Of a DNA stretch of 64,000 nt, positions 1 to 64,000 are shown piece after piece. The notes beneath the pieces are model-generated. The model saw only the letters and a program-made list of their open reading frames with translations, had not been told where the DNA came from and made no database searches. The translations under genes and the position numbers were made by a program. Positions within the stretch are counted from its first letter, which is position 1, and the number at the start of each line of letters is the position of its first letter. The stretch comes from Mantamonas sphyraenae STR306. Its lineage: Eukaryota; Protista; CRuMs. The stretch covers positions 62,001-126,000 of the forward strand of contig JAPMXV010000056.1 in NCBI GenBank assembly GCA_026936335.1, read 5' to 3'.

Positions 1-1
1 C

Positions 2-652
2 TTGCAATTCAGCTTTGCCCTGATGGTGATCGGGTTGTTGTTTGCCCTTGTCAGCAACTTTTTCCTGTTTGCTGGTCGCCCGAGCATGGAGGTTATCAAG
101 CGAGAAGGGCTGATTGGGCTGTTCAAGGAGATTGGCCGAGGATGGGTGCGCATCTTCATGCTCGCTGCGGGCGTGTGGAACGACAACATGATGAAGGCTT
201 TCCGCGTCGTGCAGCGAGCCAACGCTCTGGTGGATTTCGACCCGGAGGGCGGCACGACACGCCATGAGGAAATCCTTAATGTGACCGGACGCACAAACGG
301 TATGATCTTCCTGCTGCTGCCGGGTTTCGCTTGGTTCGCCAAAACAGCAGAAGTGCTTTCCAGCCCCACCATGTGGAACATGACGACGCGTTTGCGGCTG
401 TCCGAGGAGGCCAAGTGGGTGCGCCCGTTCCAGTGGATCAACAACCTTGTGATCAGCGTGTGCACCCTGCTGACGGCACTGGTGGCGAGCGACGCAATGG
501 TGGTGCTGCTAGTCATCGCCATGCTGCCCACTTTTGGCTACGGCCTGTGGCAAGATCTCATCAAAACACGCGATACAGTCGCCGAAGCTGTCAAGGTGAT
601 GAAAGAGGAGAAGAAGGCCCGAGCAAGCATGCAAGAAGACACTGCAGCGTAG
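2..652 (+). CDS. 3' part of a multi-pass membrane protein of unknown function (5' end outside window)
   Basis: Open frame from the window edge to TAG at 650-652, with several hydrophobic segments (FALMVIGLLFALV, LVISVCTLLTALV, MVVLLVIAMLPTFGYGLW). Confidence 0.65.
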   Translation: MQFSFALMVIGLLFALVSNFFLFAGRPSMEVIKREGLIGLFKEIGRGWVRIFMLAAGVWNDNMMKAFRVVQRANALVDFDPEGGTTRHEEILNVTGRTNGMIFLLLPGFAWFAKTAEVLSSPTMWNMTTRLRLSEEAKWVRPFQWINNLVISVCTLLTALVASDAMVVLLVIAMLPTFGYGLWQDLIKTRDTVAEAVKVMKEEKKARASMQEDTAA

Positions 653-772
653 AAAATGGAATCCAGCATCGTTTCTTCTCGCTCACTCCCTTCATCCAAC
701 ATTGCCGTGCGTTTGATCCTCGTGTCAGCAGTGACGTTTGCATCCGGGCAACTGGCACATGTCTGTTGAAAT

Positions 773-2486
773 TCAAAAGTTCTGGGCCTGCTGCTGGGCA
801 AACGTAAAGCCTACGGCCGCTCCTCCACACAAGCTGAGAGGCCATGCGATGATGATGGGCAGTAGTGCCTCGGTGTAGGAGATATCAAGCCCAGTCTCGA
901 GCTTGAGAGCATAGAGGAGACACGTGAGCGGGCCTGGCACGGCGATGACAAGGAATCCCACACAGCTCTCGAGGCTCCGAAGCCACGCACAGAGCACTTG
1001 TGGCGAGGCCAGGACAAACAACAGAAAGGCTGGAATGCACACATACCAGAAGCTGTTGATGTGGCCGTCCAGGTAGACGGCCAGGACAATGGCAAAGGCG
1101 CCAAACGTTTGCAATGCCAGCCAGTTTGTGCAGTCGCTGAGTACATCATTGATCAGCACCGTGCCCAAAGTTTCAAACCTCTGCGCGGTAAAGGCGGCGG
1201 CAATGAGGCATGTGAAGCAGCACCAAAGACCGAGCCAGATGAACAACGGAACAAACACCTCGCCCCAGGATGCCTGCATGAGGCCATCGGCCTTCAAGGC
1301 GGCCAGCATGGGAAACAGGATGAGCATGGATGCGAAAATGGGTGCGGTGCAGCAGTGGCTGGCAATGCGCGTGCAGTAGCCTGCGCAGTCCTCGTCGGCA
1401 ATCTCCAGCTCCTGCCGCATGAATCCATCCCAAAAGGCAATGAACAAGCAGATTGGCGGTGTGGCAAAAATGTACGTAGGGGTAATGAGGGCGGACCACG
1501 ACGTGTCGCTGAGCACCTCGTTGCCGTCTGCCTTGAGGCCCAGTAGGAGCACTTGCACAAGAGGCAACATGGCATAGCCAAAGAGGAACACGGCAGCACA
1601 AACACTTCCCAGAACCTCAAAGGTGCAGACTCTGTCTGAACACACGCCCAAGCAACGCAGGCAACGAGCACGGGCCGAGTTGTACTCCACCTCGGCGGCG
1701 ACGCGTTCTGCCTCCTCTTCTTCAGCACGCTTCCGGGCCACAAACGCGTCCCGGTAGCGGTGGCGCCAGTTTACAGCGTGGTCAAAGGCAGGATAGTCAA
1801 AAGAGGAGGTGGGCGCGCTGCGGTTGTTGGCGGCGAGAATGTGGCCAATTGCTCCACCCGTGTCCATGGCCTTGAAGGCTTGCGGGTCGGCGGTGCCGTA
1901 CAGCTGCATGAGCAGAGAAATGTCTGCAACAAGCCCCTCATAGGCAGTGTCGTGGTTGGAAGCACTGCCAGGCCCAGATGCGGCCTGATACGGCACGTCG
2001 TTGGAGTATCCAGGCTGCGTGGACGAGCCCGTGTTGGAGCTGCCTGCTGCAGCTGCATCTGCTGGAATCGGCACGACGTTCTCCTCGGCCACAGAGCCAC
2101 GGTTGAGCATGCGGATTACGTACAGGTTGTACCACAGGCGGTTGTCCCAGGAGATGCTGTTGAAGAGTTTGCAGGTCTGCGAGAGGGAGGCCAGATCGCG
2201 GAGCGAGGAGTCGGCGACCTTGTGGGCAATCATGAGGAGAACCTCGGGTGGCAACCAGGCAATGGGACACCGTTCAAAGTCCTGGGTGTCTGTGAGGTCG
2301 AGGGAGGACGTGCTCCAGTACTGCTGCTCCAGCGGGCTTGTGTCGCCGAGCAGAGTCAGACGCGTCGTCTTCGTCGTCTTCGTCGTCGTCGCGGATGCTG
2401 AGGGACACACTGGTGTCGTTGATGGACGCCGAGTTGCCCGCGAGCAAGGGCGTAGAGGAGGAAGAGCGGTGTGTCCTGCCACTCAT
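773..2486 (-). CDS. F-box protein fused to a TMEM185/TMEM60-like multi-pass membrane domain; frame break near 2358
   Basis: F-box motif LPPEVLLMIAHKV...LASLSQTCKLFNSISWDNRLW. Repeated 'LKADG...SW..(L/V)..P' membrane units are typical of TMEM185-family proteins. The likely N-terminus (ATG 2486, MSGRTH...DDDEDDEDDAS) is in a different frame from the body. Confidence 0.7.
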
Positions 2487-2572
2487 GGTCGTCCCTGGGT
2501 GGCTGGGGGGGCGGAATTCGCAGTGGCTTGTGTGGCGCAGGTGAGCCAACCTTTTGCACAGCTACTGTAACC

Positions 2573-4561
2573 ATGCCCAATCGTGGCAAGAAGCTGAGTC
2601 GCAACCAAAAACGTCGATTGCAAAAGAAGCTCAAGAAGCAGGAGGAAGACGTTGCGCGGCAGCTGGAAGCGCAGCGGCAGCTGGCAGCCCTGCAGGAGTC
2701 GATGGATTCACTTGAGAGCGACCACAGGAAGAGTGGGGAGGGCCATGCCACAGAGTTGGGTGCCAAGCCACAGGGAGTGCAGGTTGAATATGTAACGAGT
2801 GAGGTGGAGGTGCCCAAAGAGCTGGCAGATGCGTTTGCGAGCGTTGTGAAGAGCTTTGGCGTCGAGGACGAGGGCGAAACGGAGGTGGGTTGCGCTGCTG
2901 CTGCTGATCGGTCAGCCTGTGTGGGACGGCATGCTCTGCCAAACCGGCTGCGTGTGGGAAATCTTGTACAAGACCCAAAGGATTGGATGGGAAGGGGTGT
3001 TGTTGACGCGAGACACGCTTGTGGTTCAGGGCAGGGTGGGTCGGGCGGAAGACGCGCGCTTTCGTTCATGCACTGACACAGCAACGCGACGGGGAAACCA
3101 CAGAGCACAGAGGCAGGCCGAGGAAAGCGAGAAGAGGAGGAGGAAGACGACGGGAATGCATCGGACATGAGCAATTCGGACGGGGAAGAGGAGGACGGTG
3201 CGTCGAAGAAGCTGTCGAATCGGCAAAAGAAGAAGCTGAGTCGGGCGAGTGTGGGGGAGCTGAAGAAGAAGGTGAGCAAGCCTGAACTGGTGGAATCGTG
3301 GGATGTGGCAGCCAGCGACCCGCTGCTGCTCGTGGAATTGAAGGCACACGAGAACGCAGTGCCTGTGCCGCGGCACTGGAACAACAAGAGCAAGTATCTG
3401 TCGCGCAAACGGGGCTTTGAGAAGGCACCCTTTCAGCTGCCGGACTATATTGTGGCCACGGGAATCACCAAAATGCGAGATGCATTGAACGAGGCACGGG
3501 ATGAGCAGACGTCGAAGCAGAGGCAACGCGATCGGGCACGACCCAAGATGGGACGCATGGAAATCGACTATCAGGTTCTCCACGACGCGTTCTTTCGCTA
3601 TCAAACGAAGCCCAAGCTGACGCACCATGGCGACCTGTACTATGAGGGCAAGGAGCTGGAAGCCAAGGAGCACAAATCGAAACCGGGCGTTCTGAGCGAA
3701 GCGCTGCGCGAGGCTCTGGGCATGGTGGACGGTGCTCCGCCGCCGTGGTTGACCAACCAACAGCGATACGGACCTCCACCGTCGTACCCCAACCTGAAAA
3801 TCCCGGGTGTGAATGCACCGCTGCCACCGGGGGCACAGTGGGGTTTTCACGCAGGTGGCTGGGGGAAGGCACCTGTGGACCACATGGGCAACCCGCTGTA
3901 CGGCAACGTGTTTGCGTCGGCCGACGATGATCTGTACGACGAGCACGTGGACAAGTCCCACTGGGGGGAGCTGGAGGAAGAGGAATGGGAGTCGAGCGAA
4001 GACGAAGACAGTGCAAGCGAGGACGAAGACGAGGACGGCGACCAGGACCAAGAAGAAGCTCAACACGGGGACGACGACGAGGGCGACGAGGACGTAAGTG
4101 GCATGACAAGCACAGGGGCCGCCATGGAGACAGAGGCCGGGTCGTTTGATTTGCGCAAGGCGTCGGTGGCACAGCCTGGCGCAGAGGATGGACCCAAATC
4201 GCTGTACACCGTGCTGGACCAGCAGTCAACCAGAGTGGGCGGTGGATTGATGGGTTCCCAGTTCCAGTACGTCATGCCGAGTGGCGAAACCGGGTCCAGC
4301 AGAGGCAGCCGTAGCGGCGGTGGCCGCTCGGATGGAGTTGTACTCAACCTGGATGAAGAAGATTTGGCCAATCTGGACGAAGCCACCATCAAGAAACGGT
4401 ATGAGGAGCAGATGGCAGCGAATCGAGTTGGCAGCCAGCGCGAGGACCTTTCCGACATGGTGGCTGAGCACATGCGCAGCACCAATGCAAAGCGCAGGGG
4501 CGATGGAGGGGAAAGGGGTGCAGGCGAGCGTGGAGGCGACAAGAGGAGGCGTGTGGAGTGA
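2573..4561 (+). CDS. SF3B2: Splicing factor 3B subunit 2 (SAP145/Cus1)
   Basis: Motifs VPVPRHW..K.KYL..KRG.EK.PF.LP, IDYQVLHDAFF and PPPWL..QQRYGPPPSYPNLKIPG. Intron 2885-3103 (GTGGGT...CTGAC...CAG) joins in phase 0. Confidence 0.95.
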
Positions 4562-4591
4562 CAGCATCTCCAAAGAAAGTTCGAGTCAAAC

Positions 4592-5422
4592 TCATTGCGG
4601 CAACAACTCAATCCCATCGTCTTCAGTGCCCTCGTCAGTGTCCACAAGCGGCGATGATGGCGATGATGACTGTGTGACCTGCTCCTCGTCCATCTGGTCC
4701 TCCGACGGGTCGTCTTCCATGGCTGCAATCTCCTGGCCGAGGGTGCTGAGGAAGGAGCCCAGCAACTGACGCTGCTCTTGATTCAAAGCAGCCGCCAACC
4801 GACGCGCCTGGTCGTCCACGTCAATGATCAAGGCGTCCAGCATGGCTTCGGCTCGGTCTTGGATGTTCTTGGACATGTGCAACTGCAGGGTTTGCTTGAG
4901 AAGTTTGTCCGACGTCAAATCGGCCGCGTACAGGCCATGACTCGATGAAAGGGCGACCAGACGATCTGAATCTGGATGTTGCAGGAGAACAGAGCACACT
5001 TCGGCATCGCCAGCCTGGGCAGCCAGGTGCAACGCAGTGAGGCCTTCCGGAACACTTTGCAGCAGCACCTCCGCACCGCCATCCAGCAGCACTTGGACCA
5101 GCTCTGTGTTGTGCATGCCCGCTGCCAGGTGCAAAGCTGTGGCTCCGTCTGGAGACTGAACATTCGGGTCTGCCCCGTTTTCCAGCAGCCATTTTGCGGC
5201 TGCAACCTGGCCCTCTGCGCAGGCGTGCATCAGCGGCGTCCACTGCGGATCCTGCAAATCCAGCACATTTCCGTTAAGGATCTTTGCGTCCTGACCCTCC
5301 GCCATGGCCAGGGCCTCGGCAAGCAGCTCAGCAAGCGAGTCCACGTCGTCTTTGGCCGCGGCTCGACCCATTCGACCAGCCAGCTGTTCCGTCTGGCTTG
5401 GCTCTGAGATGATGTTTCCCAT
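4592..5422 (-). CDS. Ankyrin-repeat protein with a possible N-myristoylation site
   Basis: Ankyrin repeats TPLMHAC, TALHLAA (twice) and GADPN; N-terminus MGNIIS fits MGxxxS. Confidence 0.85.
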   Translation of the reverse strand: MGNIISEPSQTEQLAGRMGRAAAKDDVDSLAELLAEALAMAEGQDAKILNGNVLDLQDPQWTPLMHACAEGQVAAAKWLLENGADPNVQSPDGATALHLAAGMHNTELVQVLLDGGAEVLLQSVPEGLTALHLAAQAGDAEVCSVLLQHPDSDRLVALSSSHGLYAADLTSDKLLKQTLQLHMSKNIQDRAEAMLDALIIDVDDQARRLAAALNQEQRQLLGSFLSTLGQEIAAMEDDPSEDQMDEEQVTQSSSPSSPLVDTDEGTEDDGIELLPQ

Positions 5423-5479
5423 GAGAACGAGACAGAGACAAGGGAAGGGAAAGTGTGTGCGCGTGTGTGTTGGATTGCT

Positions 5480-7252
5480 TCATTCGGCGCCGCCGCCGCT
5501 GCTGCTGCTGCCACCGCTGTTGCTTCCGCCGCTCAGAGGAGTTTGCAACAGAGGTGACAGCCGACTATTCGACGCCGCACCTGCAATCTTCCGCCCCGCT
5601 GTGGCATCCAGCGAACGCTTGCGCCGATGTGTGGACCGTTTTCGTCCGCTGTTGCTCTCCTTCTGTTCCTTGTGTTCCGCCTCCAGCTGGTCCAGGTAGC
5701 CTGTGGAGCTTGTACGTGCCATGGGCGACCCGTTGCCATCGCTGCCGTCACTGCTGCTGTCTCCTGTGCTCCTCTTTGCCCGTCCACTGGTGCTGGTCGA
5801 GCGTTTCCTGCGCCCCGGCGCCGGCACCTGCACGTTCACACTAGGAATCCCGAGGCGAAACTCGTCGTTCAGCGACACGCCACTGCCCGGTGCATTGGAA
5901 CCCGACGACTGTGTGCGTCGGTGTCCCTTGCTGCCTCCTCCGCTGTTGTTGCCGCCGCCGCCACTGCTGCCACTGCTGTTGCTGCTGCTGCTGCTGTTTG
6001 CGCTGCCGAGTGCACCCGAGGGGTTGGGCGACGTACGACTGCCCAGCTTCGGCGTCACAATCGGCGACTGTGGATTCTCATTGATGGGCTCCAATGTTCC
6101 AATTGCCTTTTCCTTGCCATCGCTGGCCCGCCGTGTGCGCCGACCAGACACCGTACCTCCGGGCGAGCCTCCCGATGATGAACGCGCCATACCCAACACA
6201 GTGGATCCCAGATCTCCTCCCTGTGGTCGCCTGTGTGCCGAACTGGCCGATCTGCGATGACCCCTCCTGCGTCCGCCCTCCTTTTTGGCCTTGCTTCCCG
6301 CGCCGTTCCCTCCACCTCCGTGTCCGCTACTTCCACTGCTGCTGCTGCCCGTTCCTCCGTTGGCTCCTCCTCCTCCTCCTCCTCCACCACCACCACCACT
6401 CCCACTCCTGTTCCTTCCTCCACTGCTCCTGTTGGATTCCTTGCTGCTTTGGACGTTGAGGCGATAGGAGTCGGAACGCGTTCGCCGGTGGCCCTTTTTG
6501 CGTCGGCTGCTGACTTCCTCGCCCGCTTGTGCGTCGCCACCGCTGCGTGACGCCTGGTTGAGTGCCTTGTGATGGTTGTTCAGGCGTGATTTGTGTGCCT
6601 GGTACTTGACATCGACGTGCTGCGACACATGCAGCAGATCGCGCAACTCGCCGCCCATGCCTGTGATCAGGTCGGCGTCGCTGCAGTCCCTGTTCCACAC
6701 CGCCAGCCGGAAGTGGTTTGGCCTGCGGCTCAGCACAATGCCCACCACTTCGTCGCTATAGTCCAGGGCTTCGCCAATGAGAGCCAACACCACCTCAAAC
6801 CAGATGGAAGGCGCATCGGCCGCCGCAATGTTGAACACCCACTTGCCGCCGTCGATGTTTTTCTCATGCTCCCACACGGGAGGGAATCCCTTTTTGAACA
6901 TCCGCAGGCTTGCTTTGTTTTCCATGGTGCTCACATCCACCAGATTGTTCCAGTACCTCCAGAACGCCTGGATGGTCCCAAACGAGCCCAGATCCTCGAG
7001 GGAGTCTTCCCAACTCTCGGTGCTTTGGCCCGTCGGCTGTCCGTCGTCAAACAGCCACCTCCATTCGTGCTCCAGCTGAATTTCCCGTGTACCCTTTGCG
7101 TTCTCTTTGCCGTAGCCATCCTCGCTGCTGTTGCTGCTACTTGTTGTCGACTGAGAGTGCCTCTTGCTCGAGCCACCTTGCTCCGTCTCACTGCCGCTGT
7201 CCAGCTCGTCCGCCCACGACGCAGCCACAGAATCTGTGCCCCACCCGTCCAT
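5480..7252 (-). CDS. eIF4E: eIF4E-family cap-binding protein with a long Gly/Ser/Arg-rich C-terminal extension
   Basis: Motifs FGTIQAFWRYWN, MFKKGFPPVWEHEKNIDGGKW, WFEVVLALIGE and LAVWNRD. Start assumed at MDGWG (7252). Confidence 0.9.
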   Translation of the reverse strand: MDGWGTDSVAASWADELDSGSETEQGGSSKRHSQSTTSSSNSSEDGYGKENAKGTREIQLEHEWRWLFDDGQPTGQSTESWEDSLEDLGSFGTIQAFWRYWNNLVDVSTMENKASLRMFKKGFPPVWEHEKNIDGGKWVFNIAAADAPSIWFEVVLALIGEALDYSDEVVGIVLSRRPNHFRLAVWNRDCSDADLITGMGGELRDLLHVSQHVDVKYQAHKSRLNNHHKALNQASRSGGDAQAGEEVSSRRKKGHRRTRSDSYRLNVQSSKESNRSSGGRNRSGSGGGGGGGGGGGANGGTGSSSSGSSGHGGGGNGAGSKAKKEGGRRRGHRRSASSAHRRPQGGDLGSTVLGMARSSSGGSPGGTVSGRRTRRASDGKEKAIGTLEPINENPQSPIVTPKLGSRTSPNPSGALGSANSSSSSNSSGSSGGGGNNSGGGSKGHRRTQSSGSNAPGSGVSLNDEFRLGIPSVNVQVPAPGRRKRSTSTSGRAKRSTGDSSSDGSDGNGSPMARTSSTGYLDQLEAEHKEQKESNSGRKRSTHRRKRSLDATAGRKIAGAASNSRLSPLLQTPLSGGSNSGGSSSSGGGAE

Positions 7253-7445
7253 GTCACACGACAATGATGTGGCAGTGATTGCACTTGCGCCCGATTTCTT
7301 TTGCCTGTGCTGGCGGAACCGGAGCGTGTGTCGCACCATGACGACAAACTGTGCTGACATTCATTGCAGCTCTGGCACAGGATGCATCTGTGTCGTCCTC
7401 GCTCACCCCCTAGCATCCCACCACCTCCCATGCAGCTCGCCATCA

Positions 7446-8217
7446 TCATTCGTCCAAGGTCGCATCCTCAAACGCTATTCGCAGCTCCAGCATCAACTCG
7501 TTGATGTTGTCGATAGTCTCTCGCACCTGCTTCTCCATTTCAACAATGTCCTTATGCACAAAGATTGGCCTGTCTTCGTGTCCCGACACGAACTGGACCA
7601 GATCTTCCTCTTCGTCTAGTTCCACTTGCTTTTCCAGTTCCCGTTGCTTCTCGCCTTGTTCATCCGCGCTCCCAGACGATGAAGAAGACACCGACTCGGT
7701 GTGAGCCTCGTTCACACCGTGTTTGTGCTCGCCGTGCCGTCCCTGAGCCGAGCGTGCTTGCGCTTGCAAATTCCGCTTCAGTTGACGTTGCACCTGCACT
7801 TGATACGCATTTGACTTTGCCATGTGCATCGTTGCAGTCTATCACCGCCATCCAGCACGTTGCTACCACACGTGAGTTTCCCGAGAAGAGTGCGCTGAGT
7901 TCCACCCGCCGTCAACGTACCAAGTTCAACTTGCGCTCTTCCGCCTGCTGCAGCTGCTCCACCAGTTTCAGGAGCATACTGGCGTTCTCACTGACGCTAC
8001 TTTTCTCTCCAAGTGTCATTTCCTTCTTGATTTCAGCCACTACGTCCAGCACCGAGCGCGACGCCTCTTGGAAGTCCTGCGTGACGTTGGCGACCGCGTC
8101 CCTGTATGCCTGCTGATCCCCATGCACCAACAGCGGCCCCAGTGCCGCATCAAAGGTTTGGTAGGCAACAGCTCTGTTTTCTTGTGCGTCAAACAAGCGC
8201 TTGCGCAACAAATCCAT
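7446..8217 (-). CDS. REX1-B / C19orf60-like protein
   Basis: Q.NRAVAY..FD, VTQDFQEAS and LQQAEERKL.LT pattern, plus a C-terminal INELMLELR helix. Intron 7920-7839 is in phase 0. Confidence 0.75.
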
Positions 8218-8235
8218 CCTTTCCTTTTGGCAGCG

Positions 8236-11200
8236 ATGGCGACCCGGAGCACCACGAGAAGCAAATCATGGACGCCCGCAAACAACGTGGGCATGTCTCC
8301 CGGCATGGACAGCAGCATGATTGTCTCCCCGGCTGCCCTGCACAGCACAGGGCGGGGCAATCGACGACGCTTGCGTAGGGACAGCCTGGATAGCCAGGAC
8401 AGCGCAAGCTTTGCAGACGACAACCGCCGTGTGCAGCGCACCCCGGGTGGTGGCCTGCGTTCCCTCAAGTCCAAGCGCAGCAGCAAGAGCCTAGGAGCAA
8501 AGCCAAGCAGTGGCAGACGATGACCACGACGACGACGACGAAGACGAAGACGAAGACGAGATGCAGACACAGGTTGCAACAAAGTCCACCACTTCGCGTC
8601 GCAAGAGCACAAGGCGTCGTGGGAAACCGCAGTCGGCACACAAGCCACGATCCATCAACGCCAGTCTGATGGCCAGTGCCAGCAATGCAACCCAACTGCA
8701 GCTGCAAGACGACGAAAGCGAAAGCGAAAGTGTGAACGCGAGCCAAGGCGGCAGCCCAAACGCTTTCGATGCAGACATGGGCATGGATGTCGATCTCGGG
8801 AGCGTGGTGGACGGATTCGACGATTCAGCCTCGGTTTCCTCCGCCACGTCTGCCTCATCGGTGTCCTCCACGTCCAGCAGAGGCTCACGGCGGTCGGCAC
8901 GGTTGGCGGCAGAAGAGACACAGCAGGAGACCGCACGAGACACGGTGGCCACACAAAAGCAACGGAGCACACGGGGAAAGGCGCGCACCAGGAAGACTGG
9001 TGGCACACGAGGGGCTCGTGGCCAGGCCAGCACGGCCACATCGTCCATGCTGAGCAGGAAACCCGGCACCAAGAAATCGCGCGCGCAAAAAAGCAAACGT
9101 GCCGAGGTGGAGGAAGAAGAAGAGGAGATGCAGGCAGAACAGGCAGAAACGGACCGATGGAACCAGGCTGACTCGGATTCGGGCCTGAACCAGGAAGATG
9201 CTGCGCAGGGAAGGAGGAGGAGCAGCGAGATGCTGCACAACACAGTGAGCCGACCAGGCGGATTTGCACGACTGACAGCCACAAAGACGCCCAAGCGACG
9301 CAAGCGCACCGGTGCAGGCAGCAACGCACGCGTAGACCCTCTTCTCGACCAATTGTACACACAAAAAGGGCGATGGGCCAAGGCCAGCCTGCTGGACCGT
9401 TGCGAGTTGCTGCGTGAGCTACGCGAAAGCTTTGCCGACGTCAGCGAGACGGTGAGTGGAAGCCACGCAGCCAGGCAGTGTACACACACGAGGCATGCTC
9501 ACACACACACACACACACACACCACATACACACACACACACACGCATACAGTGGGCCACGGCTTTGTGCAAACACCACGGTGTCGACGAGACGCACGAAC
9601 ACTATGAACGTTGCATGGCCGAGGTGTATGGCATGCAGATGCTGCCTGTGGTGCGATTGATCAACCAGTATGTGGATGTTTTGGAGAGTGGCTTGGAGTG
9701 CGAACGCAGAGCCCAACCGGTCTCGTTCAACTCATCGGCTGCAGCACGCCAATCCGAAACTCTGGACAACGGTCAGGTGCGTGTCAGTCCACACGGACGT
9801 GGCGACAATGTGGTTACCCAATGGCTGCGCACAAATGTTCAATGGGGCGGCACAGAGACGGAGTTGCGCCTGCTGCCCGGCTGCACAAAGAGTCAAGCCA
9901 GCGTGTACTGCCACACGCAACCCACTCTGACCCAACCCAGCTCGGGCGACGTGGTCCAACTTGTTGCCCCCAACGCCCCGTCGCGCTCTTCAGGCGTCGC
10001 CATCCTCATCAACCGCGCTGTCAACCACACCCTCGTTGTCCTCGACGTGTTGCGCAAGCTGTTTGTCGAAAACCAGGTCGTGCTCGTGTGCTTTGACGAA
10101 TCTACCCTCCCTTCCCAACCCTATTTCGAGCAGATGCTGCAACCTCTGGTGGACAACGCCCTGGTGCTCACGTGTGCGATCAGTCCCTCCTCATCCTCGT
10201 TGTCGACCACGTCCACACACTCCATCCGAGATTCCGACCTTGCGTACGTGTGTGCACACGAGTGTGTGGCCAGCGTACACCTGAGTGGAGGCTCAGCCGA
10301 GCAACACGACACCCTTGTGTGGGGCAAGACTGCTCATTGGCAAGAGGTGCACAAGGAGGCGCACGAGCCCGTTCTCAAGTGCACCCTCAGCAGCATCCTG
10401 GAGACAAACGCACCCATTGTCATTGTGCCCGGCGGTTGGAGTGCGGACGAGGTGCGGGAGATGGCCTGCAATGTCGCTGCCGGCATCGTCGCAGGCTTCA
10501 GCTCCCGCATCGTGGGCCCGTCCTTCATCCTTTCGCCCGTCGACTGGGAACTGCGTTCGCTCTTCTTTGGTGAGCTGGAGTACTGGCTCAGTCAGGTCGA
10601 CAACCAGCCCAGCCTGGACGCCCAGGCCGAAGCAGTGTACGCCGACCTCATGCAGCGCTTCCCGAAAACCACCAAGCACCACGTCGACGGAAACGCGGAT
10701 GCTGTTTGCTGGGGCATCATCCCAGAGGTTGATGTAGGCGACCCGCAAACCGTGGCTGCGCTGGCTCAACTGTGGCGTGTGCCTCTCGTCGCCGACATGC
10801 CCATCACCTCGCACGACGACCTGGCCATTCTCGCCCAACAGAGTGGTCCTTCCGTGCGTGCATCCTCCTCTGCGGCGGCCCACGATGACAAGGACACCGA
10901 GTTGCAGATGCTTGGCGACGCTGTTGCCGGCATGACTTACCTGGAAAACATCGTCTGGGCCTGCAACGAACAGCTCGACTGCAGCGCTGCCGTTGCCGTG
11001 TGGGTACACCCGTTGGTGGAAGAACAGTCAGGCTTCGCTGTCGAAACCCTGCTCAACCATCTGCGATTCTCCACCATCGTTGTCAACGACAGCGTGCACC
11101 TCGGCCACATCATGCAGAGTGCCGTCCTCGGTGGCTATTGTGGGCGCACGAGCGTCGACCACGTCCACGGAGGCGGTGCTTCTTCTCGCCACAACGGCTT

Positions 11201-11393
11201 CATGTTTGACTTTCCCGAGAAGGCCATTGTCAGGAGCCCTCTTGTCACCGGCGCCCAACAGGCCTTTTGGCGCAGCCCTGTCAGCAACGCAGATGCCCTC
11301 GCGCACGTCCGTGGCCTTGTCGATGCTGAGCTCCAGGACGGCATGGCCGGTCTCATCGGTCTGGCTGTTTCCTGGTTGGGACTGGGAATGTGA
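8236..11393 (+). CDS. Aldehyde-dehydrogenase-fold protein, probably inactive, with a ~400-aa disordered N-terminus; frame break near 8505
   Basis: Intron 9452-9551. ALDH-like segments VHLSGGSAEQHD.LVWG, PIVIVPGGWS, LRFSTIVVN and HNGFMFDFPEKAIVRSP. The start codon is uncertain. Confidence 0.7.
9499..9543 (+). repeat. (CA)n microsatellite in an intron (similar tracts near 19228-19243 and 20417-20438)
   Basis: Direct inspection of the sequence. Confidence 0.85.
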
Positions 11394-11530
11394 GCAGAGC
11401 GGAGCCAACAAAACCAACTTGCACGTTTCACCCACACACACACGCAATTGTGCCCATGCATGCACCACAACTGACACGGTCCAACCCACCGCCTTTCCGG
11501 ATTGCACGCTTGGTGTTCCCCGTTGCACAG

Positions 11531-12298
11531 ATGATCAAGCACGTCATCATTGTCGTTGCAGTGATAGCCTGCACGCTGTCGTTTATTGGCGCGCCCAAAA
11601 ACACGCGCTCGGAATCGTTCATCCAGGAGCGCATGGGCAAGCTGTTCAAGACCAAGCACGCCATGGTAGGATTCCTCCTTATCCACGCACAGTTGGAGCG
11701 CGACACGCGATCGCTGGTCGACCTGGCAAAGAACGAAAGCTGGTTTGCAAACAAGGAGTCCATGCGCCCGCTGTGCGACCACCAGGAGTACGCCATCAGG
11801 TGGTTGCATGTACACCACGATGGCGAGGACAGCTTTTGGTTCAAGATCAAGGAGGTGACACAGGATGCAGACACAGAGGCCTTGATGCACGATCACACCG
11901 AGGTCAACTCCCTCTGCTCTGCTCTTTCGTCCATGTGTGCTTCCGACTCTGTGCCCACCCAGGCCGAGTACACAGCTGTGGCCCAGAAGCTTGTCGACAA
12001 GCTGGTGCCCCACCTGCGCCAGGAAGAGGAGGGCTTTGCCAAGGTCATGAACAAGATGCCCTTCAAGACCCAGCTCGAGTATCTCACCGAGTTTCTGGAG
12101 AAGGAACACGACGGCCTCAGTTTCATGGATGCCGGCATGCACCTGTGCTACCCGCTCCTCGCTGCTACCACCCAGGAGGAGGCTGACTTTATCCGTACCG
12201 AGCTTCCTGCCATCGTACGCCTCTTTTACTGGTACATCTGGAAGCCCTCCCTCAAGACGCGTCTGCCTGCGCTCACTCGACAGCTGTACGGGTTGTGA
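11531..12298 (+). CDS. Hemerythrin (HHE) domain protein with an N-terminal hydrophobic segment
   Basis: Metal-ligand pattern IHAQLERD, HHDGED, DH and HLRQEE; MIKHVIIVVAVIACTLSF is a signal or TM segment. Confidence 0.8.
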   Translation: MIKHVIIVVAVIACTLSFIGAPKNTRSESFIQERMGKLFKTKHAMVGFLLIHAQLERDTRSLVDLAKNESWFANKESMRPLCDHQEYAIRWLHVHHDGEDSFWFKIKEVTQDADTEALMHDHTEVNSLCSALSSMCASDSVPTQAEYTAVAQKLVDKLVPHLRQEEEGFAKVMNKMPFKTQLEYLTEFLEKEHDGLSFMDAGMHLCYPLLAATTQEEADFIRTELPAIVRLFYWYIWKPSLKTRLPALTRQLYGL

Positions 12299-12312
12299 AC
12301 AAAGGTAATCCG

Positions 12313-13005
12313 TCATGTTTTCCTCTGTTTGCCGGCTGCCTTGCCTTTGCCACCTGCCTGCGCCTGCGCCTTGGCCAGCAGATGCTCAATCTGGTGTTTC
12401 AGAACAGGCTGCCCTTTCTTGGTCCGCCTCAGCATGCGGCTGCGCTTCATCTCCCGCTCTTTTGACTTTTGCCGCGCTCGCTTCTTGTCCTTTTTGATCT
12501 GCTCGAATGCTGCCGCCTTCTCCGCTGCCACCTTGGCCTTTTCCGCCTCTTTCTTCTCTTTCTGCAGCGCCAGCCACTCCTTGCGCCCCATGGGTTTCTT
12601 CGTGTCCCTTCCTTTGCCCTTCTCTTGCTTGTTTCCAACACTGCGGCGTTGCACCTGGGTGCTTGGCTGGGCATTGGCCCCCTGTTCCTCGCTGCGGCTG
12701 CGTTTGCTTTCTCGCCCCAAGTTCAGGCTTAGCTCCACGCCCTCGTCCTCAGACTCTGCCTCGGACTCTGACCCTTCGTTTTGCTTCTCTCTCTTGCGCT
12801 TCCGCCTCTTTGCTGTCCCTTGCCCAGCTTCTGTGCTTCCGTCAACCGCGCCGCGGACTTTGCTTTTCCGCACCTCCGTCTTGGCCCGTTTCAGCCGACG
12901 CAGAAGCATTCGCTTCCTATGTGCCTCTTTCTGCAGCTTCTTCTGCACAAACGTGTTGTTTTTGGGCATCCTACCCTTGCGTTTTGCTTCTCCGTCTCCG
13001 CTCAT
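12313..13005 (-). CDS. Fyv7/TAP26 (CCDC59)-like rRNA-processing protein
   Basis: Lysine-rich, with C-terminal RRTKKGQPVLKHQIEHLLAK. Confidence 0.75.
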   Translation of the reverse strand: MSGDGEAKRKGRMPKNNTFVQKKLQKEAHRKRMLLRRLKRAKTEVRKSKVRGAVDGSTEAGQGTAKRRKRKREKQNEGSESEAESEDEGVELSLNLGRESKRSRSEEQGANAQPSTQVQRRSVGNKQEKGKGRDTKKPMGRKEWLALQKEKKEAEKAKVAAEKAAAFEQIKKDKKRARQKSKEREMKRSRMLRRTKKGQPVLKHQIEHLLAKAQAQAGGKGKAAGKQRKT

Positions 13006-13216
13006 GCTTCCCGTCACACAAGGTTTTCCTGGGAGCCCACGAGCACGACACGACACGACACACACATGGACAACACCCTTCACTCATCTATCATCTATCT
13101 TGTCTTTCATTGACTGCAGGCGCTGCTGGCCCTCCGTTGGCTGCAGCGGCACCTTGCCCGGATTGGATTCTCCCTCCTCCTCCCTCCTTCCTCGCCGTGC
13201 CACAGAGACAAGCAAA

Positions 13217-16200
13217 TCAAGGCTCGCCAGTGTTGTACATGGCATTGCCCTGCCAGCCACCGGTGCCCTCGTGCAAGGGGTTGTCGGTGAATGCCGCATC
13301 CGGCACCGCCTCGTGGTTGAGGATCTCTGCGTCCTTGGCTGCGCCAAAGTAGCGCAGTCCCTTGAAAGCTGCGGCGGCGCCGATCACGCCAGCTGCGGCA
13401 GCGCCCGCCATCTCGGGCACAAAGTTGTTCACCGGCTCAAAGTCGGCTGCCTTGGGCGACACCTTGACTGTGATGGTCTTGCTGTCCTCCAAAGGAGTGC
13501 CCTGAAGGCGACGGTCCGACTGCGAGAAGCCGTTGTCATTCACCGTGATCGTAATCGTCTCCTCCGTCGTCTTGTTGTCGGCCAGCTCGCCCAACACGTA
13601 AAACAGGCGCGACAGAGCCTCGTTCACGGCGGCAATGGGGCCGTTGTACACCTGCGTGTTGGCGTCGGTGGACACCACGCTCAGACGGTTGTCGCCCAGC
13701 GTCAGGTTCGACTTGGCGTTGGTCTTGGACAGCGTCAGCGTCACCTCGTGCACGCCAGAGTCCACGTCCGTGGCAGTCACGTTGGTCAGAGCAACCTGCT
13801 CGCCAACCGTCGTGCTGAACGAGTCCTTCAGCACAGTCACCACCGGTGCGTCGTTCTGTCCGCTCACAATCACAACCGTCTTCCATGGCTGCTGCGCATC
13901 CGCCACGCCGTCGTTCACCGTCCATTCGATCAGGTCGCGTCCGTAGTAAGTTGGCATCCGGCACATACATGGCACGCGTGTCTCCCGTCTCATAGCGAGC
14001 AGGGCTGCCCGTGGCTTGCAGCGGTTGGCCCACGCCGTTGGCTGCCGTGGCGTCAAACGCATGCATGCGGCCATGTGTGGGTGCCTTCAGAATCACCAGA
14101 TGCGGCGGGTTGTTGGGTCCGTCCTCGTCCACACCGTTTACGGTCAGCAGCTTGGGCGTGTCTTCAGGCGTCACCAGGAACGCCACAGGGGAGTACACAG
14201 GCAGATCGTTCACCGGGTTCACGTCGATCTGCACCTCCACCTCGGGGCTCGTTTCGATGCCGTCTGTGGCCGTGAAGCGCAGGCGCGCGTAGTCCGTGCC
14301 GTGCTCGTTGCGGCCGGCCTGGAATGTCACCAACCCCTGGTCCGAGGTCACAAGCGCAGGCGCAGACGTGATCTGGGTGCCGTCGCTCTGCATCAACGTG
14401 CAGCGCGGGCGCGGCGCCGCAAACGTCAGGCACGTGGGAACTTGCGTGATGGTCAGGTTCAGCACCGGCTGCGTGCCGGCCGGGAAGTCGTCGTCGGCAC
14501 CGTTCAACTTGACAATCAGCTGAAAGTCCTCGTCCACGCTCACCGGCGAGTCGGCAAACGCACGCGGCGGGTCCTGCACGGACGTTACGTTGATGGTGGC
14601 CGTCTGCAGCGCACTGTCCACGCCCGACGAGTCGCGCACCAGAAAGTTGAACGTCACGTAGGGAGCGCCGTGTTCGTTGGCCACAGGCTCGTAGATGAGC
14701 TTGCGTGCCGTGTTGACCACCGTCACCTCGCCCTCGGCGCTCATGTTCACCGCAGCGCCGCGCGTCACTCCGTCGGCAGCCACCTGGTACAGCTGTCCCT
14801 TGGATGGCAGCGAGTCCAGCACGGCAATCACACTGTCGCCCGTGTCGATGTCGCTACCGGGGAACGTCAGCACCACCGCGGTGTCCTCGTTCGTCACCAC
14901 GCCCACATCCTGGCTCGTGGGTGCGTCGTTCACGGGCTCCACCACCACGTTCACCTGGAATGCATCCGAGTCCAGGTTGTCGCCGTCGCGCACCTTGAAA
15001 GAGAACGACGTCAGCGGCTGTGTCGACGGGTCCGAGTGTGCGTTGGCAGGCGGCACGTACGTCACGCGTCGTGCGCCGTCTGTAACCTGGTCGTTCACGG
15101 CAAGCGGCGTGCCAGACGTGGCGGCGCCGTTGTACAGGTTGCCCTGCGCCGGTACCGCCGTGATGATCCACGTCAGGCCAGCCACTGCAGTCTCCACATC
15201 CGAGCCCTTGAGCTCCATGGTCACGTGCGAGTCTTCCAGAGTGTTCACTGGCGTCGCTGCAACCGCCGTCGGTTTGTCGTTCACAGGTGTGATCGTCATC
15301 GACGCCTGCGCAGTCGCAGACGGCGTTCCGTCGTCCACCTGGAAGCTGAATGTCTCGGCACCGTTGTAGTTGGTGTCCGGCACATACTTCAGGCGCTTGC
15401 CCAGCGGAGTGGTCGTGCTCGCCGTCACCGCCGCAGGCACGCTGGTGATCTGCGTTGTCTCTGTGCCGCTGCCGTCCACCTGGAACAGGCGGCCGTTGAG
15501 AGGCAGCTCGGTGACAGATGCGTCCATGGTGCCCGTCTGGTCGATCGACGTGCCCGTCAGCGTAATCAGGATGCTTCCGTCCTCCGACAGCGTGGCCGGG
15601 TTCGGCTGGAAGGCAGGCGTGGGCGCATCGGGCACGCTGGACACGACAATGTTCACCGTAAACGGGTCCGAGTCTTGCGTGCCTGCGTCACCGCTGTTGT
15701 CACGCACCCTAAACGCAAACGAGGCGTAGGTGGCGCCAGCAGGAGAACTGTGTGCGTTGGCGGGCGGCTTGTACCACACCTTCTTGGAAGCCACCGTGTC
15801 TGACACGGACAGCACGGCGCCGGCTGCGTTCTGCTGGCGGAATTGGCCGCCGTTGGCAGTCAGTGATGTGATGATGGCTGTGGTCGGGTTTCCGTCCACG
15901 TCCGAGCCCACCAGATCGACAACCACCTCGCCGTCCTCGACCATGACCACAGGGGTCAGGGCGCTGGCCACGGGCTTGTCGTTCACAGGGGTCACGTCCA
16001 CCGTCACGGTGGCCGGCGACGAGTAGCCAGAATCGCCGACGTCTGCCAGTGCAAACTGAAAGGTGTCGTACGAGTTGCCGTTGCCGTTGGGCGCCGGCGC
16101 AAAGATGACCTTGCCCGAGAAGCTGGCTGCGTTTGTCACAATGGTGTTTGTGGCCGTGATGGCGGCGCCACGTGCGTCGCCCGCAGTGGCTTGGTACAGG

Positions 16201-19200
16201 GTGCCCTTGGTGGGCAGGCTGGTGATGCGGAAGTTCTTGAACGCCTTGCCATCGTTGGACGAGCCGGTGATGGTGATCAGCCGGTCCGTGTCCTCGTTCG
16301 TGCTCACCGTCTGTGCGTTGGCCGTGGGCTTGTCCAGGATGCTGTTTCGCACGTTGATGGTGGTTGTGGCCACGTTGGCCGACTGGGCGCCCTGCGGGTC
16401 GGTCCAACGGTAGGTGAAGGTGTCGAACGCGTCACCAAAGGCAACCAGAGTGCTGTTGTAGATGACGCGGTTGTTGGAGTCGGTCACTGCCGTGTTGCTG
16501 CCTGTGATCTCGGCGCCACGCACGTTGCCCGTTGTCCACTGGTAGAGCTTGCCCTTGGTGCCTGGCACGCTGGTCACAATGACCGAACTACCCGGGGCGT
16601 TGGAGGCGCCCGGGCTGTCCACGTCAGTGGCACGCAGCTGGATGACGGTCTCTGCGCGCTCGTCCACGTTGACGGTCTGGTCGAGAGCCACAGGGGCGTC
16701 GTTGACCGGCGTCAGGTTAATGGGCACGTTGACCGAGGCCGACGCGACGCCGTCCTCCACGCGGAAGTCGAACGAGGCCACGGCCCCGTTGTCGTTAAGG
16801 TCCGGCACGTACATGATCTGCTTGGAGGCCACGTTGAAGGTGGCCGGCACAGAGTTGATGACGTTCCCAAGGGTGGCGCCAGTGCGCTCGCGAAGGGTGC
16901 CCTTGGCAGGCAGGGTTTCGATGACGACCTTGTTGACGGTGCGCAGGGGCGCGTCGATGCTGTTGCCGGTGAGCGTGAGCTGCAGGTTGGTGTCCTCGGT
17001 TCCCTGGGCAGGGTTCGGTGTGTAGCTTGCCGTAGGCGGGTCGATGGTGTTCTGCACGTTGATGGTCACCGTGACAATGGACGACTCTGCATTCAGGTTG
17101 TCCGCGACCTTGAAACGGAAGGTGGCGTAGTTGAGGCCAAACTCGTCCGAGTTGCTGTTGTACGCAATGTAGGCCTTGTTGTTGCTCTGGAACGTGACAA
17201 CGGTGTTGTCGCCGATGGTGGCGCCTGCGTTCTTGGTGCTGGTGCCTGTGCACTGGTACATGATGCCCTTGGCTGGAGCCTGGACGATGGTGTACGTGAA
17301 CGAGGTGCTGTCGACGTCAAAGGCGCTGAGCTCGATAAAGGCGTCAACCTGCTCCTTGACTGTGACCGGGTTTGCGGCAATGCGTGCCTGGGGCGGATCG
17401 TTGACCGGGTTGACGTTGACGCTGACAGTCTTGGAAACGCTCCACAGGGACTGGTCGTCGCGCAGCTGGTAACCGAAGCTGGTGTAGCCGTTTCCGTTTG
17501 CGTTGAGCGGGGCACGGTACTTGATGCGGCGTTGCGAATCAGTGACGGTTGTGCCCACCGAGGTGATGGGCGTGTTGTCGTATTGCATGAGGGTGCCGCG
17601 GTTGGGCAGCACACTGATGCGTGCGGTAAAGGCAGTGAATCCTTCTGGGTCGGTGCCTGTGAGGGTGCCGACAATGGTGGTGTCCTCGTCGCCCGTGATG
17701 GCGTTGAGGGTGCCCACAGGCGGGTCGGGTTTCTCGATGACGTTGACGCGAATGCGCTTGGGGAACGACGAGAGCTGGACGAGTTCAAGGAGCGAATCAT
17801 AGCTCCTGACACTCATGTAGGTGTACGGAGAGCCGCTCTGGCCGGTCACAGGCTCATACCAAAAGCGGTTGTTGTCGAGGTAGGTGCTTGTGCTTGTGAT
17901 CTGCGTGGTGCCGTCGTCCTGGTACACCTTACCCTTGGCGGGCATCTCGGTGATGCGGTAGCGGAGCGAGTTGCCGTCGGGGTCGGAGCCGGAAAGAGCG
18001 ACGCGCACGCGCGAGTCCTCGTCGACCTGTACGGTGGATGGGGCCACGACATCGGGATGCAAGTTGACGTCCACGTTGATGGTGATCAGTCCGATGCCGA
18101 GCACGCCGATGACGACCTGACCGTTGACGCGAGCACCCTTGGTGGCGTAGCCGAGCTTGATGGAGAAGGTCTTGGACGTCTCCCAAGACTGAGCCAGCTG
18201 GGTGGAAGGCTGGGGAGCCTGCATCACAAAGCCCTGCGGATCACTCTTGACGGTGGCGACAATGGACGTGCGGATGTCGTCCAGGCCACTGCGGATGGCA
18301 GAAATGAGGTTGCTACTGCTGCTGCTGAGGGTTGTGGCGGCACCAAAGCCGAGCTTGGTGACCAGGCCCTGGTAGGTGGCCAGCACATTGGAAGTGACGC
18401 AAAAGATGGGCACGATGTTGGCGTCGATCAGGGCCTGGCGGACCTGGCTGACGCTGGGATAATCCTCGTTGCTCGAAACGACTCCGTCGCCGTCGTTTGA
18501 ACGCCACGAGCTGTAGTAGCGCTTGCCATCGCCTGCCTGGTGGTAGGCGGCATCGGTGGAGAGGACAATGATGCGTCGCGAGTTTGTGCGGAAGCCCGCA
18601 GAGCTGGCAGCGCGACGGGCGACCTGCAGCAGACCGGTGAGCTGTGCCTCCGGGCTGTCACCTCCGCTCTTGACACGAAGGCCGTTGACGGCGTTCTGGA
18701 GCACGCTGGTGTAGGACGTCATGGGCACGTGCGTCTTGTACTCGTAGTCGCCGCTGCGTCCAAAGGGACTGTTGGGCTTGTCGATGTACGAGCCGAGGCC
18801 AAACCAGGCGTCGGAGTACTCCCTGCGCACGTCACGCACGAGGGCGGTGACCATGTTGCGCAGGTTGTAGAGATCATCACCGAAGGAGCCGGAAAGATCC
18901 TCGAGGAGGAAGATGTCCAGGGCGGTGGTACTCTTGGGTTGAATCTTGACTTGGAAATTCTGGGTCAGAACGGACCCGCCGGCGCTGGTGGGCTTGAGCC
19001 ACACGTTGAGCGTCTGCGGGACGAGAGCTACGCCGTTGGAAGAAGACTTGACGTAGGAGTCGGTGTTTGGGTCGACTGCAGGAGGGTTGCAAGGGGCGGC
19101 GCGGGTCAGGATAAGCTGCGCGCAGCCCAGAGGGGAAAAAAATGGGCACACAATTTTGTTTGTTGTGTGTCCGGACAAACCAAAGGGGGTTGGGGTAGAG

Positions 19201-19461
19201 ACATGCAGGCGAGACGGGGCGTGGTGCGTGTGTGTGTGTGTGTGCAGGCGGTCACAATGGGTGGGGAGGACGGGCGATGCCCGTATGCAAGTGCGTGGCG
19301 AACAGCAAGCGGGGCAGAGCAAGGCATTCACCAGCTGGGCTCCGAGCGGGGCAAAACACGCCGGAATAAGGCACCGGGTGGGGTACGAGCGACTCACCTG
19401 CACTAACAACGCCCACAAGGAGCGACACTGCAACAATCAAGACCGTGAACTTTGTGTTCAT
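13217..19461 (-). CDS. Integrin-beta-like / Sib-like adhesion receptor: signal peptide, beta-I (VWA) domain, 13 cadherin-like repeats, TM and NPxY-like tail; frame break near 13950
   Basis: Exon 1 (19461-19398) encodes the signal peptide; intron 19397-19076. MIDAS DLSGS plus FGLGSYIDKP, DSPEA, STDAAYHQAGDGK and DYPS. VND.P....ED repeats follow, then TM AGAAAAGVIGAAAAF and tail motifs NPLH/NAMY. Confidence 0.88.
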
Positions 19462-19662
19462 CTCGGTCAAAAGTTCGTTGGAGTGGGTAGGAAAAAACTG
19501 TGGACGAGCTTTCGCGTGGCATGGTTGATGATGAAGAGTGGAGGATTGGGAGGCACACATGGGGAGTGTGAGAGTGTGACGCATGTGGGAAGTGGCGGTC
19601 AACACTGCAATGTGTGCGGGGGCACTCGTGGAAGCACCGCAAACGCAGACACATCAGCAGCA

Positions 19663-21662
19663 ATGAGCAGCGCAGCACAGAGCTTTGGCATCAAGACATT
19701 TGGCGACATGCAGACGGAGCAGTACCGTCTGTTCTTCAGTACGTGGCAAAGTGTGGCACTGGGGGAAGTTGAGCGCGTTTGTGGGAAAAGGTAGCGGGGG
19801 GCTGACACAAGCACATGGTTTGACGACGGTGCGGGGTCGCAGCGAACGCTGAGGGCAAGGCCATCTCGCCTTTCCATGACATCCCGCTGGAGGCCGGCGA
19901 GGGTGTGTTCAACATGGTGTGCGAAATCCCAAAGTGGACGAACCGCAAGTTTGAGATTGCCACGGGCGAAGAGCTGAACCCGATCAAGCAGGACACGAAG
20001 AAGGGCAAGCTGCGATCTGTGGCTGACGTGCAGCCGTTCAAGGGCTACCCGTGGAACTACGGCGCGTTCCCGCAAACGTGGGAGGACCCGAGCCACACGA
20101 ACGAGGCCACACAGGCGCTGGGAGACAACGATCCGCTGGACGTTTGCGAAATCGGTGAGTTTTTTGGCAGTGGAGAAGCTCACGGCCACACGCACGAGCA
20201 CTGACACAGACAACGCCACAGGCGAGGCACAGGGATTCTCGGGCCAGATCAAGCAGGTCAAGGTGCTGGGCTGTCTGGCCATGATTGACGACGGTAAGGC
20301 GCAGGGCGGAGGAAAACTCACGGGAGGGTTTTGCTTGCGAACGGGATGAAGAGACAGTGGAGGGTGCTAACAACAACAACACAACGCACTCTTGGCGCCC
20401 ACGGATGGCGGTACCAACACACACACACACACACACACATGGGTGTACACACGCAATGGCTGACAGGTGAAACGGATTGGAAGGTGCTTGCGCTGGACGT
20501 GAACGACCCGCTTGCGAGCCAGGTGAACAACCTGGCCGACGTGGAGGAGTACTTCCCGGGCGTGCTGGAGGCCACCTACCAGTGGTTCCGCACCTACAAG
20601 ATCCCTGCGGGCAAGCCGGAGAATGCGTTTGCCTTTGACGGCGAGTGGAAGGACGTGGAGTACACGTTGGACGTGGTCAAGGAGAACAACGAGTTCTGGA
20701 AGCGTCTGATCAGCATGAGCGTGGAGGAGGCCAAGGAATTCAAGATGTGCACGGTGAACGCCACGGTGGAGGGAAGCCCGGGCCTGACCAGCGATGCCGA
20801 CGCCCTGGCAACAGGCGACGAGTTCATCGGACCTGCGGAGAAGCAGGCTGCGGACGAGCTGACCATGACGCCGAGCCTGTACACGGGTGTGCTGCAGCGC
20901 ACGTCGATGTTTGGCAACTCGGACCTGCAGAGCGTGGCGGCGTCTGTGGAGCAGGCTGTGGCGGAAGCTGTGAAGAACGGCTCGCCGAGCCAGGAGGCTG
21001 TGGTGGCCGCTCTGGATGCAAACGACGCCGTGGGCCTGATTGTGTACAACGGTGAGGCACAGGTGAGCGAGTACAACAAGGAGCGCTACGTGCAGGCCCT
21101 GCTGGTGACGGTGAACGCAGACGAGTCGTCGCTTGTGTTTGGTGTGTACGAGCGCCGTCGCACGGACCTGCAGAAGGAGGTGAGCGAGACGGAGCTGGAG
21201 GGACGCAGCGGCAAGGACTTGATCGCAGCTGGGTACAGCGTGCTGGCCAACCAGGGCGCCAACCTGGTGTTTGCGGCAGGCAAGAGCTGCCAGAACACAG
21301 GCAGCCGCCCGTCGGTGAACACGTACGTGTACGACAGCTGGCGTGAGTTGTTTGCGCTGTGCAAGACCAACCTGAGCATGTCCACGTTTGGCGGTGCCGT
21401 GGCCATCAACACCAGCATCACGGGCCAGGACGGCGTCGTCGAACTGCCGCTGGGCCACCTGGTGGCGGATGTGAACACGCTGCTGAACTGCGGTGGTGTG
21501 TACGAGCAAGCCGAGGCTGTTGTGGATCTGCAGCAGGCTGCTGTGCTGGCCTACCTGGTGCAGGGTGCCGGCGGCGACGCAAAGAGCGGTGACCAGGCCG
21601 TCCAGGACATTGCCTTTGCTGCGGGCGAGCAGAAGGTGTCGTTCACTGCAGGCAACCTGTAA
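19663..21662 (+). CDS. PPA: Family I soluble inorganic pyrophosphatase fused to a C-terminal degenerate FBPase-like domain
   Basis: Motifs [59 protein letters not shown] and GETDWK. Introns 19739-19842, 20155-20221 and 20294-20466. Confidence 0.92.
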
Positions 21663-21715
21663 TGGAGCTGCTTTGCATGTGTTGCTGGACTGGTCTGCTG
21701 CTACGTGGAGCGTGA

Positions 21716-23648
<1,933 letters not shown>

Positions 23649-23692
23649 AATGGACGTCCCGACCTGCGCGCATCGGAGCATCGGAAACCATC

Positions 23693-24250
23693 ATGTTTGT
23701 TCGTAACGCCAGCAGCAAAGCAAGTGGAATTGTCACACGCAGCAGCGTGTCCATGGCCAGTCGCCCGTTTTCTGTGACCTGCCGTACGGAGAGCAGCACA
23801 GACGTCGCGAGTGCAACGTCGGAGCTTATCGGCGTTGGCCGGCTGAACCACGTGGCGATTGCCGTTCCGGACCTCCAGGCCAGCATGTCCCTGTACCGCG
23901 ACGTGCTTGGCGCCACCGTGAGCGAGCCTGAGGAGCAGCCCGAGCATGGCGTCTACACTGTGTTTGTGGATCTGAACGAGGGAGGCACGCGTTTGGAGCT
24001 GATTCATCCTCTGGGCGAAAAGTCTCCCATTGCCAACTTTTTGGAACGCAACCCGGCAGGAGGAATCCACCACATCTGCCTGGAGGTCGAAGACGTCACC
24101 AAGGCCATTGGCCAGCTCACAGACCGTGGCATGCGTGTCCTGATGACCGAGCCCAAGATTGGCGCACACGGAAACCCTGTGACGTTTATCCACCCCAAGG
24201 AAGTCAACGGCGTCCTGCTGGAACTGGAAGAGACGGGTCCGTGGAACTAG
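23693..24250 (+). CDS. MCEE: Methylmalonyl-CoA epimerase, mitochondrial
   Basis: Motifs GRLNHVAIAVPDL, EHGV, GGIHHICLEV and PKIGAHG.PV.FIHPK...GVLLELEE; Arg/Ser-rich presequence. Confidence 0.93.
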   Translation: MFVRNASSKASGIVTRSSVSMASRPFSVTCRTESSTDVASATSELIGVGRLNHVAIAVPDLQASMSLYRDVLGATVSEPEEQPEHGVYTVFVDLNEGGTRLELIHPLGEKSPIANFLERNPAGGIHHICLEVEDVTKAIGQLTDRGMRVLMTEPKIGAHGNPVTFIHPKEVNGVLLELEETGPWN

Positions 24251-24319
24251 ATCCACGTGGAACAAAGGTGCACGGAAGCCCAAGGGAGAACAAAATGAAA
24301 CGCTGTTTACTATGCCAGA

Positions 24320-24803
24320 TCAATGGTGCCCTGCCTGAGCAGCCATCTTTTCCGGGTTGGTCTTCCACTGGTAGTAGGCTGCATTTGACGGGGGGGGTGT
24401 TAGTATGTCCAGTATGTTGTGTTGGGTCACGGGCCTGCGCTGGCGTGTCAAGCAAGCACGCTGACGCCTTGCACGCAACGGGGAAAACGCAAGGAGGGCG
24501 CGGAAACGGACTTGAGTTGGCCTTGGCGGTCTCTGCGGGACGCACACGGACACACCAACGCCACGAAACGGACCATATGTGCAGCATAGCGGAAGTGTGA
24601 GTAAACATGACGTGGCCGGGCACATACGACGTCGCTGTCTGCGTCGAGGCGCAAACGGACACCCAGAGGGAAATTGCGTTTGCGCCTCGACGCCCTCTAT
24701 GCAACCTACCAGACGCATCCATGCTGCCGACGGCTGCCTCAACGGTGCCGAGGCCGACGAGCACAGGCCAGATTGCAACAAAGTACTTTGCGGTGTTGGG
24801 CAT
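24320..24803 (-). CDS. 57-aa single-pass microprotein, candidate ATP synthase subunit i/j (Atp18 / plant 6-kDa-like)
   Basis: Exons 24803-24710, 24532-24512 and 24378-24320 give MPNTAKYFVAIWPVLVGLGTVEAAVGSMDASETAKANSTYYQWKTNPEKMAAQAGHH. Both junctions are GT-AG in phase 1. Confidence 0.6.
24641..24693. repeat. Perfect 17-bp inverted repeat (hairpin) with a 19-nt loop, intronic
   Basis: GCGTCGAGGCGCAAACG (24641-24657) pairs with CGTTTGCGCCTCGACGC (24677-24693). Confidence 0.9.
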
Positions 24804-24871
24804 TGTGTGTGTTTTCTTGAGTTTATGATGCGTGGGCGGCCGCAAACAGCTCGCCGCCATGTCCCGGTCCC

Positions 24872-26955
24872 TCACCTTCGTGCCCGCCGCTCTTCCTCGG
24901 CCTCCTTGTCCATCGCAATGTCCTTGATGGCCTGCTGCTTCTCCTCTGCACTCAAGCAGCGGTAATCCTTGTTGTGCGCGCGAGCCCACCTGCGCAGATC
25001 CCGATAGCTGTATGGAAAGGGCTCGTAGCTGCTGCTGCCTCCACCGTTGCTGCTGCTGCTGCTGCTGCTGGATGTGGACGGCGTTGCTGTCAACGAGGAT
25101 GTCAACGTGGTCGCGCTGTTGTCGTGCTTTGTACAGGTGGTCGATGTCGGCGCCGGAGCAGACGGGCGACGTCGCGGTGTCACAAATTCGCTCTTGCTGT
25201 TGCGTGTGGCACTGCCACGGATGTTCAAGGACGACAGCGAACCGCACCGGCTGGATCGTCCCCGCCCACGCGATTCGTCTGTCGAACGCGTGCGTCGCAT
25301 CATCTGTTGCACAGAGCTCGCTGATCCCGTGCGCGTTGATCGCTGTCGACGTCGGCCACTCGTCTGCTTGCCCTGTTTGCCTTCCCTGCTTTGTTTCTCG
25401 TTCTTCTTCACCTCGTGTAGCGCGTTGTTGTCGCTCACCACTCGCTGCACCCTGTCCCGTGTATCAACCACGTGCCCCGACGACACACGTCCACTGTTCC
25501 TCTTTTTTGACAATCCCCTGGTTTCCGTGACAGGCTGTGCTGCTTCTCCCTCGTCCTCCTCACCTTCCTCGTCCTCGTCTTCCTCGTCGTCCTCCATCAG
25601 CTCGTCGTCCTCGTCCTCGTCCTCGTCTTCCTCGTCACTCACAGGAACCGTACTGGACGTGCTGTATCCGTCGTCTTCCATGTCCTCTTCGTCGTCTGTC
25701 GACACGCTGCAGGCCAGCGACACAAAGCCCCTGCTCTGCGGCGACTGACGCGTCTTCGTACGCGGCGTCGTTTTGTGCTGCACACGAGTGTTTGTCGTCC
25801 CTGCCTGTGCCACAAGCGAGAACGATGTCACTCCAGCCTGTTTGCTGCGTCGAGACGTGTTGCGCACCCTCACCGGCGGCGAACGCAAAAACGAACTGCC
25901 ACTCGTCCTCAACATGGGCGAGCGTCGCGGCGGCGACCCATCGGGCGAGTTGCGACGCACGCCCCCCTGTGTCTGAGCCCCATGATGACTGTGCGAGACT
26001 CCGTGGCTGCTCGATGGCCGAGTGCGCCCATCAAGCGCAAATCGAGGCGGCGAATCACGCACCGAATCCATCGACATGTCAACGCTGTGCGCACTCTGTT
26101 CCACCTCCACCGGCGACTCGGTGTCCTCTCGCAGCCTGAACGCTGCGCTGTATGCGGACGAAGATGCCGTTCCCGGTGTGCTGATGTTGGTGTTGGTCGA
26201 CATGGGCGAAAACAGGTCCGCCGCCGTGTGTTGTGTCTGCGCCACTTTCACTTTGAGCGCGTTCACCGCTCTGCTCGCCTGCTTCTGTTCGTACTCCTTC
26301 TCCACCTCATCCAGAGCCACAGCCTGGCAATCTTTGTTCCACCATCCACTGTGCAAGTACTTCTGCATGATCTCTGCTGCCCCCTGGGCCACCTTGTCCA
26401 ATTCACCTTCCTCCTCTTCTGCCTCTTCCTCCTCCTTCTGTGGGTACTCCAACGTCGTCTGTTCCTCTCCGTGCGGCCCCTTGACATTCTTTTGCGGGAA
26501 ATGGTTCCTGTGTGCCCCGCATGTATGTGTGTGCGTGTGTACGTTCCATCCCGCGCGTGAGCTCCGAGCCCGTTCCGTTTAAATTTCCCGCCGAGGTGGC
26601 CGTTTGTCCGCCATTGGCGCGCGCGCTCAAATATTTTCGTCCGCCTCCGCGTGTCCGCCCTCCCCACGTCCGCAACCTACCAGTGTACATCCTCAAACCA
26701 GCTACATACATGTGCCCAACGTGTGCGCAGCCCGTACTGCAGTGTCAGCTCCATTCCGCCACTCTGTGGCCGACACGCTGCCGAAAGAGCTTACCTTTCT
26801 TCGCGGCAAAAGAACAATTCCTCGCCCCTCTGCTCCTCCTGCTCTTCTTCGAAATCAAAGTACTGCGGCGCATCAAACTCAAACTGTTCGTCCAAGTAGC
26901 TGGCCTTGGACGAGCTTGACGAGCATGAACTTGTCGATTGGCCAAGTTCTGCCAT
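24872..26955 (-). CDS. Disordered protein with an N-terminal TPX2-type Aurora-A-binding motif
   Basis: Exon 1 (26955-26795) encodes ...YLDEQFEFDAPQYFDFEEE...ELFF. Intron 26794-26508 (GTAAGC...CAG) joins in phase 2 to the 526-aa ORF. Confidence 0.65.
26578..26592 (+). promoter_or_regulatory. Candidate E2F site with an adjacent CHR-like TTTAAA, in intron 1 of the TPX2-motif gene
   Basis: TTTAAA followed by TTTCCCGCC, matching TTTSSCGC. Confidence 0.4.
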
Positions 26956-27117
26956 AGGTCAGCTTTCCAAAACAAGAGTTGCCTCCACACGCGCGTTGCC
27001 AACCTGACCACACTGCATGGTCTCTCCCGCTACCCCCAGTGCAAATATGACCATTGCACAGCACAAAATGTGTGCAAAGACACCGGACGCAATGGCGCAA
27101 TGGTGCAGCCCCAGGGT

Positions 27118-27993
27118 TCATTCTGCTGAATCTCCTTCCAGCAAACCCTTCAGGCCTGCATGCACAGGCACTTGCACAATCTCACCTGGACGCAGCACAC
27201 GTGCCATGGTCGTGCTGTGTTGCTTCTGCTTCCCTTCCAGGATCCTGTACGGGCCGTACGCCGTGCGGATGAGCCGTGTCACCTGCAGTCCAATCTCCGA
27301 CAGCGCACGCCTCACCTCCCTGTTCTTGCCCTCCCGCAGCACCATTGTCAGCCACGCCTGTTTCCCTCGCGCCTGGTCCACCTCCACGTCCATCGGCCGA
27401 CATCGAATCCCGTCTGCGAGACGCACCCCCTTGCGCAACGCTTGCAGGCCCCTTCGCTCCAGTACTCCGTACACACGCGCACGGTACTCCCGCTCCAGGC
27501 CGTTTTCAGGCAGTTCCATCGCACGAGCCAACCCTCCGTGGTTTGTCAGCAGCAGCAGGCCCTCCGTCGTGTAGTCCAGACGCCCGACACTCATCGTCGC
27601 ACCGACTCCCATCTTCTGCACATGTGGAAACAGCAACCGCCGACCCTGTGCGTCCACCATTGTATCCCTCTCGTTTTGGCTGCGCTCTGGATGGCTCACA
27701 AGCACGTCCCGCCGCTTGTAGTGCATCCAAAGCTTCGGTTCCGGATCTTCCAGTGCAATCGGCCGCCCGTCAACACGCACCTCGTCCCCCGGCTGTACAA
27801 ACGTCACTGGAGTAGCCACACGCATTCCGTTAAGCTGAACTCGCCCAGACTCGATCAGCTGCTCAGCCCGTCGCCGCGAACATACCCCTGCACGCGCAAT
27901 CCGTTTTGCAATCCGTTCACCCTGCGCCGCGACCACTTCCGCTGCGCCTCCGGACGCCGAACCCTGACCCATAAGCACCCGTCTGCAAAACAT
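27118..27993 (-). CDS. RsuA/RluB-family rRNA pseudouridine synthase with S4 domain, probably mitochondrial
   Basis: Motifs ERIAKRIARAGVCSRR.AE, catalytic VGRLDYTTEGLLLLTN, EGKNREVRR and RLIRTAYGP. Confidence 0.9.
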   Translation of the reverse strand: MFCRRVLMGQGSASGGAAEVVAAQGERIAKRIARAGVCSRRRAEQLIESGRVQLNGMRVATPVTFVQPGDEVRVDGRPIALEDPEPKLWMHYKRRDVLVSHPERSQNERDTMVDAQGRRLLFPHVQKMGVGATMSVGRLDYTTEGLLLLTNHGGLARAMELPENGLEREYRARVYGVLERRGLQALRKGVRLADGIRCRPMDVEVDQARGKQAWLTMVLREGKNREVRRALSEIGLQVTRLIRTAYGPYRILEGKQKQHSTTMARVLRPGEIVQVPVHAGLKGLLEGDSAE

Positions 27994-28107
27994 CAGGATC
28001 CTGCTTACACGCACACACGCTTGAGCAAGCAAAAACGGGAGAACGGAGAAACCGAGTCTTTTGTTGTGTCCGAGGTCGCTCTGCGACAAATCACTTGAAT
28101 TTGCAAA

Positions 28108-29001
28108 TCACTTGTAGTTGTCCGTGATTTGGCGACGCTGTCCAAACTTGATGCCAGACGAGGTGTTGTTGGACGAGCCGCTGGTGCTGCTGATTGTAGA
28201 TCCCGAGTCGCCCGTGTCCGACGTCTTGATGATCTGGTTGGCCAGCGAGCGTGTGCCAGCCTGGCTTGCACCCTTGGTCATGCCTGCCTCCAGCAGCGGC
28301 ACCGTGTTGCGCCCCTCTGCCAGCTGCTCCTCCGAAAAGTTGCGCTCGTTCTTCTCGCTCAACTTGCTGCCCAGCTTGGGGCCATCGTAGCCCAGCGACT
28401 GTGCCTGGCGACCCAAAGCGTGGATGTTCTGCACCACTTGGCCCATGTCCTTGCCCTCGTACAGGTCCACCGTCACAAACAGGTCGTGCTCGGGCATCCC
28501 AAGTTCCTTGCACGCGTCCAGGTACGAGCCTACGTTCTCCATCTGCATGAACGGTGCCTTCATCTTGTTGATCTTCTTGATTGTACCCGGTGCAATCTCA
28601 TTCACCGCCCTGTTCCGTGCCAGCACGCCATGCATGTCAGCCTCGTGTGGCCCAAACGCAAAACGCCGGGAGGGATTATTTGGCCCCTTTTCTTTCCAAC
28701 CCGGCCCTTTACCCACCTCCCCCCCCGGCCTCTCCTCTCCCCATTTTCCCGCTCACCTGCACAGAATCACGCCGTCCTTCAGCGACTCCTGAAAGTCGTC
28801 TGATGCAAACGCAATGCCCGTCACCTCCTCCAGCCACTCGCGAGCCTCCGTCTCCATTCCGTAGTCGTACTTCTCACTCTGCTTCTTCTGCAGTTCGGCG
28901 TCCAGGCCGTAGCGCGGTCCTCGTTCGGTCTGCTCCCCATGGTGTGTCAGTCTTCCTACGCTGTGATTCTTCACCCGCTATTGCGTCATTCCACCCACCA
29001 T
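28108..29001 (-). CDS. Calponin/transgelin-family CH-domain protein
   Basis: ATG-only first exon; introns 28998-28930 and 28756-28610. Motifs GPRYGLDAEL, LKDGVILC, QMENV..YL, LFVTVDLYEGKD and calponin repeat G.TKGASQAG. Confidence 0.9.
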
Positions 29002-29047
29002 TCTTGCTTGGAAAGTCGTGGCCGCGCCGGCGACTACGCGTCCAACC

Positions 29048-32000
29048 ATGAACCTCACCGAGCAAGAGCAGCAACAGTGCGACCAGCTGCTCGACAAGTG
29101 GATGGTCGCAGGCAGCGATCATGCCTTTGTCCAGCACTGGATCTCTCTTGGCCTGCCTCAGGAGGCCTTTGCCTTTGTGAGTTTGAGTTGTTTGCTCTTC
29201 CCTCCCCCCAACTTGTGTTTCACCCATTCCACCAAACACACACACCCTCCCAGCGAACCCGACCCCACGCCTCCAACTCACACATAAATCCCCCGTGCAC
29301 TCCCTCATGCCTTTCTCCCCTCCCATCTCCTGCCCGCAGATCTGGAATATCGCCCGCAACTTCAGCCAGGACCTCGACAAGCAACAAGCTCGCCACCTCC
29401 TCCTCCTCACCGCCCTCTACCAGGCCGGCACGCCGCTTGAGCAACTCGTTGCAGAGTCCAACGACAACGCAAACCGCTCCAAGTACGACTCTCTGGTGCC
29501 TTCCCTGCCCGAGGTGCCCATCCCCAACGTGGAGAAGTACTACGACGTCTGGGCAATCACCGACCGCTGGGCGGTAGATTTCACCACCTACAACCAGTGG
29601 TTTGACCGCATCGCAGGCAATGACGCGTCTCACATGAGCGTCGATCAGGCAAAGCCCGTCTTCCAAAAGAGTGGCCTCGACGACAACGTCCTCGGCAAGA
29701 TCTGGTGCGTTTTCCATTCCCGTTTTCCCCTCCGACCGCCCCGCTCAACCCTCCCCTCATATTTTGCCCTCTGCCCGCACACCCAGCCATGCCCGCACAC
29801 GCTCACACACTCCCCCACCTACCCACTCATGCACGCCCTCCCTTCACGCCCGTCAGGCTCTACTCGGACATCGACATGGACCAGGCGTTGGACCGATGGG
29901 AATTCGCCTTGTCCATGGAACTGATCAACCGCGAACGCAACAACGGTTTTGTCACAAACAGCTCCGCACTCCAAGGCGACCTTGTGCCACCCATCAAACG
30001 AGTCGGCAGCGTCAAGCCGCCTGTCACCAAGCAGTCTGCGCAGAGTAGCCTGTACGTCGACCAGGACGACACGCGCCCCTCCGCCAGCTCCAGCTCAGGA
30101 AGCCGCACACACATCATGCAGCAGCACACAGGCCCTTCCCTCAACCAGCGTCAGGGCTCCCGCCTCGAGGGGGAGCGCATCCAGGTCCAGTATACAGGCC
30201 CCGCTAGGCTGCCCAATCCGGGCCAAGATCCCTCTGCCTCGTCCTCCGCGTCTGCCTCGACGTCCTCAGCCACCTCCGCCATCCCACCCATGATCGTCGA
30301 CAGCGAGCTGCAGAGCCACAAACAGACCTTTGACCGCTACAAGGGTCCCAATGACATGGTCGACGGCTCCACGGCTCACGGCGTCTTCAAAATGAGCAAC
30401 CTCGACGACCAGCTCCTTTACACCATCTGGAACCTCAGCGACCGCGATGAAGACGGCAGTCTCAACCTGCGCGAGTTTGCCATTGCCATGCATCTCATCA
30501 AAAAGGCCATGGCCGGCACGCCGCCTCCAGACTCTTTGCCGCAGCGTGTGTTTGAGGACGAGCTTCCGGCGTCCACCGCCACCACTGAGCCCGTCGTGCC
30601 CGTCGTGAACAACAACAAACAGCAGACTGGCAGACTGGCCAGCAGGAAACCACAGCCCCTGCCCAAGATGCCAGTAGCGATGAGCTGGACACCACTGTGA
30701 CTCCCCTCATCAGCCAGGCAAACGTGGACAAACACACCCAAACCTTCGAGCGCATTTCCCAGGGCGCAGACAGCATCACAGGAGCAGCTGCACGCAACGT
30801 GTACGTCATGTCCCAGCTCGACGCATCTGTCCTCAACCCCATCTGGAACCTCACCCACACCGACCCGGAGGACACTGTCAACGTAGACGAATTTGTTCTC
30901 GCCATGTTCCTCATCGAACAGGCCATGGCCGGGCACGATGTCCCCTCCTCCCTGCCTGCCGTCGTGTTCCCCAAGGACGTCCAAAACGTGCAGCAGCCAA
31001 CGGCGCAAGAGACGACCAGCACAGCCAGCGCCATGGAACCTGCAGAGCAACAACAGCAACAGCAACAGCAACAGCAGCAGCAGCAGCAGCAGGATAGCAC
31101 TGCAGATGCAGACACCGACCCCTTTGGCGGTTTTGCCGACTTTGGCATCTCGAACAACCAGGAAACCAACGCAGGTGGCAAAGACAACCCCGCAGAGAGT
31201 ACCAACACAACAGACGACGCCGCCAAGGATAACGCAAATGCGTTTGATGATCTGGATGGCTTTGGCGACATGATGGGCGGCGGCTGGGGATCTTCCGGAA
31301 CACAAGGCTCCGATCTCACGGCAGGCGCCTTTGGAGGCGACATGCAGGAGCAGACAAAGGAGAACACCGTTAACACTGACGTGGCCACAGACCCGTACAG
31401 TGCATTTGGAAGTGCGTTTGGAACCGACTTTGACTCAGGGTACGCAAGCGGCAGCAGTGCACACGACTCCACCACCAACAACGCAACGCCAGCTGCCGGT
31501 GGCTTTGGTGCAAACACAGAGACAGATGCAGACTTTGCGGTCGGCATGGGAGCAGGTGCTATGGGCATGGGCATGGGCAGTTTTGCTACAGAAAAGGAGG
31601 GGGACGTGCATCACGACGCAGCCAGCACCGCGTACTCGGACTCGGGAAGCTTTGTCGGCGACGGAGCTGCATTTGCAGGTCTGGGCAGCGACAGCGAGAC
31701 CGAAACCAGCCCTAGCGACGGCTTGCTGCTGCACAGCGCCGCAGGAGCAGCCCGGCCGTGGATGATCAATGCCGCACAGCTGGAGCAATTCAACCAAACT
31801 TTTGATGAGTATGATCGCAATCAAGACGAACACATCACCGGCGACGAGGCACGCGTTCTGTTTTCTCGCTACGGGTTGGACAACGAAGTGCTTGCAGACA
31901 TCTGGAATCTGGCCGATATGGACGGAGACAATGTCCTCGACCGGGACGAGTTTGCAGTGGCCATGTACTTGTTGCGCAACGCCAAGGAGAACAATGTGCT

Positions 32001-35000
32001 GCCTCCCATCATGCTGCCCATTGCGCTCATCCCGCTCTCCAAGCGCCACCTCTTCAACGACAAGGGAGAACTTCTGCACGACGACGACGACGATGACGAC
32101 GACATCGTGCACGAGCCCGAGGCATACAGTATGCTGGGAAGCGCAATGGACGCAGGAAACAGCAGCGACACAAGTTCGGTACCAAGCACCACAGGCAGCC
32201 TGCACGGAGGCGGAATTGCGGAAGCGCAGCCTGTAGCAGCCACCATGCAGCAGCAATCAGCGGTGACGCAAGCTGCTGCGCCCGCACAGATGGAGGCCCT
32301 GTGGAATGATCACACCACGCAACAGATTGAAATGGGTGAAGACATCAAGCTGGTGGGAAGCACGGCACAGTACCTGAAGCAATCGCAGAACGAGAACAAG
32401 CTGCTGAACCTGTCCTACGCAAACCTACAGGCACAGCGCACGCAAATCAACGCCGTGCTCTCGCAACTGGACGAGCAGTGTGAACTGCTCGCGGCACAGA
32501 AGGAGCGCCTGGAGCCACTGATCGAGGAGGAAACAGGCGCGTTGACAGGAGTGCAGAAGCAAGTGGATACGCAACAGGCACTGCGCAAGCAGCTGCAGAG
32601 CGAAGTGAACCAACTGACTGTGGAGAAGATGGTCACAGCGGCGCTGACGACAAAGGCACGCGAGCAGCTCGAGTCCGTCACGAACGATTGCAAGGAGCTC
32701 AGTGACGTGGCCGACCAGCTCACCAAGGAACTGGAACAGATGAAGGAGTCGCGCTCCACAATGGAAGAGACCGTGCGCAACAACACAAAGATCATGTTGT
32801 CTCTCAAGGCGCGCATCAAGGCACGCAAGAAGGAGCTGGAGATGGAGCGTGCTGCCTTTGCGCACCAGCAAGCGGACGCCGCGCGTGTCGAGGCGCAGGT
32901 TGCAGTGTACAAGGACGAGCTGGAAACTCTGGAGAACATCGATGCATACACCGTAGCGTCCACAGGCTCCACCAGCAGCAGCGCCACAACCGCCACAAAC
33001 ACCAACGCTCACAGCGCGGCGGTGGCCCAGTCGCCCAAGCTCCAGACACAGACCCAGAGTGTGCCATCCCCGGGAACCACTAGCAGTGGCAGCAGTGTTC
33101 CATCATCACCCATGCAAACACCGGCGATTCAGGTGTTTGAAGAGATGGCGCTTGCCGAGCCCGCAGAGGCCACGCACAAGAGCGAGACTGCAAGCGTCGC
33201 CAGCACAAAGGCCTCGCCCAAGGCCACGCCTGTGGTCGCAAACACCTCTCCAGAGCCGGAGAAGCCCAAGGGCCAGCCGGCGCCTGAGGAGACACAGACG
33301 GCTGCAGCCGTCGATTTCGGCAGCGACTTTGACGCCGGATTCGGGGCTGACTTTGGAGCAGACGCATTTTCCGGGTCCCAGAGCAGCGAGAGCGACTGGG
33401 GTAAAGGTGGAGACCAAGTCGACTTTGGTGGCATGGATGCTTTTAGCGTGGATGCGGGTGCTACCTCGGACGCTTCCAGCGCTTTCCAAGGCAGCCCGTT
33501 CGAAGCAGCTGGCAGCGGTGCCGTGCAGCCATTTGGTGACGATGCATTCATGAGTGACGATGGCCGCATGGCAGACACGGAGGCTGAAGATGACGTGAAA
33601 AAGGACGCTGCGGCACCCGGGGAAGGGAGCAAGGATGACACTGCCAGCACTGGCCAAGGTAACGACGCAACCCCAGATTTCGGCGACGACGCTGGCTTTG
33701 GTGACGTCGGCTTTGGTGACGACGCTGGCTTTGGTGACGACGCTGGCTTTGGTGACGACGCTGGCTTTGGCGGCGACGCTGGCTTTGGTGACGACGCTGG
33801 CTTTGGCAGCGACGCTGGCTTTGGTGATGACGCTGGCTTTGGCGATGACGCTGGCTTTGGTGACGTCGGCTTTGGAGACGATGCTGGCTTTGGCGACGAT
33901 GCTGGCTTTGGCGACGATGCTGGCTTTGGTGAAAGCGCAGGGTTCGGTGACGACGCTGTGTTCTCCGACACCAGCACGGGAGCGGATCAGAAACAGAGTG
34001 TCGCCGAAACAGAAGACAAGGCAAGTTCAGAAAAGGAAGAGGAGAAAGCGGAAGAGGACGCTGGAGAATCGGCAGATGCGAGTGCCAAGGAAGACGCAAA
34101 AAAGGCAGAGGCCGGCGCGGTAAGCGCAGACGAGAAAGGAGACGGTGCACAAGGTTCGTTTGGAGGTGACTTTGGCGCAGATTTCGGTGCAGATTTTGGA
34201 GGAGGCTTCGACGCCTTTGGCAGCGACAGCGCAGGTGGCTTTTCCTTCGATGAGGCCAATGGTGAGACAAAGAAGAAGGGAGAAGAGAGCAACAGCAGTG
34301 GGTTTGATGCGTTTGGAGACGCATTTGGAGGCGCCGAGTCGGATACCACCCAAGGAGGCTCGTCCACGACTGCAGAGTTTGGCGGTGGTTTCGACACGGG
34401 CTTTGACGGCTTTGGCGAGGATGACAACGGAAGCAAAAAGGCAAGCGAGGAGCGAGACGGCACAGACGAAACCAAGCAGGGCGACGAGGAACAGAAGGAA
34501 GGTGAGGACGAAGAAGAGCAGGAGAAGGAACCGGAAAACCAGCCAGAATCCCAACCGGAATCCCAACCGGAGAGCAAAGGCGAGATCGGTGCGGCACAGG
34601 AAAAGGAGCCTGAGAACGCCACGACAGCCACGAGCGAAGATGCGTTTGCGGGCGGATTCGACGGTGGCTTTGATGCGTTTGGCAGTGGCACAGAAAGCGG
34701 CGCTGGCGCTGGAGGAGACACAAACGATTTTGGGGGCAGCTTTGGGGGTGCGTCGTTCGATGGTGCCGACTTTGGCGCCAGCTTCGACGCCTTTGGCAGC
34801 GGGAGTGGTGGCGACGGCGAGGCCGACTTTTCGGCGAGCTTCGACGCCTTTGGTGGAGGGTTTGGCAGCGAGGGAGACAGCAAGGCGCAGACAGACGAGG
34901 ACACAGGAGCATCCACCTCGGATGCATTTGGTGGGGCTTTTGGCTCGACGGCAGAATCGCCCAAGCCGACACGCGGGGTGTCGCGCAGGAAAAAGGGCAC

Positions 35001-35307
35001 GTCATCGTCGCGCAGCACGTTCAACGCTTTCGGCGACATTTCCACAACACCAAAGGGCAAGGGGCGACGCACGTCCAAAACCAAGCTGGAACAGGCCGTG
35101 GCTGAAGAAGCGCAGCGGCAAAAAGACGAGGAACAGCAGGCAGCAGTTGCAAACGCCGCTGCGGCTGCAGTCTCCTCGGCCACCACCTCTCGCGAGAGCA
35201 ACCATTGTCCCGTGTGCGACAAGTTTATTGAAGGCGACAACGCCGTGTTCAACACACACGTCGACGAGTGCCTGAACGGAACAGCACTGTCGGACGCAAC
35301 TGGTTGA
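29048..35307 (+). CDS. Eps15/Ede1-like endocytic adaptor: 4-5 EH domains, coiled coil, acidic FG-rich region and C-terminal UBZ4-type zinc finger; frame break near 30631
   Basis: Repeated S.L....L..IW.L.D.D.D..L...EF..AM motifs; introns 29177-29339 and 29705-29856; C-terminal CPVC...NTHVDECL. Confidence 0.88.
33679..33960 (+). repeat. Coding minisatellite, 16 units of ~18 bp (FGDDAG)
   Basis: Consensus TTTGGTGACGACGCTGGC; 14 units of 18 bp and 2 of 15 bp (FGDVG). Confidence 0.95.
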
Positions 35308-35351
35308 CAGAGCTGACGAAATGCAAAATGAAATCGGCCTTCGTTCATTGG

Positions 35352-38300
35352 TCACACTGCAGTCGCCCGACGAGTGGTAGCACCCAACGAAGCCTTTTGC
35401 TCGTCACTCATGGTGCTCACAAACTGGGCCGTGCCATAAACGCCGTGCACCGAGTCGACGTCGTTCCTGCCCACAGCAGACGGAGCACCCGCAGCGGAGC
35501 TGTGTACCATCAAAGCTGGCATGGGTGCAGGCAAAGAAGCCAACAGCTCGCCTGCAGTGCGTGCCTCGCCGCTGCGGTCGGGTGTCTTGAGCTCGACCGC
35601 GGCACGGCCAGCCAGCAGTTCGTCTCGAGCTGCCTTCAGCTGCAACGGGGCTGTGCTGGACAACACTTTGCCTAGAAGCGCATCGAGCTGTCGACGCACA
35701 GCCTCCTCTTGCGCTGTAGGATCGGCGCCCGAGGCACGCGCGTCGATAGCAAGCTCATACATGTGAAGCAGTTCAAAGCCATGCTGGAGCACCTCTTCCA
35801 TGCCCTTTGCGTTGAGCACGCGTGTTTGCTCGCCGTCAGGCTTCAGTACACGTGAGTTCCACTCCTGCGACTTGCGCAGTCGGCTCCACGATGTTTCCTC
35901 CGCATGTGGCTCACTTTGCACAAGCACTGGCAGCAGCTCGCTGGCCTCAAACTCCGCAAGGAACGATAAATCCACCCCGAGGGTCTCCTCTTCGTTCACA
36001 AAGTCGCTGAGATGCACTCGTTCACGTGCTTCTTCCAACGCTGCTTCCAGAGCAGCGTTCGTCTCCTCCTCAGCCTCCTGCTCGCTCTTGACGTTGCTGC
36101 TGCTCGTGCTCATGCTTCCATTCACCCCTCCCTGAGAGTCCATGCGTGCACGCAGGCGCGCGCGCGCACGTGCACGTGCACCTGCACGCGCCTTTTGCAT
36201 CACCTTTTGCCGGGCTGTCTGTTCAAGCTCGTTCCTCGTCTCTGCAAATGCATGCAGTCCCGCCAGTGTCTTGTGCAGCTGCTCGCGGATGGCACCGGGC
36301 TGCGCACGCATAATCTTTTCCTTTGCCGCTGCGCCTGCCTTGCCACTCACCCGTGTCTGCTCCTTCTTCTCCGTCTTCTTCTTCTTCTCCTCCTCCTCCT
36401 TGCCCTCCACATCCATGGCGTCCTCCTCTTCCTCCTCTTCCTCCTCTTCTTCCTCTTCCTCCTCCTCCTCCTCCTTCTCCTCCTCTTTCCCACGTCCCAG
36501 CACATCTACGTCGTCGTCGCCGTACGACAATGCACGCAACTCTGCAAACAACTGCGCCTGCTCCTCGTCCAGCGTCAACGAACGTTCCACACGTGTCAGG
36601 TGATCGAGCGCTGCGCGGTCGTCGCCGGTATCTTGCACGTCAAAGAGGGCGTTGATCGATTCGCTCACGCTCGCCTCGGCCGTGCCATTGTCCAAGCCCA
36701 ACGTGTGCACAAGCGACTGCAAAGCATCGTAGGCCTTTGGCTGTGATGTGACCATGTGTTCCACAGCCTGCAACATCGCCAGATCGCTCAAGGAGCCATC
36801 GCCTGGTGTGCTTTGACCAGCTTCCAGCTCTTCGGGCAGCACCTTGCTGCTCATGGGCATGCGTTGCACCTGTTGCCAGTCCATGCGTGCATAGTTGACC
36901 CGTTGCCTCTGCACTCGTCGCTGTGCTGCATTCAGCTGCTTTCGTGGACGGATCAACACCGGTTTCTCTGGAATGAGACGCCTCGCCTGCTCCGCCTGGT
37001 ACTGCTTGGCCACCTGTTGGCTCAGCGAGCTCACGTCACCGTTAAAGGCAAGCCGTTGCACCGCAGTGATTCCTTTCTTCTCAGCCTTTTGCGCCGCCTT
37101 GTCGCCCTGCGACAAAAGGTGAAACGTGCTCGTCGTGCTCACTCGTTTCGGCAACCTTGTGCGTCGCCTCAAATCCTCCTCGCTTTCTGAAGCGGACCCA
37201 TAGCTTGCCTCTTGATCTGTGTCGCCGCTGCTCATCTCGACTTCATCCTCGTCGTCATCCGCCTCAGCATCCTCAGAGTCTCCGTACCCAACAACGTACA
37301 TCGAACGAGCTGCACGGCGTGCTCGCTGTCCTTGTCGTCGAGTCGGCGTGTGTCCAATGAATGCAGCGCTTCCAGTTTTCTGCAGCTTGGCCACCAGCTG
37401 CTCCTGCTCTGCTTCCAGCGCTGCCTCCATCTTTTCGTCCATCTGGCCGGAGCGCTCCAGCTCCTTCACGTGCTCTGCCTCCCGCTTGCGCACATCCTTC
37501 AGCAACTTGCAGCCTGTGTTGTACACGATGCTTGCGCTGTCGCTCACCTCGTTGTCCTCCCCGTTGTATGCAAAGCAGTTGTCACGCAGCAGTTCCAGGT
37601 CCGCCTCAAACTCTCCCGCGCGTGTGTACGCTCCGCTCTTGATCTTGGCCTGCATTTTGGAAAAGTCCATGGGCTCGTCCACATAGTCCAAGTAGTCTGT
37701 GTACATGCTCGTGTCCACGGGTTCGTGAAACAAAAAGAACGTGTCCAGAGGTCGCAGCTGATCAAGCACCACCTGCAGTTCCGTGTCCAGCACAAATCTG
37801 TGGCTCTCCCCCACCTTTTGTCTTTTGGGTGCAGCCTACACGGGTGTGTGCCACGGTGTGCGCAAAAGATGGTGTGTAAACAGTGACATGACGCGTCGGC
37901 GCGTGAGTGTGTGCGCTTTTGCAACGGAGCCTGTCCTCCTCCCGCCAAAAAATTCCCTCTCGGCCACAACCTACCTCCTCCTCAGTCTCTTCGCCATCTT
38001 CCTTGGCAGGCGCATACGCAACGTCCTCATCTTCCGCCCCATACGCTGGGTCGTACTCGTCTTCCACACGTGCATACAAGCCCAACGGCCCGGACTGGGC
38101 CTGCTGAGACTCAGCGCGGGATCGCTTTCGCGTGTTTCCGCCCGCCTTTCCCTTGGATGCGGTCGACGTTTGCTCGGCGTCTGCCGGACGCATGACAGGG
38201 ATTGTCGTTGAACTTGCAGGGGGCATGTTTGTCTGTGACATCACCTGCTGCTGGCCGTACCCCTGGTTTGTCGCCTGCATCAGATTTGTCAACGATCCGT

Positions 38301-38690
38301 ACGGCACAGCCATGGGCATCATGGGCCCCGACCCCTGTGCCATGTGGTTGTACATTTGTTGCTGCGCATACGCATGCGGGTACCCGTGGCTGGGGAACAT
38401 CGGCAGAGCGTAGGGGTTTCCAGATGTCGCCGTCAGCTCCGCAGCTCGCTTTGCCGCCTCTTTCTCCGCTTTGCGTTGCGCCTTGCGCTGTCGCTTCAGC
38501 TCCTTGCGGCGTCGCCGTTCCTCTTTGCTCTCCTTCTCCTCCTTCTTGTTCGCCCCTCCTGCACAGCGCTCATCGCCACCGGCGGCGCGGCTACCGTAAA
38601 CTTGACGTTCCCAGTCGTGTTCACCGCACCGCTCCCTCCGCCCATCTTGAACGTCAACTTCAGTGTTGGCTTGCCTCCCTGTTCAGACAT
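35352..38690 (-). CDS. Bromodomain protein (possibly BRD7/9-like); frame break near 38563
   Basis: F.EPVD...DYLDYVDEPMDFSKM..KI..G.Y...NCFAYN, with the acetyl-lysine-binding Asn intact. Intron 37974-37815 links the upstream exon. Confidence 0.8.
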
Positions 38691-38758
38691 GACGCAGGCT
38701 CGCTACTGCAGTTCAATTTGTTGCTTCCACATCCGCTGCCCGCTCGCACGCCTCCTCC

Positions 38759-41322
38759 TCACACTCCAAATGCACCCGTTTTGGTCACTGCATCTTCTGC
38801 ACGGCTGCGCTTGATGAATCCCATCATATGCAGCTCACCCAGGGCCTGCGAAAACCGAGCCTGGCTCACACGCGCTTCTTCAGCGTCCTGCATCACCTCG
38901 GTAAACGCTGCCAAGGCTGGCCCCAACGCAACCGTCTGCCCACTGGTCTGCTCACAATGGAATACAGCAGATTGACATCGCCTGCACGGTAGTCCAGCGA
39001 GTGTCCCGAGCAGCAGCTGCAACCCAGAATCCGCTCCGGTTCGACCAGCGCTGTCATCAGCGCATGTCGCGGCTGCGCCATGAATGCTTGGGCCACACTC
39101 GTGCTGTCCTGCATACGGAATACCTCGATCAGCGGTTGCGCATTTGCGTCCGCCAGGAATGTGTCACAGTACTCGGTCAGCAGATCAGCCAACCGGTTGC
39201 TCAGAGCAGACATATCTGCACCATGGACCCCGATTTCCTTCTTCCCATTACCACTTTTACCTCGCTTCCTTGTGTTCCTGCCACCCTTGGCTTCAGACTT
39301 GCGTGTTTTGCCCCCTTCCGTCGAGTCTAGACCTTCCAGGCTGCGCAAATCATCCACAATGCTCTGTAGTGTGTCCACAAACGGTCCCATCACCATGTAT
39401 GCCTGCGACTCGCTTTGTAACTTGCGTTTCCTCCTCGATCCTGTGCTCTGCGCCTGCTGCTCACCGAAAACTCCGCTTGCATCCAAAGCTGCACGCGCCT
39501 CCTCCATCCATTCCAGGCACAGGAGGGCGCGTACGTACAGTTCTTGTTGGTTTGCCACTCGCATTTGCACCATGACGTGTTTCCAGTCGCTGCTGTTGCC
39601 CACCCCAGCGTACAGCTGCAGTCGCAGCCATTCGCGGTACGATCGCTTGTGCTGGCTGAAACGCTGCAGCACCTGCACCGCAAAGCCCAGCATCACAGGC
39701 CAGATGCGTAGCTGCAGTAGCAGTTCTGCACGCCACTCCAACACCAGATCGACGAGCAGCGCGTCGTTTTCCAGCAGCGCCGCACCATCCTCGGCCTCGT
39801 CAATGTACGCCTGCACAGATTTGAGTCTGCGCACTCCTTCCACGTGCGCCCCGCTCATCAACATGCGCACGCTCTTTTCGTCCAGGCTCTCGTTGCAAAG
39901 GAAGCTGCAGGGCTGCGTCAGAAAGTGATCCAGCAGAGCAAATTGTACCTCGCGACACACAGTCTGCACCGAAAAGTTGTTTAGCAGAAAGTTGTCCAGA
40001 AGCAATTCGTACAGGTCGTGGCCCAGCTGCGGCACCTGTCCGCTCCCAAACACTGCCCGCTGCAGAATCTGGTCCAGCGACTCCATGCTGCTTTGCAGCC
40101 AGAATTTCTCTGTGCGCAGCATTGAGGACACGCTCCGCGTCAACTTGTAGTGAATGCTGTCTGTGGACGTAGCCAGACCCAGCAGGAGTACCACACACAT
40201 GTTGTGCGAGTGTTCCGCAAGCAGTGTGAGCAGCTCCTGCACAACTTCGTCCGCAAACGCCTCAAAGTTTTGCAGCACACCCACCAGCACAGGTGTTTCC
40301 TCCTGTGCTGCATACCACTCCTCCAGCATGAACATGTTCGACGGCGTCTTGTGCGTCCCTCGAGTCCCTGTGCCTTCCAACTCGCCCTCTTGCGCCTTCC
40401 ACATCTCTAGCACCTTGCCCATGTCCAGCTCCACACCGTCGCTGTCACTGTCCACACTCTGCTTGTCTGCGTCCTCCTCATCCTCCTCTTCTTCTTCCTC
40501 CTCTTCTTCCTCCCCGTGCTGCTCTGGTTGACCACGACCAGCCTGTCCCCGCCTCTCACGGTGCGACTGAGTGCCATCTTTCACCGCATACGGGTTCTGT
40601 ACAATCTGGCGCACAAACTGACGCACCAGGTCGGCCAACTTGGTGCCTTTCTTGGCCTCCAGCAGGGCCACACGCACATTCCGCACACGCGACCTGTCCG
40701 AGCTCGGCTCCACCTCCACCGATGACGACGAAGATGAGGCCAGGCTGGGCAACTCTTCTGGCTTGGTGGTATGGTCTGTGTCTGTGCCTTTGCTATTCGC
40801 CAGATGGAGTGCCAGCTGGCGAAAGATGTGCGAGTGATCGCGCACATTGACACCTGCAAACACCAGGCCCGTCGGCAGCTCTACCATCTGCACGCCGCGA
40901 GTGCTGTCCCATTCCATCACGTCATACATGCGACCCAGGTGCTTGGTGTCCATCTGCTCCTCTGCACAATCATGCACGAAGCGGCTCAGCGATGCAAACG
41001 CCTTGCCGTTTGCTTCGTTCAGCACCTCGTCCACCGCCTCCTGCATCTGTCCCCATGCCCGTTCATACCCTTCCTCCCGTGCACGCACACTTTCCCTCGA
41101 CTCCTTGTGCATACATTCGCCCCATCCCAAGCCCGTGTCCTCCTGCTCATGCGTCTCGCTGCCGTGCACAACGAAGCAGCTCTTTGTCAACCCAAGCGCA
41201 ACTTCCTCTTCGCCAAACACGCCTTCTCTCACGCCGGCCACGTCTCCCTCCTCCTCTTCCACCTCTGCAACATCGTCTACCACCGCCCTTGACCGTTGAC
41301 GCCGACGACTCCTCCGACTCAT
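38759..41322 (-). CDS. ORC3: Origin recognition complex subunit 3; frame break near 38955
   Basis: Motifs ELPTGLVFAGVNV.DH, FEAF, LLLGLATS, HFLTQP.S.L and PR.AL.TAL..P. The winged-helix end ARFSQALGELHMMGFIK lies in the adjacent frame. Confidence 0.9.
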
Positions 41323-41370
41323 GGCGAAACACTGGCCCAAGAGTCGCTGCGCACTCTGGTCACATCTACT

Positions 41371-42249
41371 TCATTCTGTGCCAACACCTGCACCCCCTCC
41401 TGACCCCGACCCGACCTTGCCGCTCCGCAGCGCCAGCATAGCCAATTCATCCGCATTCGGCACCTCGGCCAGCGATCTGTGAATGGCGGCCACAATCTGG
41501 GAGACCGGCACAAAGTCAAACCCGGATGACAGCGCCTGTCGGTACTCACGTGCCACCTTGACCATGCGCATGTACTTGCCAAAGTTGATCAAATCGCCAA
41601 AGAGCTCCTCCTCGCTCTGCTCCAGCGACTGCAGCTGCGACAAAACCAGTTCAAGAGGAGCCTGACACGTCTTCCACTCCCGCCCACGAATCAAGTTGCG
41701 AATGGCCTGAAAGTTGCCCCGCGACGACGTAATGTGCACCAGCGACGAGTATGCGTCCACCACCGAGGACGACCACTTGATCTCCTGCGGGTTGGCAAAC
41801 AGCTGAGCCAGCACATCCGAACGCAGCGCGTTGCCAAAAGCCATGCTTGCCTCGTAGTTGCGCATCTGGGTCACATAGCGTCCCACTTTGATCATCCTGC
41901 GCAGCTGTTTTAGTTGCGCCTTGCGACTGTTGCGCCGCACGACCTGGTGGATGACCCAACGCTGGAGCCTGTCGCCCATGCTCGCCAGATCTGCCACAGA
42001 CTGGGCGTGCAGCTCGCGCGACTTTCCATCCAGCCGCAGAGACAACAAATCCCGCTCAGACACCGCTTTTGCAAGTTCGCCCAGCAGCAGCACCCACTGC
42101 CGCGCGACCTCTTCTGCATCCACGTCGTCCACGCTCAGATGTGGCGAAAACACATTCACAGGCACCTTTGGGGTGGGTGAAGAGGCAGTTTCACCCCCTC
42201 CAAGGTCGTTGCCCAACGACAACGCTGCCATCATCATCGACGACGACGA

Positions 42250-42282
<33 letters not shown>

Positions 42283-45200
42283 CGACGCAGCAGATCCCGT
42301 CGACACCACCTGCGTCATGTTCACGCTGCCAGACGCCAACGTGTGTTCGTTTGGCAACGTGGGTGACATGGATGTCGTCCGCTCCATGTCCTTGCGGCCG
42401 TACACCAAATTGCGCAATTGTTTGGCCGTGTTGGGGCGTGCCCCTGCAATGTCTTCGCAAAAATCCAGCACGTACTGCAGCAAGCTGGCTGAAAAGTCTT
42501 TGTGATGATTCGTCAGCCACGTGCGAAGGAACGAACACACACGGATCTGCACCGGGCCAAGCACCTCGGCCCGCCATCGCTCTTCCAATCCAATGGCCAC
42601 TTCCTCGTCAGGCACAGGCATCCAGTACCGCTGCATCAGCTTGCTCATCAACTTCTCCGGTGCGCAGAAGCGTGGAAATGCAAGCAAGAACGACTGTTGC
42701 ACCTGCCGATCTTGTCGCACCGCCTCCGTGCTCATGATCACCAGCCGGTTCAGAGACGCAAAGAACTGGTTTCCTTCGCGAATGAGGCTCTCTGGGCCGT
42801 CTTTTTCCTCCCACACCGCCAAGTCACCTCGCTCCACAAACGTCACCGACAACGGCGAGCGATGGACATGCTCCCCCTCGTCCTCGTCCTCGTCGCCGTC
42901 TTCCGCACCTTCGTTTGACCCATGCAACGTCACATTCAACACATATTCGCCCACCAGAGGCGACGAGAACGAGCCGCTGTACGTGCCGTCCCCGTTGTCG
43001 ATCACCAGCGAATCTGCGGCGTCCTCTCCGTCCTCGCTGTCGTCATCGCTGAACCACCCATCCACATCCTCCTCTTCAGCGTTCAGCTGTCGCAACAACA
43101 CCATTTGCACATCCTGTCCGCCCGCATCAAGCCGATTGCCGTAGCGATCGCGGCCCACCACTTGAAAGTGAACAATGTCCCCGACCTGGAACGCTTCGCC
43201 CTTGCTCTTGGCCTTGCCGTCGCTGGTGGTCAGGGACAGCACACTCGTTGCAGCACACATAGTCCCCGGGCGCACATCCACCTGCCCCGCGCACCGGATG
43301 TGCTCGGCTCCTACCCCGCGCACGGCCACCCGCACGTCGTACCGTCCGCTCTTGAATGTGGACAGGAACACGCGGTAAAGGAAAACGGATTGCGTCTCCT
43401 GCTGCTCCTCGATCCCTTCGTCGGTGCACACTGCAACTGCCGGAGTCACAAAGCCACTGCGTGTCTCCTCTGGCCCAACAAAATCCACAATCACTCGCTC
43501 GGGTTCCACCTCGCTCTCCACACGCATCTCCAACTCCACAGCCTGTCCTGTGCATACCTCGGCCCTCTCTTGCGCCCATCCGACCACCACTGGTGTTTCA
43601 TGCGATGCGTATGTCTCCGTTTCAGCGTCGGCCCACTTGGCGTCTCGTTGTGAACGATTGCCGTAGAAGCCTCGTGGAAGACCATTCACGTCATCTACAA
43701 TGTTGATGGCACGTGTCAGCTTGCTCTCCAAGTACTGGTATCCCAGGTTGTCTGTGTGTCCCCGCCTTGGATCTGCGTGCGACCGCACATCCGATGCCAA
43801 GTCGCTCAGCCACGTTCCCAGCTCGTTTCCCCTTCCCAGCGTGATCAGAGGAACCAAAAAGTCCACACTTTTCCCAAAAATGGCCTCGTATGTGCGATAG
43901 CCACGTGTCAGGAACGCCACCGCCATGTCCCCCAACTGTTGGCGACTGGACGCCCCTGCTTCGTCCACAACCACCTCGCCAACCTCATCCACGTGTTGGT
44001 TCAGAATGTGACCCAGACGGCAGCACACTTTGCCCACCAAAGGGTGCAAATTCCCATACACGGTCTCGATCACCCGCAGCGCCTCTGTGTACCGCCCGTG
44101 CGCTTCTTTCCACTCGCCCAATGACTCGTACAACTCGCCAATCTCCACCAATGCCAACAGAGACACGCGACTGTACTCCCCCAGCACACGCACCGCCAGA
44201 TTACGGCTTGACTCCGCCTGCTGCAGCGCCAGCCGCAGCGTCTCTGTTCTCTCCTTGACGCCCACATGCTGAACTCCTGCGTGCCGATGGTTTTCTCGTG
44301 CCAGTTTCAGCAACGATTCCACGTACGCTTCACTTTCGTTGCCAAACAGATCCAACACCAGTGCATGCATGGTTTCCTGCCGCTGCACGGCTGTCCACGA
44401 TGCATCCTGATCATCTTCAGCCGCCTGAGCCTCGGCCGCTTCCACGCACGCGTCCATGAGCTCCTGCACCTGATTGTCCAATCCAATCGACTTGACCGCT
44501 GCGTCCAACACTTCCACGTCCTCCTCCTGCAGTGGAGAGGGGTCCTGGAATGCCTCGCTGTGTGCAAACAGCCGTTGATGGCATTCGGGCGAAAAACACA
44601 CGCCAGTGGCCTGCTGCAGTCTCAGGAAAAGGGCAAACTTGGGCAAGAAGGAACGAAGGTCAAATGCATCGCTGCGCTCCGTGTTTGTGAGCCCTTCCGG
44701 GAATCGCTCCTCGATGTCTCGCTTGAGGCCGCAGAAGAAGGCGTCACTGTCTGCACTCTCGCCCAGCGCCAGATTGAAAAACGCAACGGCTGCGCTTCGC
44801 AGGCTACCTTCGTCCACGGGCCGCACGGCATTCTGCTTCCGCATCTCTTGCCGCAGGCGCACGGTGCTTCGCCAGTCGATGCTGCTCATGCTGCTGTAGT
44901 TGAGGGCGGCCACCTGCGTACTGAGACCATCTTTGCCCATGGCTGCCACGACCAGACCACGGTTGGCATCACGCAACAGGCTCTGCAATCGCGCCTTGCA
45001 CACACGCGTCACCATCTCCAGCATAATCAGCTGGATGTTGTGGATGCCAGTGATGCGAGCGCGTACGCGTCCCAGGTGCCTCAGATTGATGCCCCGTCGG
45101 TGCATGTGTGCCACCAGTTGCCAACTGTCCACCGGTGCAACGTTTCGGATTTCCAGGTCTGCAGCAAACTGCTCCAGCGTCTCTTCGCGCAGACGCGCAC

Positions 45201-47528
45201 TCGCCTCCACCACCCTGTCATTGTGGATCCGTCCATTGTGTGCACACCGGTCGCCCAGATCCCCAAAACACTCTGTGCAGCATCCAAACCCCGTCAGGGC
45301 GTCTGACGACAACGGTTGAGGACACTGGGCCACAAACTCGGGTCGCAGCAGCTGGGCAAACACTCGTCCAGGCCCATGCACCAACACAGCCGGCCCAAAC
45401 ACAGCCTCGCTGTCCAGCAGCATGCTTGCATGTGGACTGAACACACGCCCATCCGGAGCGCAAACCTGAGCATCTGCATCCTCATCCTCATCCTCATCGT
45501 CTTCCTCATCCCCATCTCTCCATCCACACTGTCATCTTCGCCCCGTGTGGCCCTTCCCTCCTGGCTTCCGTTGCTCATCCCTCTCCCTCGTGTGCTGCGA
45601 TTCCCACTCAGCTTGCGTGCAGGCCGTGTCGCCCCGGAGAAACTGGCTGTCCTTGACCGTGCCAACACCACAGTCCGCTCCGACCCGTCGCTGTCGCTGC
45701 GATTCCGTGGCGACCAGTCGGCGCCCGTCAGACTGCCTCGCCGTGTTCGTCCGCTGCCCATGTCCGACGAAGACGTCATGCTTGATGTGCGTGCACGTGC
45801 CCCAACCCCGCCGGCCATCGGCGACGTCGACTCGTGCCCCTGCCCTTGCTGCACCCCCGTGCGCACCGACAGTGGCGATGTGCTCTGTAGCCCTGTTGTG
45901 CTTGTCGACCCAATTCCAATGCGCCTGCCTCGCGACTCTGTCGTCGACCTTGCACGCCTCCTTCCTGGCCGTTTCCACGCCCCTCCACCACCACCACCAC
46001 CACTGCCGCTCCCCTCCTGTCGCTCTGGCGTGTCTCCACGCCCTGTATCTTCCATCGATGACGACAGAGGCGACGATGAGTCCTCGCTCTTGCCACCCTC
46101 CTCACCGCCTGCCGCGCGTCTGCAGAAACGCAGCCCTGTCCCGCTTCCCGACAGCGACGACGAAGGCGACAGGGTTTGTCCACCAGGCTTCAATGTCGAT
46201 GACGATGATGACGATGATGACGAAGAAGAAGAAGAAGGCGACAGCAACCGGGCCGCACCGCCCGTCTCGTCCAGCGACGACGAAGCCGTGGTCATCGAAC
46301 CCGCATCTGCACTCGGTTGTGGTTTGCCCACAGGCAACTTGGCAGGCAGGAAGCACAGCAGTCCGGGCGACAACGGATTGCATCGCATCAGCTCAGCAAC
46401 CATGGCCTCATCCACCTCGGGGTGGTTCGTGTGTTGGGCAAGAAGCGACGCCACATCCCGCTTCCACCGGCGCAAATTCAGCCGCAGAGCAACAGGCTCG
46501 CGCTGCGGAAGGATCAGCCACGCCTTTGCATCGTCGCTGGGCATCTCTGCGGGCATCAGGCGAGCAACGTCCAGAAGGTAGGCCCGGTTGTCGGCTCCCA
46601 GATGCCCTTCTATGTCTCCAGGGCCGTACAGGTGGTGAAGACTGGAGCCTGACGCATGGCCACACAGGTTGAGCTGCGTGCACGCTTGTTTCACGGTTGC
46701 GTTCAATCGAGGGTTGGACGAGTGTGTGGTCACTCCGCCGTCGTGGCTCCCGTACACCAGCGTGTCACGGTTCACAGGCAGCACACTCTGCGCAATCACA
46801 CGGTGGCCACAGTAGTCCACCAGCGCCATCAGAGGAAAGTGCAGGTTGGGCGTGTTTGTCTGCAGCAGGCTCTTCAACGCTTTCAGTTCTTGGCCTGCCG
46901 CCTTGCGACTCCAGAAATCGCCCCCGTGCACTCCCTTCCGGTCTTTGGCAAACTTGAGAAACACACCGTCAAAGCAATATTTGTCGCCTCCACCAATGCC
47001 CCCCAAGGTGTGGTCCACGGGGATCCTCTTGACGTCGTTGGGCAGTCGTTCCTCCCGCACAATCACCTTGGCCAACTCCGCCGCACGCGCCTCAAACTCT
47101 TGTGACAGCGCCGAAATGGCCAGTGCCCGATTCAAACGTTCCTCTGGCGTCCTGCTGGGCATGTCCAGCAGCTTCTGGAACTCGCTGTTCCACGGCCTGC
47201 CTGTGAGTCGCAAAGCAGCTGCGAATTCGTCCTCGTCATCCCCGGTACTCGAGTCTACGAGGCCGTTCTGCACACCCAAAAGGTCAATGGATGTTCGACC
47301 AACGTCCAAGTCCCAATGCGCGGGCTTTTCGATCCCATTCCTCTGGTCCTCGTCCTCGTCCTCATCGTCGACATCGACCAGGGCGTTTGCGTACCCCGTT
47401 TGGCTCATCAATGCAGCAGGACGCCCACTCCCGTCGTCTCCATCTGCGTCCAAACTTGCTGTGCGACGCCACAACGCGCACAGTTCTTCAAACTGTCGCT
47501 GTGGATCGTCATCCGTGGACACGTCCAT
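41371..47528 (-). CDS. Clu domain - CLU-central - TPR - filamin repeats - REM - RasGEF(CDC25) multidomain protein; frame break near 45517
   Basis: Clu motifs GGIGGGDKY, FPLMALVDYCGHRVIA and GPGDIEGHLGADNRAYLLDVARLMP; then LRPEFV and MHRRGINLRHLG; filamin DNGDGTY; REM RVCSFLRTW; GEF EVARQ...LINFGK. Confidence 0.82.
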
Positions 47529-47616
47529 TTTTTTTTTGTTTGCAGCGCCAATGGCATCCATTGCATCTCTCCAAATCCCCCCACACATCACCATCCTCTG
47601 TCGCCGGCACCTCGGC

Positions 47617-48830
47617 TCAGTAGTACACAGTGTTTTGTGTGTAGTGCCGCTCCACCTTTCGGAAACCGTCCACCTTGCCCAGTTTCCACAGATAGTGGTC
47701 CAGGGTGAGGGCGTTGACCTGTGGCATGGTTTCCTGTGCATCCTGTGCATCTTTGTCGTTTGCGGACACGCTTTGGCTCTCGGCATACACAGAGAGGATT
47801 CGTTGGCAAGCGACAATTGCGGCAGAGCGCAACTCAACCTCCGCCTGACAACGCTTGAGCACGGCCCCAGACTCAATGTGTTCCAGCAGCGATGAATCCA
47901 GTGTCAAAATACCCAGGTGACGCAACACAGCGGGCAGGACGTTGTCGGACATGACGGTGAGGCGGTGAATGTCGTCAAAGGCAAACAGCTTGGGTTCCTC
48001 CTCCGCAAAGCGCATGTACAGTTCGGCAGCCAACAACTGTGCCTTTTTGATGTGAAAGACACGCGTGGTGCCTCGGTGCCATGAGATGTCGGCAAAGGCA
48101 GGAAACAGATCGACCAGCTTGCGCACAAGCCTCTCTGCCAGCAGTTGGCCCTGCGGCATGTCGTTGGTCAGCACGTCCAGAATCAGCGTGGCAAAGTCGT
48201 CGTAGCCATGGTTCATCAGGATGGTGCCTGACTCCACCAACGTGGTGCTGATCTGCTTTGCCAGCTTGGCCAGCGGGCCGTCCTCGTACGTGCTGATGCC
48301 TGCCTGCAACTCAACCTCCTGCTCTGCTTTGATGTCCCAATACTGTGCCGCCTGCGTTGCACTCATGTTCACCATGGTCTCTGTGTTGAGCCGGACGCCG
48401 GAAATGTGCAGGCCAAGCATGCCTTGAACAATCGTCTCGTACGCCCCGCGCCCACGTGTTTCGTGCAGCAGATGCCTGTAGCCCGACGCAAAGTTGAGCA
48501 GGTCCAGCCAGGCGTAAAAGTTGAGTTCGGCCTCCAGCGAGTCGAAGCGGATGGGGAACTTGGTGGCGCCGCTGAGTTTGCCAAACTGCTCCATGTCCAG
48601 CTCCGCCACAAACGACTCGATGGCAGCGTCGTCGATGGACACATAGTGTGCATCTGCCATCACTGCCTCGTTGCTTTCCACAATCAGCTGCAGCACGTCT
48701 GCACTCTCCTTGCTCTGGCCCTCCTCCTTTGCCACTCCTGCAAAGTCGCTGACCACCACGCTCGGCGACCCTTCCTCGTTGAATGCCTTGGCGGCACGCA
48801 CACCGGCCTTGCCCATGCTCTCCACCTCTT

Positions 48831-48871
<41 letters not shown>

Positions 48872-48873
48872 AT
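47617..48873 (-). CDS. QNG1: Queuosine 5'-phosphate N-glycosylase/hydrolase (queuosine salvage, DUF2419/C9orf64)
   Basis: Motifs DLLNF, FPAFAD, KKAQLLAAEL, LTVMSDNVLPAVLRHLGIL, EVELRS and LDHYLW. Confidence 0.88.
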
Positions 48874-48965
48874 CTCTTTAGTCTTGGGGTGCGAGAGCGA
48901 GGGCAAAACAACTCACCCACACAAGGTCGCCAGCTGTGTGCCTGTCCTTCTCTCTGCAACCCACC

Positions 48966-51805
48966 ATGCAGTGCACCGCCAAGGACAGCCACAATCTGCG
49001 GGCCTTTGAAACAGAGGTGCGGCAGAGCTGCCGCATCCTCGTGCAGGAGCTGGGCTGGCCCACGGACCAACGCCATTTCCACGCCGTAGGCGACGACGAC
49101 ATCACCGATGGCCAACGGGCCCTCATGTTGCCCGTTGTGGACTGTCCCGTCTTTCTCTTCCGTGGCGTCATCTACCAACTTCTGAGTGACGGAAATCCGG
49201 ATGCTAGCAGCCTGCAGCGTCGGATTTTGGCTGCCAAGCGCCGCCTGCAAACAGCCCATCTCGTCGATGCCTCATGTGTACAGCGTATCCATGTACCCCA
49301 ACAGGCGCTTGTGCGATGGGCTGGCCACGCTGTGTTTGCCATCGAGCATGTGGATGTGCTCCTGGACGCGGTCGACAGTTGCCCCTTCGACGACCTGCTC
49401 TCCCATTGGCGCACATGCCACCTGGACATGTCCACACGTGTCTCTCGCACTCGCAACAGCGCCAAAGAAGACCGCCATGCGCGTGGAACAGATGAAGACG
49501 CTGTGTTCGACACGGTGGGCACCCAGATAGATTCCGACCCAAGCGGCAGCTCCGTCCAGGCTGCTCCTTCGCCCGTCGAACCTCACCAGCCCTTGCGCTT
49601 TGCCTTACATGGCTCCCAGTCTGACACATGGGTCTTTCTCTCGGGCCATTGTGTGCCCTTTGTACCCAACGCGGATGGAGAGTATGTACCCAGCTCGGTG
49701 GTGTTTGTTCACAAACGCCCGGCCTGCTCACACCACCGCGTCCCCCCTCCCGTTTCCCCTCCCTACACAGAGATTCGGGACGCAACTACCGCGCCGAACT
49801 TTGCATGGCCTCTGCGGCATGCAATCGCAACGTAGAGCACGAAGAGGCGCCGCTCAAACCGTCCTTGCGCGAGTGCGGCAGCATGACAAGCGGCAGCAGC
49901 GACAGTGGGACTCCGGCAGTGCTGTGTGCGCCGTGGAACAGGGTGAGGTTGGAAGTGGCGCATGTGGGACTGGGACTGTCTGACCTCTGCACCAAGGTGG
50001 CCATTCCACAGTTTGTGGAGGCCATGACACAGGTTCGCGTGCGGAGCGCAGTCAGTGTGGCCCATCTGGCACACAACATGGGTCTGAACTTGTGTATGAT
50101 GGGCGCATGCATTGGTCCATTGTTGAACCAGCGGCAATTCGACGCAGCCGTGTCGTTGATGCAGGAGCTGGTGGGGCGCACTCTCAAGGCCCAAGTGCGA
50201 ACGCAGTTGAATCAGGTGTACAGCGTGGACAATGACGACAAACAGGAAAGCGAGATGCAAGCAGCGCACGAACAGGACGTGGACCTGGAGGGCATCTTGC
50301 ACGAGGCTCTGGCTGCGTTTGTCCATCGTGAGAGCAGCGAATACGAGCGCGAAGACCCTTTCTGCGAGTTGCTAGAGGCCAAGTTCCCCGGGAGTCTGGA
50401 GAGTGCACAGCACATGCAGTGTCTGTGGCAGGTTGTGGGTAACACAGCGTGCAAGTGGGCCATTGTGAACCGAGTTTGCTCGGATCTGGGCATGCCGTTG
50501 GGTTCGCTGCTCAACCACGAACAGCAACTCATGTGGCTTCGTCTGGCAGACACAGAGTGCTCCCTGGACTCCTGGAGTCCTTGTACAACACATCCGTGTA
50601 TTCCCTCGCTCACTGATGCCCGAGGCCTCGCTGCACGTGTGTTTGCCAACTGCTACCGACTCGTGGCCACCGTCGCTCAGTCGCCCCTCACCCTGCTCGA
50701 GATTCACCAGCACCAACAACGCCCTCACCTACACCAACAACACCAACAACACAACCACCACAAGCTGCATCGCCATCACTACGCACAACAGCACAATCAT
50801 TCACAGCAGCACCAGCAGCCGTTTCGCACCTCACCACGCCCTTTCCATCCAAACAGCACAGACGACGTCCTGTCAATGTCTTCCCACACTGGTCACGTGC
50901 ACTCCACACCAGGAGTGCACATCAACTCTGCCCACCACGACGACGGCGACCACGATCCGTTGCACAGCGCTGAGCATGCCCTTGCTGCGCTGGTCGAATG
51001 CTGCTCCGCCTTTGGTCTCCCCTATCCACACTTTCTCGTGGGCGACGTGTTTTTCGCGCGGTACTTCTCCTGTGATCCGTGGACTGCACTGCATTCGGGA
51101 GCCAAGGACGATCTGGCACGCGCAAGCGCACACTACCGAGCGGCCGTTCCCCACGAGTCCAGTCTTGTGCACAACGACGCCGACGACGACGGCAATGAGT
51201 ATGGAAATGGTGACGACGAGGAAGATCTTGTTCGCCGCAGCAGCAGTGCATCGGTCGCGTCGGCCTCGTCTGCATCGTCGACGTCCTCGCTCGCGCCTTT
51301 TCACCCTCTGCGCATCCTGCACAGTGTCGACCACTGCACATGGCTCCTACCATGGCTGCAAACCCACACTACGGTGTTGCGACAGTCCAACAGCGATTTG
51401 TGCATGCTCCTCTTTGCGCTGCGGTCACAAGCACATCCTCCCTCGCTGCTCGAGTTGCCCAGCCTGCTGTGGCCTCAGATGCAGATTCGAACCACCGACG
51501 AGGCAATTTGGGCCCTGTTGCGTGATGGAATCTCCCATCGTGTACGTGAGGAGCCCCATTTGGACAATCTCAACATCAGCCTGTGGCGTCCCAACCACCC
51601 TGCATTCCATGACATCTCCTCGCCTGCGCTTCGCATGGATGTGCGCATCGTCGGCACCTCTGTACTCGTGCACAACGATCACCAGCGCATGGTGGAGCAT
51701 TCTCTGGACGATGTGGCGCATATTGTGCAGAGCGTGTACGATGCAGCCACGGCGCGAATCGCCAACAGCAGCAGCAATGGCGACAGCAGCAACAGCGACA
51801 GTAGT

Positions 51806-51836
<31 letters not shown>

Positions 51837-54577
51837 TCTCCGGCACCACCACCAGCCAGGAACAATCCCAGAAATCAGCATCCGAGGCCGGGGAACAAGT
51901 TGCAGACGGCGTTGTTCTCGCGCTGAGCCATTTCCGCTTTCAGGGGCGCCAGCACAGGCAGGTGTGGACGTCGTTGCTACAGCAGATTCAAGAGAGAGGC
52001 ATCCCATTGTTATCGTTGCAACTCAAGGACAATTCGATCAGCAACGACATCCTTCTGCTGATGACGGAGCGCGTGGAGCTGCATCGAAACCTGCACGTGT
52101 TGGATCTGAGCGACAATGCTCTGGACCAGGGCTGTGTTGGCAGCATTGCACGCATTCTGGGGCGTTGCACGCGTGTGCGCTCCCTCGATCTCAGCGGCAA
52201 CCAACTGGGATCCGAGGGAGTCATGCATCTGCTCGAGTGTCTTCATCAGTGTCCCGAGCTGCATGAACTGCACGTGCGAGACGTGGGAATGGACAACAAC
52301 GCTCTGGACATGCTCGTGCAGGCCATGCAGCATCGCGAGCAGACGTCATTGCTGGATTTCGGTTCCGCACGAGAACGCCCCGCGCACGCCTTCCCACCCA
52401 ACCTCAGCCATCTGGACATTTCCGACAATCGATTCACACGCTGGCAGGTGCACTCCTTTCTGCGTGCGCTGTGTACGCTCGGAGCAGAGGTGCCTCTGCG
52501 TCACGTCGAGTTTGCTGATTGCAAGCTGGTCGAACTCAATCTGCTTGCTGTTGTGGGAGAGGCTGGGCCCTTGCGACTGACCCACCTCAACCTTGCGTTC
52601 AATCCTCTTAGCGAAGCCACTCTGGTCAGCATTGCTCAGACCCTTGACCAACAGGCGTGTGCTGTGTGCCATCTGGACATCCGTGGTTGCCGCCTCACCG
52701 ATTCGGCCGCCGTCATGTTTGGCCATGTGCTGCAATCCCGTGACTTGCATTTGAGTCACCACGAGTTTTCCAGCGACGATCTGCGTCTGTTGTACGAAGC
52801 CAGCAACGGCAATACGTTCGCTGTGCACAGTCTGCTTGGGCGCGGTGCCAACCCGTGCGCAGCCACCACACATGTCGACTCGGCCATCCTGTGTGCCCTC
52901 CGACACCACCACGACGTGCTTGCCTGCGAGCTGATCGAACACAGCGTGACCAAGGGCCTGTCGGAGCAGGCGGATGCTTACCAGTGGTTCCTCACAGCTT
53001 GCATGGAAGGCCAGCTCGGCGTCATCGAAACCCTCGCTGCCGACGTGCGTCTCAACATCGACCTGGACTATCAGCAGTCTCACGACGGTGGCACTGCCCT
53101 GTACATTGCCGTGCAGCAGGAAAACACCGAGGTGGTGCAGTACCTGCTTGCACGCGGCGTCGCAGTCAATCTTGCACGCACCAACGGCTGGAATGCCCTC
53201 CTGGCTGCAGTCCACTTGGGGAACCTGTCCATGGTGCGCAGTCTCCTGCAGGCCGGTGCCAATCCAAACTTTTGCGCGGCGCCACGCACCATCGACCATC
53301 CCGTGTACATGGCTGTGCAGGCCAATCGTAGCGACATAGTTCGCGAGCTGCTGCAGCACGGTGCACACGTGGACATGGTCTGCGAACAGGACTGGACTCC
53401 TCTGCTAAAGGCGGCCAAGCAGGGGTCGGTGGAATGTGTGCGGCTGTTGATGGAGTACGGCGCCAGCGTGGAGTCCACAAAGGTGGACACGGGATCCACC
53501 CCTCTGTACATGGCTGTACAAAACAACCACTACGAAGTGGCCCATTTGCTCCTGTCCAGCGGCGCCAATGCGAATGCCGTCCGCGACGAAGGGTGGACGC
53601 CGCTGATCAAGGCTGCACGTGAAGGGTACACCCGCATGTGTGAGCTGCTGCTGGACCACCAGGCAGACGTCAACGCCTGCAAGGACAACGGTTCCACGGC
53701 CCTGTACAACGCAGTGCAAAAGGCGCAGATGGATACCGTGGCGTTGCTGCTCGATCGTGGCGCTGACGTGGAGATGGTGCGCTTTGATGGCTGGAACGCT
53801 CTGTGCAAGGCATGTCACGACGGAAACAGCGAATTGGTGCGCATGCTGCTGGAGCATGGCGCAAATGTCAACTGCATCAAGCAGTACACAAGCTCGTCCC
53901 CGCTGTACATTGCCGTACAGCACAACCATTATGAGACGGCGCGTGTGCTGTTGGAGCACGGCGCGGATGTCAACCTGGCGCGTGGCGACAGTTGGAATCC
54001 GCTGCTGAAAGCGTGTCGCGAGGGGTACGCAGACATGGTCGAGTTGCTGCTGCGGTGGGGGGCTGACATCACACACGGCAAGTCGGACACAAACTCGTCG
54101 GCGTTGTACATTGCGTCGCAGTCGTGCAATGTGCAGGTTGTACGTGTGCTGCTTGAGTACGGTGCTGACGTGGACGTGGTGCGCGACGACGGATGGACGC
54201 CCCTGATCAAAGTTGCCCGTGAAGGCTTCACCGAGTTGGCCACACTGCTCCTGGAGAAGGGCGCCGATGTGAACCGTACCAAGGTGAACAACTCTTCGGC
54301 GTTGTACAACGCCACACAGCGCAACCGTGTGGACATGGTGGAGTTACTGCTTCGGCACGGAGCCAACCCAAACCTGGTGCGCAACGACGGCTGGTCGCCC
54401 TTGCTCAAAGCCAGCCGCGAGGGATTTGTGGAGATTGTGGACATGCTCGTGGCACACGGGGCAGACGCACACGCTCTGGTGGAAATCCACGGGCAAGCGG
54501 CGAGCCCGCTGTCGTTGGCCGAGGAGTTGGGACGCGTGGAGGTGGCCACGACACTATTGGAACACGTGTGGGACTGA
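48966..54577 (+). CDS. Large protein with a degenerate Clu-like N-terminus, RI-type LRRs and about 16 ankyrin repeats
   Basis: Intron 49682-49770 (GTATGT...CAG) joins the two ORFs in phase 2. LRRs L.VLDLSDN.L; alternating GSTPLY.A / GWTPL.KA ankyrin repeats. Confidence 0.85.
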
Positions 54578-54661
54578 AACATGCTGCCAAGCAAGCAAGG
54601 AAACAGGGGAAGCTGTGGAAAAATGCAATGAGTGTGAATTGAGGATTTCAGCATGAGCACA

Positions 54662-57321
54662 CTACAGGCTGTTGTTGTTTGCGTTGTGCTGGTTCCACAT
54701 TTGGGCGGACGTCTTGGCGTTGATCTGGTGTTGCTGTTGGTTCATCAGCTCGAGAAAGCGCATGGTGTTAAGTTCACTGCTGTTGAGGTTGTTGCCACTG
54801 GATTGGTTTGTGTTTGTGACACTGTTGTTGAAATTTCCATTCGACATGGAGCTGCTGTTGTTGCCGTTGTGCTGGGGATTTGCAGAAGCACTGTTCATGT
54901 GTGCTCCCGCGTTGTTGTTGTTCATGAAAGAGCTGAGGGAGGGGATTTGGTTCGTGCCAAAGGCCATGCCGGGCAGATAATTGCCTGCGTTCTGCCCACC
55001 GTACATGTGCATGTTACCCTGGTTGGACATGTTCAGCATCGGCATCATGCCATTCATGCCCTGAAATTGTTGGAGCGAGTTCATGTTGCCAAAGCTGTAC
55101 ATGCCCCACTGGTCTCCGACAACACCCGATTGGTTTTGCAGCGTGCCGTATCCCATGCCGCTGCTGCCCACTTCGTTAAACTTGTTCGGCGATTCCCCAT
55201 CGTCGATCTGGATACCGCTCATGATGTTGGAGCCTTCATCCCACTGCTCACGGCCAGCCGTGTGAAGCTTGCCGTCAATCATCACGCGCACATTCATCTT
55301 GGGTGCGCCGTTGTCATCGTTGCGGGTCCCGGAGTATGTAGAGGAGCCATGAGAAGAGGAGGAGGAAGAGGAGGAGGAGGATGTTCTCGATGTTGATGTT
55401 GAAGATGAGTGTCCTGTGAGTGTGAGTGTGCGAGTGTGAGGAGTGTGAGCGAAAAGCGCGCCTTCCGCCGCGGCGTGCGTGAGCTTTCGTCTGTGGGCCA
55501 CACTTACTGTTGTACTTGCGTTTCTTCTTGTCACGTGCCTTGGTCACACGAAAGTAGTGTGATCGGCATTGGATGTCCGAGCGGTCCTTCATGTGCGTAG
55601 CGATCTGGGCCCACGCGTGCTCGCCATACTGCTCGACCAAACTCTGCAATGTCTCGTCCTCGTCTTTTGTCCAACGGCCCTTTTTCAGGGTCGGGTTCAG
55701 CACACGGTTCCTGTGTGGGCGGCGTCACGGTCTGTGGTGTGAGCAACACCGAAAGGCAGAATCGTTTTGCGCAGCCTTTTCTCATGTCACGATTCGCAAG
55801 TAGCCTGTTCGTGTGCTGGCCAACTATGCGTACAGCCATTGCACAAGCTTGGCGAAGCACAGCTTACCATCTTTGGGACACCTGGCTGCCTGTCCGAAGC
55901 CCGTTAAACTCTCGCGACACTGCAACCCAATCCGTGCCGTGCTGTGCGGTGCACGTGTGTGGGCGGTGTGGCAGTTTGTGCGCAGAGCACACAAAGTAGG
56001 TGGAATGAGTGAGTGTGAGCAGGTAGCGAGAAGGGGCGTGCGGGGTTGGAAAATTGATCCGTGCGCAGTTCAACTCCACGCGGCGGAAAAGGCTATGTCC
56101 ATACCTTGGCCACCGCTTCTTTGAGCTTGTCGTCCTCATCCTGTGGTGCGCGTGGTCGGCGGAAGTGTCACATATGGTCAAGGCACCGGTGTAAGAGGGG
56201 GTATCGACCACAAAAGGCATTCGCTGCGAATCTGAGACTCGCAGATTCGACGCCGAGGCGCAAAGTTCCCGGGAAAAAGCTGCGTGCATGGTTGTTGCCA
56301 CCATGTTTTTCACTGTGACACCTCTCTGTGACCATGTTTCCCCATGTACGCTCTGCCAAGGGATTCCGCTTTACATCAGGTCGGTTCCTGGCGAAGTGCG
56401 CGTTTCCGGGCCAGCTGGTGCCCGAGAATCGGCCTTGCAGAGTACTCAGGAACGACCCCGAAAAAAAGGCCGCCTCCTGTGTGTCAACCAGTCAAACGAG
56501 GCATTGCATGCACCAGCTGGCCCTCACACGGGGAAAACATATTCAGAGACGCTTATGGGTGGAGAGGGCGCGGTACGGTGCACAACACACGCCAGGGAGG
56601 GGCGTTTTCGTCACTCCGCGGGCTGGTCCCGCGAAGAAAATGCCCTCGCGGAGGAAAGAGGCCTTTCCGTTCGCATTGTGCTGCTTACCTTTGTCCAATA
56701 CTGCTTGCCATTGAGCATACCCTTTTCCACGCTGCAGTACACACTCGGTTGGCTTTCTGCGATCATCTCTGTGGGCAGCGGTGGAGCGGAGGTCTTCGAA
56801 CGCCGTTTCGTTTTGCGTCGCCCGTTCGCTCGCCCGCCGCTGCTTCGCTCCTCCTCGTATGCATTCGACCTCCGTGTCCGTTGGCGCTTCCTGTCCGCCC
56901 TTCGATCGTACAGCTGGTCGCCAGGCACTTCGTAGTCCCCTTCTTCGACGCCAAAGTTACCCTCGGGCACCCCGTACTCAAAGTTGTACTCAAACTCGCT
57001 GAACCCTCGCTTGTGCCCCTTGCCATCCGCTTCCCGCCCATCGTCTACGCCCGCGCCCTCTTGTGGGTCTTGTGGCCTCTGTGTGCCACCTTGGCGTCTT
57101 CCACGTTGTCCAACGTCGTTCGCCCCGGCTTGGGCGTACTCCGCGTTGCCCTTGCCTTCGGCGAACCCAAACAGGCCTGATCCGTCCCCAAAGCCCGCCT
57201 CGTCCTGTTCATACCTATCCGGGGACAGCTTGATGGACGTCAGCCCCGGGAACAACTCGTCTTCGTCGTGGTGCTTCTGCTCCATTTGCTCTGCACCACC
57301 GGGCGCATCGTCCGCGATCAT
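54662..57321 (-). CDS. Two-repeat Myb transcription factor with an N/M/Q-rich C-terminus
   Basis: Spliced YWTK|DEDDKLKEAVAK|HGTDWVAVS...RTGSQVSQRW|NRVLNP.LKKGRWTKDEDE...AWAQIA..MKDRSDIQCR. Introns 56688-56141, 56104-55942, 55867-55711 and 55507-55414. Confidence 0.88.
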
Positions 57322-57409
57322 GGACTACGAATCCCAAGCAGACGTACAGGTTCCATTGCAAGCGTCATTCACACTGTCACATCACCCCCTCCCTTCTCTC
57401 TCTTCTCTC

Positions 57410-60400
57410 TCACAGCTCAAACAGCGGCGCCAGGCTGACGAGCGAATACTTGCTCTTGGCAATCATGTTGCTGGCGGCGTTGCGCAGGGCCACAAACACC
57501 TCCTCGTCGTTGGGGTTGACAAAACAGTCGTTGAGAGTATCCCTGCCCTTGTCGCTGCGCGCACGTTCCATGTCAAACAGATACTTGTGATAGAGCATCT
57601 GGTTGTACAGCTGAGTGGAGGTGTACAGCGGCACCATGGTACCGTTGCACCCAGCCTGCAGGCACATACCTCCGCCTCGCAGCGTCGACAGCTGTCGTGT
57701 CACGTTGCCGCATGTGCTGTCGTCGCACTTGCTCTCAGCCCGGTAGAATCGACGCGTGCACTCGCGGCCGACGCTGCGAACGCGGTTCCACACCTCACGC
57801 TGGTCGTACATCTGTGCACATCGAGCACAACGCATGCCGTTGCGCGGCTGTCCGCTTGCATTCACGGCACACACGCCTTGGAGTGCCTCCGAGAAGCCGC
57901 AGTTGCGGCACTTGACCATGATCTTTTCGCAGGCCCGGAATGCCTCTGCGGCACCCTGCGTGTGCACAGACACAAACTCAGCTTCGTCGTCATCGCCGTC
58001 GCCGCCGCCGCTGCGTACCACCTCTGTGTACTTGCTCGAGTCAAGGCCCAGGCAATCGGCAAGCTGGGCCTGATCTGTCCCTTGGATCACCGCACACAGG
58101 CGCGACACAGGTGGCAGCACCTGATTGGCCAGGTACCACTCATAATCCAGCTGCAGCTCGCCCTCGCTGTCGCGCACCTTGGTCGGATGCACGGAGCGCT
58201 CTGCAATCTGCGATGACTCGCCCGTAACCACCACATACTCGATGACATCGCCCACACGCACGGGCTTGCCCTCGCGCATGAGTGCCTTGGCCACAGCCAG
58301 GTGAGGCAGAGACTTGCCTGCGTCTGCGTACGCCTCCACCGCCTTGGTCAAACTCTTTTTGATGACAAACTTGCCCAGAGGCACGCTGTGGGCTTTGCCC
58401 ACGTCGTCACCCACCTGTCGAAGGAAGGCATGGATGCTTTCCACGATATCCTCCCTCGTGGCGCCGCTCAGCAGCACTTTCAGGCAATGGTTGCTCACAT
58501 CCTTGCTCAGGTCACACCAGTCACGGCGCACACTGTCGATTCCCTTCATCTCCGTGCTCACCCTACCCTGGCTGTCCTCCACCAGTGCCGCGTACTTCTT
58601 CTTGCGCAGCAACAGCATGCACTTGTACATGCCGTCGATCTCGATTTCCAGTTTGCGGTAGCGCTGGTTGACCACCTGCTTGACCATCTCGCCGATGCGG
58701 TACACCTCGCTCTTGTCCGTCGTCTTTGTATCCACCATGATCGAGTCTGTGTCACCGTAGATGACGTCCAAGGAAAGCTGGTCCGTGGCCACGTCCACGG
58801 TGGCCTGCAGGATCTCGCGGCCCTTGCTTGTGATCAGCGACGCGAGTGAAGGCGCGTAGAAGCGCGAATGCGTGAAACCCAAGCAACCATACATGCTGTT
58901 GGCCGTCAACTTGAGAGCACGCGAGCGGATGTCGTACTGTTGAAGCAACCCAGCGTCGGGCGAGCTGTTCTTCTTTTCCGACTTGATCATGCCCTTGACC
59001 ACCTTTCGCCTGTCGATGAGCGTCTTGAGCACTGTGGGCAGCACACCCTGCTCCAATTCCTTGGGCGGCACGTCTGCCATGGGCACGTCTCCGTCTGCTC
59101 CTGCCTGCGGCCGCTCCACTGTCGTGAAATCGATGTTGTACTCCTGGATAATGGACGGGTACAGGCTGTTGAAATCCAAAAGCAGCACATACGTGTCGTA
59201 CAGGCCTGCCTTGGGCTCCAGCACAAGACCACCCATGTACTTGGGCTTGCGGCGCGACGATGTCGGCGCAGCCTGTGTGTCCAAGTCCATGTTGTCGTTT
59301 GCGTCCGTGTTGGAGGAGGACGACGATGCGGCTGCGGCCGCTGCCTCCTCCTCTCGCTTCTTGTCCAGCCACGTGATCTTGTCGGGTTTGACGTAGCCCA
59401 AGCGATGAAACTCGTGGAGGAGGAGAAACTCGTTGCGCTCTGCACGGCCACCGGTGAGGGTGCGGCCCCACAGGTTGCCCGCAAGGCATGTGAGCTGATG
59501 GGTGAGGGGCACGATCTGCAGCTTGAACATGAGTTCGAGGGAGAGAAAGGCAAAGTTCTGCGTGCAGGCAATGAGATACATGAGGTCGTTGGCGCTGTTG
59601 AAAGAGTCGACAACGCGGTCCGAGTCGATTTCGATACGCTTGTGCTTGGGCAGCTGCGACTTGGTGAGCGCGGTGAGGGTGTACTGCGTCTGGCGGATGA
59701 GATCGCGCGCCTGCAGGTAGGTGTCGACAATGAGACGTCCGCTCATGATGGCGCGCTCGGCGTAGGTCGAGTCTGTGGTTCCACCGGCGCCCTTTTGCAT
59801 CTTGGGGAAGTGGCTGCGGTTGAGGCGGCCCAGCTTGCTCCATCCGTGGACGTTGAGCATTTGCATGCGGTGGAGCAGCACGTCGAGGTCAAATCCGATA
59901 AAGTTGTGCCCGACAATGACATCCGGGTCGGTGCGGTGGATCTTGGCCATGAGCAGGTTGAGCAGCTCGCGCTCGGAGCCGCACATGTCCAGATTGATGC
60001 GTGCTGCATTGGCGCGCTCACGAAACTTGACGGGAAACACAGAGTCGAGCCTGCGGACTGCGTTGAACTCCTCGTAGTTGGAGCTGGGGTCTGGGGTGGG
60101 TCCGTCGGTGACGACATTGCGGTGCACAATGGCCGAGAAGGAGACGACGTCGTTGGTGCGTGTCTTGTGGTTCATGATGGTCTTGACGTGGAGGCTCATG
60201 ACCACGAGGTGGGGTGCGGCCTGTTGCTGCTCGCAGACCGAGAGGCTGGCAGGCGTGTCGACGGCAAGGTGGTGGCGGCACCACGACTGGTTGCGGCTCA
60301 TGACGGTGGCGTTGTCCACACGCAGCCAGCAGGGGCCCTTGATCTGCCTGCCCAGAAGGAGCAGCTCGAGGGTGTTTGTGTTTGTGCCAAACACGCGGGA

Positions 60401-62629
60401 GAACGTGTTGCCCTGTGTCAGACGGGGCATGGTGCGGTCGCCTGCGCTGTGCACGATTTCCAGGTACTCGCTCTCGGCAGGGACGTCGCGCTCCTCAAAC
60501 GCATACTTCATGGTGACCCAGCGGGATTTGTACCTGCGGATGTGGTACTTCTCGAGCAGGTCCTCGACCTCGTCGAGCATCTCCTCCTTGTCCTCGTCGC
60601 TGAGGGGCGCGTCTTGCTTGCGCGGCAGGAAGTGAAGTTCGCGCTCGATGTTGTTGACGGTGATACACGTGCTGACGTGCTGCTTGCGCTCGGCCACCCA
60701 CACCTTGCCAAACAGATACACGGTGGACGTGTTGCCAAAGTTGCGCCCTCCCTGCGTGGGCTGTTCGCACGCGTCGAGCATGTAAAACAGCACACTTCCA
60801 TCCTCCTCCTCCATGCTGGTCTTGCCCAGCTCCTGCGAGCCGGTCTTGGGCGAATCGTTGTCCTGCGACGACGACGCGTTGCCTCCAAACGAGGTAAACG
60901 TGCCTGCATCCAGACTAAAGTTGGCTGCAGCCGACGAGCCTGCGCCAGAGGCGGACGACGAGCTGCTGCTTGCCGCCGCAGACGACGAGGACGACGACGA
61001 GGACGCTGCAGACGGCGGGTTGTTGGCACGCGTCTGGTACACCATCCAGCTGGGCACCTTTTTCTTGCCCTTGTCATCACGTGACAGATCAGAGCCGGAA
61101 GCAGATGAAGCTGCCTGCAGCGAGCGTTGCAGATCCATCTGCAGCTGTTTCTTGACGGCATCCTCCTTTGTTTCAACCTGCATGCCCGTTTGCGTGTGTT
61201 CGTCGTCAGCGTCGGCCTTTGTCGCTTCCTTTGCGTGTGCACTGGGTGTCGAATCGTGTTCCTGCTCCATGGAGTCGGCATCATCCGTGTGTTGGCTCTT
61301 GCTTGTGGTGCGAGGCGGGCTGGAGACGTCGACCACGTCGGTGTCGCCCTCCTCAATAGCGTCACGTTCGTCGAGGCTAGGGGCAGCTGTGTTCTTGGCC
61401 ACAGGTGCCTGCGGCGGCGGTTCACTGTACGGATCAAGCTTGTGGCGGCGCTCGGTGATGCGTACGGTGGAGCCCGTGGGCGGCAGGAGGTCGGGCACGT
61501 AGGCGTCATTGCTGTCGCCGGAATCCTTGCTGTTGGACGTTTCGAGGGCACTGAGCTCGAGGTCGACGTCGAGGCGTTGCTTCTTGGACGAGGGCGTGCG
61601 CACGGGAGCACGCTTCTTGCGGCTGCCTGCATCGCCCGAGTTGAAGCTGGCCAGCATGTCGTCCAGGTCGATCTCGGCCTTGCGAGCACGAGCCTTGGTG
61701 GTGGGACCTCCCATTCGGCTTGTGGCAGCGCTTGCTGCAAACATGGCCGACACGCGCTCGCGCGGATCCACCAGCTCGGGTTCATCCTCAACAGCCTGCT
61801 TGCGTCCACCACGGCGCTTCGTTTTGGTGCCTGCATTGGCGGGGAGGACACGTGTGAGACATTCGCGCTGGTGGTGGCTCATGCATGTGCAGATGGGAGC
61901 GAGGACGTGGCGTACGGCGTGCCATTTTCAGATCGGCCCTTTGCTGATCATCACTCTCGCCAAACTCACCTCGGTTCTTGCGCTTGCGAGGCACTTCAAA
62001 CTCCTCGTAGTCGTATCCGTAGCCATAGTCGAGCTCTCCACCGTGGTCGACGTATCCCGAAGCTGGTGTGCGTATGTGTGTGTGTGTGCGTGGCAATGGC
62101 CAGGTGTCAGCGCGGTGATCAGCAACACTCGGGGTGGTCTCTTTTTTTTGGCGCCAAAATGGCGCGAAAACACAAGCGGGGTTCCCGTGTGCATGAAACA
62201 GGGATGCGGGGACGACATACCTCCACCCTCGTCGTCGACAACAAAGTCATCTTCCTCCATGTGTTCGTTGACGATCTTTGTGTATGTGGCTTCGTCGTAC
62301 TCGTCGTAGATGCGTGCGCCGTCGTCGTCGTCGTCGGCGAGTGCGTGGGAGCGGGACACGCCACTCTCACGCTGTGCACGCAGGTCGTCGAGGGCACTCT
62401 TCTTCTTGCGTCCACGTGCACGGCTGCTGCGGCCACCTTCGATGACGTTGCCCAGATCCAGGCCCTCGGCCTCAATGTCGATTGTTTCCTCTTCCTCGTC
62501 CTCCTCGAGCGCCCGCTTCTTCTTGCGATCCTTCTTGCTGGAGCTGCCTCCATCCTCGCTTGCCTCCTTGTGGGCGGCAATCTCCTCTTCGTCCATTTCG
62601 TCGTCGAAAAGGTCTTCGTCCGATGGCAT
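57410..62629 (-). CDS. POLA1: DNA polymerase alpha catalytic subunit
   Basis: Family B motifs LDFNSLYPSIIQEYN, LKLTANSMYGCLG and YGDTDS; N-terminal DFVVDDEG; C-terminal Cys zinc finger. Introns 62220-62063 and 61969-61831. Confidence 0.97.
62146..62170. promoter_or_regulatory. Clustered E2F-type sites in POLA1 intron 1
   Basis: Palindrome TTTTGGCGCCAAAA immediately followed by TGGCGCGAAAA (TTTTCGCGCCA on the minus strand). Confidence 0.65.
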
Positions 62630-62854
62630 GGTTGTCGCTGGAATTTGGGTGGTTGACCCGGCGGGGTGGTTGTGATGGAGATGAGAATGCGTGGGAAACA
62701 GGTGTGGGAGTTGGGGCAGCGGGGTCATGGAAGATGTGCTTGGTTCATTGGGGGATTTTGCGCCAGAGGATGTGTGCTGCTGGTCGGTCAGCAAAACAAA
62801 AAGCAAAAAGACCGCTGGGCGCTGGCTGTGCCGCTGTTGCTCGTGGACGTTCGC

Positions 62855-63957
62855 TCACAGCAGCACACATCCGTCGTCGGAGCCCTTTTGCGGGTTCTCT
62901 CCCTTGTCGACGGACTTGATGAGGGCTGTAAACACCTCGTTGACGTTGTCGTTGTGCTTGGCAGAGGTTTCAAAAAACTGGCTCCCCCAGCTCTGAGCCA
63001 GTTCTTCTCCCTCCTCAGTGGACACTTGCCTCATGTTGGAGCCATCCAGATCACTCTTGGTGGCCACGAGCACGACGACGGGCACTGTGCCCGTCAGATC
63101 CAGCAACTTGTCATAAATATTCTGCACCCTGCAGACAAACGGGTACGATGGAGAGAGGTGCAAGCGGCAGGGAGGCGCTTACCAGAGTCAGCATGTGTGT
63201 GGGTGTTGCGACGAGTGCGTGTGTGTCTGCGTGTGTGTAGGGGAAGGGCAAACGCTGGCGAGCCACGCCGGACCTACGTTTCGAACGACGAGGCGCTTCC
63301 CACGGAGTAGCACAGCATGTAGCCGTGCACCCCGTTGGCATATTTGGTCAGAAAGTTGCTATACTCGTCCTGTGTTGTGGCGTGCGAAACGACAGTGAGT
63401 GTGCGGGCGCGTTTTCCTGTCCTGCGAGAGGAGCCTGGAAGCCGGAAGTCGTTGTGGCTCCCGGTTTCTTAACCGCCGAAAGGGGGCCACACCATGCAGC
63501 GAGCGGGTCTCACGTGGAAACGGAGCGTCGGCCAGACAAGGGCCTTCGATCGCAGACCACCGCATGCAAATCAGATGCGTGTGGTTTCTGCGAACGTGCC
63601 AAGAAGCACGGGCACAAAAACGAGTCGGTGGAAATGGCTAAAACCCGGCACACCGCACCCGGCAACTCACCACGCCCGCCGTGTCCACGATCTCTGTGTC
63701 GTATTCTTCCTTGCCCACAGTGATGGTCTTGTGGTAGATATTCTCCACAGACGGGTTGTATGCATCCACAAAGAACTGACGGGTGGGACCCCCCGTCGTG
63801 CCACAGCGTCAGCAGTGCGTTCCAGGGGCGTTGCCGCACGTCACACCGCACTCTCTTGCCTTACCTGCTCCACAAACTGGATGATCAACGAGCTTTTGCC
63901 CACGCCACGGAATCCCAGCACGGCAAACTTTCTCTTTTTGGTGTGTTTGGAGGACAT
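62855..63957 (-). CDS. RHEB: Rheb-like small GTPase
   Basis: G1 GFRGVGKS with the Rheb-typical Arg, FVDAYNPSVEN, DTAGVDEY, TKSDL, ETSAK and CAAX CVLL. Introns 63864-63776, 63670-63370 and 63277-63129. Confidence 0.85.
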
Positions 63958-64000
63958 GGGAGATGGGAGGAGAGGAGGGAAAGGGTTGGCGAGCCAGTCG

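What the first reader, a model, noticed from the sequence alone, without database searches (positions are those of the whole stretch)
13217..19461. Chimeric receptor: integrin beta-I domain on a stalk of 13 cadherin-like repeats, with an integrin-spaced double NPxY-like tail
Seen: the region ~18925-18280 has integrin-beta-specific motifs in the correct order (DIFLLEDLSGSFGDDL, FGLGSYIDKP, GGDSPEA, STDAAYHQAGDGK, DYPSV..V...L...NIVPIFCVT), not just a generic VWA fold. There is no PSI domain or Cys-rich EGF leg. Instead come 13 ~105-aa VND.P...ED repeats of the bacterial adhesin type, a Gly/Ala TM with GxxxG, and the tail NPLH-x8-NAMY. Known: integrin beta1 has NPIY-x8-NPKY, and Dictyostelium Sib proteins combine a VWA domain, bacterial-type repeats, a Gly-rich TM and NPxY motifs. 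Inference: this is an intermediate between integrin-beta and Sib, possibly an alpha-independent, talin-coupled adhesion or prey-capture receptor with a long reach.
Basis: partly seen in the sequence, partly recalled or inferred. Interest (0 to 1): 0.85.

Follow-up and report, generated by a model that had tools for sequence, protein, structure and literature searches.

The report
Integrin-headed Sib-like receptor of Mantamonas
A gliding marine protist from just outside the animal-fungal-amoeba supergroup has an intact, apparently expressed surface receptor that puts a complete integrin-beta-type head on the stalk, membrane anchor and likely talin-binding tail seen in slime-mould Sib adhesion proteins, which gives a testable link between two adhesion systems whose relationship is still open.

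Summary
The gene is real, and the genome is Mantamonas sphyraenae (CRuMs).

The frameshift near 13950 is an assembly error. An M. plastica orthologue (59-70% identical) runs through the site and keeps the tail. Talin is encoded in the genome.

Corrections: the head is bacterial-type (45-52% identical to bacterial proteins, at most 33% to animal integrins), and head-plus-repeat fusions exist in cyanobacteria. Repeats are 109-136 aa. There is no strict GxxxG, and neither tail motif is canonical NPxY.

Head and stalk score higher on Pfam's Sib models than any bacterial or animal protein tested. The best reading is a Sib-type, talin-coupled adhesion or prey receptor that kept its integrin metal sites. 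No Sib sequence could be fetched, so descent from a common ancestor versus separate assembly is open (AU p=0.055). Talin binding and alpha-independence are untested. The scan noted Sib-like tails on other Mantamonas genes, but not this head.

The parts
19398..19461 (-). Exon 1: start codon and hydrophobic signal peptide (21 codons plus 1 base)
   Evidence: the M. plastica orthologue P0022 has a collinear signal peptide followed by VDP
19076..19397 (-). 322-nt GT-AG intron, phase 1
   Evidence: depth of run X3 drops to zero from 19100; the junction itself was not seen in reads
18945..19055 (-). Hybrid domain, N-terminal strands
   Evidence: AlphaFold model, pLDDT 95; Foldseek to integrin beta, TMq about 0.8-0.86 over 366-390 columns
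18267..18923 (-). Integrin beta-I (beta-A) domain of the bacterial subtype. MIDAS DxSxS, Glu and Asp and the ADMIDAS Asp pair are intact; the SyMBS Asn is replaced by Gly; the 16-residue specificity loop is absent
18069..18266 (-). Hybrid domain, C-terminal strands
   Evidence: the Pfam vWA_SIBA-E match runs through this part
13862..18068 (-). Repeats R1-R12, long-type bacterial cadherin-like/Ig_SibA beta-sandwiches of 109-122 aa, median pairwise identity 28% across the 13 repeats
13948..13950 (-). One surplus base in the assembly inside R12, where two alleles of a synonymous SNP were merged; not a real frameshift
   Evidence: table 4; the M. plastica protein is continuous across the site
13454..13861 (-). 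Repeat R13, a membrane-proximal cadherin-like domain of a different subtype
13364..13411 (-). Gly/Ala-rich, marginally hydrophobic membrane segment (Kyte-Doolittle 1.47), followed by Lys 27 residues before the first Asn motif in the orthologue (28 in most animal integrin beta rows)
13271..13291 (-). Proximal tail motif F-x-x-N-P-L-H (F-x-x-N-P-I-H in M. plastica), a candidate talin F3 site
   Evidence: same spacing as the PIPKI-gamma talin ligand in PMC4003243
13235..13246 (-). Distal tail motif N-A-M-Y (N-I-M-Y in M. plastica), 8 residues after the first
13217..13219 (-). Stop codon

Best explanation
A single-chain type I surface receptor of the Sib kind. Shown: the anatomy, an intact reading frame, conservation in two Mantamonas species, intact MIDAS and ADMIDAS residues, and a talin gene with F0-F3, rod and I/LWEQ domains. 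Inferred: the beta-I domain grips an acidic group on the substrate or on bacterial prey through a Mg/Mn ion at the MIDAS. Thirteen cadherin-like domains, probably stiffened by calcium, hold the head roughly 55-65 nm from the membrane (about 4.5-5 nm per domain, from my own knowledge). The FxxNPLH motif docks in talin F3, so the grip is tied to actin. Because the beta-I/hybrid hinge is kept, pull on the stalk could tune affinity as in integrins. It probably needs no integrin alpha chain. Origin, inferred: head and stalk come from a bacterial-type adhesin module, and the whole is more likely a distant relative of Dictyostelium Sib that kept the metal sites Sib lost than a derived animal-type integrin.
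For: Fold match to integrin beta-I plus hybrid. Metal-site residues. Reads remove the frameshift, and the high-depth run covers exon 2 but not the intron. Orthologue 59% identical over 1,608 aa and 62% in the C-terminal piece, with the tail conserved. Talin, E 4e-74 to talin-2, with the KRWAA stretch of F3 kept. A His-ending motif with the same aromatic spacing binds talin F3 with Kd 0.27 uM (PMC4003243). Sib models: heads 63-64.5 bits, best E-value of 64 aligned heads, against 35-57 for 8 bacterial and at most 23 for 6 animal heads; stalks 226-233 bits against 0-106 for 8 bacterial stalks, where Big_9 always wins. Sib layout and talin coupling from PMC2651865, PMC9197732 and PMC12686525.
Against: No binding, localisation or knock-down data. 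Both tail motifs depart from NPxY, and the proximal NPXY is essential in SibA. The membrane segment is only marginally hydrophobic. No Sib sequence was compared directly, only Pfam models; the head margin over bacteria is small (64 vs 57 bits), and a bacterial protein also has 4 Ig_SibA-type repeats. The SyMBS Asn is missing. Mantamonas glides as a flagellate and M. vickermani is described as without pseudopodia, so an actin-based traction role is not obvious.
Confidence: 0.6

Rival explanations
1. Independent chimera. Mantamonads took a beta-I/hybrid head from bacteria and joined it to their own stock of cadherin-like repeats and NPxY-type tails. It works like Sib but is convergent with it.
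For: The best head hits are bacterial, 45-52% identical. Cyanobacterial proteins already join the head to Big_9/Cadherin_4 repeats. At least 8 other contigs carry giant cadherin-like repeat genes. Gregarines carry separate bacterial-type heads, so the domain may have entered eukaryotes more than once.
Against: This gene's repeats match Ig_SibA better than the other Mantamonas giants do (4 of 6 genome matches). Head, stalk, anchor and tail all follow the Sib order. No bacterial sister group has firm support.
Confidence: 0.3
2. Beta subunit of an unusual heterodimer. The head pairs with one of the FG-GAP propeller surface proteins of Mantamonas, as integrin beta pairs with alpha.
For: The GDGK motif is kept; its Lys corresponds to the residue that inserts into the alpha propeller (my own knowledge). 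Bacterial chains hold an FG-GAP propeller and a beta-I together. Earlier scan notes list propeller receptors in this genome (not checked by me).
Against: No Integrin_A_Ig_1 match. The two FG-GAP hits scored were a DEX1-like protein and a peroxidase fusion. GFFKR-coding patterns occur at control level, 6 vs 6. The specificity loop is absent, and the tail has no HDR[RK]E clasp.
Confidence: 0.12
3. Cargo or prey-capture receptor whose tail is a sorting signal read by endocytic or recycling PTB/FERM adaptors rather than by talin.
For: NPxY and NxxY motifs also serve sorting (my own knowledge). In beta3 the His-type motif binds talin but does not recruit paxillin. Mantamonas feeds heavily on bacteria.
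Against: The distance from the membrane (27 vs 28) and the 8-residue gap match integrin beta tails, and talin is present.
Confidence: 0.15
4. Pseudogene, bacterial contaminant or mis-assembly.
For: A frameshift in the assembly and bacterial best hits.
Against: Three runs lack the surplus base, and two hold the whole stretch in one contig. The gene has a spliceosomal intron, GC3 of 0.81-0.84 near the host's 0.70-0.79, eukaryotic neighbours and an orthologue in a second species.
Confidence: 0.02

Closest known systems
Dictyostelium SibA-SibE
   Same: Order of parts: VWA-type head, bacterial-like repeats, Gly-rich membrane segment, two NPxY-like motifs. Matches Pfam vWA_SIBA-E over profile positions 5-282 of 284, and Ig_SibA. 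Talin is available in the genome.
   Different: 13 repeats rather than 4 (PMC2651865). Keeps MIDAS and ADMIDAS, which Sib is reported to lack (bioRxiv 2020.04.29.069435). The head begins right after the signal peptide, and no other Sib-named Pfam model matched. His and NxxY tail motifs. Sib was reported only in dictyostelids.
Canonical integrin beta (animals, apusomonads, breviates, amoebozoan type I, Rigifila)
   Same: Beta-I inserted in a hybrid domain, MIDAS and ADMIDAS, Lys after the membrane segment, tail length and 8-residue motif spacing.
   Different: No PSI, I-EGF or beta-tail domains, no specificity loop, SyMBS Asn replaced by Gly, no HDR[RK]E clasp. At most 33% identical in the head. 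No alpha chain found.
Bacterial beta-I proteins (Trichodesmium type; Okeania P0030, Lyngbya P0001, Rubrivivax P0012, PEP-CTERM forms)
   Same: Head 45-52% identical; many include the hybrid strands, and some carry Big_9/Cadherin_4 repeats.
   Different: Secreted or sorted by RTX, PEP-CTERM or T9SS signals; no eukaryotic membrane anchor or NPxY-type tail.
Amoebozoan type II ITGB (Variosea; Kang et al.)
   Same: Large proteins with a beta-I head on a non-canonical, partly Ig-like stalk; their clade falls next to the Trichodesmium sequence in that paper's tree.
   Different: They carry LamG3, vWD, EGF or cyclic-nucleotide-binding domains and have variable MIDAS.

Membership tests
Integrin beta | Beta-I domain inserted in a hybrid domain | tested here: met
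Integrin beta | MIDAS and ADMIDAS residues | tested here: met
   D59, S61, S63, E142, D174 and D66, D67 of the exon-2 piece align with beta-1
Integrin beta | Complete SyMBS (NxDxPE) | tested here: not met
   Asn replaced by Gly137, as in 62 of 64 bacterial-type heads
Integrin beta | PSI and Cys-rich I-EGF leg | tested here: not met
   4 Cys in the mature chain; no such Pfam match
Integrin beta | NPx[YF]-x8-Nxx[YF] tail and HDR[RK]E clasp | tested here: inconclusive
   Spacing met; His in place of Tyr/Phe; clasp absent
Integrin beta | Heterodimer with an alpha subunit | tested here: inconclusive
   No alpha found, but the searches are lower bounds without a positive control
Integrin beta | Head groups with eukaryotic integrin beta | tested here: inconclusive
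   Falls among bacterial rows; 0 of 200 bootstraps with animals; AU p=0.055; no protist integrins in the tree
Sib (SibA-E) | VWA-type head matching vWA_SIBA-E | tested here: met
   63 bits, cut-off 27; 50 of 64 bacterial-type heads also match at E 0.001, so this is not exclusive
Sib (SibA-E) | Bacterial-like Ig_SibA repeats | tested here: met
   226 bits, 9 stretches
Sib (SibA-E) | Gly-rich single membrane segment with GxxxG | tested here: inconclusive
   Gly/Ala-rich; strict GxxxG only in M. plastica
Sib (SibA-E) | Two canonical NPXY motifs | tested here: not met
   NPLH and NAMY
Sib (SibA-E) | Loss of the three cation-binding motifs, as reported for Sib | tested here: not met
   MIDAS and ADMIDAS are intact
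Sib (SibA-E) | Orthology with dictyostelid Sib in a tree | not testable with these tools
   No search returned a Sib sequence
Sib (SibA-E) | Tail binds talin | not testable with these tools
   Needs a pull-down; talin is present

The most novel reading that the evidence does not exclude
The protein preserves the ancestral state from which both Sib and integrin beta arose. A bacterial-type beta-I/hybrid head was wired to talin through an NPxY-type tail before CRuMs and Amorphea split. Sib then lost the metal sites, and integrin beta exchanged the repeat stalk for PSI/EGF legs and gained an alpha partner.
Probability: 0.25. Interest if true: 0.9.

Novelty: new variant of a known kind. Interest (0 to 1): 0.7.

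Why it matters
[quoted passage not shown] The 2020 survey found Sib only in dictyostelids. Here a lineage outside Amorphea has a Sib-shaped receptor with a full integrin headpiece, and a talin. The Sib Pfam model covers the whole beta-I plus hybrid unit, which suggests Sib's 'VWA' is a worn integrin-type head. The protein allows direct tests of whether a beta-I/hybrid head binds ligand and switches affinity without an alpha chain, and whether talin coupling predates Amorphea. No paper in the library holds both 'Mantamonas' and 'integrin', though most subscription papers are not searched.

Tried and rejected
The joined protein was never built or searched; only its length was added up.

An 18S search failed, so the organism rests on the assembly statistics and the M. 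plastica orthologue. Talin_middle found nothing, but I/LWEQ led to talin. Two exact contig look-ups and two metagenome scans were blank. Atlas feature searches gave only leads at or near the noise level. The weak DUF7743 hit on R13 (E 0.014-0.04) was not used.

A genome search with the anchor and tail, and a twin-motif pattern search, found no paralogue; the pattern's two other hits are below control level and were not read. Cornillon 2006 and Sebe-Pedros 2010 are not held. One GC3 figure (0.635) came from a wrong frame and was discarded; the in-frame count gives 0.82.

Rejected: pseudogene, contamination, generic VWA, canonical integrin beta.

Full report
Organism. The window lies in a 25,061,354-base, 78-contig assembly. 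The published Mantamonas sphyraenae assembly has 78 contigs of mean length 321,299.41 and is diploid (PMC10492846); these figures multiply to the same total. The closest protein is from Mantamonas plastica. Neighbouring genes are eukaryotic: eIF4E, DNA polymerase alpha-type, RasGEF, an EH-domain protein. [quoted passage not shown]

Gene. Exon 1 (19461-19398, minus strand) codes a signal peptide. A 322-nt GT-AG intron follows, and exon 2 runs to the stop at 13217. The M. plastica N-terminus is collinear with this splice. The assembly has one surplus base at 13948-13950. Run X1 lacks the base at 13948, X2 lacks the one at 13950, and X3 shows both forms at similar depth, 1468 and 1337. These are two alleles of a synonymous site merged by the assembler. 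X1 and X2 each hold the laid stretch (13500-19480) in one contig. X3 has depth of about 700-4,800 over exon 2 and none from 19100 on. I infer it is the study's RNA run, although it is labelled 'DNA?'; exon 1 and the splice junction were not seen in it. The product adds up to 1,973 aa. All searches used the pieces separately; the joined model was left out.

Head. Pfam Integrin_beta scores 114-122 bits and generic VWA models 25 or less. The AlphaFold model of the first 338 residues of exon 2 has pLDDT 95 and shows a Rossmann domain inserted in a beta-sandwich. It matches integrin beta chains over 366-390 columns with TMq mostly 0.8-0.86, and 0.84-0.90 in the Atlas. So the head is beta-I plus hybrid. 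MIDAS and ADMIDAS residues are intact, the SyMBS Asn is Gly, and the 16-residue specificity loop is missing. These departures are those of a large bacterial family. The best hits are RTX, PEP-CTERM and cyanobacterial proteins at 45-52% identity, median 44%, against a maximum of 33% and a median of 28% for animal integrins. A Trichodesmium member was known (PMC3192720). Okeania-type proteins and a Rubrivivax protein already join this head to Big_9/Cadherin_4 repeats. This is the only Integrin_beta and the only vWA_SIBA-E match found in the genome; such counts are lower bounds.

Tree. With 30 bacterial-type, 10 animal and 2 Mantamonas heads, animals form one clade on a long branch (100/100). Mantamonas lies in an unresolved bacterial cluster and joined animals in 0 of 200 bootstrap trees. 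Forcing it with animals costs 9 log units, p-AU 0.055, which is not a rejection. No protist integrin or Sib sequence was available, so neither donor nor direction can be named.

Stalk. There are twelve repeats of 109-122 aa and a thirteenth of 136 aa. A two-repeat model (pLDDT 97) is a tandem beta-sandwich whose best TM among the listed matches, 0.56, is to the N-cadherin ectodomain. The conserved ND.P, ED and D.D acids suggest calcium linkers; this is inference. The repeats are about 25 aa longer than most bacterial tandem-95 repeats. Ig_SibA is the top family here, 226 bits and 233 in the orthologue, ahead of Cadherin_4 and Big_9. In eight bacterial stalk hits the order is reversed and Ig_SibA gives 0-106 bits. 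The heads show the same lean: the two Mantamonas heads score 63 and 64.5 bits on vWA_SIBA-E, the best E-value of 64 aligned heads; eight bacterial heads score 35-57 and six animal heads at most 23. The head margin is small, and long-type repeats do occur in bacteria (P0282).

Anchor and tail. The membrane segment is Gly/Ala-rich and marginal (1.47; 1.59 in the orthologue). Strict GxxxG occurs only in M. plastica. The C-terminal piece is 62% identical between the species, and both keep F-x-x-N-P-[LI]-H, eight residues, then N-x-M-Y. In the fetched animal integrins the first motif ends in Tyr or Phe, the aromatic residue stands at -5, and the distance from the membrane Lys is mostly 28; in the orthologue it is His, -3 and 27. 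The -3 spacing with His is that of the PIPKI-gamma talin ligand WVYSPLH (Kd 0.27 uM), and a beta3 chimera carrying it binds talin and is activated but does not recruit paxillin (PMC4003243). His therefore does not exclude talin binding.

Partners. Talin is encoded at G000:C58, with FERM_M, PTB, IBS2B and I/LWEQ domains, E 4e-74 to talin-2, and an upstream F0-like exon. No integrin alpha was found. These searches score only the best candidates, and earlier scan notes list propeller-bearing receptors that I did not check.

Mechanism. The most likely working is a metal-dependent grip at the tip, a rod of about 60 nm, one membrane pass and a talin link to actin, serving substrate adhesion or prey capture. 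This parallels SibA-talin A, which bears force without integrins (PMC12686525). Anatomy, integrity, conservation and the presence of talin are shown. Ligand, location, talin binding, allostery and alpha-independence are inferred.

Comparison. It is not a canonical integrin beta: the leg domains, full SyMBS and clasp are absent. It works like Sib and meets the Sib head and repeat tests, but it fails canonical NPXY and keeps the cation sites that Sib is said to lack. I therefore file it as Sib-like, not as a proven Sib. Beta-I heads on unusual stalks are known in Variosea, and a canonical beta without alpha is known in Rigifila. This exact architecture and any Mantamonas integrin-like protein were not found in the paper library.

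Verdict. A real, conserved, new variant that bears on a stated open question. Interest 0.70.

Noticed in passing
P0018, P0081 (bacterial-type proteins): Single chains hold FG-GAP repeats, a beta-I domain and RTX repeats: alpha-like and beta-like integrin head modules in one secreted protein.
   Followed up: partly
P0026/P0244, P0034, P0129: Gregarines (Porospora, Blabericola, Polyplicarium) carry two or more divergent bacterial-type beta-I domains per protein; gregarines also glide.
   Followed up: partly
L041:4658-9667 (G000:C58): Mantamonas talin looks short (1,670-aa last exon plus upstream exons), lacks a Talin_middle match and ends in a Cys/His motif after I/LWEQ.
   Followed up: partly
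G000 contigs C4, C13, C27, C28, C29, C32, C44, C61: Giant cadherin-like repeat genes with open frames up to 9,721 aa; some end in a membrane segment and Pro-rich tails.
   Followed up: partly
L043:4809-8258 (G000:C29): FG-GAP repeats plus ASPIC/UnbV fused to an animal-type haem peroxidase.
   Followed up: no
P0022 vs P0243: M. plastica has a 911-aa predicted form that ends inside the stalk without an anchor; it may be a secreted isoform or a transcript assembly artefact.
   Followed up: no
window 13950-19073: Third codon positions shift from C-rich in the 5' half (C 596, G 254) to balanced in the 3' half (C 274, G 285).
   Followed up: no
window 19650-20280, + strand: An inorganic-pyrophosphatase-like gene starts about 200 bases from this gene's start codon, head to head, so the two may share a promoter.
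   Followed up: no
window 41374-45444, - strand: An open frame combining eIF3_p135, TPR, filamin-type Ig and RasGEF matches.
   Followed up: no
P0209-P0216: Metagenomic proteins of 476-593 aa with beta-I, most with PSI, and no cytoplasmic-tail match; source unknown.
   Followed up: no

Follow-up and report, generated by a model that had tools for sequence, protein, structure and literature searches.

The soluble inorganic pyrophosphatases (PPases) of family I are usually regarded as housekeeping enzymes that drive biosynthesis forward and are not themselves regulated. The well-known members, such as yeast IPP1 and human PPA1, end in a short C-terminal tail. The trypanosomatid acidocalcisomal PPase (PDB 5cuy and 5cuu) is also a family I PPase with an extra non-catalytic domain; this domain is of the EF-hand type, located at the N-terminal, and mediates oligomerisation. 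The bacterial CBS-domain PPases belong to family II, and their activity is tuned by adenine nucleotides via an inserted regulatory domain. In the class I fructose-1,6-bisphosphatases (FBPases), which include pig and human FBP1 and E. coli Fbp, the N-terminal domain binds AMP and forms subunit interfaces. A literature search for a PPase-FBPase fusion or a pseudo-FBPase returned nothing relevant.

The window analyzed here is a stretch of 64,000 nucleotides from Mantamonas sphyraenae STR306 (contig JAPMXV010000056.1, positions 62,001 to 126,000). It contains a PPase gene whose N-terminal ~255 residues are colinear with yeast IPP1 and human PPA1 and share all of their catalytic motifs; in place of the usual tail, however, the protein has a linker and a pseudo-FBPase domain of ~270 aa.

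Gene structure and the pyrophosphatase half

The gene is modelled as four exons at positions 19663-21662 of the window, with GT..AG borders throughout, and would encode a product of ~551 aa. This model and a full-length mRNA in M. sphyraenae are predicted from sequence logic and from the sister species M. plastica. All features described below are on the + strand. Exon 1 (19663..19738) was read from the sequence; it starts with the ATG at 19663 and contains 25 codons and the first base of a split Thr codon before the donor CA/GTACGT. It encodes a PPase N-terminus without a targeting extension, similar to those of the full-length relatives P0003 and P0005. Exon 2 (19843..20154; acceptor AG/CG, donor G/GTGAGT) encodes the PPase core, with catalytic motifs in one 23-residue segment and in GDNDPLD. 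It matched the Pfam profile PF00719 (E 4.2e-18, 66.1 bits, profile positions 1-59) and is colinear with human PPA1 residues 23-125 (E 7e-44). Exon 3 (20222..20293) is a 23-residue PPase segment that bridges exon 2, which reaches human PPA1 residue 125, and exon 4, which starts from yeast PPase residue 150; its peptide was also found in the M. plastica transcript P0037. Intron 3 (20294..20466; GTAAGG...ACAG) includes a (CA)11 tract at 20418-20439. The first part of exon 4 (20467..20774) encodes the C-terminal third of the PPase, from ETDWK to NATVEG. It matched PF00719 at profile positions 83-153 (E 8.6e-12, 45.6 bits), and residues 1-100 of this exon match yeast PPase 150-247 (E 2e-34). The exons were searched separately, and exons 2 and 4 each exceeded the PF00719 gathering cut-off of 23.5 bits. 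The trypanosomatid chains 5cuy and 5cuu were among the PDB matches of the PPase exons. The DNA is ~60% GC, and many long spurious ORFs are present in the window.

The protein has the complete set of PPase motifs (E..K.E, R, Y, DxDxxD, D..D.K and YK); IDDG/ETDWK crosses the junction of exons 3 and 4, and WFRTYKIP is located in exon 4. The catalytic residues, which we take to be E48, K56, E58, R78, Y93, D115, D117, D120, D147, D152, K154, Y192 and K193 in yeast numbering, are identical to the aligned residues of human and yeast PPase. This half is an intact family I soluble PPase and should hydrolyse PPi; without a targeting extension, it is probably the cytosolic housekeeping PPase. The original prediction that an intact PPase shares its exon with an FBPase-like extension was borne out, as the start of exon 4 matches the yeast enzyme.

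The FBPase-derived C-terminal domain

A linker of ~27 residues (20775..20855) follows the PPase. It matched no family, is interrupted by gaps in the alignment with M. plastica, and corresponds to low pLDDT at the start of the structural model. The FBPase N-terminal (AMP/allosteric) domain-like half (20856..21338) is supported by hhalign, alignments and the AF2 model, and the C-terminal (substrate) domain-like half (21339..21659) by Pfam PF18913 and alignments with PDB FBPases; the TAA stop is at 21660..21662. The next gene encodes a WD40 protein, with its ATG at 21776. The FBPase-like domain had been predicted to run from 20880 for ~260 aa. Its presence was confirmed, but its extent was underestimated: the N-terminal helices are present too, and the domain therefore begins near 20856, some 8 codons (24 nt) upstream of the predicted start, with a length of ~268 aa. 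The + strand ORF 20331-21662 contains all five peptide segments quoted for it, in the reading frame of 20880, and HMMER aligns them with exactly the class I FBPase segments with which they had been paired.

The Pfam FBPase_C profile (PF18913) matched the window protein with an E value of 1.1e-5 and 25.5-25.7 bits, which is under the gathering cut-off of 27, and the FBPase N-domain profile (PF00316) was not matched in the same Pfam scan. The M. plastica orthologue matches both the N-domain (E 7e-5; 22.9 bits vs a cut-off of 34.8) and the C-domain (E 5e-4). A single-sequence query matched PDB FBPases at E 8e-4, and a two-species profile matched E. coli FBPase (2gq1) at E 3.5e-6 with both lobes colinear. 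The hhalign comparison with an FBPase alignment gave 98.7% probability (E 1.8e-16) over 215 columns, covering FBPase residues 81-331; the N-terminal helices are tied to FBPase via the short-extension PPases described below. An exhaustive search of 1.84 billion proteins recovered nothing beyond three canonical FBPases, a fragment from M. plastica and a WD40 repeat artefact (P0051, 1156 aa, E 6e-8), which was rejected; the canonical FBPases were the sole family recovered there at E <= 1e-3. A word search with the window extension alone gave no match, probably because it was swamped by common words, since an orthologue is present in M. plastica. No usable match came from the ESM Atlas feature search.

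When FBPases were included in the alignment, AF2 gave a model with a pLDDT of 83.7, and Foldseek, which had been proposed as a check, placed pig and human FBPase at the top (TM 0.75, E 1.7e-16). With six sequences and no FBPases, the pLDDT was 40.6 and the model was unusable; the structural support is partly circular, because a good model depends on the FBPase homologues in its alignment. Judged from the alignments and this model, the domain is a descendant of class I FBPase with the two-lobed fold kept. It is colinear with class I FBPase from about residue 17 to 331, and the structural motifs IFGIY, AAGY, VAD, GG and AGG are conserved. It differs from class I FBPase in being appended to another enzyme, in its sub-gathering Pfam scores, and in being ~65 residues shorter through four deletions, including that of the catalytic loop 52-72.

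The catalytic machinery is lost. In the N-terminal half, helices H1-H3 are kept, whereas loop 52-72 is deleted (a 23-column gap), SEEE is replaced by YNGE (21045-21056) and DPLDGSS by --LVTVN (21099-21113); IFGIYR is retained as VFGVYE (21135-21152). The C-terminal half lacks YP and a stretch of ~20 residues that would follow the NE(G/S)xxxxW segment; it has LP in place of RY and EAVVDLQQ (21513-21536) in place of GKLRLLYE, while the AGG motif is kept (21567-21575). These alignments agree with the earlier statement that SEE, DPLDGS and KLRLLYE are not recognisable. Among 105 columns conserved in at least 90% of 40 FBPases, only 32 are kept in M. sphyraenae and 35 in M. plastica. The acidic metal ligands of the pig enzyme, E97, E98, D118, D121 and E280, correspond in the window to N, G, a gap, L and Q and in M. 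plastica to Q, G, a gap, V and Q. Other losses (M. sphyraenae/M. plastica) include K274 to A/G, R276 to V/S, Y279 to Q/F and Y244 to P/K, with Y264-P265 deleted. For the substrate ligands in the window, only N212 is kept; the Y215 region, Y264 and P265 are deleted, and R243, Y244 and K274 are replaced by L, P and A. Loop 52-72, deleted in M. sphyraenae, is unconserved in M. plastica. Both species retain a few polar residues at the positions of N125, D127 and D251. The domain was classified as a pseudo-FBPase because every acidic metal ligand, most of the 6-phosphate-binding residues and loop 52-72 are lost in both Mantamonas species. With these substitutions and deletions in the aligned sequences, the C-terminal domain cannot be an FBPase. 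The alignments thus uphold the prediction that an intact PPase is joined in frame to a domain of FBPase fold that lacks the catalytic machinery, and we consider it nearly certain that this is a real fusion with a dead FBPase fold.

Homologues of the fusion and genome context

In the M. plastica Trinity isoforms P0001 and P0037, a single ORF spans the PPase and all of the domain, and the fusion is transcribed as one unit in this sister species. The gene is real and conserved in Mantamonas. The two species share 40% identity in the domain and 59% in the adjacent PPase segment; 277 codons are open in both, and the 40% identity is evenly spread over the domain. By this comparison, the domain is under purifying selection.

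The search for the same fusion in protists, suggested in the original prediction, revealed the M. plastica orthologue and versions with the N-domain only elsewhere; therefore, the fusion is not unique to the window gene. In these other versions, the part of FBPase appended to the PPase is its N-terminal (AMP/allosteric) domain alone; such proteins occur in transcriptomes with the labels Tiarina fusus and Vannella robusta, as well as in Tara Oceans data. Examples include UniRef A0A7S4IMC1 (labelled Vannella robusta), EukProt EP00339 Tiarina fusa P009637, and Tara Oceans MERC sequences. The owner organism of these proteins is uncertain, because the transcriptomes come from cultures with prey. 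Their source annotation is simply inorganic pyrophosphatase. The short extension of ~170 aa consists of the N-terminal lobe and a short tail. It was aligned to the FBPase N-domain with 89% probability (E 2e-6) and to the Mantamonas domain with 94%, and its N-domain remnant is 50-69% identical among many marine sequences. In the tree of the PPase moieties, all 14 extension-bearing proteins are on one side of a branch (support 84/90). The PPase moieties of the short forms thus group with those of Mantamonas and the extensions are homologous; however, the substrate lobe present in the Mantamonas domain is missing from them. The FBPase N-terminal domain is the sole part kept in all fusion proteins found. 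The best-conserved part of the extension is a helix-start motif aligned to the ATGELT loop of FBPase; the short forms have G-T-A-D/E-L-S at this motif, and the window protein has G-N-S-D-L-Q.

A separate intact FBPase, for which a check had been proposed, is present elsewhere in the genome and has DPLDGSSNID and GKLRLVYE. A second PPase in the genome has an N-terminal extension and no C-terminal extension, and no further copies of the pseudo-FBPase domain were found in the genome. The suggested partner, a PPi-dependent phosphofructokinase (PFK), was not supported: the sole PFK locus corresponds to the ATP-dependent model NF005301 and contains GGDGS. Neither PPDK nor an H+-PPase was found in the genome, and the only PPDK_N match is a PEP synthase. 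PPi-dependent glycolysis was rejected as the metabolic context on these grounds.

Possible roles of the domain

The best overall explanation of this PPase-FBPase-derived fusion is probably that the pseudo-FBPase serves as a non-catalytic regulatory or assembly module, which would set the quaternary structure of the PPase and/or its allosteric responsiveness. This reading is favored because the domain is under purifying selection and because the FBPase N-terminal domain is kept in every fusion found. That the domain is functional in some way, rather than a relic, is highly probable. Assembly or oligomerisation as its main role is a plausible yet tentative assignment; it is doubtful that the domain mainly binds a small phosphorylated effector like AMP, and some other protein-protein role is rather improbable. 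A homodimer prediction for the C-terminal domain (score 0.00) carries no weight either way, as the fold of the partner was uncertain and the supplied alignment was not used.

The original prediction proposed a sugar-phosphate sensor or an oligomerisation module. As a metabolite sensor, the pseudo-FBPase would still bind fructose-1,6-bisphosphate, fructose-2,6-bisphosphate, fructose-6-phosphate or AMP and thereby link PPi hydrolysis to the state of glycolysis or gluconeogenesis. The retained FBPase fold, the AMP-domain-like half shared by every fusion protein found, the conserved counterpart of the ATGELT loop and the invariant residue aligned to Y113 are consistent with such a sensor. However, the canonical sugar-phosphate site has lost most of its residues to substitution or deletion, which weakens the case for sensing via the old active site, and the genome shows no PPi-dependent glycolytic enzyme. 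Several AMP-site positions are also changed in Mantamonas: in what we take to be the pig numbering, T27 is replaced by N, G28 by S, K112 by R/G and R140 by E, whereas Y113 is kept. The AMP-site residues are thus only partly kept, and a metabolite sensor is possible but unlikely on balance. An alternative origin is an ancestral bifunctional PPase-FBPase that lost its FBPase activity, leaving a functionless domain that is at most a folding passenger. The heavy loss of conserved residues and the four sizeable deletions speak for this reading, as do the short forms, in which the whole C-terminal lobe is lost as progressive decay would predict; but the 277-codon ORF has stayed open in two species that are only 59% identical in the PPase segment, the identity of the domain is evenly distributed, and the N-domain remnant is well conserved among marine sequences. 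These observations make a relic improbable.

It is very improbable that the domain is still an enzyme with another chemistry or substrate and non-canonical residues. The polar residues aligned to N125, D127 and D251 persist in both species, and the FBPase/IMPase fold hosts diverse phosphatases; however, the acidic cluster equivalent to the three-metal site is absent, M. sphyraenae has lost loop 52-72 and the KLRLLYE strand, and the Pfam scans showed no match to another phosphatase family. An artefact, in which an assembly or reading error joined two adjacent genes or the extension is a chance open frame, could be imagined in GC-rich DNA with many spurious ORFs. This reading is effectively refuted and deserves almost no credence, since the extension shares exon and frame with the last third of the PPase, shows significant homology to FBPase, and occurs in the same architecture in independent M. 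plastica transcripts.

The proposed regulatory or assembly module has partial parallels in other PPases. The added domain of the trypanosomatid enzyme is unrelated to FBPase and differs in position, and the bacterial CBS-PPases differ in PPase family (DHH), regulatory fold and domain of life. The likeness to the latter might serve as a working analogy only, and regulation in Mantamonas is hypothetical. A more far-reaching and rather speculative proposal is that an FBPase-derived AMP domain makes a eukaryotic family I PPase allosterically responsive to the adenylate or sugar-phosphate status. On this view, the fusion would have arisen long ago, and CRuMs and at least one further protist lineage would share it through descent or transfer; an enzyme that once had both activities would have become a regulated one. 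If this AMP-domain reading is true, the protein would be a eukaryotic counterpart of the nucleotide-regulated bacterial CBS-PPases.

In this deep-branching eukaryote, a PPase without a targeting extension permanently bears a pseudoenzyme domain from a gluconeogenic enzyme, and the PPases of other protists retain just the allosteric half of FBPase. Database entries that say only "inorganic pyrophosphatase" are mis-annotated in this respect. If the domain is inert, the gene is a curiosity of domain-fusion decay. If the domain controls the activity or assembly of the PPase, this would be the first known regulated family I PPase on an FBPase scaffold, and a clean example of the conversion of an enzyme into a regulator.

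Structure of the fused gene and its PPase half

Reading of the DNA gave a fused gene of four exons with GT..AG introns on the + strand (19663-19738, 19843-20154, 20222-20293, and 20467-21662 with TAA at its end); the exons sum to a product of about 551 aa. The original prediction had placed a class I fructose-1,6-bisphosphatase (FBPase)-like domain behind an inorganic pyrophosphatase (PPase) in the same exon, and all five of the quoted peptide segments are indeed found within the + strand ORF 20331-21662, in the frame shared with 20880. The first real codons of this ORF follow an AG acceptor at 20465-20466. The exons were searched one by one, not as a spliced protein. Exon 2 matched the Pfam Pyrophosphatase model (positions 1-59, E 4e-18) and human PPA1 (residues 23-125, E 7e-44), and exon 4 matched yeast PPase 150-247 (E 2e-34) over its first 100 residues; the PPase stretch between these matches is exon 3, whose peptide also occurs in a Mantamonas plastica transcript. 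The family I catalytic motifs (E..K.E, R, Y, DNDPLD, D..ETDWK, and YK) are all kept. By sequence, the PPase half is intact, and the fused protein, which has every tested feature, belongs to the family I PPases.

Some other features of the locus were also observed. (CA)n tracts with 6 or more units were seen at 5 places in the window (19 overlapping 12-mer matches vs 0.04 expected), including intron 3 of the fused gene (20418-20439), 9500-9542, 19229-19244 (-), and 62075-62088 (-). The translated loci of the canonical FBPase (L001) and of the second PPase (L003) show similar runs upstream of the coding matches, and such tracts may be a feature that recurs in the introns of this genome. The intergenic spacing is very compact: a WD40-repeat gene of several exons, with repeat peptides like those of WDR5, lies at 21776-23650 (+), starting about 113 bp past the PPase stop codon.

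Homology and catalytic residues of the C-terminal domain

As a single sequence, the C-terminal domain matched Pfam FBPase_C slightly under the gathering score (E 1.1e-5) and the PDB FBPases (E 8e-4), and the M. plastica orthologue matched both the N-domain (7e-5) and C-domain (5e-4) models. The two-species profile was colinear with both lobes of E. coli FBPase 2gq1 (E 3.5e-6), and the profile-profile comparison with three canonical FBPases gave 98.7% probability (E 1.8e-16, 215 columns, FBPase residues 81-331). When 1.84 billion representative proteins were searched exhaustively with HMMER, just five passed E <= 1e-3: a fragment from M. plastica, three canonical FBPases, and a WD40 protein, which was rejected as a repeat artefact. 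By this short list, FBPase is the sole detectable kin of a very divergent domain. The AF2 model from six sequences had a pLDDT of 40.6; the addition of 40 FBPases brought this to 83.7 (pTM 0.86), and the top Foldseek matches of the second model in the PDB were pig and human FBPase (TM 0.75, E 1.7e-16). This model is partly circular, and is counted as consistency rather than independent proof. Since the N-terminal helices are also present, the domain was taken to begin near 20856, which lies 24 nt (about 8 codons) before the 20880 first proposed.

The suggestion that the domain is dead was borne out by residue comparison in an alignment with 40 FBPases, including the genome's own enzyme. Only 32/105 columns with at least 90% conservation in FBPases are kept in the window sequence and 35/105 in M. 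plastica, mostly Gly, Ala, and hydrophobic core. In pig enzyme numbering, the metal-site positions are replaced (window/M. plastica: E97 by N/Q, E98 by G/G, D121 by L/V, E280 by Q/Q), as are G122-S124 (VTV/TVS), K274 (A/G), R276 (V/S), Y279 (Q/F), R243 (L/R), and Y244 (P/K). Both species lack D118-P119 and Y264-P265. In the window sequence, a gap of 23 columns stands in place of loop 52-72, and about 20 residues following the N212 segment are missing as well. Such a residue set permits no FBPase chemistry. The domain has the fold but lacks the tested catalytic features; it falls outside the FBPase enzyme family, and is best named an FBPase-derived pseudoenzyme domain.

Genome context and distribution of the fusion

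The genome comprises 25,061,354 bases in 78 contigs with about 59-60% GC; the matching published FALCON assembly of Mantamonas sphyraenae has 25.06 Mb, 78 contigs, and 59.19% GC (PMC10492846). A separate intact FBPase, which the original prediction had proposed to check for, is present on contig 69, with DPLDGSSNID and GKLRLVYE preserved. No further pseudo-FBPase copies and no H+-PPase were found in this genome. The second family I PPase (C57, 163884-164405; L003:1387-2352, minus strand) is encoded in one ORF; it carries an N-terminal extension (about 75 residues), lacks the C-terminal domain, and is presumably an organellar isoform. The fused PPase has no N-terminal targeting extension. Given this context, the fused gene probably encodes the housekeeping PPase of the cytosol rather than being a spare paralogue. 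The PPi-dependent phosphofructokinase (PFK) envisaged as a partner was not supported: the sole PFK-family locus (C52, 300898-301877) has GGDGS, and its two exons fit the ATP-dependent model NF005301 (232 and 243 bits). This locus pairs GGDGS with PKTIDND, the pattern of plant and trypanosomatid-type ATP-PFKs within the PPi-PFK-like clade. The sole PPDK_N match in the genome proved to be a PEP synthase (pyruvate, water dikinase) of bacterial type, an uninterrupted 904-aa ORF on the 507 kb contig C45 (about 115196-117910; L090:897-3611, minus strand; 946 bits vs NF005057, 883 bits vs TIGR01418). This type is rare for eukaryotes and may have been laterally acquired.

The search for the same fusion in other protists succeeded in part: the whole domain was found in M. 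plastica, and only truncated versions elsewhere. A word search revealed PPases of about 445 aa with a C-terminal extension of about 170 aa, in which the motifs QQR..PHGTA(D/E)LS, VFGVYQ, and AAGYD..AAA are shared. The extension profile matched the N-terminal AMP/allosteric domain of FBPase (residues 17-196; 89% probability, E 2e-6) and the Mantamonas domain (94% probability). The named members among these short forms were taken from transcriptomes that bear the labels Tiarina fusus (ciliate) and Vannella robusta (Amoebozoa; UniRef A0A7S4IMC1), labels that may not be the true sources; the others are from JGI and Tara Oceans metatranscriptomes. In the PPase tree, reconstructed from a short segment (105 residues after ETDWK) with 25 outgroup PPases picked by similarity to the window, 14/14 extension-bearing proteins were set apart from the rest by a single branch (UFBoot 84, SH-aLRT 90), all on the same side of it, which would fit a single origin of the fusion.

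Possible role of the FBPase-like domain

In Mantamonas, an intact PPase is covalently joined to an FBPase fold that is conserved and catalytically dead. In this genome the junction lies within one exon, and therefore no splicing decision exists at the fusion point. In M. plastica (EukProt EP00003), the best protein relative, independent Trinity isoforms have one ORF that runs through the PPase and the entire domain. The two species share 40% identity in the domain and 59% in the adjoining PPase segment; the conservation is evenly distributed and 277 codons are open in both, which argues for purifying selection on the domain. That it is a functionless relic seems improbable.

The appendage would be a non-catalytic module. 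The part retained in every fusion version found is the FBPase N-terminal domain, which in true FBPases binds AMP and makes subunit interfaces, a point well established for the pig enzyme. For this reason two roles are favoured: the appendage might control the quaternary structure of the PPase, a tentative reading that we consider the leading one, or, with rather lower probability, bind a phosphorylated effector that modulates the PPase. In pig numbering, the loop aligned to ATGELT, the AMP phosphate-binding motif, reads G-T-A-D/E-L-S in the short forms, which preserve it well, and G-N-S-D-L-Q in Mantamonas, where it is preserved less well; the residue at the Y113 position does not vary, but that at R140 is either E or Q. 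It is unlikely that anything is sensed through the old FBPase active site, since the ligands of that site are lost. Some other protein-protein role is doubtful, a little more so than effector binding.

The nearest analogies are the trypanosomatid acidocalcisomal PPase, a family I enzyme with an added EF-hand domain that was among the PDB matches of the fused PPase exons, and the CBS family II PPases, which are regulated by nucleotides. The literature searched yielded no account of a PPase-FBPase fusion or of a pseudo-FBPase. The fusion is a new domain architecture, at least in Mantamonas, with a truncated form elsewhere.
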